Source: Candidatus Nealsonbacteria bacterium (GTDB taxonomy: Bacteria > Patescibacteriota > Minisyncoccia > Minisyncoccales > RBG-13-42-11). From it: DNA of 38,310 nucleotides. A program made the position numbers and the translations under genes. Numbering within the stretch: position 1 is the first letter of the stretch; each line of letters begins with the position of its first letter. The stretch is from the NCBI GenBank assembly GCA_019923655.1, contig JAHXGL010000004.1, positions 1-38,310 of the forward strand, read 5' to 3'. The notes under the pieces are model-generated. The model was not told the DNA's origin. It saw nothing but the letters and a program-made list of their open reading frames with translations, and made no database searches. Below, in pieces: positions 1-38,310 of this stretch.

Positions 1-1849
1 CTCTTCTTCTTCTGACAACTTTAACATAAGCGCATCCCTGATCTTTAATATCTTGCAGAACTCTAAAGCCAATGCCTCTAACCCTAATAAGGTCGTCTAA
101 TGAATCAAAGGGGCGATTATCTATTATTCTTTGAGCCCTAACTTTTCCAATTCCTTTCAAAAAATCTAAATGTTCAAACGAGGCAGTATTAATATTAACT
201 CTCCTTCCATCTGCGCAAGGATTATAGACTGTCTCGTCTTTTTTCAGCGGTATTTCTTCTATCACAGGGCTTTGGTTCTGCTTTCCAGGGGTTGGAGGCT
301 GAAGCTCAAAATCATTTTGATTATTGCCTGTGTCTTGGTAAGCTTGATTGTTTTCGTCCCATTTTCTTCCCATGCTTTCTCCAGAAACAGGATTTTCAGC
401 CGGAGCGGTTTCAAAATGTTGCGGCTTGCCCCAGCCAATTTTGTCAACTATTTCTTGATTTGGATTTCTTAAAACCAAGGAATTGTTTTCTGTTAAGGTT
501 AAACCAGGCAAAACAATATCAGGGGTTTGAGAAGTATCAGCGGTTTCAAGAGTTCTGGCAATCAGAAAATGGCTTTTGGGTTGAATTGTCTTTCCTTCAA
601 ATTCGGCTGAAGGGACAAGAGAATGCCAGAAACGTCCGGTTTCTGTTTTTCTTTGAATATACCAGCCAGTTAGATTAATTTCCTCATCATTGGGATTGTA
701 AAGTTCAATAAACCTTTGTTCGATCGGTAAAATTTGAATTTCTGAAATTAGAATTTTTGGCGCTGGCGCTGGCGCTGGCGCTGGCGCTGGCGCTGGCGCT
801 GGCGCGCCGCCTCCTCCTCTGCCAACAAAAACAGGAGTTTTAATAACATAAGCGCATCCCTGATCTTTAATATCTTGCAGAACTCTAAAGCCAATGCCTC
901 TAACCCTAATAAGGTCGTCTAATGAATCAAAGGGGCGATTATCTATTATTCTTTGAGCCCTAACTTTTCCAATTCCTTTCAAAAAATCTAAATGTTCAAA
1001 CGAGGCAGTATTAATATTAACTCTCCTTCCATCTACGCAGGGATTATAGGCTATCTTGTCTTCATCTTTTTTATCTTTATCTTCTTCTTCCTTTTCTTCT
1101 TCTTTATCTTCTTCTTCAGCTAATTCTTCGTCTGCATCTTCTTCAATTTCCTTTTGTTCGTCAAGTTCTTGCTCTTTAATTTCCTTGTCTTTAATAAACT
1201 CCTGCCTTACTTTCACAATCTCATCTACTCTTTGGCTAAGAGAATCAATTCTTTCAGCAATATCATCTAACATTTCCTGAATTTCAGCCAAAGACATTCT
1301 TGGCTGTGGTTCTTGTTCTTGCTCTATTGCCATGTTTGGCTCTGGCATATCCGTTGTTCCTGGCTCCTGTTCTGTTATTTCTGCCTCTTCTATTTCTTCT
1401 GCTTGTTCTACTTCTAGAATCGCATTTGATTCAAAGGGATTGATTGCTTGAATCCCGTCCCAGACCCTTTGAAATATCCTGTTAAAAAATTTTTCTATTC
1501 TCCCAGAAATATTTTCTGCCAATTTTCTTATGCTTTCCCACACACCAGGAGTTTTTTCTAAAGGATGCTCTATTTGCGAGTGTTCGCTATTTTGTTCTGC
1601 ATTTATTTCAGGAACAGGAATGGGTTTGTGCCAATTTTTTCCAAATTCATATTGTTTTACTTCTGTTTCAATAAATTCTCTGTTTCCCGGCAAAGACAAT
1701 ATTTTTTGCATTTGAGAATAAGTAATGTCTTGAGATAAATCAAAGAATTGCAATGCCCTATATTCTAAAGATTTCTGCTCTACCAGTGCATCAGATGGCC
1801 CTAAAAATACAACAATTATTAAAGCAAAAATAATTATTTTTTTAAGCAT
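1..1849 (-). CDS. Secreted/anchored ComEA-type (helix-hairpin-helix x2) + lamin-tail-domain protein, 3' end outside the window
   Basis: Not in the ORF track because it runs off the left edge. ATG at 1849 (MLKKIIIFALIIVVFLG signal/anchor), then an acidic linker, HhH module 'VNINTASFEHLDFLKGIGKVRAQRIIDNRPFDSLDDLIRVRGIG', (AP)8 linker, LTD-like 'ILISEIQ..RFIELYNPNDEEINLTGWYI..IVDKIGWG..PTPGKQN', and a second HhH module. Confidence 0.85.
   Translation of the reverse strand, partial: MLKKIIIFALIIVVFLGPSDALVEQKSLEYRALQFFDLSQDITYSQMQKILSLPGNREFIETEVKQYEFGKNWHKPIPVPEINAEQNSEHSQIEHPLEKTPGVWESIRKLAENISGRIEKFFNRIFQRVWDGIQAINPFESNAILEVEQAEEIEEAEITEQEPGTTDMPEPNMAIEQEQEPQPRMSLAEIQEMLDDIAERIDSLSQRVDEIVKVRQEFIKDKEIKEQELDEQKEIEEDADEELAEEEDKEEEKEEEDKDKKDEDKIAYNPCVDGRRVNINTASFEHLDFLKGIGKVRAQRIIDNRPFDSLDDLIRVRGIGFRVLQDIKDQGCAYVIKTPVFVGRGGGGAPAPAPAPAPAPAPAPKILISEIQILPIEQRFIELYNPNDEEINLTGWYIQRKTETGRFWHSLVPSAEFEGKTIQPKSHFLIARTLETADTSQTPDIVLPGLTLTENNSLVLRNPNQEIVDKIGWGKPQHFETAPAENPVSGESMGRKWDENNQAYQDTGNNQNDFELQPPTPGKQNQSPVIEEIPLKKDETVYNPCADGRRVNINTASFEHLDFLKGIGKVRAQRIIDNRPFDSLDDLIRVRGIGFRVLQDIKDQGCAYVKVVRRRR
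22..1049. repeat. 206-bp in-frame direct repeat (22-227 and 844-1049) encoding the duplicated HhH module
   Basis: Identical over 22-212/844-1034, with 2 mismatches in the last 15 bp. The 822-bp offset is a multiple of 3. Confidence 0.95.
758..805. repeat. (TGGCGC)8 hexamer microsatellite encoding an (Ala-Pro)8 linker
   Basis: Eight perfect tandem copies read directly. Confidence 0.95.
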
Positions 1850-1880
1850 AGATACTTTATTTTAATTCATTATCCAAATA

Positions 1881-1987
1881 TGAACTACCACTAGGCTAAA
1901 GACCTATTGGCTTCTCGGGTCGTAAGACCTGCTATTGCAGTATCCTCGCTAAAGGGCAGAACCTGCCCTAATTTTAAGATATTTTTT
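1881..1987 (-). mobile_element. Orphan copy of the IS200/IS605 right end / TnpB omegaRNA (reRNA) scaffold
   Basis: Matches 16217-16371 with 2 mismatches, apart from an insertion in the 16-kb copy. It ends GAAGCCAATAGGTCTTTAGCCTAGTGGTAGTTCA on the minus strand. No tnpB body or left end is seen. Confidence 0.9.
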
Positions 1988-2014
1988 TATATATATTTTT
2001 CTTCTTTAATAGCT

Positions 2015-2539
2015 CTATTCTGTCTGAATCAGAGCGCGCAGATGTTTTAAGCCGCGATGAATCATTACTCTTACTGTTGTTTCTGGTTTATTTAATATTT
2101 TAGCTATTTCTGAAACAGACAAATCATCTAAATAATGCCAAATAATGACATCTTGATAGTCCTGCTTTAATCTTAATAGTCCTTTTCTGATTTGCTCAAT
2201 ATCTGAATCAATAGCTGCTTTTTCTTCTAATCCTATGCCGGGGTCAACAATTTCCATATTTTCAATTGAAACAGTCTGTTTTTTCTGTTTCTCCCGATAA
2301 TGATCAATCACTAAATTGCGGGCAATTTGGTATAAAAAAGCGGAAATGTTTTTAATTTTGTTCTGGGGCATAGGACAAGGATTGTAAGCTTTTTTGAATG
2401 CTTGCCATCCTCGCAAAAAAACCTCTGAAGTTATGTCCTGGGCAATTTCTTGAGAATTCACCTTCAAATAAACAAAACGATATATCTTGTTAATATGTTG
2501 GTCAAAAATTCTGCTAAATTTTTTTTTAAAATCAGGCAT
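2015..2539 (-). CDS. ECF-family RNA polymerase sigma factor
   Basis: Region 2 'AQDITSEVFLRGW..FLYQIARNLVIDHYR' and region 4 'LSVSEIAKILNKPETTVRVMIHRGLKHLR'. Confidence 0.93.
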   Translation of the reverse strand: MPDFKKKFSRIFDQHINKIYRFVYLKVNSQEIAQDITSEVFLRGWQAFKKAYNPCPMPQNKIKNISAFLYQIARNLVIDHYREKQKKQTVSIENMEIVDPGIGLEEKAAIDSDIEQIRKGLLRLKQDYQDVIIWHYLDDLSVSEIAKILNKPETTVRVMIHRGLKHLRALIQTE

Positions 2540-2553
2540 AATTGCGTATACAT

Positions 2554-2578
2554 GCTGTCGGGGTCAAACCCCGACAGC
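2554..2578. repeat. Perfect 11-bp hairpin containing a GGGGTCAAACCCC REP-like core
   Basis: GCTGTCGGGGT-CAA-ACCCCGACAGC. Related cores occur at 25363, 25394, 32152, 32473 and 32486. Confidence 0.7.
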
Positions 2579-2628
2579 CACCGATAGCCAATTGCGGTTT
2601 AAGAGATAGGACATTTTACCTTTTTTAG

Positions 2629-2920
2629 CCGAGAAAGCTCCGTTGATTTTAGTCGTGGAGATGAATCGGCTTGATTTCTTTAAGTGTTTTGATAAAATAA
2701 ATATAGGTAGACTTTCAAAGCGGTTATACCGACTGGAATTTCTCGCAACATCAATTCTCTGTTGCGTGTAAAGTCGCAAGAGTATTTCTAACAGGGCTGG
2801 GCAAAGTTCAGTGCGTGCTCTCATTGGAGATGTCTAAGGCTGAACATTATCCCTTCGCTGAGAATACAACCTTATTCGTTGAAGCGAGAATCTTCTGACT
2901 TTAGTCATGGAGAGTGTCAA
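2629..2920 (+). mobile_element. Non-autonomous IS200/IS605-family element (left end + omegaRNA-like right end, no ORF)
   Basis: Left-end-like hairpin GAAAGCTCCGTTGATTTTAGTCGTGGAGATGAAT and right-end hairpin GAATCTTCTGACTTTAGTCATGGAGAGTGTCAA share a GAyTTTAGTC loop core, and the element ends in TCAA. The left boundary is approximate. Confidence 0.7.
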
Positions 2921-3332
2921 TTTCCTTTAATGCCTGTAAAATCTTTTTTTGCCTCTTTGATATCACGCGCGGCAATGTCTCTTGATGGTTTTTCCCGGAA
3001 ACAGAAAAACCCCTTTCAAGGGTTCCACTCTTTTTTTGCAGCTCGGAATTCTTTAATTCTTGTTTTAGTTTAGAATATTCCTGTTGAACATATAAAACAT
3101 CGTAAGGATTAACCCAGTTTTGAATTTTAGCCACCTCAAAAAAACTATTAAGAACCTCAAAGTCTTTTTCGTTTTCAGGGGCAAGCTTGGGATTGCTCCT
3201 TATCAAAACCACTAAAATATCATCGGCTAATTCCCGCATTTTATACCTTAAAGGTTCTTTTTTCGGAAAAAACAAGGTTAGCCGATAAAGATTAGTTGTA
3301 AGCTGGATTGAAAATTCTTTATTCACCAACAT
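2901..3332 (-). pseudogene. Helical-bundle (likely + HTH) protein truncated by the IS605-type element
   Basis: N-terminus 'LTTNLYRLTLFFPKKEPLRYKMRELADDIL'. The frame enters the element right after 'KRQKKILQALKE', which looks like the first helix of a winged HTH, and stops inside it. Confidence 0.55.
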
Positions 3333-3360
3333 ATTCTAAAAAATAAAATTGTGAAAATAT

Positions 3361-3388
3361 ATTATAGCATAACTAAAAACTCTGTCAA
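3361..3388 (-). promoter_or_regulatory. Sigma70-type promoter TTGACA-N16-TATAAT with extended -10 TG
   Basis: Consensus hexamers ~30 bp upstream of the ORF starting at 3332. Confidence 0.75.
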
Positions 3389-3566
3389 ATTTTCTGTCAA
3401 TTTTCAGATTCCAAAGATATTATTTAATATAGCAAAATTAAAAAACAGGTCAAGGGGGCAATTATACCAAAGGTTTTTTTGTTTTGTAAGCGCAATACCA
3501 GCCCGTAAAAATTTTTTAAAGCTCATTCCTTTGGATGATACGATAACTATGATATAATTAAAAAAG

Positions 3567-3640
3567 CGGGGTGTGGTGTAATGGCAGCATAAGCGCTTTG
3601 GGAGCGTTTGGCCCGAGTTCGAATCTCGGCACCCCGACCA
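3567..3640 (+). tRNA. tRNA-Pro (TGG)
   Basis: CGGGGTG/CACCCCG acceptor stem, anticodon loop TT-TGG-GA, GTTCGAATC T-loop, encoded CCA. Confidence 0.96.
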
Positions 3641-3666
3641 ATCTCATAGAGATCAAAGAATACTGT

Positions 3667-3740
3667 GCGGGTGTCGTATAGTGGTAATACCCCAGTTTTC
3701 CAAACTGGCGCCAGGGGTTCGATTCCCCTCACCCGCTCCA
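3667..3740 (+). tRNA. tRNA-Gly (TCC)
   Basis: GCGGGTG/CACCCGC acceptor stem, CCAGT-TT-TCC-AA-ACTGG anticodon arm, GTTCGATTC, encoded CCA. Confidence 0.96.
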
Positions 3741-3971
3741 GAATCAAACTTTCGGATTTTATCATATAAATGCTTGTAATAAAATTAATCATAATCTAAG
3801 ATCGTAGTTTATTTTTCCACTCTCCTATTTTTAGATGATAAATTTGAACAAATGTTAAGAGCTAAAACCATATTTAACAGTCCTAAATTTATTTCTTTAC
3901 AAATTAATCACTACGAGGGGGGAAAGTTAATTAATATAGATGATGAAGTTATTAAAAATTTCAGCTAATTT

Positions 3972-5696
3972 TTAAATAGTATTACCACGTCCCAATATTT
4001 CTGACTCGACTGCTACACGTTTTTTATCAAACTTGCGGAAAAGTGGCCCCATTTTTTGGGGAAATTTTATTTCTTCACGGGGTAGTTTAAATTTCCAATT
4101 ATTTACTCCCTTTATTAAGGGTGTACTACGAGGATATCCAAGTAATGTGTTTAGAGATTCTGCACTATCTGGCATAAAGGGATAAAGAAGAATTCTTAGT
4201 GCATCAATAATAGCAATGTTGTTCTGGATTACGGCTTTAATTTTTTCTTTATTTTGAGCATTAATTTCCCAGATTTTATATTTATCTACATATTGATTTC
4301 CAAAAGAAACCAAATCTATAATTTTTTTCAGTGCTTCCTTAAATCTTCCTTGCTCTAGACAAGAAGATGAATCTCGAAAAGTTCCCTCAATGTTTTTAAT
4401 AACCTCTTTATCGAAAGCACTTTTGGTAAATCTTAAGTTAAAACCAAAGCTCTTAACGGTAAATGTAATTACGCGATGGATAAAATTGCCAATAGTAGCT
4501 ACCAATATATTATTATTAGTTTCGATAAAATCATTCCATCGAAAATCTAACTCTTTTTGTTCCGGCATATTAAATGCTAAATAAAATCTGATGCTATCTA
4601 CCGGATAATTTTCTAATAAATGTTGAGTATTTATGTACCAGTGACGACTTTTGCTCATTTTTCTTCCTTCTAGCAACAAAAATTTATTAACAAAAACATT
4701 TTTGGGCAAATTAATTTTTTTATCATAGGCGATTAATTGAGCTGGCCAGTTAATAGTATGGAAAACTAAATTATCCTGACCAACAAAATAAAAAGTTTCG
4801 CCATCTGGGCTATAAAAAAATTCTTTCCAATAATCTGGGAGTTTTATACGCTGGGAATATTCAATTGCCGCAGAAAGATATCCGATTACAGCCTCAAACC
4901 AAACATAAAATACTTTATTTTTAATATTTTCTATTTTTTGGTCTCTTGAAATATATTTAGTTGGCAAAGGAACCCCATAGTCCATGTCTCGAGTAATCGC
5001 TCTTTCCGTCAGTCCCTCTTTAATCCATCCTAAGGCTTCTTTTTTTACCCACTCTCGCATCTCTTTTCTAGAAATTAACCATTTTTCAATAGGTTTTTGA
5101 AGCTTCTCAAGGTCAAAAAAATAATTCTCAGTAGGTTTTATTGTTAAACTACTTTTATCAATTTTAGAAATTGGATTAATAAGTTCTAGGGGCTCAAGTA
5201 CTCTTCCACAAGCTTCACACTGGTCCCCGCGTGCCTCTTCCGAGTAACAATAAGGACACCCTCCTTTAATGTATCTATCTTGAAGAAATTTTTGTGATTT
5301 TTCTGAATAAAGTTGTTTCGTCTTAAGAATTTTAATATAACCCCCTTTCATTAGTCGTAAAAACATATCCTGAACGGTTTTTTTATGAATATTGGTATGG
5401 GTTGAGGTATAGATAGTATATTCTATTCGGAATTTCTTTAAATACTCTTGATTAAGCTTATGGAATTTCATAGCAATCGCTTCGGGTTTAACCCTTTCTT
5501 GAGAGGCTCGAATAGTAATGGGTGTACCATGAAAATCAGAACCAGAAACCATTAATACCTCGTTTCCAGAAAGTTTGTGAAAACGAGCAAAGATATCTGG
5601 AGGTAAATAAGCTCCAGCAAGATTACCGATATGAAATAAATCATTTACATACGGCCAAGCAACACCAATAAAGATTTTTCTTCTTGGATTTAACAT
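3972..5696 (-). CDS. metG: Methionine--tRNA ligase
   Basis: 'AWPYVNDLFHIGN' (HIGH-like), Zn knuckle CPYC..GDQCEAC, 'YVWFEA', KMSKS. Likely start is ATG 5696 rather than 5831. Confidence 0.95.
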   Translation of the reverse strand: MLNPRRKIFIGVAWPYVNDLFHIGNLAGAYLPPDIFARFHKLSGNEVLMVSGSDFHGTPITIRASQERVKPEAIAMKFHKLNQEYLKKFRIEYTIYTSTHTNIHKKTVQDMFLRLMKGGYIKILKTKQLYSEKSQKFLQDRYIKGGCPYCYSEEARGDQCEACGRVLEPLELINPISKIDKSSLTIKPTENYFFDLEKLQKPIEKWLISRKEMREWVKKEALGWIKEGLTERAITRDMDYGVPLPTKYISRDQKIENIKNKVFYVWFEAVIGYLSAAIEYSQRIKLPDYWKEFFYSPDGETFYFVGQDNLVFHTINWPAQLIAYDKKINLPKNVFVNKFLLLEGRKMSKSRHWYINTQHLLENYPVDSIRFYLAFNMPEQKELDFRWNDFIETNNNILVATIGNFIHRVITFTVKSFGFNLRFTKSAFDKEVIKNIEGTFRDSSSCLEQGRFKEALKKIIDLVSFGNQYVDKYKIWEINAQNKEKIKAVIQNNIAIIDALRILLYPFMPDSAESLNTLLGYPRSTPLIKGVNNWKFKLPREEIKFPQKMGPLFRKFDKKRVAVESEILGRGNTI

Positions 5697-5843
5697 AAAT
5701 TTAATAAGATGATTAACAATAATTATGTCCCAGCCTCCCAAGGGCGGGGCTACTTTATCAAAACAAAAACTTTGGCAATTTTCAAGAATTTTTGATAAAA
5801 TAAGTTCGAGCGTGGTTGTAAATATACTCAATGCAAAACCCTG

Positions 5844-7373
5844 CTATTTTGCGTATTCAATTACTCTTGTTTCCCTGATAACATTAACTTTTATCTCTCC
5901 TGGATATCTTAATTCTTCCTGAATCTGATTGGCAATCGCTCTCGCTAAATTCCTGGCTTCTAAATCGTTAATCTCTTCCGGTTTAACAAAAACTCGGACT
6001 TCCCGACCGGCCTGCAATGCCCAAGACTTTTCTACTCCGGGAAATCTCAAGGCAATATTTTCCAGATCTTTTAATCTTTTCAAATAATTTTCCAGCGTGT
6101 CTTTTCTCGCCCCGGGCCGAGCTCCGGAAATTTGGTCAGCTGTCTGAATTAAAAGCGCTTCAATGGTCTCAGCCGGATATTCTTCATGATGAGATTTCAT
6201 CGCGGAAATTATTTCTTTTTCTATGCCGAACTTTTCTAGAATTTTAATTCCAATATCAACATGGGTTCCTTCTACCTGGTGATCAACCGCTTTGCCAATA
6301 TCGTGCATTAGCCCGGCTTTTTTGCAAACCAACGCATCAGCCCCCATCTCTGAAGCTAAAGCTGAAGCTAAATAAGCAACTTCAATTGAATGAGTTAAAA
6401 CATTTTGGCCATAACTTGTTCTAAATCTTAGCCGTCCCAATAACTGGATTAATTTAGGGTCAAAACCAATAATCCCAATATCAAAAACCGCGGCCTCTCC
6501 AGCCTCCTGGGTCTGCTTTATAACTTCGTTTTCCGCTGATTTAACTTGCTCCTCAATCCTGGCTGGCTGAATTCTTCCGTCTTTGATTAGCTTCTCTAAA
6601 GCAATTTTAGCGACCTGGCGCCGAATAGGACTGAAACAGGAAAGAATAACTGTTTCCGGGGTCTCGTCTATTATTATTTCAACGCCGGTTAATTTTTCTA
6701 AAGCCCTGATATTTCTTCCTTCTTTGCCAATAATTTTGCCCTTGATTTCGTCAGAAGGCAAAGCAACTGAACTGGTGCTTATTTCTTGCGTTTGACTTAA
6801 GCTGTACTTTTGAATAGCGGTTGCTAAAAATTTTTTAGCCTCTCTTTCGTATTTTTCCCAGCCCTCTCTCTCCATTTTCCTGATTCTTTCTAAAATTTCT
6901 TGCTGATATATTTTTTCTAAGTTCTGAACCAGTTCTTTTTTGGCTTCTTCCTTGGAAAGATTGGAAACCCTTTCCAGATTTTTCAAAGACTCCTCCCTTA
7001 ATTTTTCCAAGTCTTGTTCTTTTTTGCTAACCCTTTCTATTCTTTTTTGAAATTCTTTTTGGTCATCTTCAAAAACAGAAACTTTTTGATTTAAGAAATT
7101 TTCTCTTTTTAATAAAATCTGCTCGGTTTTAAATAATTCATAACGTCGGCCATCTGTTTCTTTTTTACCTACTGCCAAAATTCCTTCAGCTTTCTGCTGG
7201 GCATTGCTTATAATCGTTTCAGAATCTTGCTTTGCTTTTAAAACCTTTTTTTTAATCCTGGCCTCTACGGTGCCAGCTTGCTTTTGAGCAATTGATTGCC
7301 GGGCATAATAACCGAAAACTATTCCAAAAACCAAGACTATTATCCCTGCCATCAACAGAATAAACAAATCCAT
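5844..7373 (-). CDS. rny: Ribonuclease Y
   Basis: N-terminal TM, coiled coil, KH 'KGKIIGKEGRNIR', HD 'RTSYGQNVLTHS..LMHDIGK'. Confidence 0.97.
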   Translation of the reverse strand: MDLFILLMAGIIVLVFGIVFGYYARQSIAQKQAGTVEARIKKKVLKAKQDSETIISNAQQKAEGILAVGKKETDGRRYELFKTEQILLKRENFLNQKVSVFEDDQKEFQKRIERVSKKEQDLEKLREESLKNLERVSNLSKEEAKKELVQNLEKIYQQEILERIRKMEREGWEKYEREAKKFLATAIQKYSLSQTQEISTSSVALPSDEIKGKIIGKEGRNIRALEKLTGVEIIIDETPETVILSCFSPIRRQVAKIALEKLIKDGRIQPARIEEQVKSAENEVIKQTQEAGEAAVFDIGIIGFDPKLIQLLGRLRFRTSYGQNVLTHSIEVAYLASALASEMGADALVCKKAGLMHDIGKAVDHQVEGTHVDIGIKILEKFGIEKEIISAMKSHHEEYPAETIEALLIQTADQISGARPGARKDTLENYLKRLKDLENIALRFPGVEKSWALQAGREVRVFVKPEEINDLEARNLARAIANQIQEELRYPGEIKVNVIRETRVIEYAK

Positions 7374-7466
7374 AATACAATTTTAGACTAGCAATTAACA
7401 TTATTAATAATTAACATTTATTTCTAGCGCCTGTTTCAGGATAGCAAAAGTTGTCAAAAATGTCAA

Positions 7467-7492
7467 AACCCTGGCTCCAAAGAGCTAGGGTT
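7467..7492 (-). terminator. Probable intrinsic terminator
   Basis: AACCCTGGCTC-CAAA-GAGCTAGGGTT hairpin downstream of the 7537 gene. Confidence 0.55.
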
Positions 7493-7536
7493 CTTTAATA
7501 AACATCTTTTTCAAAAAACGAATTACATAAACTCAA

Positions 7537-9024
7537 CTAATGTGGGTTCAAGCCCACGCTCCCAGATCCCATAACAAGGAAGTTGCTTATTATATCTCCT
7601 TTTCTGAAAGGAAAAATCTCTTTAAATGTTTCAATAATAATCGCCATAAACGGAATCTCTAAAGGCAGCCACATAAATGGCGGAACTTCTCTCCAAATCG
7701 GCAAAGGCAAAGTAGGTGTCAATTCCCTGGTAATAGAACAGACAAATCCGCTATGATCTTCAACTTGTAGTTTAACAGTATGTTTTACATGACCAGTAAA
7801 AACATGGGTTGCATGTTGAACATTTGTCCTGTCCCATATGCCGTCATGTGGGATAGCAAAATCAAAATCCCATCTCCAACTACTGCAAGTTGTTGTGGCG
7901 CTCCCAGCAGCAAAACAAACAGATCTGTCAGTAAATTGGACTACCTCTCCAACAGCCGGTGGATCAGGCGACCAGATAAAATTACGGGGGTTTGGGGGTG
8001 TCGCACCTGGAGGATCCTGGTCTGGAAATGGATGAGCAACAGTAGAAAAAGAAGGTCCAGTTACCCATTCAGACGCTAAACCATGATTATCCCAAACTTT
8101 TACTCGCCAATAATAAAGAGTATTAAAAGCAAGCCGTCTTTCTAGGGGTGGGGGCACTACGAGTAAGTTTGGAGATCCCCCAGCTGTTTTCCCGGTATCT
8201 ACAACAAAGGGGCTAAAAGCAGTATTAGTAGCTATTTGAACTCGAAAAGCTGATTGGAAATCTTTAGGAGGACCAATATCAGGATCACTAAATTCCCACC
8301 TGACCCGAACCGGGGGATAACCAGTCCTCCCGCAATACTCAATTGGGTTATGGGGATCCTTTGAAAGGTTTATTGCTGTAGGGGGTTGATTAAGTCTAAA
8401 AGTAGTTGTCACTTGATGGTCAATAGGGCCAGCAGGCAGAGATTCTTTATCATTGAAACTAATCCAGCCAACCACATCATCGCCCCAGGCCCAGCCGCGA
8501 AATTCATTAGGAGCAGGCGCAGGCACAGTTTCTAACCAAACTCCGTATTCTGTATTGGTTCCTGTTTCTCTTCCTCTCATACTTATCCAGCCATCCCAAC
8601 CGCCAAGTGTCTGGCCTTCGGGTGTTATTGCTCTTTCAGCCCTTGCCCAGCCAGAAACATTGCCAGTAGCTAAATCAACTCTACTGGAAGTAGCTGTTGT
8701 TCCAACCCCGGTTGGAAAAGGGCCTGCTGGATCAAAATGAATCCAGCCAATATTTGAAGACCAGGCATAACCAACTAATCTCCCTCTCCTGGGAATGGGT
8801 AAGTGGCCGCATAGAGTATCAGCATCCCCGGTACAAATATGAACCCCGTAATTTATTCCTCTAAAACTAATCCAGCCGATATTTCCTGACCAAGCCCAGC
8901 CAGCAACATTAGGTACCGCTCCAGCTATAACCAAAGAGCTTTTATAAAAATCAAAAACTATTTGGCTCATTCCTAAAAAACCAAAAATTATTAAAAAAAT
9001 CAATAGATATTTAATTTTTTTCAT
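7537..9024 (-). CDS. Secreted surface protein with GWAWS/GWISF repeats, Fn3-like and PKD domains
   Basis: N-terminal hydrophobic anchor, repeated 'GWAWSGNIGWISF', 'YYWRVKVWD', PKD-like 'GEVVQFTDRS..WRWDF..HVFT'. Likely start is ATG 9024. Confidence 0.75.
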   Translation of the reverse strand: MKKIKYLLIFLIIFGFLGMSQIVFDFYKSSLVIAGAVPNVAGWAWSGNIGWISFRGINYGVHICTGDADTLCGHLPIPRRGRLVGYAWSSNIGWIHFDPAGPFPTGVGTTATSSRVDLATGNVSGWARAERAITPEGQTLGGWDGWISMRGRETGTNTEYGVWLETVPAPAPNEFRGWAWGDDVVGWISFNDKESLPAGPIDHQVTTTFRLNQPPTAINLSKDPHNPIEYCGRTGYPPVRVRWEFSDPDIGPPKDFQSAFRVQIATNTAFSPFVVDTGKTAGGSPNLLVVPPPLERRLAFNTLYYWRVKVWDNHGLASEWVTGPSFSTVAHPFPDQDPPGATPPNPRNFIWSPDPPAVGEVVQFTDRSVCFAAGSATTTCSSWRWDFDFAIPHDGIWDRTNVQHATHVFTGHVKHTVKLQVEDHSGFVCSITRELTPTLPLPIWREVPPFMWLPLEIPFMAIIIETFKEIFPFRKGDIISNFLVMGSGSVGLNPH

Positions 9025-9200
9025 CTTCTTAGAAATCAATCTCTTAACTCTATTCTTATTCTATGTCAACCAATCTTTTATGTCAAGCCCTGTTTTCCAA
9101 AAATTTCTCAAACCCTGGTTCAATTTCATGACATTTAGAATTTTATTTTTTTGCGACATAATTTTTTGTTTTAATTTAGAAGTTTCAAATGCTCCTTTTT

Positions 9201-9776
9201 TTAGCCAATCACTTCGTCAATAATGCCGTATTCTTTTGCTTCTTGGGCTGATAAATAAAAATCGCGGTCAGTGTCTTTTTCCACTTTTTCCAAGAGCTGG
9301 CCAGTGTGTTTGGCTAAAATTTTATTGAGTTTTTCTTTTATTTTAATGATTTGCTTGGCTGTAATCTCAATTTCCACTGCTTGACCGGTTACGCCGCCAG
9401 CCACCTGATGAAGTAAAATTTCAGCATTGGGCAGGGCAAAACGTTTTCCTTTAGCCCCGGCCGCTAAGAGAGTAGCGCCCATTGAACCGGCAATGCCAAT
9501 ACAAACCGTGGAAATAGGACATTTAACATACTGCATTGTGTCATAAATTGCCATACCAGCTGTCACCACCCCCCCTGGGCTATTGATGTAAAGTTGAATA
9601 TCTTTATCCGGCCCCTTAGAAGCCAAAAACAGCATTTGAGCAATCACGGAATTGGCGACCGGGTCAGTAATCGGTCCTGCCAAAAAAATAATTCTGTCTT
9701 TCAAAAGACGGGAATAGATGTCATAGGCGCGCTCTCCGTATTGGTTTTTTTCTATTACAGTAGGTATAAGATTCAT
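9201..9776 (-). CDS. clpP: ATP-dependent Clp protease proteolytic subunit
   Basis: '[18 protein letters not shown]', 'YINSPGG', catalytic Ser/His/Asp motifs. Confidence 0.97.
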
Positions 9777-9789
9777 TACTTGAAAGTTA

Positions 9790-10683
9790 TTATTGAGCCA
9801 AGCTCTCTAAAAACTTAAAGACCTTCTCGCTTTTAATTACTTCTTTAGTATAGTTTTTTAACCTTTCTATGTCAATATCTGTTTGAGGAGTGTTTTTTTG
9901 AGAAGGGTTTTCTAAAATTTTATTTACCTCATCATCAATTTCGCTTTCAGAAACTTCAATCTTTTCTTTTTTTCCAATTTCTTTCAGAATTAAAGAATTT
10001 TTAATCCTTTTTTCAACCTCTGGCAAAAAAGAATCTATTATCTCTTTTTCTGTTTTGTTTATTTTAGCCAAATAATCTTCAAAATTTTTAAACTGAAGTA
10101 TTTGGAAAACCTGAAACTTCAAGTCTTCCAACATTCGCTTTTTTTCCGCTTCTATCAAAACTTCCGGGAGTTCAACTTCTAAATTTTCCCCTATTTTATC
10201 TAAAATTTCCTGACAAACTCTTTGGCTTTCAATTTTTTCTTTTTCCTTCTTTATCCTGGCAAGCTCGTCATCGGTTATTATAATATTTTTTTGTTTTTTT
10301 ACTTTAGAACCAATTTGCCTGTAATCCGACAAGTAAATGTCAGGAAGAATCGCTACCTTAGCTTTAAATTCTAAGGGATTGCCTTGCGCCAGTTTAAGAA
10401 GAGTAATCTCTGGCTGGCCAATCGCTTCAATTTTATTTTCTTTGATTGCTTTAAGATAATTGGTTTTTATCGCCGCTTCTGAAGCCATTTTTAAAATTTT
10501 ATCCCTTCCAACCTCTCTTTCAATTATTTCCTTTGGCGCTTTTCCTTTGCGAAATCCCGGAAACTCAAGGCTCTGTCCTGAATCCAAAACAGCTCTTTCA
10601 ATAAAATCTTGAAATTCCAAAACCGGAATTTCAATTTTAAGTTCTATTTCTGATTTTGGCAGTTTTTGAATATTGATTTTCAT
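9790..10683 (-). CDS. tig: Trigger factor (short form, apparently lacking the FKBP domain)
   Basis: Ribosome-binding 'PGFRKGKAP', adjacent to clpP, only 297 aa. Confidence 0.88.
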
Positions 10684-11876
10684 GCTGGTTTTTTCTTTTT
10701 TGGTTTACGCGGTTTGTCGCCTTGTTCGCTCTTATCTTCCTGGTTGCTCTCTATTTTTCTAACATCTATTTTCCAGCCGGTTAATTTTGCCGCCAATCTG
10801 ACATTTTGACCCTCTTTTCCAATAGCCAAAGAAAGCTGATCTTCAGCCACAAAACAAAGCGCTCTGTTTTTGGGCAAAATCTTTACTTCTAAAACTTTGG
10901 CCGGCGCCAAAGAATTAGCAATCAATTTCTCTGGCTGGTCAGACCATTCAATAATGTCAATTTTTTCTCCGCCTAACTCATTAATAACCGCTACCACCCT
11001 GGTTCCTTTTTGGCCAACCAGACTGCCGATTGGGTCTATTTTCTCATCATTAGCAAAAACAGCGATTTTGGAACGAAAACCAGGCTCCCGGGCTAAAGAT
11101 TTTATTTGAACCTGACCCGAAGCGATTTCCGGCACTTCTAATTCAAAAAGCTTGGAAATTATTTTGGGATAAGCCCGAGATAAAAAAACAGCTGGTCCCT
11201 TAGAGGTTTCTTCTGTCCTTAAAATATAAACCTTAAACCGCTGACCCGGCCGATAAAACTCTCCTGGCGCCTGTTCTTCTTTTAATAAAATGCCTAAGGT
11301 TTTACCAATATCTAAAAAGACATTATTATTGTCAACTCTCTGAACAATGCCGGAAACTATTTCTCCTTCCTTTGCCTTGTATTCGCTGAAAATACTATCT
11401 TTCTCAGCCTTTCTTATTTGCTGGATAATTACTTGTTTGGCGGTCTGGGCAGCTATTCTGCCATAATCTTCTCGGACGGCTAAGGCTGTTTTTATTTCCT
11501 GACCAGCTTTTATCTTTGGTTTTGATTTTTTAGCTTGCTCAAGCATAATATGCTTTTCCGGATTAAAGCGAACTTTTTCCTTGTCAAATTCAAGACATTT
11601 TTTATCTTCATCCTTTTTCTTGTTTTTTGCTTTTGCTTTTTCTGTTTCTTCTTCAAAATAGACCCCGTCTTTATCTACTACTAATTTTATTTGCCAAAAT
11701 TTAACTTCACCTGTTTTCGGGTCAAGTTTAGCTTTAATAATCTGGCCTTTTCGGCCGTAATCTTTTTTATAAGCAGCAGCAAAAGCAATTTCAACGGTTT
11801 CCAAAACCTTGTCTGAAGAAATTCCTTTTTCTTCGGCAATTTGGGCAATAGCTGATGTAAAATTTTTTAGATCCAT
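10680..11876 (-). CDS. nusA: Transcription termination factor NusA
   Basis: 'YGRIAAQTAKQVIIQ', S1 and KH domains, 'AIGKEGQNVRLAAKLTGWKID'. Confidence 0.97.
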   Translation of the reverse strand: MDLKNFTSAIAQIAEEKGISSDKVLETVEIAFAAAYKKDYGRKGQIIKAKLDPKTGEVKFWQIKLVVDKDGVYFEEETEKAKAKNKKKDEDKKCLEFDKEKVRFNPEKHIMLEQAKKSKPKIKAGQEIKTALAVREDYGRIAAQTAKQVIIQQIRKAEKDSIFSEYKAKEGEIVSGIVQRVDNNNVFLDIGKTLGILLKEEQAPGEFYRPGQRFKVYILRTEETSKGPAVFLSRAYPKIISKLFELEVPEIASGQVQIKSLAREPGFRSKIAVFANDEKIDPIGSLVGQKGTRVVAVINELGGEKIDIIEWSDQPEKLIANSLAPAKVLEVKILPKNRALCFVAEDQLSLAIGKEGQNVRLAAKLTGWKIDVRKIESNQEDKSEQGDKPRKPKKKKPA

Positions 11877-12003
11877 AATAATAACTTAAAATTCAAAATG
11901 TAAAAAGAAATAAATTAAAAATGTCTGTTTTCCAACAGACAAAATTAAATATCATTCCAGGCTAGTTTTAATTTAGCAAAACAAAATAGTTTGTCAAGGA
12001 TTA

Positions 12004-12627
12004 CTAACGGTTTCGCTGAAAATTTTTCTCTAAAACTTTCATAAATTCAACTAAAACCGGGTCGTCCAAATTTTCCTTAGCCCATCTCATCCAAAGCCTG
12101 CGCTGGATTTTCCCGTGTTTTTTCCAATATTCTAAACCTTGCAAGATGTTCTCAACTTTATCCACCTGTTTAACAAACCTTCCTTCTTTGGTTAATCCTT
12201 TTTCAAAATCAAGCCAAAGATTTTTTATTTCAGCTTTTAATCCCGGGGGCAATTTAAAAATAAGCTTATCTAAAGCTTTATTCTCTATTTTGTATTTGTC
12301 TTGGTGTCTTTTTATTTTTAGAGCGGGGGTAAATTTTGGCCAATGTTTAAGAACCTCTATTATCTTCTTTTTATCTTTAGGCAGAAGAGGGTCATAGGGA
12401 GTTATATCCGGAGAATAGACTTCGCATAAATCATGAACTAAAGCCATCTTAATTGCTCTTTCCATATTCAATTTCCTGTTTCTGCCCAATGTCCAGGCAA
12501 TAATCGCCATTCGAAAAATATGCTCTGCTGTAGTTTCTGAATTCCTTATCCCGTGAACTTGCCAGCCCCTTCTCTCTTTTCCTTTTAACTTACCAACTTC
12601 AATTAAAAAATTAAGAAGATTTTCCAT
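12004..12627 (-). CDS. HD-domain phosphohydrolase (YfbR/HDDC2-like)
   Basis: 'LKGKERRGW..ETTAEHIFR..ALVHDLCEVY..DKVE'. Likely start is ATG 12627. Confidence 0.88.
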   Translation of the reverse strand: MENLLNFLIEVGKLKGKERRGWQVHGIRNSETTAEHIFRMAIIAWTLGRNRKLNMERAIKMALVHDLCEVYSPDITPYDPLLPKDKKKIIEVLKHWPKFTPALKIKRHQDKYKIENKALDKLIFKLPPGLKAEIKNLWLDFEKGLTKEGRFVKQVDKVENILQGLEYWKKHGKIQRRLWMRWAKENLDDPVLVEFMKVLEKNFQRNR

Positions 12628-12725
12628 ATATCGTGAAGACCACTGAATGAATTCAGTGGTCTTCTTGCCCAAAGCTCTATAAAGAAGGAGGGTTTATTTC
12701 CCCTAAAGGGAATATCAAAAATTTA

Positions 12726-13421
12726 TTAATTAGCATTTTTTTGACCTTTATTTTGCGTTTTTTTGCTATTATTCTTAAAACTTGTCAGATATTTCCTCTT
12801 TTTTGATGAGAGAAATTTTTTATCAAGACATTCCATAAATTCAAGCAAAACCGGGTCGTCAAAATATTCTCTTGCCCACCACCACCAAGGCATAAGAGGA
12901 GGTTTTTTATGTTTCTTCCAATACTCTAAAGCCTGTAAGAGATTTTCCATCTTGTCTGCCTGACGGGCAAACCTTCCCTCTTTGCTCAATCCTTTTCTGT
13001 AATCCAGCCAGAGATTTTTAATTTCTTTTTTTAATTTTGGCGCCAAATTTTTAGTAAGCTTTAACAACGCTTTCCATTCTTTTTTATATTTTTCTTGTTC
13101 TGTTTTTTCTTTTTGGCTTTTTGAAAATCTTGGCCATGTCCTCATTAGTTCCGCTAATTTCTTTTTATTTTTCGGAAGAATTCTATCATAAGGAGTTATA
13201 TCTCCGGCATAAACTTCGCAAAGGTCGTGAATCAAAATTATTTTAAGAAGTTTTTCTCTGTTCAGTCCCTTTTTTTCACCTAAAATCCAAACCATTACCG
13301 ATGTTCGGAAAATATGGTCGGCAATGCTTTCGGGATTTTTTATTCTATTTATCACCCAGCCCCTCCTCGGCATTCTTTTTAATTTCCCAATCTCAATAAA
13401 AAAATCAACAAGTTCTTTCAT
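12726..13421 (-). CDS. HD-domain phosphohydrolase (YfbR/HDDC2-like), tandem paralogue
   Basis: 'LKRMPRRGW..ESIADHIFR..LIHDLCEVYAGDITP..ADKME'. Likely start is ATG 13421. Confidence 0.88.
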   Translation of the reverse strand: MKELVDFFIEIGKLKRMPRRGWVINRIKNPESIADHIFRTSVMVWILGEKKGLNREKLLKIILIHDLCEVYAGDITPYDRILPKNKKKLAELMRTWPRFSKSQKEKTEQEKYKKEWKALLKLTKNLAPKLKKEIKNLWLDYRKGLSKEGRFARQADKMENLLQALEYWKKHKKPPLMPWWWWAREYFDDPVLLEFMECLDKKFLSSKKRKYLTSFKNNSKKTQNKGQKNAN

Positions 13422-13523
13422 ATATGTATATATATGTATATTCAATTTAACACAATTTCAAAAAAATAAAAAGACCCCGCCCTGCCGCGAACGTATTCGC
13501 GGCTGGCGCGGGGCATAATTTGG

Positions 13524-14000
13524 CTAGACTCTTTTATACTCTATTTTTTTTATTTTATAAGTTGTCTTGACCACAGATTGGACCGTGACTACGTCTCCAA
13601 CCTTATGTCCCAAAAGAGCTTTACCTACTATCGATTCATTAGAAATTATACCCAGGGAAGGGTTGGCTTCTAATGTGCCTAAAATAGTGAATTCGTCAAG
13701 CTGTTTGTCAGCTTCAATTACAACAGTTGCTCCTAAATTGATAATATCTTGTTTTGACTTAGAGGGAATTTTAATCAATTCAACATTTTTAAGGGTATTC
13801 TCAATATCCATTAATCTAGATTCCAGAAAATTTAAGTCCTCCTGAAAAGCAAGGTATTCAGGGTTTATGTCTTCAGAATGCAAAAGCTCGGGCAATTCCC
13901 CCTTTGTTTTAGCAAGCTTAAATTCTTTAAGGCTGTTATACTCCTTTTTTGTTTTTTCTAATCCCTTTTTAGTTAAATAAAAAACTCTTTCTTCTGCCAT
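13524..14000 (-). CDS. greA: GreA/GreB family elongation factor
   Basis: 'YLTKKGLEK..', 'ISNESIVGKALLGHKVGD'. Confidence 0.85.
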   Translation of the reverse strand: MAEERVFYLTKKGLEKTKKEYNSLKEFKLAKTKGELPELLHSEDINPEYLAFQEDLNFLESRLMDIENTLKNVELIKIPSKSKQDIINLGATVVIEADKQLDEFTILGTLEANPSLGIISNESIVGKALLGHKVGDVVTVQSVVKTTYKIKKIEYKRV

Positions 14001-14228
14001 ATTTGTGCGAAAACCCCTGTGGCTAAGGGGTTGATATAAAAAAGATAAATATTTTTTTCAACCCTTTCAGCAAATCGTTTTTTCAAAAAGAATTCCTAAA
14101 ACGCCATTAATTTGTTTTGAGACAATGGCAATTTTGTGATAATTGTTTTTCTTTTTGCTTTCTCTGGTCATTTTTAATTAACCCTAATGCTTTGAATTCT
14201 ATCATTGCCAACGCACTTGTCAAGCTCT

Positions 14229-15161
14229 CTAAAGGGAGTTTTCCACAGTTTCCTTTTGTTCAAAAATTTTCTCAAAAAGAGGAACAATTTGTTTTTTTCT
14301 TGACATTAAACCGCTAACCCAGAAAGAATTATTTTTAAATTTCCCCTCAAACGCTCTTTCTATTTTTTCTTCCTGTTCAGAACAAAAAATTTCGCTGCCT
14401 TGCTTGAAAATATCCGTTAAAATAAGAACTATTAAATCGTATTTTTTCATTTTTTTAATTTCCTCCATACTCTTAATAATTTCTTGTTTTTTATTTTTTC
14501 TAAGAAATTCGTCAATTTCAAGGACTTGAATTTGGCTAATTCCTGTTTTGCGGCCGGAAAAAAAATACTCCTTAAAATCGCGTTGGATTAAATCTTTAAT
14601 CGGAGCGTCAAAATCCATTCCGGCTTTCTTTATTTCTTTGCCGAAAAGAACGAGGTCAAGTTTTAAGTTTTCATTTAATTTTTGAGCAATCTCTTTATCA
14701 AGAATGGTTGTTGTCGGACACTTAAAAATAATCGTATCTGATAAAATTGCGGAAATCAAAAGACCAGCCAGGTTTCTTGGAATTTCTAAATTTTTCTTAA
14801 AAAATTCTTTAGCCAAAATTGTCGCTGTTGACCCAACTGCTTCGCAATGAATAAAAATCGCTGACGGATAAGAAAAATTAAAACGATGATGGTCCCAAAT
14901 TTCTAAAATTTCAAAGTCGCCATCAGGTCTATGCTCTTTTTCGTTGTGGTCAACTAAAATCAATTTAGTTCCTGAAACATCTTTAATTAAGTCCGGTTCA
15001 ACAAAACTGAATTTTTCTAAAACAAATTTGGTCTCCGGATTAATCGGACCAGGCCTTAGGGCTTTTGCTTCCCGTCCTTGTTTTCTCAAAAAATAAGCAT
15101 AGGCAATAGCGGAAACAATTGAATCAGTATCTGTATTTTTATGACCGATTACATAAAGCAT
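14229..15161 (-). CDS. ppaC: Manganese-dependent inorganic pyrophosphatase (family II)
   Basis: 'GHKNTDTDS', 'LVDHNE', 'DHH', 'SRKKQIVP'. Confidence 0.95.
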   Translation of the reverse strand: MLYVIGHKNTDTDSIVSAIAYAYFLRKQGREAKALRPGPINPETKFVLEKFSFVEPDLIKDVSGTKLILVDHNEKEHRPDGDFEILEIWDHHRFNFSYPSAIFIHCEAVGSTATILAKEFFKKNLEIPRNLAGLLISAILSDTIIFKCPTTTILDKEIAQKLNENLKLDLVLFGKEIKKAGMDFDAPIKDLIQRDFKEYFFSGRKTGISQIQVLEIDEFLRKNKKQEIIKSMEEIKKMKKYDLIVLILTDIFKQGSEIFCSEQEEKIERAFEGKFKNNSFWVSGLMSRKKQIVPLFEKIFEQKETVENSL

Positions 15162-15164
15162 ACG

Positions 15165-16187
15165 TTAAAACATTAAAAGCTTAACCACAAATAAAAGATA
15201 AATCAGAAGATACATCATTCCTTCCCAGATATGAATCCTTCTGGATATCCCGGAAATAACAAAAAGCAGAGTCGCTACCACTAAAAACGGAAGTCCAATG
15301 GTAAAAGTCAGGTTGTCCACAATTAAAGGACGAATTAAGCTTGGAATTCCGACTACCATTAAAACATTAAAGATATTTGAACCAAGAACATTTCCCAGGG
15401 CAATTTCGTATTTTTTTGCCCAGGCAGCCCCTACAGAAACTATCAATTCCGGCAAAGAAGTGCCAATGGCAACAGCAATAATGGCAATAAGAGAAGTAGG
15501 AACCCCGAGAAAACCAGCCAGCATGATTACTGATTCAATGGTAAAATAGGCGCTTATAGTCAAACCAACTATTCCGAGAACTAAAAAAAAGAGAACTCTT
15601 GAGCCAATTTTAGGTCCAAGAACTGCCTGTTTTTTTGAATCCATTTTCTTCCTTCTTTCAACATGAGACGGCAAAATTTCAACCATTTCTTCGGGGGTTA
15701 CTCGAAAAACTCCTTTTTCTTTTGGCTTGTTTTCTTCTCCTCTGTTGAAAATTGTATATAAGAGATAAATAACAAAAGCGCAAAGAAGCAAAGCTCCTTC
15801 CCAGGCAACAATCTTTCTGTCCCACATAATAAAAACAAAAAGTGCTGTTGACGCCGCCAAAAGAGGAGCGTCTAAGTCAATCAAAGATTTCCTTACAATA
15901 AGAGTTCGGGCAACTATAGACGAAAGGCCGACAATCAAAAGAATGTTGGCAATATTGGAACCCACCACATTAGCAACTACAATTTCAGTGGCGTCCTTGA
16001 AAACAGCGACAAGCGATGTAATCAACTCTGGAAAAGAAGTGCCAATAGCGACTATTGTTACGCCAATAATAAAAGGAGAAATCTTAAGAGCTAATCCAAT
16101 TTTCTCGGCGCTATTGACAAGCCAATCAGCTGATTTTACTAAAACCGCTAAACTTAAAATGAAAATTAAAATCCAAAAAATTAACAT
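15165..16187 (-). CDS. Calcium/sodium antiporter (YrbG-like, CaCA family)
   Basis: Two alpha-repeats 'GTSFPEL..GSNIAN' and 'GTSLPEL..GSNIFN', ~10 TMs. Confidence 0.93.
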   Translation of the reverse strand: MLIFWILIFILSLAVLVKSADWLVNSAEKIGLALKISPFIIGVTIVAIGTSFPELITSLVAVFKDATEIVVANVVGSNIANILLIVGLSSIVARTLIVRKSLIDLDAPLLAASTALFVFIMWDRKIVAWEGALLLCAFVIYLLYTIFNRGEENKPKEKGVFRVTPEEMVEILPSHVERRKKMDSKKQAVLGPKIGSRVLFFLVLGIVGLTISAYFTIESVIMLAGFLGVPTSLIAIIAVAIGTSLPELIVSVGAAWAKKYEIALGNVLGSNIFNVLMVVGIPSLIRPLIVDNLTFTIGLPFLVVATLLFVISGISRRIHIWEGMMYLLIYLLFVVKLLMF

Positions 16188-16234
16188 GTTTTTATTCTAA
16201 CATAGTTTCATTCAAGTGAACTACCACTAGGCTA

Positions 16235-16280
16235 GGAGTGTAAGCTTCTCAATCTGATGTGGATTCGAATCTCACACTCC
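16235..16280. mobile_element. 46-bp mini inverted-repeat insertion with TA duplication
   Basis: Absent from the 1881-1987 copy. Ends GGAGTGTAAGCTTC / GAATCTCACACTCC (12/14 inverted match), flanked by TA at 16233-34 and 16281-82. Confidence 0.8.
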
Positions 16281-17408
16281 TAAAGACCTATTGGCTTCTT
16301 GGGTCGTAAGACCTGCTATTGCAGTATCCTCGCCAAAGGGCAGAACCTGCCCTAATTTTAAGATATTTTTTGCCGCATTGACATCTCTGTCACCTATATA
16401 CAAACACTCCGGACAGTAGTGTGTTCTCTGTGAAAGCGACTTCTGGACAATCGCTCCACATTGTGAACATTTTTGCGATGTATATACAGGATTGACTTTA
16501 ATAAACGTTCTGGAGAGTATTTGCAACTTATACTCCAGCATACTTAAAAAAGTAGCCCAGCTTGCGTCTGATATTGACAAACTCAAATAACGGTTTCTAA
16601 CCATTCCCGCCACATTCAAATTTTCTACAACTACCACATCATTTTCATTTGCGTATTTGTGGCTTAGTTTATGTAACCAGCCTCTTCTTTGTCTTTGAAT
16701 TGTTAAATGATTTTTAACTACAATCTGTCTTACTTTATTCCTATTCTTCCCTTCTTTTTGTTTTTTACTTAACTGTCTTTGGTTTCGTGCTAATTTGTAT
16801 TGTGCTTTTCTAAAAAACTTGGGCGCTTCAATTTTATTGCCACTGCTATCCGCAATAAAATATCTTAACCCCAAATCTAATCCTATCTGTTTATCTGTTT
16901 TTTTAACTTTGACTGACTTTATTTCGCAAATAACTTGAATATAATAACCATCTGCTCTTTTTACCAACCTTGTTAGTTTTGGTGTTCCTAAAAAATCTCT
17001 GTGTTGAATTACTTTAATTCCATTTGTTTTTGAAATATACCATTTGCCGTCTTTGATTTTCCCTTGTGTATAATCCCTGAAAGCAAAACTTGACCATCGT
17101 TTATACGATTGAAAGCGTGGAAAGCCAATCTTTTTACCTTGTTTTAACCCTCTAAAAAAGTTAGCAAAACTTCTATGTAATCTATCTAGTGTGGTATCTA
17201 CAAATTGAGCAGGGATATTTGGATATATCTGCTTGTTGTAATTCTTGTCTTGGGTGAAACGATTAAGATATTTACCAGTTTTTTCGTAATAGTCTATAAG
17301 CTCTTGTAAAGCATTGTTATACAAACATTTTGTTTCCCATAGTAAACTATCCAGTAATTTTACCTGCTTTTTGTTAGGCCTTAATTTATATTCAAAGATT
17401 TTATTCAT
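16272..17408 (-). CDS. tnpB: RNA-guided endonuclease TnpB
   Basis: N-terminal 'FEYKLRPNKKQ', RuvC-I 'GLDLGL', RuvC-II 'VVENL', Zn finger CSQC..CPEC, RuvC-III 'DRDVNAAKNI'. The D-E-D triad is intact. Confidence 0.96.
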   Translation of the reverse strand: MNKIFEYKLRPNKKQVKLLDSLLWETKCLYNNALQELIDYYEKTGKYLNRFTQDKNYNKQIYPNIPAQFVDTTLDRLHRSFANFFRGLKQGKKIGFPRFQSYKRWSSFAFRDYTQGKIKDGKWYISKTNGIKVIQHRDFLGTPKLTRLVKRADGYYIQVICEIKSVKVKKTDKQIGLDLGLRYFIADSSGNKIEAPKFFRKAQYKLARNQRQLSKKQKEGKNRNKVRQIVVKNHLTIQRQRRGWLHKLSHKYANENDVVVVENLNVAGMVRNRYLSLSISDASWATFLSMLEYKLQILSRTFIKVNPVYTSQKCSQCGAIVQKSLSQRTHYCPECLYIGDRDVNAAKNILKLGQVLPFGEDTAIAGLTTQEANRSLGV

Positions 17409-17485
17409 AACTTAAATATAGGCGAGTAGAAATTATTTGTCAACCGCCCCGCTAAAGACAATGCGGTTTGCGGGTGGGCATTCAA

Positions 17486-17517
17486 ATCAAAATGCCCGGC
17501 CAACCGGGCATTTTGAT
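17486..17517. terminator. Perfect 14-bp hairpin, probable terminator of the 17534-17737 gene
   Basis: ATCAAAATGCCCGG-CCAA-CCGGGCATTTTGAT. Confidence 0.7.
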
Positions 17518-17533
17518 AATATAACCAAAAGGC

Positions 17534-17737
17534 CTAAAACCTTCTTGGTCTTTGTTCTCGGAATTTACGCAGACAGTCCCGGCAGCGAATAGAATCCAAT
17601 CTTGAAGGATCGGGTTCAAAAGGCAACTGGGTTATTGGCGTTTCGCAATCGCGGCATTTAATGTTTAGATTAGAAACATCAAACATCTGACGTTGGAAAT
17701 TTCCTCCCTGAGAACCTTCATCAAACTTTTTAAACAT
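17534..17737 (-). CDS. Small CxxC-x17-CxxC-like zinc-binding protein
   Basis: 'CRDCETPITQLPFEPD..CRDC'. Confidence 0.8.
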   Translation of the reverse strand: MFKKFDEGSQGGNFQRQMFDVSNLNIKCRDCETPITQLPFEPDPSRLDSIRCRDCLRKFREQRPRRF

Positions 17738-17897
17738 TGTATTGTGTTCTTTGCTTAATTCTAATTAAAAAGCGACCTTTATTAACTCTAAGCCGCCTTA
17801 ATTAGGTTCTTCGCTAATTTTTAAAACAAACTATGAAGCCTTAGTTTAAGATATTCGACTTATCGTAATAATATTATATCCTATCTTGTTTAATATG

Positions 17898-18860
17898 TCA
17901 AACAGCGCTCCACTTGCCGCAGCGATCCCCCCACCTTGAAACTATTTTCTTGTCAATTCTTGTTTCTATTACCTCGCATTGATTAGGACAGCCAGCGCAT
18001 TGAAAAGAAGCGCATTTAATGTCTTTGTCTGAAATTTCAAATCCTAAAAACTTAGTTTTCTCAGGCATTTTTTCCTTAACCAAAAGAGCGGCTCCAAAAG
18101 CGCCAATTACTGTATTATGAGGCGGGACAATAATTTTTTGACCCAAAGCCAGCTCAAACGCTTTTCTCATCCCTAAATTTTCAGAAACTCCGCCTTGAAA
18201 AACTATTGGCCCTGAAATATTTTTCCCTTTTGCTACAGCTGAAAAATAATTTCTAACCAAAGAATGACAAAGTCCGGCCGCAATGTCTTCAATTGAATGT
18301 CCGATCTGCTGTTTATGAATCATATCGCTTTCTGAAAAAACAGTACATCTCCCGGAAATATAGGTTGGCTTGACTGATTTCAAGGATATTGCGCCAAATT
18401 CCTCAATCGGAATTTTTAAGCGATTGGCTTGAGCATCAAGAAAAGCTCCTGTGCCGGCTGCGCAGATCAAAGACATTGCAAAATCAACGACAACACCATT
18501 TTCCAAAATTATAATTTTTGAGTCCTGACCCCCGATTTCAATCACTGTCCTAACGCCAGGAACAAAAAAACTGGCTCCTTTGGCGTGAGTGGTAATTTCG
18601 TTTTTAATTAAGTCCGCCCCGATAATTACTCCGGCTAAATAACGAGCCGAGCCAGTAGCGCCCACTCCGATAATTTCAGTATTTTTTGGAATTTGGTTTC
18701 TTAATTCTTTTAATCCTTGCTGGACAGCCCTAATTGGGTTTCCTTGAGTCCGAAGATATAAAGAAGATAAAACTTGGTTATTAATGTCAATTAAAACCAA
18801 ATTAGTGGAAATAGAACCAACATCAATTCCTAAAAAAGCCCTAATGTTTTTTGTTTTCAT
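17898..18860 (-). CDS. 2-hydroxyacyl-CoA dehydratase activator (BadF/BadG/BcrA/BcrD ATPase)
   Basis: 'LGIDVGSIST', 'EIGGQDSK', 'CAAGTG', 'CTVF', 'FQGGV', C-terminal 'CAGCPNQC..RCGK'. Confidence 0.92.
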   Translation of the reverse strand: MKTKNIRAFLGIDVGSISTNLVLIDINNQVLSSLYLRTQGNPIRAVQQGLKELRNQIPKNTEIIGVGATGSARYLAGVIIGADLIKNEITTHAKGASFFVPGVRTVIEIGGQDSKIIILENGVVVDFAMSLICAAGTGAFLDAQANRLKIPIEEFGAISLKSVKPTYISGRCTVFSESDMIHKQQIGHSIEDIAAGLCHSLVRNYFSAVAKGKNISGPIVFQGGVSENLGMRKAFELALGQKIIVPPHNTVIGAFGAALLVKEKMPEKTKFLGFEISDKDIKCASFQCAGCPNQCEVIETRIDKKIVSRWGDRCGKWSAV

Positions 18861-19914
18861 AATGATTTTTAACTACATCAACAAAGGCTTCAAGACGGGT
18901 ATTAATTCCGGCTTCTGCTACTTGCTCGTCTAATGATAAGGATAAAAACGGGAGGCCGCTTTCTTGATGAATTTTGGTCAAAATCGGTCGGACAGTAACC
19001 TCTGGCAGACAGCCGAAAGGTAGCAGCTGAATCACGCCGTCAAAATCATTTTTAACGCAGTCTAACATTTCTTTTATTGCGTCTCTACCATGACCCCCAA
19101 CCGTGGAACAAAGATAAGGCATTATTTTTCTTTGAAGAAACCAATCTATCCAGGGAAACGCAGTTTTTTTAATATGATGGGAAAGGTTCATTTCCCGATG
19201 AATTTCTATCCCTTGTTGTCCCAGTTTTTTCTCTAAATCAAAATTTAGAGAGCTATCGCTTATAAGATAAATTTCGCCAACCAGCCCAACTTTTGGAGGA
19301 TTCAATTTTTTATCAATTTTGATTTGAGAAAATTTCCAAAGGGTCTGTTTTTGAAAAGAGGAAATTTCTTGAAACTTTTTAATTTTAATTTTTGACAACC
19401 TTTCAAAGCATTGGGATAAAATCTTATCTGTTTGGCCGGGGCATATTTCTCTTGGTCTGAGAAAATTAGCTTTTTTTTCTAATTCTTCAATAAGTTTAAT
19501 TATCTTAAAAGCGAGTAAAAACGCTTTTAGACATTGCCATAAAGAGATTTTGTTTTCGTTTTTTATCTTTTTTATTTCAGAAAAAAAATTTTTAGAATTT
19601 AAGTTCAGCACCTTGACTTTATACCCCGCTTCTCTTAGAATTTTCTGCTGAACTATCCAATAATACCTTAAACGACAGCTGCCCCTGATATTCTCCCACA
19701 TAAAAATAGTATTAGCTCCTTTTTCAAGAGCCGGCAAATAATTGCCGACATTTACCTTAAACGGAAAACAAAAAAGCTCTGGGGAAAACTTTACTCCTTG
19801 TTCAATTGTTCTGGAATTGGTTTTTTCAGGAAGAATAACTGTTATTCCCAGATTTTCAAGCAAAACCCTAAAAGCAATGGTATAATTCCCCCAATAAGGA
19901 AAAGTGGCTATCAT
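18841..19914 (-). CDS. Acyl-CoA dehydratase activase-related protein (HGD-D/DUF2229-like)
   Basis: 'CFPFK', 'GSCR', 'LVGEIY', 'PFGCLPE', 'TRLEAF'. Confidence 0.8.
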   Translation of the reverse strand: MIATFPYWGNYTIAFRVLLENLGITVILPEKTNSRTIEQGVKFSPELFCFPFKVNVGNYLPALEKGANTIFMWENIRGSCRLRYYWIVQQKILREAGYKVKVLNLNSKNFFSEIKKIKNENKISLWQCLKAFLLAFKIIKLIEELEKKANFLRPREICPGQTDKILSQCFERLSKIKIKKFQEISSFQKQTLWKFSQIKIDKKLNPPKVGLVGEIYLISDSSLNFDLEKKLGQQGIEIHREMNLSHHIKKTAFPWIDWFLQRKIMPYLCSTVGGHGRDAIKEMLDCVKNDFDGVIQLLPFGCLPEVTVRPILTKIHQESGLPFLSLSLDEQVAEAGINTRLEAFVDVVKNHYENKKH

Positions 19915-20807
19915 AAGGTATCAATAAACGCTTCTAATCTGGTTTGGATTCCAACATCAGCAGTATGTTCATCTATTAATAGATATAAAAAAGGAATTTT
20001 CCTGTCTTTGAACTCTTTTTCAACAAATTCTTTGAGCACTGCGTCGCAGCCGCATTGAAAAGAAGAAATCTCAATTGCCCCGGTGATGTCGTATTTCAAA
20101 ATTTCCTGAATTTGGCGCATTATCTCCTTACCGAACTCCCAATGAAACTCTGGATTTCCAAACTTTACTCCTTTTGAAATTTGAGTTTCTGCAAGCGGAA
20201 CTTCATCTATAAAGAGCGGTTCTGCTTCCAATTTGGTCAGCTTTTCTTTCATCCTTAAATTAAGATGTTCATCATATAAATTATAAGGATGGGAAATTAA
20301 AACTATTTTGGGTTTCTTGGATTGGATTTTTCTAAAAAAATCCTGCCCTGCTTTTTCTTTTAATTCTTGTTCTTTCAGGATAGCGGTTTTTATCGCTTTG
20401 TCTATTGTTTTTTTGTCTTTTTTTAATTTCCTGCCTAATTTTTCAAGAGTTTTTTCAATCTTTTCTTTTCTTCGGTCAAAGGTTCCGGTCAAAATAGGCG
20501 TCTTAATTAAAATCTTTGCCAAATCAGGCAATCCAAAAAATTTAGGGCAATACTCAAGCCCCTGTTCATTGGTTTTTAACAAAGGAACAAAAATATAATC
20601 TGCCCTGTCCGACAACCAGAGAAGATGTCCCCAAAAAACCTTATTTGAAAAGCAAGTTTCAGGGTCAGCCGCCTTAACTCCTTTTTCAATAATTTCTTTA
20701 TTGGTCAAAGGAGAAACAAGAACTTGATAGCCAAGTATTTCAAAAAAAGTTTCCCAAAAATAGGGGTTTTTCCAATAAAATAAACCTCTTGGTATCCCTA
20801 TGGTCAT
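19911..20807 (-). CDS. DUF2229-like acyl-CoA dehydratase activase-related protein
   Basis: 'IGIPRGL', 'CPKFFGLPD', 'HPYNLYD', 'FQCGCD', 'TRLEAF'. Confidence 0.82.
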   Translation of the reverse strand: MTIGIPRGLFYWKNPYFWETFFEILGYQVLVSPLTNKEIIEKGVKAADPETCFSNKVFWGHLLWLSDRADYIFVPLLKTNEQGLEYCPKFFGLPDLAKILIKTPILTGTFDRRKEKIEKTLEKLGRKLKKDKKTIDKAIKTAILKEQELKEKAGQDFFRKIQSKKPKIVLISHPYNLYDEHLNLRMKEKLTKLEAEPLFIDEVPLAETQISKGVKFGNPEFHWEFGKEIMRQIQEILKYDITGAIEISSFQCGCDAVLKEFVEKEFKDRKIPFLYLLIDEHTADVGIQTRLEAFIDTL

Positions 20808-20841
20808 GATTAAAAAAGAGTGTCTTGTTTGGACGGCTTTT

Positions 20842-21840
20842 TTAAAAAAAGTTAAGCAACAAAGAAGTAATTAAAAAATAAATCACCAAACTAGTAATAT
20901 CGGAAGCTATGGCGCAAAAAGGTCCTGAACTCAAAGCTGGATCTTTTTTTAGTTTTTGCAAAATCCAAGGGATTGAAATAGCGCTAACAATGGCAGTCAT
21001 TATTGCCAAAAAAAGAGAAAGACTTAAAACAAAACCGATATATAACTGAATGGAAAACAATAGAGATACAAAAAAAAGTAAAACTGCCAAGAAAAAAGCT
21101 ATTAAAACGCTGGTTTTTATCTCTTTGAAAAAGTAATTTTTTTGTGAAAATTCAGCTAAGGCTAAGTTTCTAATAAATAATATCTGACTCTGGACGCCAA
21201 CAGCATGAGACATATAGAGGATCAAGGGAATAAAAGCGGCTAAAATGAAATGGTCTCTAAGAGGGGTTTCAAAAATAGTGACTATCTTTGCCGCTAAAAC
21301 TCCTCCAAAAAGACCTAAAACCAACCAGGGAAGCCTGAGTTTAGTTAAAACAACAGGGGAAGCTTGAAGAAATTTATCTGCAAAAGTATTGTATTTAGAA
21401 ACTCCGGCAAAGCGCAAAATATCTTCAACATGTTCTGAGTGTAAAATTTCCAGAATAACATCTGAAGTCACAACTCCCAAAAGCCTGTTCTCTCTGTCCA
21501 CTATTGGAATTGATTTAAGGTTGTGTTTTAAAGCCAAAATCGCTACCTTTTCCTGATCAGTATGGGGGCAAACTTTAATAATGCTTCTGGCTATTAAATC
21601 TTCAATTTTAGTTTCTTCTGGTTTTTGAAAAACATCCTTTAAGGAGAGAACTCCGGCTAATTTTCCTTCTCGGTCAACAATATAAATATAGTTTAAGGTT
21701 TCAAATTCCTGGGCTTTTTCAAAAAGTCTTTTCCGAACATCTAAAATCCTTTCTTCTGGCAAGGCCGTAGGAATATTGCTTATCATTCTTCTGCCGGCTG
21801 ACTCTGGCGGATATTTGTTTTTTTTGTCTTGATTATTCAT
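20842..21840 (-). CDS. mgtE: Magnesium transporter MgtE (CBS pair + TM domain)
   Basis: 'YPPESAGRRM', CBS domains, 'RLPWL', 'DPALSSGPF..D'. Confidence 0.92.
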   Translation of the reverse strand: MNNQDKKNKYPPESAGRRMISNIPTALPEERILDVRKRLFEKAQEFETLNYIYIVDREGKLAGVLSLKDVFQKPEETKIEDLIARSIIKVCPHTDQEKVAILALKHNLKSIPIVDRENRLLGVVTSDVILEILHSEHVEDILRFAGVSKYNTFADKFLQASPVVLTKLRLPWLVLGLFGGVLAAKIVTIFETPLRDHFILAAFIPLILYMSHAVGVQSQILFIRNLALAEFSQKNYFFKEIKTSVLIAFFLAVLLFFVSLLFSIQLYIGFVLSLSLFLAIMTAIVSAISIPWILQKLKKDPALSSGPFCAIASDITSLVIYFLITSLLLNFF

Positions 21841-21900
21841 CTACCCGAATCGCAATGTAGGGTTAAGAAGAGATTTATCTCTTCGACTAGCTGTTTTTAA

Positions 21901-23148
21901 TTAAAATAGGGTTTTTTGTTTTAAAAGCGTTTTTTGTTCGCCCGGAGAAAAAATTTTTATTTTCCCGTAAACTCCATCGTAGCCGGGATCTTTAACCACC
22001 TTCCCTTCTCTCGCTCTTATTATTGCCTCACTGATTTCAGGAAGAGTTGCGGTCTGCAGGCTTTCTGGCGGCACCTCAAGAAGAATATTAAATTCTGAGC
22101 CCAATTTTTCAATTAAATTTTTGTATTCTTTTTCAACTCCCTTGGTTCCGGCAGAACAACCTAAGGCATCGGCAATAATCTCTTCTAAAGGAACTAAACT
22201 TTTAAAAGGTATTGCTCCTTCCGGCTTGAAACCTTTCTCTCTATCTGCTAATTCTTCAACTCGGTTTAAAACTCCGATTGTCAAAGGTTTTCCGCAACTC
22301 GGACATATCCCATTGTATTTTTTTGTCTCTTGGGGGGATAAACTGATTTCGCAGAGACGGTGCCCGTCATAGTGATATTTTCCTTCTTCGGGAAAAAATT
22401 CAATGGTGTATAAAAATTTTTTAGAATCTTTTGCTTTGATTGCGTCAATAATCGCGGGATAGCTTACGTCCGTATCAAAAACATTTGCCTCTCTGCCTAT
22501 TTTTTGCGGCGAATGCGCATCGCTGTTAGAGATTAAGGTAATTTTATCCAGGGAAGATAATCGCCAATTCATTTCAGGGTTGCTGCTTAATCCTGTTTCA
22601 ATTGCATAAATATATTTTGAGTAATCTTCAAAACATTCTTCAATTGAGTCAAAGCCAGATCTTGAACCAAAAATAGAAAACCATGGAGTCCAGGCGTGCG
22701 ATGGCACTATTAAACAATCTTCAGAAATATTTAAAACAATTTTCAGAAGTTCTTTAGCATCTAATCCTAAAATTGGCCTGCCGTCAGATTTTAGATTGCC
22801 AATCCAACTCAGCTGAACATTAATTTTTTCAACCGCCTCAAAAGATGGAGCAAAAACAATAATATGAATTTTTCGAACCTTGCCACCTTTGGAGTAAATG
22901 CAACTAATTTCAGCGGTTAAAATAAAACGAGTTTCAGAATCAGAATTTTTTAATTTTAATAAACCTGCTTCAGCCGGCTCTAACTTTTCTTTTATGTTTT
23001 TAAACCATTCCGGATGGGTAAAATCACCGGTTCCTAAAACTTTGATTCCCTTAATTTTTGCCCACTTGTCAAGGTTTTCCAAATCCATCTGAGGGGAAGT
23101 GGCTCTTGAATATTTTGAATGAATATGAAAATCAACAATAAATTGCAT
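21901..23148 (-). CDS. PHP-domain endonuclease Q family protein
   Basis: 'DFHIHSKYSRATS', 'GTGDFTHP', 'SNSDAHS', 'GKYHYDGHR', CxxC, 'PGYDGVYG'. Confidence 0.88.
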   Translation of the reverse strand: MQFIVDFHIHSKYSRATSPQMDLENLDKWAKIKGIKVLGTGDFTHPEWFKNIKEKLEPAEAGLLKLKNSDSETRFILTAEISCIYSKGGKVRKIHIIVFAPSFEAVEKINVQLSWIGNLKSDGRPILGLDAKELLKIVLNISEDCLIVPSHAWTPWFSIFGSRSGFDSIEECFEDYSKYIYAIETGLSSNPEMNWRLSSLDKITLISNSDAHSPQKIGREANVFDTDVSYPAIIDAIKAKDSKKFLYTIEFFPEEGKYHYDGHRLCEISLSPQETKKYNGICPSCGKPLTIGVLNRVEELADREKGFKPEGAIPFKSLVPLEEIIADALGCSAGTKGVEKEYKNLIEKLGSEFNILLEVPPESLQTATLPEISEAIIRAREGKVVKDPGYDGVYGKIKIFSPGEQKTLLKQKTLF

Positions 23149-23153
23149 ATAAA

Positions 23154-23388
23154 TGGGTAAAGTTCGATTTCCCGGACCGATTTCAGAAGCGAGGCAATAG
23201 GTTTCAAGGCAGCTTTCGCAGGCTTGTTGGCATGGTTCCCGAACAAAGTGAGGGACAACAAGCCGAGAACGCAGGCTGTAAAATCTCGCTGGGATTTTAA
23301 CAGCCGGTGACTTGAAACTTGATTGCTGAGCTTCTGATGCTTTAAGCTAAATTACGAACAAATAGGTCCGTTTTTCAGACTTTACCCA
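23154..23388. mobile_element. 235-bp highly self-complementary MITE-like element or structured ncRNA
   Basis: 10-bp terminal inverted repeat TGGGTAAAGT/ACTTTACCCA, flanking ATAAA direct repeat, and nested internal stems. Confidence 0.6.
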
Positions 23389-23393
23389 ATAAA

Positions 23394-24536
23394 TTAAAAC
23401 TTAAAGAAGAACTGGGAAATTGCTCCCAAGATAAATATGCCGATTAAAAAATATAATAAAACTTGAGGCGCCTTTAAGCTGTATTCTGGCTGCCTGTTTC
23501 CCAAAGTTTTTGCTTTTTTGAAAATCAAAACTATAGCCACTCCTTCAACAACGCCAAGAATAGTGCCGACAAAACCAACCACTGCAATAAATTCACGGAA
23601 GCCAATTAAAAATAAGATTAAGGGCATACCGCAAGAAATAATAGCTGGAAAGGGTCTGGGAACCTTGAAATCATAAAATAGAGAGTTTTTCAAATAATTT
23701 CCTAAAATTAAAAAAGAGGTCGCAATAGCTAATATGCCGAAAAGAGCTCCCAACATAATGATTTTTTGTCCTAAAAAAGGCAGCAGCCCTTGAAGAGCTT
23801 CCTTTGTGGTATTCTGGCCAGACACCCCGACAACCGACAGAATAAAAAGAAAATAAAGAAAAACGACTATTAAGCTGGATAAGATAATCACTTTTTTTAT
23901 TTTTCTTTTCCCGTCAGGGCTTTCAAAAATTTCTGAAAGAATAGGAATGGCTGGCCAGCCAATTAAAGAGAACAAAATTATGCCGTAGGGCAGAAAAATA
24001 TTTTCCGGGTTAATCAAAATAAAATTTTCAAGGTTTATTTGAGGAAGCGCAAAAAAGAAAATCAAAAAAATTATAAGAATAAAAGCAATGCTCATTAGAA
24101 GCTGAACCGGGGCAATTAATTTTATACCCCTAAAAATAAAAAAAGTAAGGATTGCCCAAAAAATTAAACTAAAATAAAATGAAGAAATATCTAAAAAGGG
24201 AGAAAAAACAATTTTTAAAAAATCTCCCCCGATAATAATGTAAGCCAAAAGAGCTCCAGTAATAGCTAAAAAAGTTGAAAAAGCAACTATAATTTTGGCT
24301 TTTTCTCCTAGATATTTTTCAGCAAAGCCAGGCAGACGAAGTTTTTCTTTTGTTCTTAAAACTATTTCTCCGAAAAACAGATGAATTAATAATACTGCTC
24401 CGCTTAAAATTAAAAAATAAAAAAAGCCGGGAATAATTCCGCTTTTTGAAATCACATAAGGAATACCAAAAATGCCTGCTCCAATAATTGTCCCGGTTAA
24501 AACAGCTAAGGCAAGAATAAAATTTTTCTGAAACAT
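23394..24536 (-). CDS. Aromatic amino acid (HAAAP/APC-type) permease
   Basis: 'GTIIGAGIFGIPY', ~11 TMs, 'ATSFL'. Confidence 0.85.
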   Translation of the reverse strand: MFQKNFILALAVLTGTIIGAGIFGIPYVISKSGIIPGFFYFLILSGAVLLIHLFFGEIVLRTKEKLRLPGFAEKYLGEKAKIIVAFSTFLAITGALLAYIIIGGDFLKIVFSPFLDISSFYFSLIFWAILTFFIFRGIKLIAPVQLLMSIAFILIIFLIFFFALPQINLENFILINPENIFLPYGIILFSLIGWPAIPILSEIFESPDGKRKIKKVIILSSLIVVFLYFLFILSVVGVSGQNTTKEALQGLLPFLGQKIIMLGALFGILAIATSFLILGNYLKNSLFYDFKVPRPFPAIISCGMPLILFLIGFREFIAVVGFVGTILGVVEGVAIVLIFKKAKTLGNRQPEYSLKAPQVLLYFLIGIFILGAISQFFFKF

Positions 24537-24633
24537 ATCAATAAAGACCCTGCTCAGCGGAGCGCGTGTTTAATCCTGTACTCCTAATTAATATCTCTGA
24601 AACACAGAAATCTGAAACACAGAAATTAAAACT

Positions 24634-24897
24634 CTACAATTTATACACTTTATATCCTTCTCGAACCTTTTGAGTAATCTTAAAACCAACTGAATCGCCC
24701 TTTTTGGCCTCTTCAACTTTTTTGTGGTCAACTTCCATTGATTCAATGATTTGGGTGAAATCAGTTTCGCCCCCAACAATGCGAAGAGTATCTCCTATTT
24801 TAACAGGTTTAAAGAGTCCAATAACAGCTACTCCGATATTGCCAAAATAGTGGCTAATTCTGCCTATTAATTGTCCTTGCTCAATCTTTTCTTCCAT
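24634..24897 (-). CDS. Small beta-barrel protein (translation-factor domain II / U32 C-terminal-like)
   Basis: 'IGRISHYFGNIGVA..GDTLRIVG..SMEVDHKKVEEAKKGDSVG'. Confidence 0.75.
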   Translation of the reverse strand: MEEKIEQGQLIGRISHYFGNIGVAVIGLFKPVKIGDTLRIVGGETDFTQIIESMEVDHKKVEEAKKGDSVGFKITQKVREGYKVYKL

Positions 24898-24997
24898 AGC
24901 ATAATTTTGAATTTTTATCTTTATTGTTCGACCTTTTCTGAGTTTTTTTCTACTCCTATTCTAACACATTTTTTGAAAAAAAACGCCCCCAGGTTAT

Positions 24998-25102
24998 AGT
25001 ATTCCAAATTCGTAGGATTTGGAAACGCAGTATTCCAAATTCGTAGGATTTGGAAACGCAGTATTCCAAATTCGTAGGATTTGGAAACGCAGTATTCCAA
25101 AT
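24998..25102. repeat. 31-bp palindromic tandem repeat x3.4 (AGTATTCCAAATTCGTAGGATTTGGAAACGC)
   Basis: Exact units at 24998, 25029 and 25060 plus a partial unit. No spacers. Confidence 0.95.
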
Positions 25103-25158
25103 CCTTCCTGGTCTTGGAAGTGAATTTAAAAACTTTACTCCGTTGGGGGCGGATGATA

Positions 25159-25306
25159 ATCTATTAATGAGGGGGAAAAGCTCTTGACAAACTTGACGCC
25201 TGTTTAAGTTTTCTGATTGGATAATAATCAGGCAGCTGCTTTTCGGAGTCTCCTCTATCAAAAACCTTTATCCATAGAGAACATGTCTCGCACCCCCTCA
25301 TTAGAC
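25159..25306 (-). ncRNA. ssrS: Probable 6S RNA
   Basis: ~148-nt rod: closing stem AATGAGGGGG/CCCCCTCATT, inner stem GGTTTTTGAT/ATCAGAAAAC, unpaired central region. It begins just downstream of TTGACA-N16-TATAAT. The family call comes from architecture only. Confidence 0.6.
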
Positions 25307-25310
25307 TTTC

Positions 25311-25338
25311 ATTATACTTATATTAAGAACCCTGTCAA
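25311..25338 (-). promoter_or_regulatory. Sigma70-type promoter TTGACA-N16-TATAAT
   Basis: Perfect consensus hexamers directly upstream of the structured RNA. Confidence 0.8.
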
Positions 25339-25411
25339 GCTTTTTGCGCTAGATGTTAAAATGGGGTCTGACCCCTTAGGCACAAACCAGGAATCTGACC
25401 CCATAGTCATT

Positions 25412-26119
25412 TTATCTTCTCCTTCCAAAGATTTTGCCAGCCATATAAAAAGGCAGAGAAAAAACCAAAGCTAAAAATCCCAACATTGCGCCCAAAACCA
25501 ATATCTGTCCCAGACGCTCATTAAAAATTATTCCTAAAAAATAAGGCAGAAAATCCAAATAATAAAACGCAATTCCTAAAATAAAAATGATTAACAACCC
25601 AACAAAAGCATTTTTGAAATCCTGCTTAGACGGAACCAAACAGATAATTATTGAAATAGCTAAATAGACAAAAAACCAGAATTGCCATTTCAACCAATAG
25701 GACTGAACAAAAACAGGAATTCCCTGAAAAGCAATGACAGCTCCCTGAACAAATGGTTGAGAAAAATCTATCCCGCCAAAAACAATCCCTAAATTAAAAA
25801 GCCAGGCAACAAGCCAAAGAGCGCCAATCCCGCCTAAAATAGGCGCGAAACTAATGAAAATTTTGCCGATAATCGGAATTTTAGGCGGATAATGCCTAAC
25901 ATAACCCCCTTGAGAAGAAAAAAGATTAATTTCCTGAATTTTTGCTCCGGATAAAAAACAGGCAAGCGCGTGAGAAAATTCATGAATTATTATTCCGGGA
26001 GCGATAAAAATACGATATTTTATTCCAAAAAGAATCTTATTCCAAAGATTGGTTAAAACAAAACTTAAACCAAAAACCAATATTAACCAAAGAAAAACAT
26101 TAAAACTTTGCTCAAGCAT
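25412..26119 (-). CDS. M50-like membrane metalloprotease
   Basis: 'PGIIIHEFSHALAC' HExxH, 'FAP', 'PSKQD', several TMs. Confidence 0.8.
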   Translation of the reverse strand: MLEQSFNVFLWLILVFGLSFVLTNLWNKILFGIKYRIFIAPGIIIHEFSHALACFLSGAKIQEINLFSSQGGYVRHYPPKIPIIGKIFISFAPILGGIGALWLVAWLFNLGIVFGGIDFSQPFVQGAVIAFQGIPVFVQSYWLKWQFWFFVYLAISIIICLVPSKQDFKNAFVGLLIIFILGIAFYYLDFLPYFLGIIFNERLGQILVLGAMLGFLALVFSLPFYMAGKIFGRRR

Positions 26120-26138
26120 AAGTAAAAAATTTTACAAA

Positions 26139-27083
26139 TTAATTCCGAGAAATCCTAATTAGTCCTGAACAAACAACAATTTCTATTCCCTGCTTTTCCA
26201 ACTCATCTAAAAACAGATTCATTCCTATGGAATCAGAGGAAATATGGCCGGCAATAATAACATTGATATTCGCTTTTTCCGCTTCTTCCCGATGTTTTTC
26301 TGAAATATGCATTCCAATAACAGTGCCTGCTCCAGCTTGAGCTAATTTCTCATAAATCTCTGGCGCGCCTTCAGTGCCGCCGGTAATTTCTGTCAAAACA
26401 ATTTTGCCGCATCGGCTTTCTTTATTTCCAACAAAAATTTTAGGGCCGGCGCCAATAGCCTTTGCCTGTTTATATTCTGGAATTTCCTTCAAGGACTTTA
26501 TTATTTGTTCCAATAAAATTGGCTTGTCTTTTTTCAATTTGGCATCAACGAATTTAGCCACTAAATTATCACAGGGAGTATGGATGGATAAAAAAGGTAG
26601 ATTAAGATGTTGAGCCATATCAACTGCTCGGTTATGATTGACTGGAGAAATCCCTCTGGCGACTTCTTCTATCCTTTTGTTTAAAAGTTTTTCAGCAATA
26701 TTTATTGGCACGCCGTATTGAGCCAAAACATCAATCTGCAATTGCATAACATCGTCAAGGCCAGACAATGCTTTGCCCCTGGGATGATGGGTAATAACCA
26801 AATCAATGTTTTTGAGCTTAGTCGCCAAAAGCAGTTCCTCGCCGTCAATATCAACTCCGATTAAAATCTTTTTCACTTCCTTTTTTGGATCTCCAAATAA
26901 AATTCTGGTGTCAGAAAAAGGATTTTCTAATCTTTCCAAATCAAACTCTTGCTTTTCCTCTTTTCTCATTTTGCCATACTTTTCTTTGAGCCGTCCAAGC
27001 ATTTTTTCAATTTCTTGTTTGCCGCGAAAATCGCTTTCTATTCCCATTTTTATGGCTAAATTGTAGATTTCTTGAATAGTCAT
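26139..27083 (-). CDS. NIF3-like dinuclear metal-binding protein
   Basis: 'GVDID', 'THHP', 'HTPCDN', 'GMH', 'AGHISSDSIG'. Confidence 0.85.
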   Translation of the reverse strand: MTIQEIYNLAIKMGIESDFRGKQEIEKMLGRLKEKYGKMRKEEKQEFDLERLENPFSDTRILFGDPKKEVKKILIGVDIDGEELLLATKLKNIDLVITHHPRGKALSGLDDVMQLQIDVLAQYGVPINIAEKLLNKRIEEVARGISPVNHNRAVDMAQHLNLPFLSIHTPCDNLVAKFVDAKLKKDKPILLEQIIKSLKEIPEYKQAKAIGAGPKIFVGNKESRCGKIVLTEITGGTEGAPEIYEKLAQAGAGTVIGMHISEKHREEAEKANINVIIAGHISSDSIGMNLFLDELEKQGIEIVVCSGLIRISRN

Positions 27084-27100
27084 AATTTTGTCTTAATAAA

Positions 27101-27232
27101 TTATATCGCTAAAAATTTTTTGTATAATTCATTAATTAATTTCTCTTGTTCTTTGACATTCAAAATTTCCCGGCGAATCCGGGCTTTTTCTCTGCGAATA
27201 AATTTTCTCATGCTTTTTGGCAAACGTTTCAT
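27101..27232 (-). CDS. Small basic 43-aa protein (MKRLPKSMRKFIRREKARIRREILNVKEQEKLINELYKKFLAI)
   Basis: Clean ATG..TAA ORF, co-oriented, ending 17 bp before the NIF3 start. Below the ORF-track cutoff. Confidence 0.65.
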   Translation of the reverse strand: MKRLPKSMRKFIRREKARIRREILNVKEQEKLINELYKKFLAI

Positions 27233-27358
27233 ATCTTCGCGACACTAATTTATAAACAACACATGAATGCACAAGCTTTATAAATAAAATAAGTATCATT
27301 ATAAATTAAGAATTCTCCGGGGCCTTAGGAGTGTGGAATTTGTAATTGGTGTCGCTCC

Positions 27359-28798
27359 TTACTCTCCTTTAATAACAGCTAATGGTGTTAATCTCGCAAC
27401 TTTTTTTGAAAGTCCTGCTTGATGAACAACATCAACTACCTGCTCCACGTCTTTGTAAGCCAGGGGCGCTTCCTCGGCAATCCCTCTTACAGAAAGACAT
27501 TTTACAATAATTCCCTTTGATTCTAATCTTTTTATCACTTCTTGTCCAGAAACAGCTCTCATTGCCGCGTGCCGCGACATTCTCCGTCCAGCGCCATGAG
27601 AAACCGAATGCCATGTTTGTTTTGACATCTCTTTGCCAGCGCAAATAAAAGAAGATGTGCCCATAGTGCCGGGAAGCAAGACCGGTTGTCCGACATTCTT
27701 ATATTTCTCCGGTATTTCCGGATGTCCAGGCGGAAAAGCTCTGGTTGCTCCTTTGCGATGAATAATCAGTCTTGTCTTCTGTCCATTTACTTCATGCTCT
27801 TCTATTTTGGCAATATTATGGGCAACATCATAAAGTAGTTCTAATTCTGTTTTTTCTCCTAATATTGTTTTCCAAGCCCTTCTTATGTAATGAGTTATCA
27901 TCTGTCTATTTGACCAAGCGTAATTACAAGCAGCAGACATTGCCTTAAAAAATCTTTGACCCTCCGGAGAACTAAACGGCATACAAGCCAACTCTTTATC
28001 TGGCAACTTTATTTTATATCTTGCTAAAGCATTCATTGCTGTGTCTAAATAATCTGTACAATTTTGATGTCCCAAACCGCGGGAGCCACTGTGAACCATT
28101 ACGACGACCTGTTTCTTAAATAACCTAAAATTCTTTGCTGTATCTTCGTCAAAAATTTCATCAACTTTTTGAACTTCTATAAAGTGATTTCCTGACCCAA
28201 GAGTGCCAACCTGATCCCTTCCTCTGTTTTTGGCCCGCTCTGAAACGCAAGAAGCATCTGCCTGTTCCATTTTTCCTTTTGCTTCACAATTTTCAACATC
28301 TTCTTTCTCACCGTATCCCTTTTCTACCAAATACGGCACTCCGGCCTCTAAAATTTTATCTATTTCACCAATTGAGAGTTTAATTTGTCTTCCCTTGCCC
28401 AAACCCGATGGCACTTGTTTTTGTGTCTCGGTTGCTAATTTATCCAAATAGGGTTTAATGTCTTGTTCAGAATATTCTGACAATAACAAACGAACCCCGC
28501 AATTTTCGTCGAATCCAATAAATCCGGGGGAAATAACACCATCTGATAAGCGCATTGCTCCTACCCCTCCAATCGGCGGGCCAAAACCAGAATGAATATC
28601 AGGCATTCCTATAGCGTATTTCACAATGCCCGGCAAAGTGGTTATATTTATTAATTGCGTTAAAGCATTCTCCTCTACTTCCCGAAGCATTTCTTCAGAA
28701 ATATAAATCCTTGCCGGAACTTTCATATCCTGCCTAAAAGATTGAGGAATCTCCCATAACCAGTCATTGATTTTCTTGAAGTCCTTTTTGTCTGTCAT
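27359..28798 (-). CDS. rtcB: RNA ligase RtcB
   Basis: 'MPDIHSGFG', 'GFDENCGV', 'GTLGSGNHF', 'HSGSRG', 'HRKGAT', 'HGAGR'. Likely start is ATG 28798; the track's extension runs into the attC site. Confidence 0.96.
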   Translation of the reverse strand: MTDKKDFKKINDWLWEIPQSFRQDMKVPARIYISEEMLREVEENALTQLINITTLPGIVKYAIGMPDIHSGFGPPIGGVGAMRLSDGVISPGFIGFDENCGVRLLLSEYSEQDIKPYLDKLATETQKQVPSGLGKGRQIKLSIGEIDKILEAGVPYLVEKGYGEKEDVENCEAKGKMEQADASCVSERAKNRGRDQVGTLGSGNHFIEVQKVDEIFDEDTAKNFRLFKKQVVVMVHSGSRGLGHQNCTDYLDTAMNALARYKIKLPDKELACMPFSSPEGQRFFKAMSAACNYAWSNRQMITHYIRRAWKTILGEKTELELLYDVAHNIAKIEEHEVNGQKTRLIIHRKGATRAFPPGHPEIPEKYKNVGQPVLLPGTMGTSSFICAGKEMSKQTWHSVSHGAGRRMSRHAAMRAVSGQEVIKRLESKGIIVKCLSVRGIAEEAPLAYKDVEQVVDVVHQAGLSKKVARLTPLAVIKGE

Positions 28799-28885
28799 AA
28801 TTTTAATTTTTGATATTCTTGGTTTGTCTTGAGCATCATAAGAATTTATTTCGTTAACCCCCTTCAAAGCAGAGTTCGGAGTTTC

Positions 28886-29012
28886 AGCTAACATTTAAGT
28901 ATATATGATGTTGCGAAACGAACTTGTGGTATTATAGCATTTTCACCACAAGTGAGTGAAGCAATATGGGACGAGGAGTGGTCAGCGACGAGCCATATAT
29001 ACTATGTTAAGA
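28886..29012 (-). mobile_element. attC-like integron cassette recombination site (127 bp)
   Basis: Minus strand: R'' TCTTAAC, arm ATAGTATATATG ... CATATATACTTAAAT, R' GTTAGCT, with an internal hairpin. Confidence 0.75.
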
Positions 29013-29090
29013 AACCTGAACGATCCGCCAGCTGGCAGAAAGCGAAAATGCAATGTGGCCGAGCGAAGCGAGGAGTAAATTTTGCCTTAA

Positions 29091-29711
29091 TTATTTAGTA
29101 GCAGCGGCTTCAATAAAGAAACTTTTATAGGTATGATAGGTTGAAGAAGTTTTTCTGATCTTTAGCACCCTGAACTTTTTAAGTTTTTCTGCCATGTATT
29201 CTTTGCTGAAAAAATGTCTAATATGACCTTGGCGCAGATACATATCTTTTTCGATTTTTTTACCCCTGCCGTAAAGATGATCGTCGGTAGATTTACACTT
29301 AATAAAAAATAAACCTTTTGGTTTAAGAATTTTGTAAAGTCTATTGAATATTTTTGTGGTGGTTTGATCATCAAAATAGTGGAGACTCAAGTGGGCGTAG
29401 ACTACATCAAAAGAGTTAGGTGGAAACTTAAAATCTGATATATCTTCCTGTAGAAGGATAATATTTTTAATTTTTTTGTGTTCAATAGTTTGTTTAAATT
29501 TTCGAATTCCGCTTTCAGAAAAATCTACAGCAGTAACTTTTAGCCCGTTTTGAGCAAAAAAAATTGAGTCGACACCTATTCCACAACCAATATCAAGGAG
29601 AGATATTAAAGGTTTATTTTTTATTTCAGAAAAACTTCTTTTGGCAAAGTTATTAGAAAGCAACCTATCATCCCTATTCCAAATTTGATTCCAAAGTTTC
29701 TTTTGATCCAT
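29091..29711 (-). CDS. Class I SAM-dependent methyltransferase (cassette gene)
   Basis: 'LLDIGCGIG', 'AVDFS', 'FDVVYAHLSLHYF', 'LKPKG'. Confidence 0.92.
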   Translation of the reverse strand: MDQKKLWNQIWNRDDRLLSNNFAKRSFSEIKNKPLISLLDIGCGIGVDSIFFAQNGLKVTAVDFSESGIRKFKQTIEHKKIKNIILLQEDISDFKFPPNSFDVVYAHLSLHYFDDQTTTKIFNRLYKILKPKGLFFIKCKSTDDHLYGRGKKIEKDMYLRQGHIRHFFSKEYMAEKLKKFRVLKIRKTSSTYHTYKSFFIEAAATK

Positions 29712-29739
29712 ATTTTAAATTTAAGGCAAAATTTATTTC

Positions 29740-29825
29740 TCTTAACGTTTGGGATAAAAGAAGTTGCCGAAGGCATTTGGGCGAACGAAGTGAGCCCCGC
29801 AGGGTTCCCGAAGGCGCCGTTAATA
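29740..29825 (-). mobile_element. Degenerate attC-like site
   Basis: Starts at the nitrilase stop (TATTAAC), has short GC hairpins, and ends ..TTTTATCCCAAAC-GTTAAGA. The left arm partner seems to be missing. Confidence 0.55.
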
Positions 29826-30644
29826 TAAAACTCTACTTTTCAAATCATTTCTAATTTTATACGCTTTTTCAGCATCTTTCAAAATAGCTGTATCAACTTC
29901 TTGAACAAACATTTCCTCTTTATTATGTTCAAGCCTTTTAATCGCTCCCATAAACGGAACAGCAATTTGAGAATGTCCGAGCAATTTTCCCCTAAATTTC
30001 GGAAGAATTAGATTCCCAGCAGGATTACAATAAACCATAATTATTTCATTTTCAAAAGCCCTACCGACACACAACGCATCAACAAGTTTGGCATCAGAAT
30101 TTTTATCGTATTTCAAACCAACAGAAGCATCTTCAAAAGTCCAATAGCTGGGACAGATTACTATATTGACTCCTTTCTTTGCCATCTTTCTGAAAACTTC
30201 AGGAAAAATCAAGTCCCAGCAAATGATTAATCCGATTTTGCCAAATTTGGTATTGAATACAGAAACTTCATTTCCCGGATTAAGATAATGTTTTTCGGGA
30301 TGCCACAAATTTATTTTTCTGTATCTTGATTTTATTTTTCCGTTTGAGTCAATATAGTAGGTAATATTGTAAAAACCGAGCTTGTCTTTTTCAATGATTG
30401 AGCCGGGAACAATATCAATTTTATATTTTTTAGCGAGGTTTTGAAAAAATTTGCGATATTTATTTTCAGAATCAGCAAATTCCAATTTTCCAGCTATTGG
30501 CCCTGTAACAAAATCTTCAGGAAATACGATAATCTTGGCTTTTGAAAATGAAGCTTTTTTAACAAATTCTTCCGCCTTCTTTAGATTTTTATCAGGGGAA
30601 AATTGCTTAATCTCAAATTGCACAACAGCTATTTTGAATTTCAT
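29820..30644 (-). CDS. Carbon-nitrogen hydrolase (nitrilase family; cassette gene)
   Basis: E-K-C triad: 'VFPE', 'YRKINL', 'ICWDLIFPE'. Confidence 0.93.
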   Translation of the reverse strand: MKFKIAVVQFEIKQFSPDKNLKKAEEFVKKASFSKAKIIVFPEDFVTGPIAGKLEFADSENKYRKFFQNLAKKYKIDIVPGSIIEKDKLGFYNITYYIDSNGKIKSRYRKINLWHPEKHYLNPGNEVSVFNTKFGKIGLIICWDLIFPEVFRKMAKKGVNIVICPSYWTFEDASVGLKYDKNSDAKLVDALCVGRAFENEIIMVYCNPAGNLILPKFRGKLLGHSQIAVPFMGAIKRLEHNKEEMFVQEVDTAILKDAEKAYKIRNDLKSRVLY

Positions 30645-30788
30645 ATTATAATGATTTGAAAAGATATTTATTAAAGTTTCGTTATTAGGCGCCGTAGGGA
30701 ATTACAGATAACTCGTTTCTATGCGAATTGAATGTATATTTCAAACGCGACTGTCGCTTTTTGGTCCCGAGTAAAATTACGAACAAAA

Positions 30789-32009
30789 TTAAATTAATGC
30801 TTTTTTAAATTCTTCTCTAACCACTTGCCTGTCGTCCCATGGTATTTTCTTATTATTAGCAAGGCAGAGCCATGGCTCACATCCTTTGCCTGTAATGATT
30901 ACCACGTCGCCAGGTTTTGCCAGTCCCAAAGCTTTTTTAATTGCCTCTCTCCTGTCTAAAATTTTTCTATAGTTTGAAAATTGCGAAAATCCTTTTTCAA
31001 TATCACTTAAAATATGTAAAGGGTTTTCGTCATACGGATCTTCATTGGTCAGGATTATTTCATCGCAATAACGCGAAGCAATCTTTCCAAATTCCGGCCT
31101 TTTCCATCTATCGCGTCCGCCGCCGCAAGAACCAAAAACACAAATCATTTTTGAGTCTTGAATTTTGAATTTTGAATCTTGAATAGTTTGGTAGACCTTT
31201 TCTAAGGCATTAACAGTATGAGCATAATCAACAATTACTGTAAATGGTTCTTTAATAACAACCTCCATTCTGCCGGGAATTCCTTCTATTTTTTCCACTG
31301 CTCTTTTGCAAATTTCCAAACTAATCCCCTCGGATAATCCAGCAGAGATTGCCGCGGCAGCGTTATAAAGATTAAACTCGCCTAATAATCTTAAATTAAG
31401 AGGAATCTGATTTCTATCAATTAAGATTTGACCTTCTTTAACTTGGTAATTTATTTTTTTCTTTGCCGGAAACTGTAAAAAATATTCAGCGTTTTCGTCG
31501 TCCAAATTAACAATGTGAACTTCTTTGGCAATTTGGAAAAGCTTCTCATTTTCAATCCGCATTTTTTCAAAAGAGCCGTGCGCCTCAATATGTTCCGGTG
31601 TAATATTGGTTAAAACCGCTGTCTTAAAATCAATAAATCTATGGCGGTGCTGTTTAATCCCTTCGTCGGTTGTCTCCAAAACCGCGTATTGACAGCCAGC
31701 CCTTACCGCGTCTCTTAAAAATCGCTGAAGCTTAAGCCTGCCGGGCATAGTCATTTTCAGGGTATTTTTCCATTCTTTTTTGCCGATTTTAAAGAAAATA
31801 GAAGAAAGAAAAGCTACTTTATAGCCCGCTTCCTCTAAGATTTGACTAATCAAAAAAACAGTGGTTGATTTGCCATCAGTGCCAACAACGCCAATAACTT
31901 TTATTTTCCCGGAAGGAAATCCATATAAGACAGCGCCAATGGCTGGCAGAAACCAATGATACCAGTTAAGTAAAAAATTAGGCGCAATTTTTTTAATGGC
32001 ATTTTTCAT
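30789..32009 (-). CDS. murE: Mur ligase, MurE-like
   Basis: 'GTDGKSTT', 'TNITPEH', 'PGRME', 'VDYAHT', 'CGGGRD', 'GKG'. Confidence 0.88.
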   Translation of the reverse strand: MKNAIKKIAPNFLLNWYHWFLPAIGAVLYGFPSGKIKVIGVVGTDGKSTTVFLISQILEEAGYKVAFLSSIFFKIGKKEWKNTLKMTMPGRLKLQRFLRDAVRAGCQYAVLETTDEGIKQHRHRFIDFKTAVLTNITPEHIEAHGSFEKMRIENEKLFQIAKEVHIVNLDDENAEYFLQFPAKKKINYQVKEGQILIDRNQIPLNLRLLGEFNLYNAAAAISAGLSEGISLEICKRAVEKIEGIPGRMEVVIKEPFTVIVDYAHTVNALEKVYQTIQDSKFKIQDSKMICVFGSCGGGRDRWKRPEFGKIASRYCDEIILTNEDPYDENPLHILSDIEKGFSQFSNYRKILDRREAIKKALGLAKPGDVVIITGKGCEPWLCLANNKKIPWDDRQVVREEFKKALI

Positions 32010-32056
32010 TAATTTAATTATAGCTTTAATCTGACTTTATCGCAATTATTCAACCA

Positions 32057-32089
32057 GGAAAGCCCTGCTTTTCAAAGCCGGGGATGAGT
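32057..32089 (+). mobile_element. Possible solo IS200/IS605 left-end remnant
   Basis: GGAAAGCCCTGCTTTTCAAAGCCGGGGATGAGT has the same GAAAGC-hairpin-GATGA layout as 2633-2666. Confidence 0.4.
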
Positions 32090-32185
32090 ACAAACGCAAT
32101 ACTTGACAAGGTTTTTGTAAATGATAACCTAAAAGGTAGAGGGTGACTAAAGGGGTCTGACCCCCCTCTTTTGCATTTGAAATAT

Positions 32186-32452
32186 ATGCCTATTACTAAA
32201 TCAGTAAAAAAAGCTCTCCGTCAAAATATAAAAAGAAGGGCGCGAAATGTCCAGAAAAAAAGAAAATTAAAAAAAGTCTTAAAAGAGATAAAGGGTTTGA
32301 TTTCTCAGAAAAAACCAAAGGAAGCTGAAAAACTCTTGCCGCAAACTTATAAATTGCTGGATAAAGCGGGAAAAACCGGATTGATTAAAAAAAATACCGC
32401 TTCGCGGCTAAAATCAAGAATCACCAGGTCAATGAGGAGCAATGAACAATGA
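32186..32452 (+). CDS. rpsT: 30S ribosomal protein S20
   Basis: 'MPITKSVKKALRQ..LDKAGKTGLIKKNTASRLKSR', adjacent to holA. Start is ATG 32186. Confidence 0.95.
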   Translation: MPITKSVKKALRQNIKRRARNVQKKRKLKKVLKEIKGLISQKKPKEAEKLLPQTYKLLDKAGKTGLIKKNTASRLKSRITRSMRSNEQ

Positions 32453-32505
32453 ACAATGAACAATTGCCTAGTGAGGTCTGACCCCGGGTTTGACCCTGCT
32501 TAGAA

Positions 32506-33441
32506 TTAAATTTCCGCAATTAATAAATCAAGAGCAATTTCCGGGCTTTGCTGTCCGGTTTTTATTTGAAGATCCGCTTGAAAAATTCTCTGAAAGATTT
32601 TTTTTAGTTCTTGAACGCTAAACTTTTGCGCCTGAACGCAAGTTTTTTTTATAACATAAGGATGAAAATTGGTCTCTTTTGCCAGGGCATAAAAAGGACA
32701 ACCTTTTTCAAGAAGATCTTTTATTATTAAAAGATTGCGAAATTGAAAACTAATCATTGAAAGAAGGTATAAAGGATTGTCGCCTTTTTCTAAATGCTTA
32801 TGAATTAATAATATCGCTTGTTTTCTGTTTTTTGTCGCCAGGGCGTCGATTGTTTTGAAAATATCTATCTCAATTTCCGGCTTGATTAAGGTTTCAATGT
32901 CTTGTACTCGGATTTTTCCTTTTTTTTTGAAATTAACCAGTTTTCTCACTTCATTACTCAATCGCCAAAGATCCCTGCCAACAAAATAAACAAGCTTATC
33001 CAAAGCTTCCGGGCTAATTTCTTTTTGATAACAGCTAAATTCTTTTCTTGCCCAGTTTTTTAATTTTTCGCCTTGTAAAAAATTAAACACTTGAGATTTG
33101 GCATTTTTTTCAAGAAACCTAAAAAGCCGAGTTCTTTTGTCCGGCTCTCCTTTTTCAAGAATTAAAATTATGTCTTTTGATTTTAAGAATTTTTCTCCTT
33201 GCTCTGGGAAACTTTCCCTTGCCTCCTGTCCTAAAAAAAGATTTGTTAAAATGAGCAATTTTTTTTCTTCAAACATTGAAACTGTCTGAAATTCATCAAT
33301 AAAATTCTGGAATTTGCTTTCCTTAAAATCAAAATGTTTTAAGTTTAATCCGGTTTGGTGGGTTTTCTGATAATGAGCAACAATTTCGTTTAGTTTTTGC
33401 CGGGACCGATAAACGTCTATCCCGTAAAGAAAAATAATCAT
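32506..33441 (-). CDS. holA: DNA polymerase III subunit delta
   Basis: 'MIIFLYG..', 'DLWRLSNEVRKL', 'IFKTIDA', 'HPYVIKK..DLQIKTG'. Confidence 0.92.
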   Translation of the reverse strand: MIIFLYGIDVYRSRQKLNEIVAHYQKTHQTGLNLKHFDFKESKFQNFIDEFQTVSMFEEKKLLILTNLFLGQEARESFPEQGEKFLKSKDIILILEKGEPDKRTRLFRFLEKNAKSQVFNFLQGEKLKNWARKEFSCYQKEISPEALDKLVYFVGRDLWRLSNEVRKLVNFKKKGKIRVQDIETLIKPEIEIDIFKTIDALATKNRKQAILLIHKHLEKGDNPLYLLSMISFQFRNLLIIKDLLEKGCPFYALAKETNFHPYVIKKTCVQAQKFSVQELKKIFQRIFQADLQIKTGQQSPEIALDLLIAEI

Positions 33442-33450
33442 GTTTTAGTG

Positions 33451-33580
33451 TTCCAAATTCGTTTCCAAATTCGTTTCCAAATCCCTTTAGGATTTGGAAG
33501 ACTCCCAAAGGGATTTGGAAGACCCATGAAGGGATTTGGAAACTTTAGTCTTCCAAATCTAAAGGGATTTGGAAACTTTA
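33451..33580. repeat. Cluster of TTCCAAAT/ATTTGGAA palindromic half-sites
   Basis: Eight half-sites in 130 bp. The cluster overlaps the last codons and stop of the exonuclease gene. Confidence 0.9.
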
Positions 33581-34482
33581 GAAATTAAACTATAAAATTC
33601 TAATTCTCTAAGAACTTTGACGACTTTTTCTTTGTCGTATTCGCCAAAATGACATTTTTCTAAATTAAAATCTATTAAAACGTCTGTTTTAATCTCCACT
33701 AACATCTTGGAAACAAAAACCTGGTCTTTGTATTTTAGCAGTGTTTCTTTCAGCTTTGGTTTGATTTTTTGAGCCTTTTCGGATCCTTTTTTAATTTCAA
33801 AATAAAGATTTTTCAAACTATTAAATTCTAAAACAAGCTTGGTCGCTGTTTTTTTTCCCACCCCGGGAGCTCCGGGGATATTATCTGAAGGGTCTCCAGC
33901 CAAAGCCTTAAAAGCAACAAGTTGTTCCGGTTTTAATCCTTGAAATTTGGTCTTTATTAATTCTTTATCGTATAAAGCAATGTCTTTCACTCCTTTTCTC
34001 AAGGCAAAAACTTTTGTTTGAGAATTAATCAGCTGAAAAGTGTCTGAATCTCCGCTTAAAATAATCGTCTCCCCCTCTTCTTTTTTTTGAGAAAAAAGAA
34101 GAGGGGCCAATTTAGCGATAGCGCCAATAATATCATCAGCTTCAAATCCTTGTTTGGTAAAAATTGGAACATTAAAGCTTTTTAAAATTTCTTTTATTTT
34201 TGGAATTTGTTGAGAGAGTTGTTTTGGGGTTGGCGGCCGATTGGCTTTATATTCTTTAAATTGTTCATGTCGAAAAGTCAATCCTGGCAAATCAAAACAA
34301 GCGACAACAAAATCCGGCTGAAAGTCCTTTATTGCTTTTAAAAAAACCAATAGAAATCCGTAAACAGCGCCCACTATTTCTCCCTTTTTTGTCATTAATG
34401 GCGGTAAAGCGTGAAAAGCCCGATGAATAATAGAATTACTGTCAATGATAATTAAACGTTTTTTACTGTTTTTCATAGTCAT
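33559..34482 (-). CDS. Stand-alone 5'-3' exonuclease (PolA N-terminal domain)
   Basis: 'IIDSNSIIHRAFHA', 'YKANR', 'FEADD', 'SGDSD', 'GDPSDNIPGAPGVGKKTA'. Confidence 0.93.
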   Translation of the reverse strand: MTMKNSKKRLIIIDSNSIIHRAFHALPPLMTKKGEIVGAVYGFLLVFLKAIKDFQPDFVVACFDLPGLTFRHEQFKEYKANRPPTPKQLSQQIPKIKEILKSFNVPIFTKQGFEADDIIGAIAKLAPLLFSQKKEEGETIILSGDSDTFQLINSQTKVFALRKGVKDIALYDKELIKTKFQGLKPEQLVAFKALAGDPSDNIPGAPGVGKKTATKLVLEFNSLKNLYFEIKKGSEKAQKIKPKLKETLLKYKDQVFVSKMLVEIKTDVLIDFNLEKCHFGEYDKEKVVKVLRELEFYSLISKVSKSL

Positions 34483-34958
34483 ATCTTTTCTATTACAATT
34501 TTTCTCTTTGTTTCGGTTATAAAGTCAATTTTTATCCAAATTGTATTTTTCGGCATAATCTTTTTGATTTTATCAGCCCATTCAATAACAACAATACTTT
34601 TAGGGTTAGAAATAATTTCCTTAAACCCCAAATCTAAAATTTCTTTTGAATTTTCAATCCGATAACAATCTATATGATAGAATTCTTGAAAATTGAAGCT
34701 TGCCCGCTTTATAGGTTCGCTCTTCGGGGAAACTTGAAACCTTTTTAACAAAACAAAGGTTGGGCTTAAAACTTTTTCTTTTATTCCTATGCCTTTGGCA
34801 AAGCCCTGGATAAAGGTTGTTTTTCCCGTTCCTAAATTTCCCTCTAAACCAATAATAATTGCTTTCCCTTTTGTTTTTTTAAAAACAGCGAAGCGGGCGA
34901 AAAATTCTCCTAATTTTTTGGTCTGGAAATGGTTATTAGTAATGTATTCCAATGACAT
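34479..34958 (-). CDS. tsaE: tRNA t6A biosynthesis ATPase TsaE
   Basis: 'GNLGTGKTTF', 'SPTF', 'YHIDCYR', 'IEW'. Likely start is ATG 34958. Confidence 0.93.
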   Translation of the reverse strand: MSLEYITNNHFQTKKLGEFFARFAVFKKTKGKAIIIGLEGNLGTGKTTFIQGFAKGIGIKEKVLSPTFVLLKRFQVSPKSEPIKRASFNFQEFYHIDCYRIENSKEILDLGFKEIISNPKSIVVIEWADKIKKIMPKNTIWIKIDFITETKRKIVIEKI

Positions 34959-35003
34959 AGGAGTGTTGACTTTCCTGTTTGCCTGGTTAAAATATAATAA
35001 GCT

Positions 35004-36338
35004 ATGGAACAATCTTTGAAAAAAATCACTGGCGAAATAGAACTTTCTCCGTCCCTTCTCAATATAGCACAAAACATAAAAAATGTTTCTGATTTTGCAA
35101 AAGAAGCCAATAATTTTCTTGGAAAAAGCATCACTGAATTCTTAGAAATCATTTTAGGGGCTGGAATTTTTCTCAAAACTTCTGATATTCATATTGAACC
35201 CCAGGAAGAAAAAGCTAATATACGGCTAAGATTAGACGGGATATTGCAAGAAGTAATGTCTTTTGACTTAAAAATCCTTCAAGCGCTTACTTCCAGAATC
35301 AAACTTCTTTCAGGGGTAAAATTAAACATTACAGACAGGCCTCAAGACGGCCGCTTTTCAGTATTAATCACGGCCGCAAACGAGCAAACCATGGCAATTG
35401 AAATCAGGGCTTCTTTTCTTCCCTCTGAACATGGAGAGTCAATTGTTTTCAGAATCTTAAACCCGCAAAGTTTAATCAGCTTAGAAGCTTTAGGACTAAG
35501 AAAAGATTTATTGGCTCTTTTTGAAAAAGAAATCAAAAAGCCCAATGGAATGATTATTGTTACAGGGCCAACCGGCTCGGGAAAAACAACCACTCTTTAC
35601 GCTTTTTTAAAAAACATTCAAAGACCGGAGATTAAAGTTATTACCATTGAAGACCCGATTGAATATCATCTAAAAGGAATTTCTCAAACTCAAACAGTTC
35701 CTGAAAAAGGATATGATTTCGCTTCTGGCTTAAAATCAATTATGCGCCAGGACCCGGATGTAATTCTGGTTGGGGAGATCAGGGACCTGGAAACTGCTGA
35801 AATTGGACTCCAAGCCGCTTTAACCGGCCATTTAGTTCTGACCACCCTTCACACTAATGACGCGGCCGGCACTATTGCCAGATTAATCAGTTTAGGTTCC
35901 AGCGCTTCTAACATCGGCCCGGCAATAAATATAGCTATTGCCCAGAGATTGGTCAGGCGAGTTTGTAAAAAGTGTTCAACCCTTCAAACAATCCCGGTTT
36001 CAGCTTTGGAAAAAATAAAAAAAGAATTACAGAATCTCCCAAAAAAAATAGAGATTCCAAAATTATCTCAAGAATTAAAAATTGCCAAAATTAAAGGATG
36101 TCCGGATTGTAATTTCACTGGCTACCGAGGCAGAATTGGCATCCTTGAAGTCTTAATAGTTGACGGAGAAATGGAAAAATTCATCTTGACATTGCCCTCT
36201 ATCACAGGATTAAAAGAAAAAGCAATAGAAAAGGGAATGGTCCCAATGCTTCAAGACGGATTAATAAAGGTCTTGGAAAAGATTACCACTTTAGAAGAAA
36301 TAGAAAGGGTAATAGGAATCTCAAGCAAAGAGCCATGA
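35004..36338 (+). CDS. GspE/PilB-family secretion ATPase
   Basis: 'SDIHIEP', 'PQDGR', Walker A 'GPTGSGKTT', 'EDPIE', 'RQDPD', 'TGHLVLTTLHTN', two CxxC. Confidence 0.93.
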   Translation: MEQSLKKITGEIELSPSLLNIAQNIKNVSDFAKEANNFLGKSITEFLEIILGAGIFLKTSDIHIEPQEEKANIRLRLDGILQEVMSFDLKILQALTSRIKLLSGVKLNITDRPQDGRFSVLITAANEQTMAIEIRASFLPSEHGESIVFRILNPQSLISLEALGLRKDLLALFEKEIKKPNGMIIVTGPTGSGKTTTLYAFLKNIQRPEIKVITIEDPIEYHLKGISQTQTVPEKGYDFASGLKSIMRQDPDVILVGEIRDLETAEIGLQAALTGHLVLTTLHTNDAAGTIARLISLGSSASNIGPAINIAIAQRLVRRVCKKCSTLQTIPVSALEKIKKELQNLPKKIEIPKLSQELKIAKIKGCPDCNFTGYRGRIGILEVLIVDGEMEKFILTLPSITGLKEKAIEKGMVPMLQDGLIKVLEKITTLEEIERVIGISSKEP

Positions 36339-37441
36339 AAATAATAATAGCTGTTTTAATTTTCGTTCTGTCCGCTGTTCCTGTTTTTCAGCAATCTGAA
36401 ATTTTAGCCGCAAGGAAAATAGACATTAACACTGCTTCTTATGAAGAGCTGCAAGAAATAATCTGGGTTGGCCCGGCTATAGCCCGAAGAATAAGAGAGT
36501 CCAGGCCGTTTTATTCTTTAGACGACATTATTAAAGTGAGGGGTATAGGCAAAAAACGGCTTGAAGACATTAAAAAACAAGGATTGGCTTGGGTTAATCC
36601 GGAAACAAAACCTAGCCCAGAGCTTGAGCGCAAAATACAGCCAGAACAAGAGCAGAAGCCGGTACCAGAGCAAGAACTGCAACCCAGCCCTGAACCGCAA
36701 GCCATTGTTTATCCTTCTAATGTCTTAATAAATGAAATCCTGCCTTCGCCAGAAGGCCCGGACGCTGAAGAAGAATGGATTGAAATTTTTAACCAGAATA
36801 ATTTTGAGGTTAATCTTTTCGGCTGGCAAATAACAGACACTATTGGCAGAACTAAAATCTATGTTTTTCCTACTAAAACCTTGATTGAGCCAAAAAGATT
36901 TTTAGTTCTTAGCCGACCAATCAGTAAAATTACTCTAAACAATGACCAGGATGCCTTAAAGCTTTTACGTCCAGATGGAAAAATTGCTGATTCAGTGAAA
37001 TATGAAAAAGCGCCAAGAGGAAAATCATACAACCGGCCCCTATTAGACAATGACAATTTAACAGACGCAAATAGCCCTGAATGGTTTTGGAGTTCTGTTT
37101 TAACCCCTGGAATGGCAAATATCAGCCCTGTTGTCTTTTCAGCAGAAGAGGCAGTAAAACAAACAGAAGAACAAAAAGCAAAATTTACTGAAGAGCCCTT
37201 AAAAAGAGAGCCTGCCCTGAAATATGGATTAGGGGCTATTAAAGAACAGGTTCATTTTCCAGAGCAACGAAATAAAGTTTCCAAATCCGAATGGATTTGG
37301 AAGACTAAAGTTTCCAAATTCTTTGGGTTTTGGAATGCCCTTGAAAGGAAAAATATGCCTGTTTTCGTAATCGCCTTGGTTGTTGCTCTCTTCTCCGGGA
37401 CAATAATTTTAATCCTTAAAAGAAAAATTAAAACAAGTTAA
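36335..37441 (+). CDS. ComEA-type HhH + lamin-tail-domain membrane protein
   Basis: Signal peptide, 'IDINTASYEELQEI..VGPAIA..VRGIG', LTD 'INEILPSPEG..EWIEIFN..LTPG', C-terminal TM. Confidence 0.85.
   Translation: MKIIIAVLIFVLSAVPVFQQSEILAARKIDINTASYEELQEIIWVGPAIARRIRESRPFYSLDDIIKVRGIGKKRLEDIKKQGLAWVNPETKPSPELERKIQPEQEQKPVPEQELQPSPEPQAIVYPSNVLINEILPSPEGPDAEEEWIEIFNQNNFEVNLFGWQITDTIGRTKIYVFPTKTLIEPKRFLVLSRPISKITLNNDQDALKLLRPDGKIADSVKYEKAPRGKSYNRPLLDNDNLTDANSPEWFWSSVLTPGMANISPVVFSAEEAVKQTEEQKAKFTEEPLKREPALKYGLGAIKEQVHFPEQRNKVSKSEWIWKTKVSKFFGFWNALERKNMPVFVIALVVALFSGTIILILKRKIKTS
37273..37338 (+). repeat. Two 33-bp palindromic units in frame within the gene
   Basis: TAAAGTTTCCAAATCCGAATGGATTTGGAAGAC plus a degenerate second unit. 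47 bp align with 33580-33534 (minus strand), differing only in the loop. Confidence 0.85.
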
Positions 37442-37505
37442 AAAAATAGAAAACAAGAGATCTCCTTGAAATTTTGCCATTTTTCTTTTTAATGTGTATA
37501 AATCT

Positions 37506-38105
37506 ATGAAAGAAAAAATTAAAAACAAAAAAATAGAAAATGAGAATGTAATTTATGTTTTTATTGATGCATCAAATGTTTGGAGCGCCGTAAAGTCGGT
37601 GAAGAAGTTTATTGAATACAAAAAGCTTAAAAATTATTTTAGAAATAATTTTAATGCTAGCAATGTTGAAATTTTTTATTATGACGCCTACCCAAAAGAA
37701 GGAACAAGAGAACATAACTTGGATGGAAAACATAAATTCTACACATATCTCAAGAAAGGCCTTGATTTTACCGTAAGGAAAAAAGAATTGAAAAGAATTT
37801 CTATTATTAGCGAAAATGGAGAATCTATTATGGAAAAAGGGAATATGGATGTGGAAATAACTATTGACGCCCTGCATAATATGAATAAATACGATACAGC
37901 TGTTTTATTTAGCGGTGATGCTGATTTTTTGGCATTGGTAAGTTATTTGAAAAATCGCAACAAAAAAATTTATATTTTTTCATCAAAAGATAATATTTCT
38001 CATGAATTAAAAACTGGCTGTGATGGTTATTTTGACCTAAAAAATATAAATGAATTTTGGGGTAAAGATTTAAAATATCGCATAAAAAAAACTACCCTCG
38101 ACTAA
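37506..38105 (+). CDS. NYN/LabA-DUF88 (PIN-like) nuclease
   Basis: 'FIDASN', 'EKGNMDVEITID', 'SGDADF'. Acidic active-site residues are present. Confidence 0.92.
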   Translation: MKEKIKNKKIENENVIYVFIDASNVWSAVKSVKKFIEYKKLKNYFRNNFNASNVEIFYYDAYPKEGTREHNLDGKHKFYTYLKKGLDFTVRKKELKRISIISENGESIMEKGNMDVEITIDALHNMNKYDTAVLFSGDADFLALVSYLKNRNKKIYIFSSKDNISHELKTGCDGYFDLKNINEFWGKDLKYRIKKTTLD

Positions 38106-38159
38106 GAGGGTAGCCCTGGGATGTATAACCCTAACGGTTCTATGGAAGAACCGAAAGAC
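38084..38159 (-). ncRNA. Predicted ~75-nt sRNA convergent on the NYN gene
   Basis: Promoter TTGACA-N16-TACACT (38193-38166, extended -10), hairpin CGGTTCT/AGAACCG, and terminator CTACCCTC/GAGGGTAG + U8. Confidence 0.65.
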
Positions 38160-38265
38160 ATTATCAGTGTAGCAAGCTAATACCCATTGTCAAGTGTTGA
38201 AAACTAAAAAATCGTAAAAATAGCAAAATTTAGTTTTTGGAAATAAAATATATGAAAATAAATCT

Positions 38266-38310
38266 ATGAAAGAAAAAATTAAAAACAAAAAAATAGGGAC
38301 TTTTCCGAAT
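38266..38310 (+). CDS. Start of a downstream gene (MKEKIKNKKIGTFPN..), truncated by the window edge
   Basis: The ATG lies within the second copy of the 39-bp repeat, and the frame is open to the end of the window. Confidence 0.4.
   Translation, partial: MKEKIKNKKIGTFPN

Follow-up and report, generated by a model that had tools for sequence, protein, structure and literature searches.

Closest described systems

Convergent type I toxin-antitoxin loci with a shared terminator are known, such as Fst/RNA II, the par locus of pAD1 (described in passages of PMC7472228), as are the type I loci TxpA/RatA and BsrG/SR4, in which the two genes overlap at their 3' ends (described in passages of PMC8167048). 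According to the corresponding passages of both papers, the TxpA/RatA duplex is cut by RNase III (PMC7472228, PMC8167048). As far as these passages go, the cassette described below shares with Fst/RNA II, TxpA/RatA, and BsrG/SR4 the convergent promoters, a gene and a small noncoding RNA (ncRNA) that meet at a shared terminator or 3' end, the strong promoter of the RNA, and the frequent location on mobile elements. However, their toxins are described there as hydrophobic peptides of 30 to 60 amino acids (aa), whereas the presumed toxin of the cassette is a 199-aa ribonuclease of the NYN family; the cassette RNA belongs to an unrelated family that has no Rfam match, and its neutralizing role is presumed. 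Among the features by which type I systems are defined, the cassette has the small adjacent antisense ncRNA (convergent, devoid of a conserved open reading frame [ORF], and in the same geometry at 36 of 37 loci) but carries a soluble enzyme in place of the small, usually hydrophobic peptide toxin.

SymE and RalR, which are nuclease toxins, count as recognized exceptions among type I systems and, in the passages of PMC8167048 that deal with them, are paired with small RNAs encoded in cis or nearly in cis; the cassette has the same layout, with a presumed toxin. SymR overlaps its toxin gene at the 5' end, whereas the small RNA (sRNA) of the cassette lies at the 3' end, and the toxins of the SymE/SymR and RalR/RalA pairs have folds other than NYN and show no sequence relation to the cassette protein. 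RalA acts together with Hfq through 16 nt of pairing. In type III systems (ToxIN, CptIN, and TenpIN), an endoribonuclease toxin is combined with an RNA antitoxin in mobile loci that provide abortive-infection defense, and the RNA is a tandem array that is located upstream on the toxin strand and is processed by the toxin. In contrast, the cassette RNA is a single-copy, convergent gene located downstream and equipped with its own promoter, and the fold of the protein is different. Toxin and RNA bind each other in type III systems, and the conserved linker of the cassette RNA would be compatible with such binding.

Organization of the 760-bp unit

The DNA analyzed here (the window) is a stretch of 38,310 nt from “Candidatus Nealsonbacteria bacterium” (Patescibacteriota), contig JAHXGL010000004.1 of assembly GCA_019923655.1. 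The genomes of Patescibacteria are tiny, these bacteria do not grow in culture on their own, and, to our knowledge, their mobile elements and defenses are poorly characterized. The hosts of the cassette are ultra-small groundwater bacteria.

An earlier note, made from the sequence of the window, had described an NYN gene and a convergent sRNA in a 760-bp unit bounded by direct repeats, and this layout holds (Table 1): the two repeat copies are identical at 39 of 39 bp and are spaced 760 bp apart. The cargo consists of the NYN gene and the sRNA gene only, with no mobility gene inside. As had been claimed, the 3' part of the sRNA overlaps the last ∼7 NYN codons, with the NYN stop codon (38103-38105) in the terminator loop. 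The GGGACnTTTyyGAATTTT element that starts at 38297 reaches the contig end, and its continuation is the loose end of a DNA contig.

Table 1. Features of the NYN-sRNA cassette and its borders in the window
Feature	Position	Strand	Evidence or remark
Direct repeat, left copy (39 bp, perfect)	37498..37536	.	Contains the NYN start codon and codons 1-10 (MKEKIKNKKI)
NYN-domain (PIN-like) ribonuclease gene, 199 aa	37506..38105	+	Pfam PF01936, alignment A5, AlphaFold model
Small noncoding RNA gene, ∼78-83 nt	38082..38164	-	Covariance model R1, 94 bits here
sRNA terminator, 12-bp stem followed by U8	38088..38117	-	Intrinsic; compensatory changes in 5 of 12 pairs
Unpaired sRNA linker, consensus GGUAuUACAUCCnA	38118..38130	-	Columns at least 90% conserved
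sRNA hairpin 1	38131..38157	-	10 pairs in the family; compensatory changes in 8 of 10
sRNA promoter TTGACA-N16-TGnTACACT, extended -10	38166..38193	-	Kept in all 14 aligned loci
Displaced copy of the native NYN 5' leader	38218..38255	+	Local alignment with the leaders of relatives
Direct repeat, right copy (39 bp)	38258..38296	.	Identical to the left copy
Start of GGGACnTTTyyGAATTTT element	38297..38310	+	Also follows or bounds cassettes on contigs C14 and C4

The NYN ribonuclease

The NYN gene is intact, as had been noted: its product matches Pfam family PF01936 with an E value of 1.7e-22 and 81 bits (cutoff, 24.2), covering profile positions 2 to 144 of 145, and also matches the PADLOC NYN model PDLC01154 (E value of 1.8e-14). 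Residues D21, N24, D115, D138, and D140 do not vary in an alignment of 29 sequences, in which D121 shows a conservation of at least 90%; these six are the predicted active-site residues of the window protein. Its AlphaFold model (pLDDT of 86.1, pTM of 0.81) has as its top Foldseek matches 2qip (E value of 7.6e-10, TM score of 0.78 on the target) and the NYN domain of MARF1 (6fdl and 5yaa), and the modeled fold of the cassette protein is of the three-layer NYN/PIN-like type.

The cassette protein has the domain, acidic active-site residues, and fold of the NYN/LabA-like nucleases but represents a distinct subfamily, which contains two insertions and is strictly paired with an sRNA. Proteins of the cassette clade are 56 to 86% identical to each other, compared with only 29 to 30% identity between the cassette NYN and the housekeeping NYN of related genomes. 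In these relatives, the housekeeping gene is located between rpsO and pnp; it is absent from the genome of the window, where the cassette NYN is the only one. This genome also encodes RNase III.

The convergent RNA

The minus-strand promoter (TTGACA-N16-TACACT with an upstream TG) described in the earlier note is indeed the best promoter-like site of the region, with 10 of 12 matches, although the promoter scan on its own is nonsignificant (9 sites observed versus 6.2 ± 2.2 expected). A single-sequence fold of the sRNA region has a z-score of -2.98. The sRNA consists of a 5' tail, hairpin 1, a conserved linker, and a terminator. The core of hairpin 1 is found at 38135-38153, where it had been placed; in relatives, the stem is longer, at 10 pairs, and two U.U mismatches occur in the window copy. 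For the terminator, the hairpin and the subsequent T8 tract were correctly recognized, but the stem comprises 12 pairs, not 8. The GGG/CCC hairpin proposed at 38118-38131 had to be abandoned, as the family has a conserved unpaired linker at this place and the third C is an A in most members. On the plus strand, an A-run precedes the shared hairpin, which means that the hairpin terminates minus-strand transcription; no good U-tract follows it on the plus strand.

In an alignment of 45 distinct sequences, 95.9% of the cells are paired, versus only 41 to 61% in slid controls, and double changes are found at 13 of the 22 sRNA pairs (114 cells), a level reached by 0 of 500 shuffles. The G.U wobbles favor the minus strand, as the plus-strand reading leaves only 82.3% of the cells paired. 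The promoter and the U-tract are also conserved across the aligned sRNA loci. Such conservation and covariation in 45 distinct sequences rule out chance for the sRNA. The conserved covarying structure looked for downstream of NYN homologs was thereby recovered both with a covariance model and by covariation, and the opposite-strand unit is a genuine conserved ncRNA gene, obligately linked to this NYN subfamily. No described RNA family accounts for it: in an Rfam scan of positions 37000 to 38310, there was no match on 38082-38193 even at E values up to 10, and a scan for tRNA and tmRNA found nothing in the region. It represents a new structured sRNA family with ∼100 instances and strong covariation.

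The sRNA contains no conserved ORF, as judged from loop lengths that are not multiples of three and a 5' ATG that is not conserved. A small ORF on the sRNA strand (a 19-codon frame that starts from the 5' ATG in the window) was considered and rejected, as neither the ATG nor the frame is conserved. A purely cis-antisense role would not require the degree of sequence conservation seen in the linker and the stem base (GUCUU...AAGGG); this excess points to recognition by a protein. The linker showed no enriched base-pairing with the 5' region of NYN in 41 loci (mean z of +0.2, at inconsistent positions), and no evidence for a guide-RNA role of the sRNA was found in this analysis.

Linkage and decay of the two genes

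The covariance model placed the sRNA tail-to-tail behind close NYN homologs in all 34 genome loci. Among metagenome loci, it was found in 52 of 56, and the 4 misses are all cut inside the NYN gene by a contig end; with such cuts left out, the count is 52 of 52 evaluable loci. The loci from related genomes carry the sRNA in 13 of 14 cases, the single miss (L039) being located at a contig end. An intact NYN gene of this clade was never found without the sRNA among the evaluable loci. The geometry of the pair is also maintained: in 36 of the 37 intact loci, the distance from the 3' end of the sRNA to the NYN stop codon is -5 to +38 nt, the exception being L032, with a 69-nt gap between the stop codon and the sRNA.

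The NYN gene is frameshifted, truncated, or interrupted by a stop codon in 8 of 45 loci and broken in 5 of 47 metagenome units, and the sRNA is intact in all 8 and in all 5 of these. In addition, there are two strong orphan sRNA genes (88 and 73 bits) with no NYN remnant. Such asymmetric decay, with the sRNA outlasting the NYN gene, is typical of toxin-antitoxin pairs, and the asymmetry and the strict linkage, as read from these sequences, are consistent with an antitoxin role for the sRNA.

Mobility

Close homologs occur sporadically: of 300 genomes in the order, 13 contain them, distributed over 8 different families, and none were detected in the 11 further members of the family to which the window belongs. 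The comEA-LTD/yebC synteny, intact in all 4 relatives that had a match, is interrupted by the cassette. Direct repeats of 27 to 173 bp abut the NYN-sRNA unit in 12 of 44 loci, and an empty site with a single repeat copy is present in the congener G315 for the homologous cassette L031. For the insertion in the window itself, relatives place comEA-LTD beside yebC, but a search for an empty site that could be aligned was negative: comEA-LTD had no match in the same-genus genome G001 (84% complete), and remoter relatives are unalignable at the DNA level. The sporadic distribution, the broken synteny, and the L031 empty site bear out the earlier suggestion that the two genes behave together as a small mobile unit with direct repeats at its borders. 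No recombinase is encoded in the unit or next to it, and the genome encodes one tyrosine recombinase (on contig C16) and no serine recombinase. The adjacent IntI integrase with attI that characterizes integrons is likewise missing from the unit.

In the same genome, PIN, HigB/RelE, AbiEii, and methylase cassettes, including those of type II toxin-antitoxin systems, are bounded in the same way, and the first 25 bp of the 39-bp repeat recurs as a border motif of a type II toxin-antitoxin cassette on contig C14. The segment at 38218-38255 aligns locally with leader sequences of relatives (L063, L038, L029, and L065) with scores of 40 to 52, versus 24 to 26 for reversed controls; in the relatives, the matching leader is found directly upstream of the NYN start codon. 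This displacement of the leader indicates that the window cassette is circularly permuted, which points to a circular intermediate. Two other interpretations were discarded: the right repeat is not the start of a second NYN copy, as the downstream sequence diverges from NYN, and a 22-mer motif is not a DNA uptake sequence, as the genome has merely 4 copies of it.

Insertion with long target duplication has been described for restriction-modification units (Furuta, Abe and Kobayashi 2010, PMC2853133). In the portions of that paper that concern such units, they appear, similarly to the cassette, as small selfish units that have no mobility gene and lie between long direct repeats of variable length that duplicate local sequence, with an empty site containing one repeat copy (here, that of L031); their carriers are mostly naturally competent hosts (PMC2853133). 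The direct repeats of >30 bp without an internal mobility gene by which these portions of the paper recognize such units are also seen in the window unit. The differences are that the cargo here is an RNase and an sRNA, that the window copy is also circularly permuted, and that its repeat includes a motif common to another cassette of the same genome. Taken together, these data provide evidence that toxin-antitoxin-like cassettes in Patescibacteria move by long-target-duplication insertion, with circular intermediates, a mode that until now has been documented mainly for restriction-modification systems.

NYN genes of other clades

Distant NYN loci (30 to 46% identity) have a different convergent promoter-sRNA-terminator unit in 15 of 17 cases, and the convergent promoter pattern is found behind 39 of 49 Patescibacteria NYN ORFs, compared with 14 of 148 other ORFs. 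In the sRNAs of some of these clades, CAUC(C/A)A motifs can be seen by eye just 5' of the terminator. These observations are a sign that several NYN clades each have their own convergent sRNA. More than one NYN match is present in 10 of 14 carrier genomes, the window's own included. Viral contigs yielded only distant NYN genes, 24 to 36% identical, with the convergent promoter pattern in 2 of 58. Searches of the openly available literature revealed no earlier account of such sRNA pairing for any NYN protein.

Possible functions of the NYN-sRNA pair

We consider it about 50% probable that the 760-bp unit is a mobile cassette in which the NYN protein is a toxin and the sRNA its antitoxin (or negative controller), acting by a type I-like antisense mechanism. 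This reading starts from the observed gene pair, RNA structure, strict linkage, mobility, and asymmetric decay, from which we infer that NYN is toxic, that the RNA acts in antisense, and that RNase III takes part. The cassette would encode a predicted catalytically intact NYN endoribonuclease and, from a constitutive promoter, an ∼80-nt structured sRNA, convergent and with a terminator that overlaps or abuts the NYN stop codon. The NYN mRNA that enters or crosses the shared hairpin would be fully complementary to the sRNA, and RNase III would cleave the duplex formed at the stop codon, or productive NYN synthesis would be blocked otherwise. Upon loss of the short-lived sRNA, NYN would be made and would degrade cellular or phage RNA. 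The cassette would spread horizontally and insert with long duplications of local sequence, like restriction-modification and toxin-antitoxin cassettes, and the window copy probably came via a circular or concatemeric intermediate. NYN ribonucleases are candidates for a new family of toxins in RNA-antitoxin systems. Several points count against this explanation: the protein differs from typical type I toxins in being a soluble enzyme of 199 aa, the plus strand lacks a good U-tract behind the hairpin, the linker and stem base are conserved beyond the needs of cis-antisense pairing, the linker shows no enriched pairing with the NYN 5' region, and the housekeeping NYN is missing from this genome.

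More tentatively, the NYN-sRNA pairs could form a widespread, hitherto unrecognized class of RNA-controlled nuclease modules in the Candidate Phyla Radiation, in which the RNA cognate to each NYN clade would be bound directly by the nuclease via the linker, as an inhibitor or a specificity partner, and the circular cassette would act as an abortive-infection or addiction system.

In another, rather unlikely mode, type III-like or ribonucleoprotein based, NYN itself would bind, and perhaps process, the sRNA, which could be a direct inhibitor or the specificity or partner RNA of a defense nuclease. The linker AGGGUAuUACAUCCnAG and the stem base GUCUU...AAGGG are at least 90% conserved even though the proteins are only 56 to 86% identical, NYN is an RNase fold, similar CAUC(C/A)A motifs seem, by eye, to recur in some other clades, and strict co-inheritance suits this mode equally. 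However, known type III loci have tandem RNA repeats located upstream on the same strand, whereas the RNA here is single copy and convergent, and the juxtaposition with the stop codon, kept over divergent clades with differing RNAs, is what an antisense mechanism predicts.

It is doubtful that NYN is a nontoxic accessory or replacement RNase whose expression is tuned by the cis-antisense RNA, so that the unit would be mobile yet neither an addiction nor a defense module. As the rpsO-pnp housekeeping NYN has been lost from the genome of the window and the cassette NYN is its only one, the cassette enzyme might fill an ordinary function there; in addition, convergent sRNAs seem to be frequent in Patescibacteria, with the promoter pattern also seen at the 14 of 148 non-NYN ORFs mentioned above. 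This is opposed by the sporadic distribution of the cassette, the repeated pseudogenization of NYN with retention of the RNA, the existence of orphan sRNAs, a form of mobility common to toxin-antitoxin and restriction-modification cassettes, and the further NYN genes kept in most other carriers.

Still another idea, that NYN and the sRNA are the mobility machinery, with the nuclease, perhaps directed by RNA, making the staggered cuts that give long target duplications, would fit the repeats that abut the unit in about one-third of the loci, the circularly permuted window copy, and the lack of a recombinase in or beside the unit. It appears highly improbable, as cassettes with no NYN or sRNA in this genome, as well as restriction-modification systems of unrelated bacteria in the relevant passages of PMC2853133, are bounded alike, and the insertion mechanism thus needs no NYN. 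Moreover, the repeats show no consistent match to the sRNA, with a single resemblance of 11 of 12 positions seen by eye in the window.

Finally, the view that there is no functional RNA, the hairpins being merely the NYN terminator and the promoter a chance match, agrees with the window promoter scan, which is not above chance, but can be dismissed, as it is contradicted by covariation, linker conservation, and G.U strand asymmetry, by the retention of hairpin 1, the linker, and the minus-strand U-tract in 45 distinct sequences with compensatory changes, along with the -35 and extended -10 elements, and by the plus-strand A-run before the hairpin, which marks a minus-strand terminator. In two metatranscriptome runs from one study, the region is present as unstranded contigs, with breaks at 38114-38145 that are a weak hint at best, and these data speak neither for nor against expression. 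At 760 bp, the proposed toxin and its RNA form a pair that is small enough for direct testing in a laboratory host.

A conserved RNA gene convergent with the NYN gene

The NYN gene in the window is followed by an opposite-strand promoter-terminator unit, and direct repeats bound both. This observation of the earlier note was confirmed with one correction: the stretch read as a small GGG/CCC hairpin belongs to the linker AGGGUAuUACAUCCnAG, which is at least 90% conserved. The single-sequence fold of the sRNA (z of -2.98) and the promoter scan (9 sites versus 6.2 +/- 2.2 expected) would not convince on their own, whereas the comparative data are convincing. Among 300 genomes from the window's order, a protein search yielded 13 close NYN homologs (58 to 85% identity) and one C-terminal fragment, and the DNA 3' of the close homologs is conserved. 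The 14-locus alignment shows, on the strand opposite NYN, an invariant TTGAC -35 element, an extended -10 element, a hairpin joined to a terminator by a conserved, unpaired linker, and a T-run; RNAalifold and a separate pair count support the two helices.

The covariance model of the sRNA family, R1, finds the sRNA behind all 34 close homologs in one-genome-per-species contigs (65 to 98 bits) and behind 52 of 56 metagenome NYN loci, the other four being contigs that end inside NYN. Among 45 distinct sRNA sequences, 95.9% of cells are paired and both partners have changed in 13 of 22 pairs (114 cells); none of 500 shuffles reached the observed pairing or covariation, and slid registers gave 41 to 61% pairing. 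The minus-strand reading fits better than the plus-strand one (95.9% versus 82.3%), owing to 139 G.U cells. The 5' ATG of the window's sRNA is replaced elsewhere by AGG, GAG, AAG, and others, and loop lengths differ by non-multiples of three, so the sRNA is noncoding. The structured RNA proposed in the earlier note is a real, conserved gene with a covarying structure. It has no match in Rfam and, judging from Rfam and the literature searched, neither the RNA family nor its obligate association with NYN appears to have been described.

Features of the window and of related loci (G000, the window's genome; C, contigs; G, other genomes; L, loci)
Feature	Location	Strand	Remarks
Direct repeats, 39 bp, perfect	37498-37536 and 38258-38296		bound the unit
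NYN ORF	37506-38105	+	PF01936 match, E 1.7e-22
NYN stop codon	38103-38105	+	within sRNA terminator loop
sRNA promoter, TTGACA-N16-TACACT, TG upstream	38193-38166	-	best site of promoter scan
sRNA terminator, 12-bp stem then T8	38117-38088	-	best terminator found
Leader copy	38218-38255		
Overlapping palindromes	37279-37321		
Direct repeat, 191 bp, perfect	22-212 and 844-1034		copies 822 bp apart
22-mer AATCTATGAAAGAAAAAATTAA	37501-37522, 38261-38282; G000:C14 30111-30132, 30837-30858; L008-L025		
GGGACGTTTyyGArTTTT	38297-38310; G000:C14 30080-30097; C4 10104-10121, 10677-10694, 11790-11807		cassette borders
189-bp repeat	G000:C12 57268-57456, 59084-59272; C19 start; C5 end		
rpsO-pnp	G000:C19 24266-26367		adjoining
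PIN + small ORF	C17		48-bp repeats
HigB-like + small ORF; AbiEii + DUF6922	C4		47-bp repeats
RHH + HigB/YafQ-like toxin	C14		25-bp repeats
D12 methylase + unknown ORFs	C1		49-bp repeats
NYN frameshifts	L038, L092, L094		
NYN deletions	L040, L095		
NYN stop codons	L071, L087, L091		
Orphan sRNA L098	G011:C28 1602-1685		88 bits
Orphan sRNA L099	G071:C19 6974-7054		73 bits

Linkage to NYN and asymmetric decay

Measured from the sRNA 3' end, the NYN stop codon ends at -5 to +38 nt in 36 intact loci; in one exception, L032, a 69-nt insert separates the two. Distant NYN genes (30 to 46% identity) have no R1-type sRNA (top R1 score, 25.7 bits); behind 15 of 17 there is instead another short convergent unit, whose promoter is of the same type (TTGACA-N17-TGCTATACT) and whose terminator abuts the stop codon. 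Of 49 Patescibacteria NYN ORFs, 39 have a convergent promoter pattern behind them; the corresponding counts are 14 of 148 for other ORFs in these loci (100 aa or longer) and 2 of 58 for NYN genes of viral contigs. The architecture of NYN plus a convergent sRNA is therefore common to several Patescibacteria NYN clades.

Disrupted NYN genes occur in 8 of 45 loci and in 5 of 47 metagenome units, counts that are not additive because the two sets share members; every disrupted locus keeps the sRNA intact. An R1 search of 150 further genomes revealed two orphan sRNAs with promoters, near which tblastn (E up to 10) found no NYN remnant. Among the loci examined, there was no intact NYN of the cassette's clade without the sRNA. 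Such asymmetry would be expected of an NYN that does harm when the RNA is missing.

The NYN protein and its possible control by RNA

N24 and the acidic residues D21, D115, D121, D138, and D140 are conserved in the alignment of the NYN subfamily, which has two insertions and is 29 to 30% identical to the housekeeping NYN carried by related genomes. The best structure matches of the AlphaFold model (pLDDT 86) are 2qip, also found by sequence search, and the MARF1 NYN domain; the PADLOC NYN model matches at 1.8e-14. The window's NYN starts at an ATG within the left repeat, which gives it the N terminus MKEKIKNKKI rather than MFNQKNKEI. In same-family relatives (L103, L104, L105), a housekeeping NYN of 168 to 174 aa lies between rpsO and pnp; in the window's genome these two genes adjoin, and the cassette NYN is the sole one found.

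An RNA-controlled NYN toxin or defense module, as suggested in the earlier note, is the best reading of these data, with a probability of about 0.5. Because strict tail-to-tail geometry persists across clades with differing RNA sequences, an antisense relationship with the 3' end of NYN is favored, and the data point to an sRNA that would act like RNA II on Fst, RatA on TxpA, or SR4 on BsrG. According to passages of PMC7472228, Fst/RNA II has convergent promoters and a common terminator; passages of PMC8167048 describe 3' overlap and RNase III for TxpA/RatA and BsrG/SR4, and SymE and RalR as precedents for sRNA-controlled nuclease toxins. RNase III is encoded in the window's genome. Conservation of the linker beyond the needs of complementarity speaks against the sRNA acting by antisense pairing alone, and leaves some weight to an otherwise unlikely type III-like mode, in which the sRNA would bind the protein. 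Between the linker and the NYN 5' region, no pairing enrichment was seen.

Insertion between direct repeats

Public relatives of the NYN gene come exclusively from metagenome-assembled Patescibacteria/CPR genomes, including Nealson-, Portnoy-, Taylor-, Nomura-, Kaiser-, and Magasanikbacteria. Close homologs are spread over eight families of the order, and the 11 other genomes sampled from the window's family have none. Four relatives from that family encode a pilB-type ATPase, comEA-LTD, and yebC in this order, comEA-LTD and yebC being 5 to 180 nt apart; by this comparison, the NYN-sRNA unit has inserted after comEA-LTD. In the window's genome (463 kb, 20 contigs, 97.9% completeness), the window is the entire contig C15 and yebC is at the start of C19. 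A 189-bp repeat that is present at several contig ends and twice on C12 probably explains the assembly break between the two.

Of 44 evaluable loci, 12 have direct repeats of local sequence (27 to 173 bp, 77 to 100% identical) abutting the unit; control alignment scores were at most 37, one palindrome excepted. Metagenome loci show the same arrangement in ~15 of 42 cases: 18 above the threshold minus L228 (an artifact), L222 (high control score), and L190 (repeat without contact to the unit). Examples include the 3' ends of an accB-like gene (L031) and of trpS (L032). The empty L031 site in congener G315 has a single repeat copy and contiguous flanks, and in two further congeners this accB-downstream site is occupied by another NYN clade (202 aa) with its own, unrelated convergent sRNA (L112, G301:C11; L109, G313:C9). 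In G313, a 113-bp repeat derived from the accB 3' end (106/113 identical) flanks the cassette.

This mode of insertion is that of restriction-modification systems in passages of PMC2853133, which describe long, variable target duplications without other mobile elements, known mostly from naturally competent species. The remaining repeat-bounded units in the window's genome are toxin-antitoxin or restriction-modification cassettes; the C14 repeats correspond exactly to bases 1 to 25 of the window's 39-bp repeat. The sole tyrosine recombinase of the genome lies on a different contig, and there is no serine recombinase.

Circular permutation and border elements

In relatives, a conserved leader (...AGCAAAAATTTAGTTTTTGGAAGTAATT-ATG) precedes the NYN start codon. 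The window copy lies beyond the sRNA gene in window order, directly ahead of the right repeat (alignment scores of 40 to 52 versus 24 to 26 in reversed controls), giving the order repeat, NYN body, sRNA, spacer, native leader, repeat. Judged by this order, the window cassette is circularly permuted, as would result from a circular or concatemeric cassette recombining with the chromosome inside the repeat; we therefore infer a circular intermediate.

The 22-mer AATCTATGAAAGAAAAAATTAA occurs with up to two mismatches in 13 of 60 related genomes and exactly in six genomes of different families; its reversed control gave one match in total. It is frequently found directly 3' of a TGGTAnAAT-like -10 box, its ATG starting unrelated MKEKIKK ORFs, and three successive genes on G012:C4 open with it. 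The 22-mer may serve as a leaderless-start module or as a recombination site. The border motif GGGACGTTTyyGArTTTT, which follows the right-hand repeat on C14 and C15 and in three copies divides two toxin-antitoxin cassettes arrayed on C4, may mark an insertion hotspot or attachment site.

Sequencing runs containing the window DNA are groundwater metagenomes; two RNA libraries of one study contain the region solely as contigs. A contig of DNA run X4 joins 38260 directly to GGGACTTTTCCGAATTTTTCAAC (window position 38260/38297), apparently a population variant without the right-hand repeat copy, through a deletion between two AAAATA words. The overlapping palindromes (TTCCAAATCC...GGATTTGGAA) in the 3' part of comEA-LTD have kin on C3, C18, and C20, with summed contig depth peaking at the window site in all four runs, and seem to form a dispersed family of palindromic repeats. 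The 191-bp repeat, within a long minus-strand ORF (~449 aa, rich in acidic repeats), looks like an internal gene duplication.
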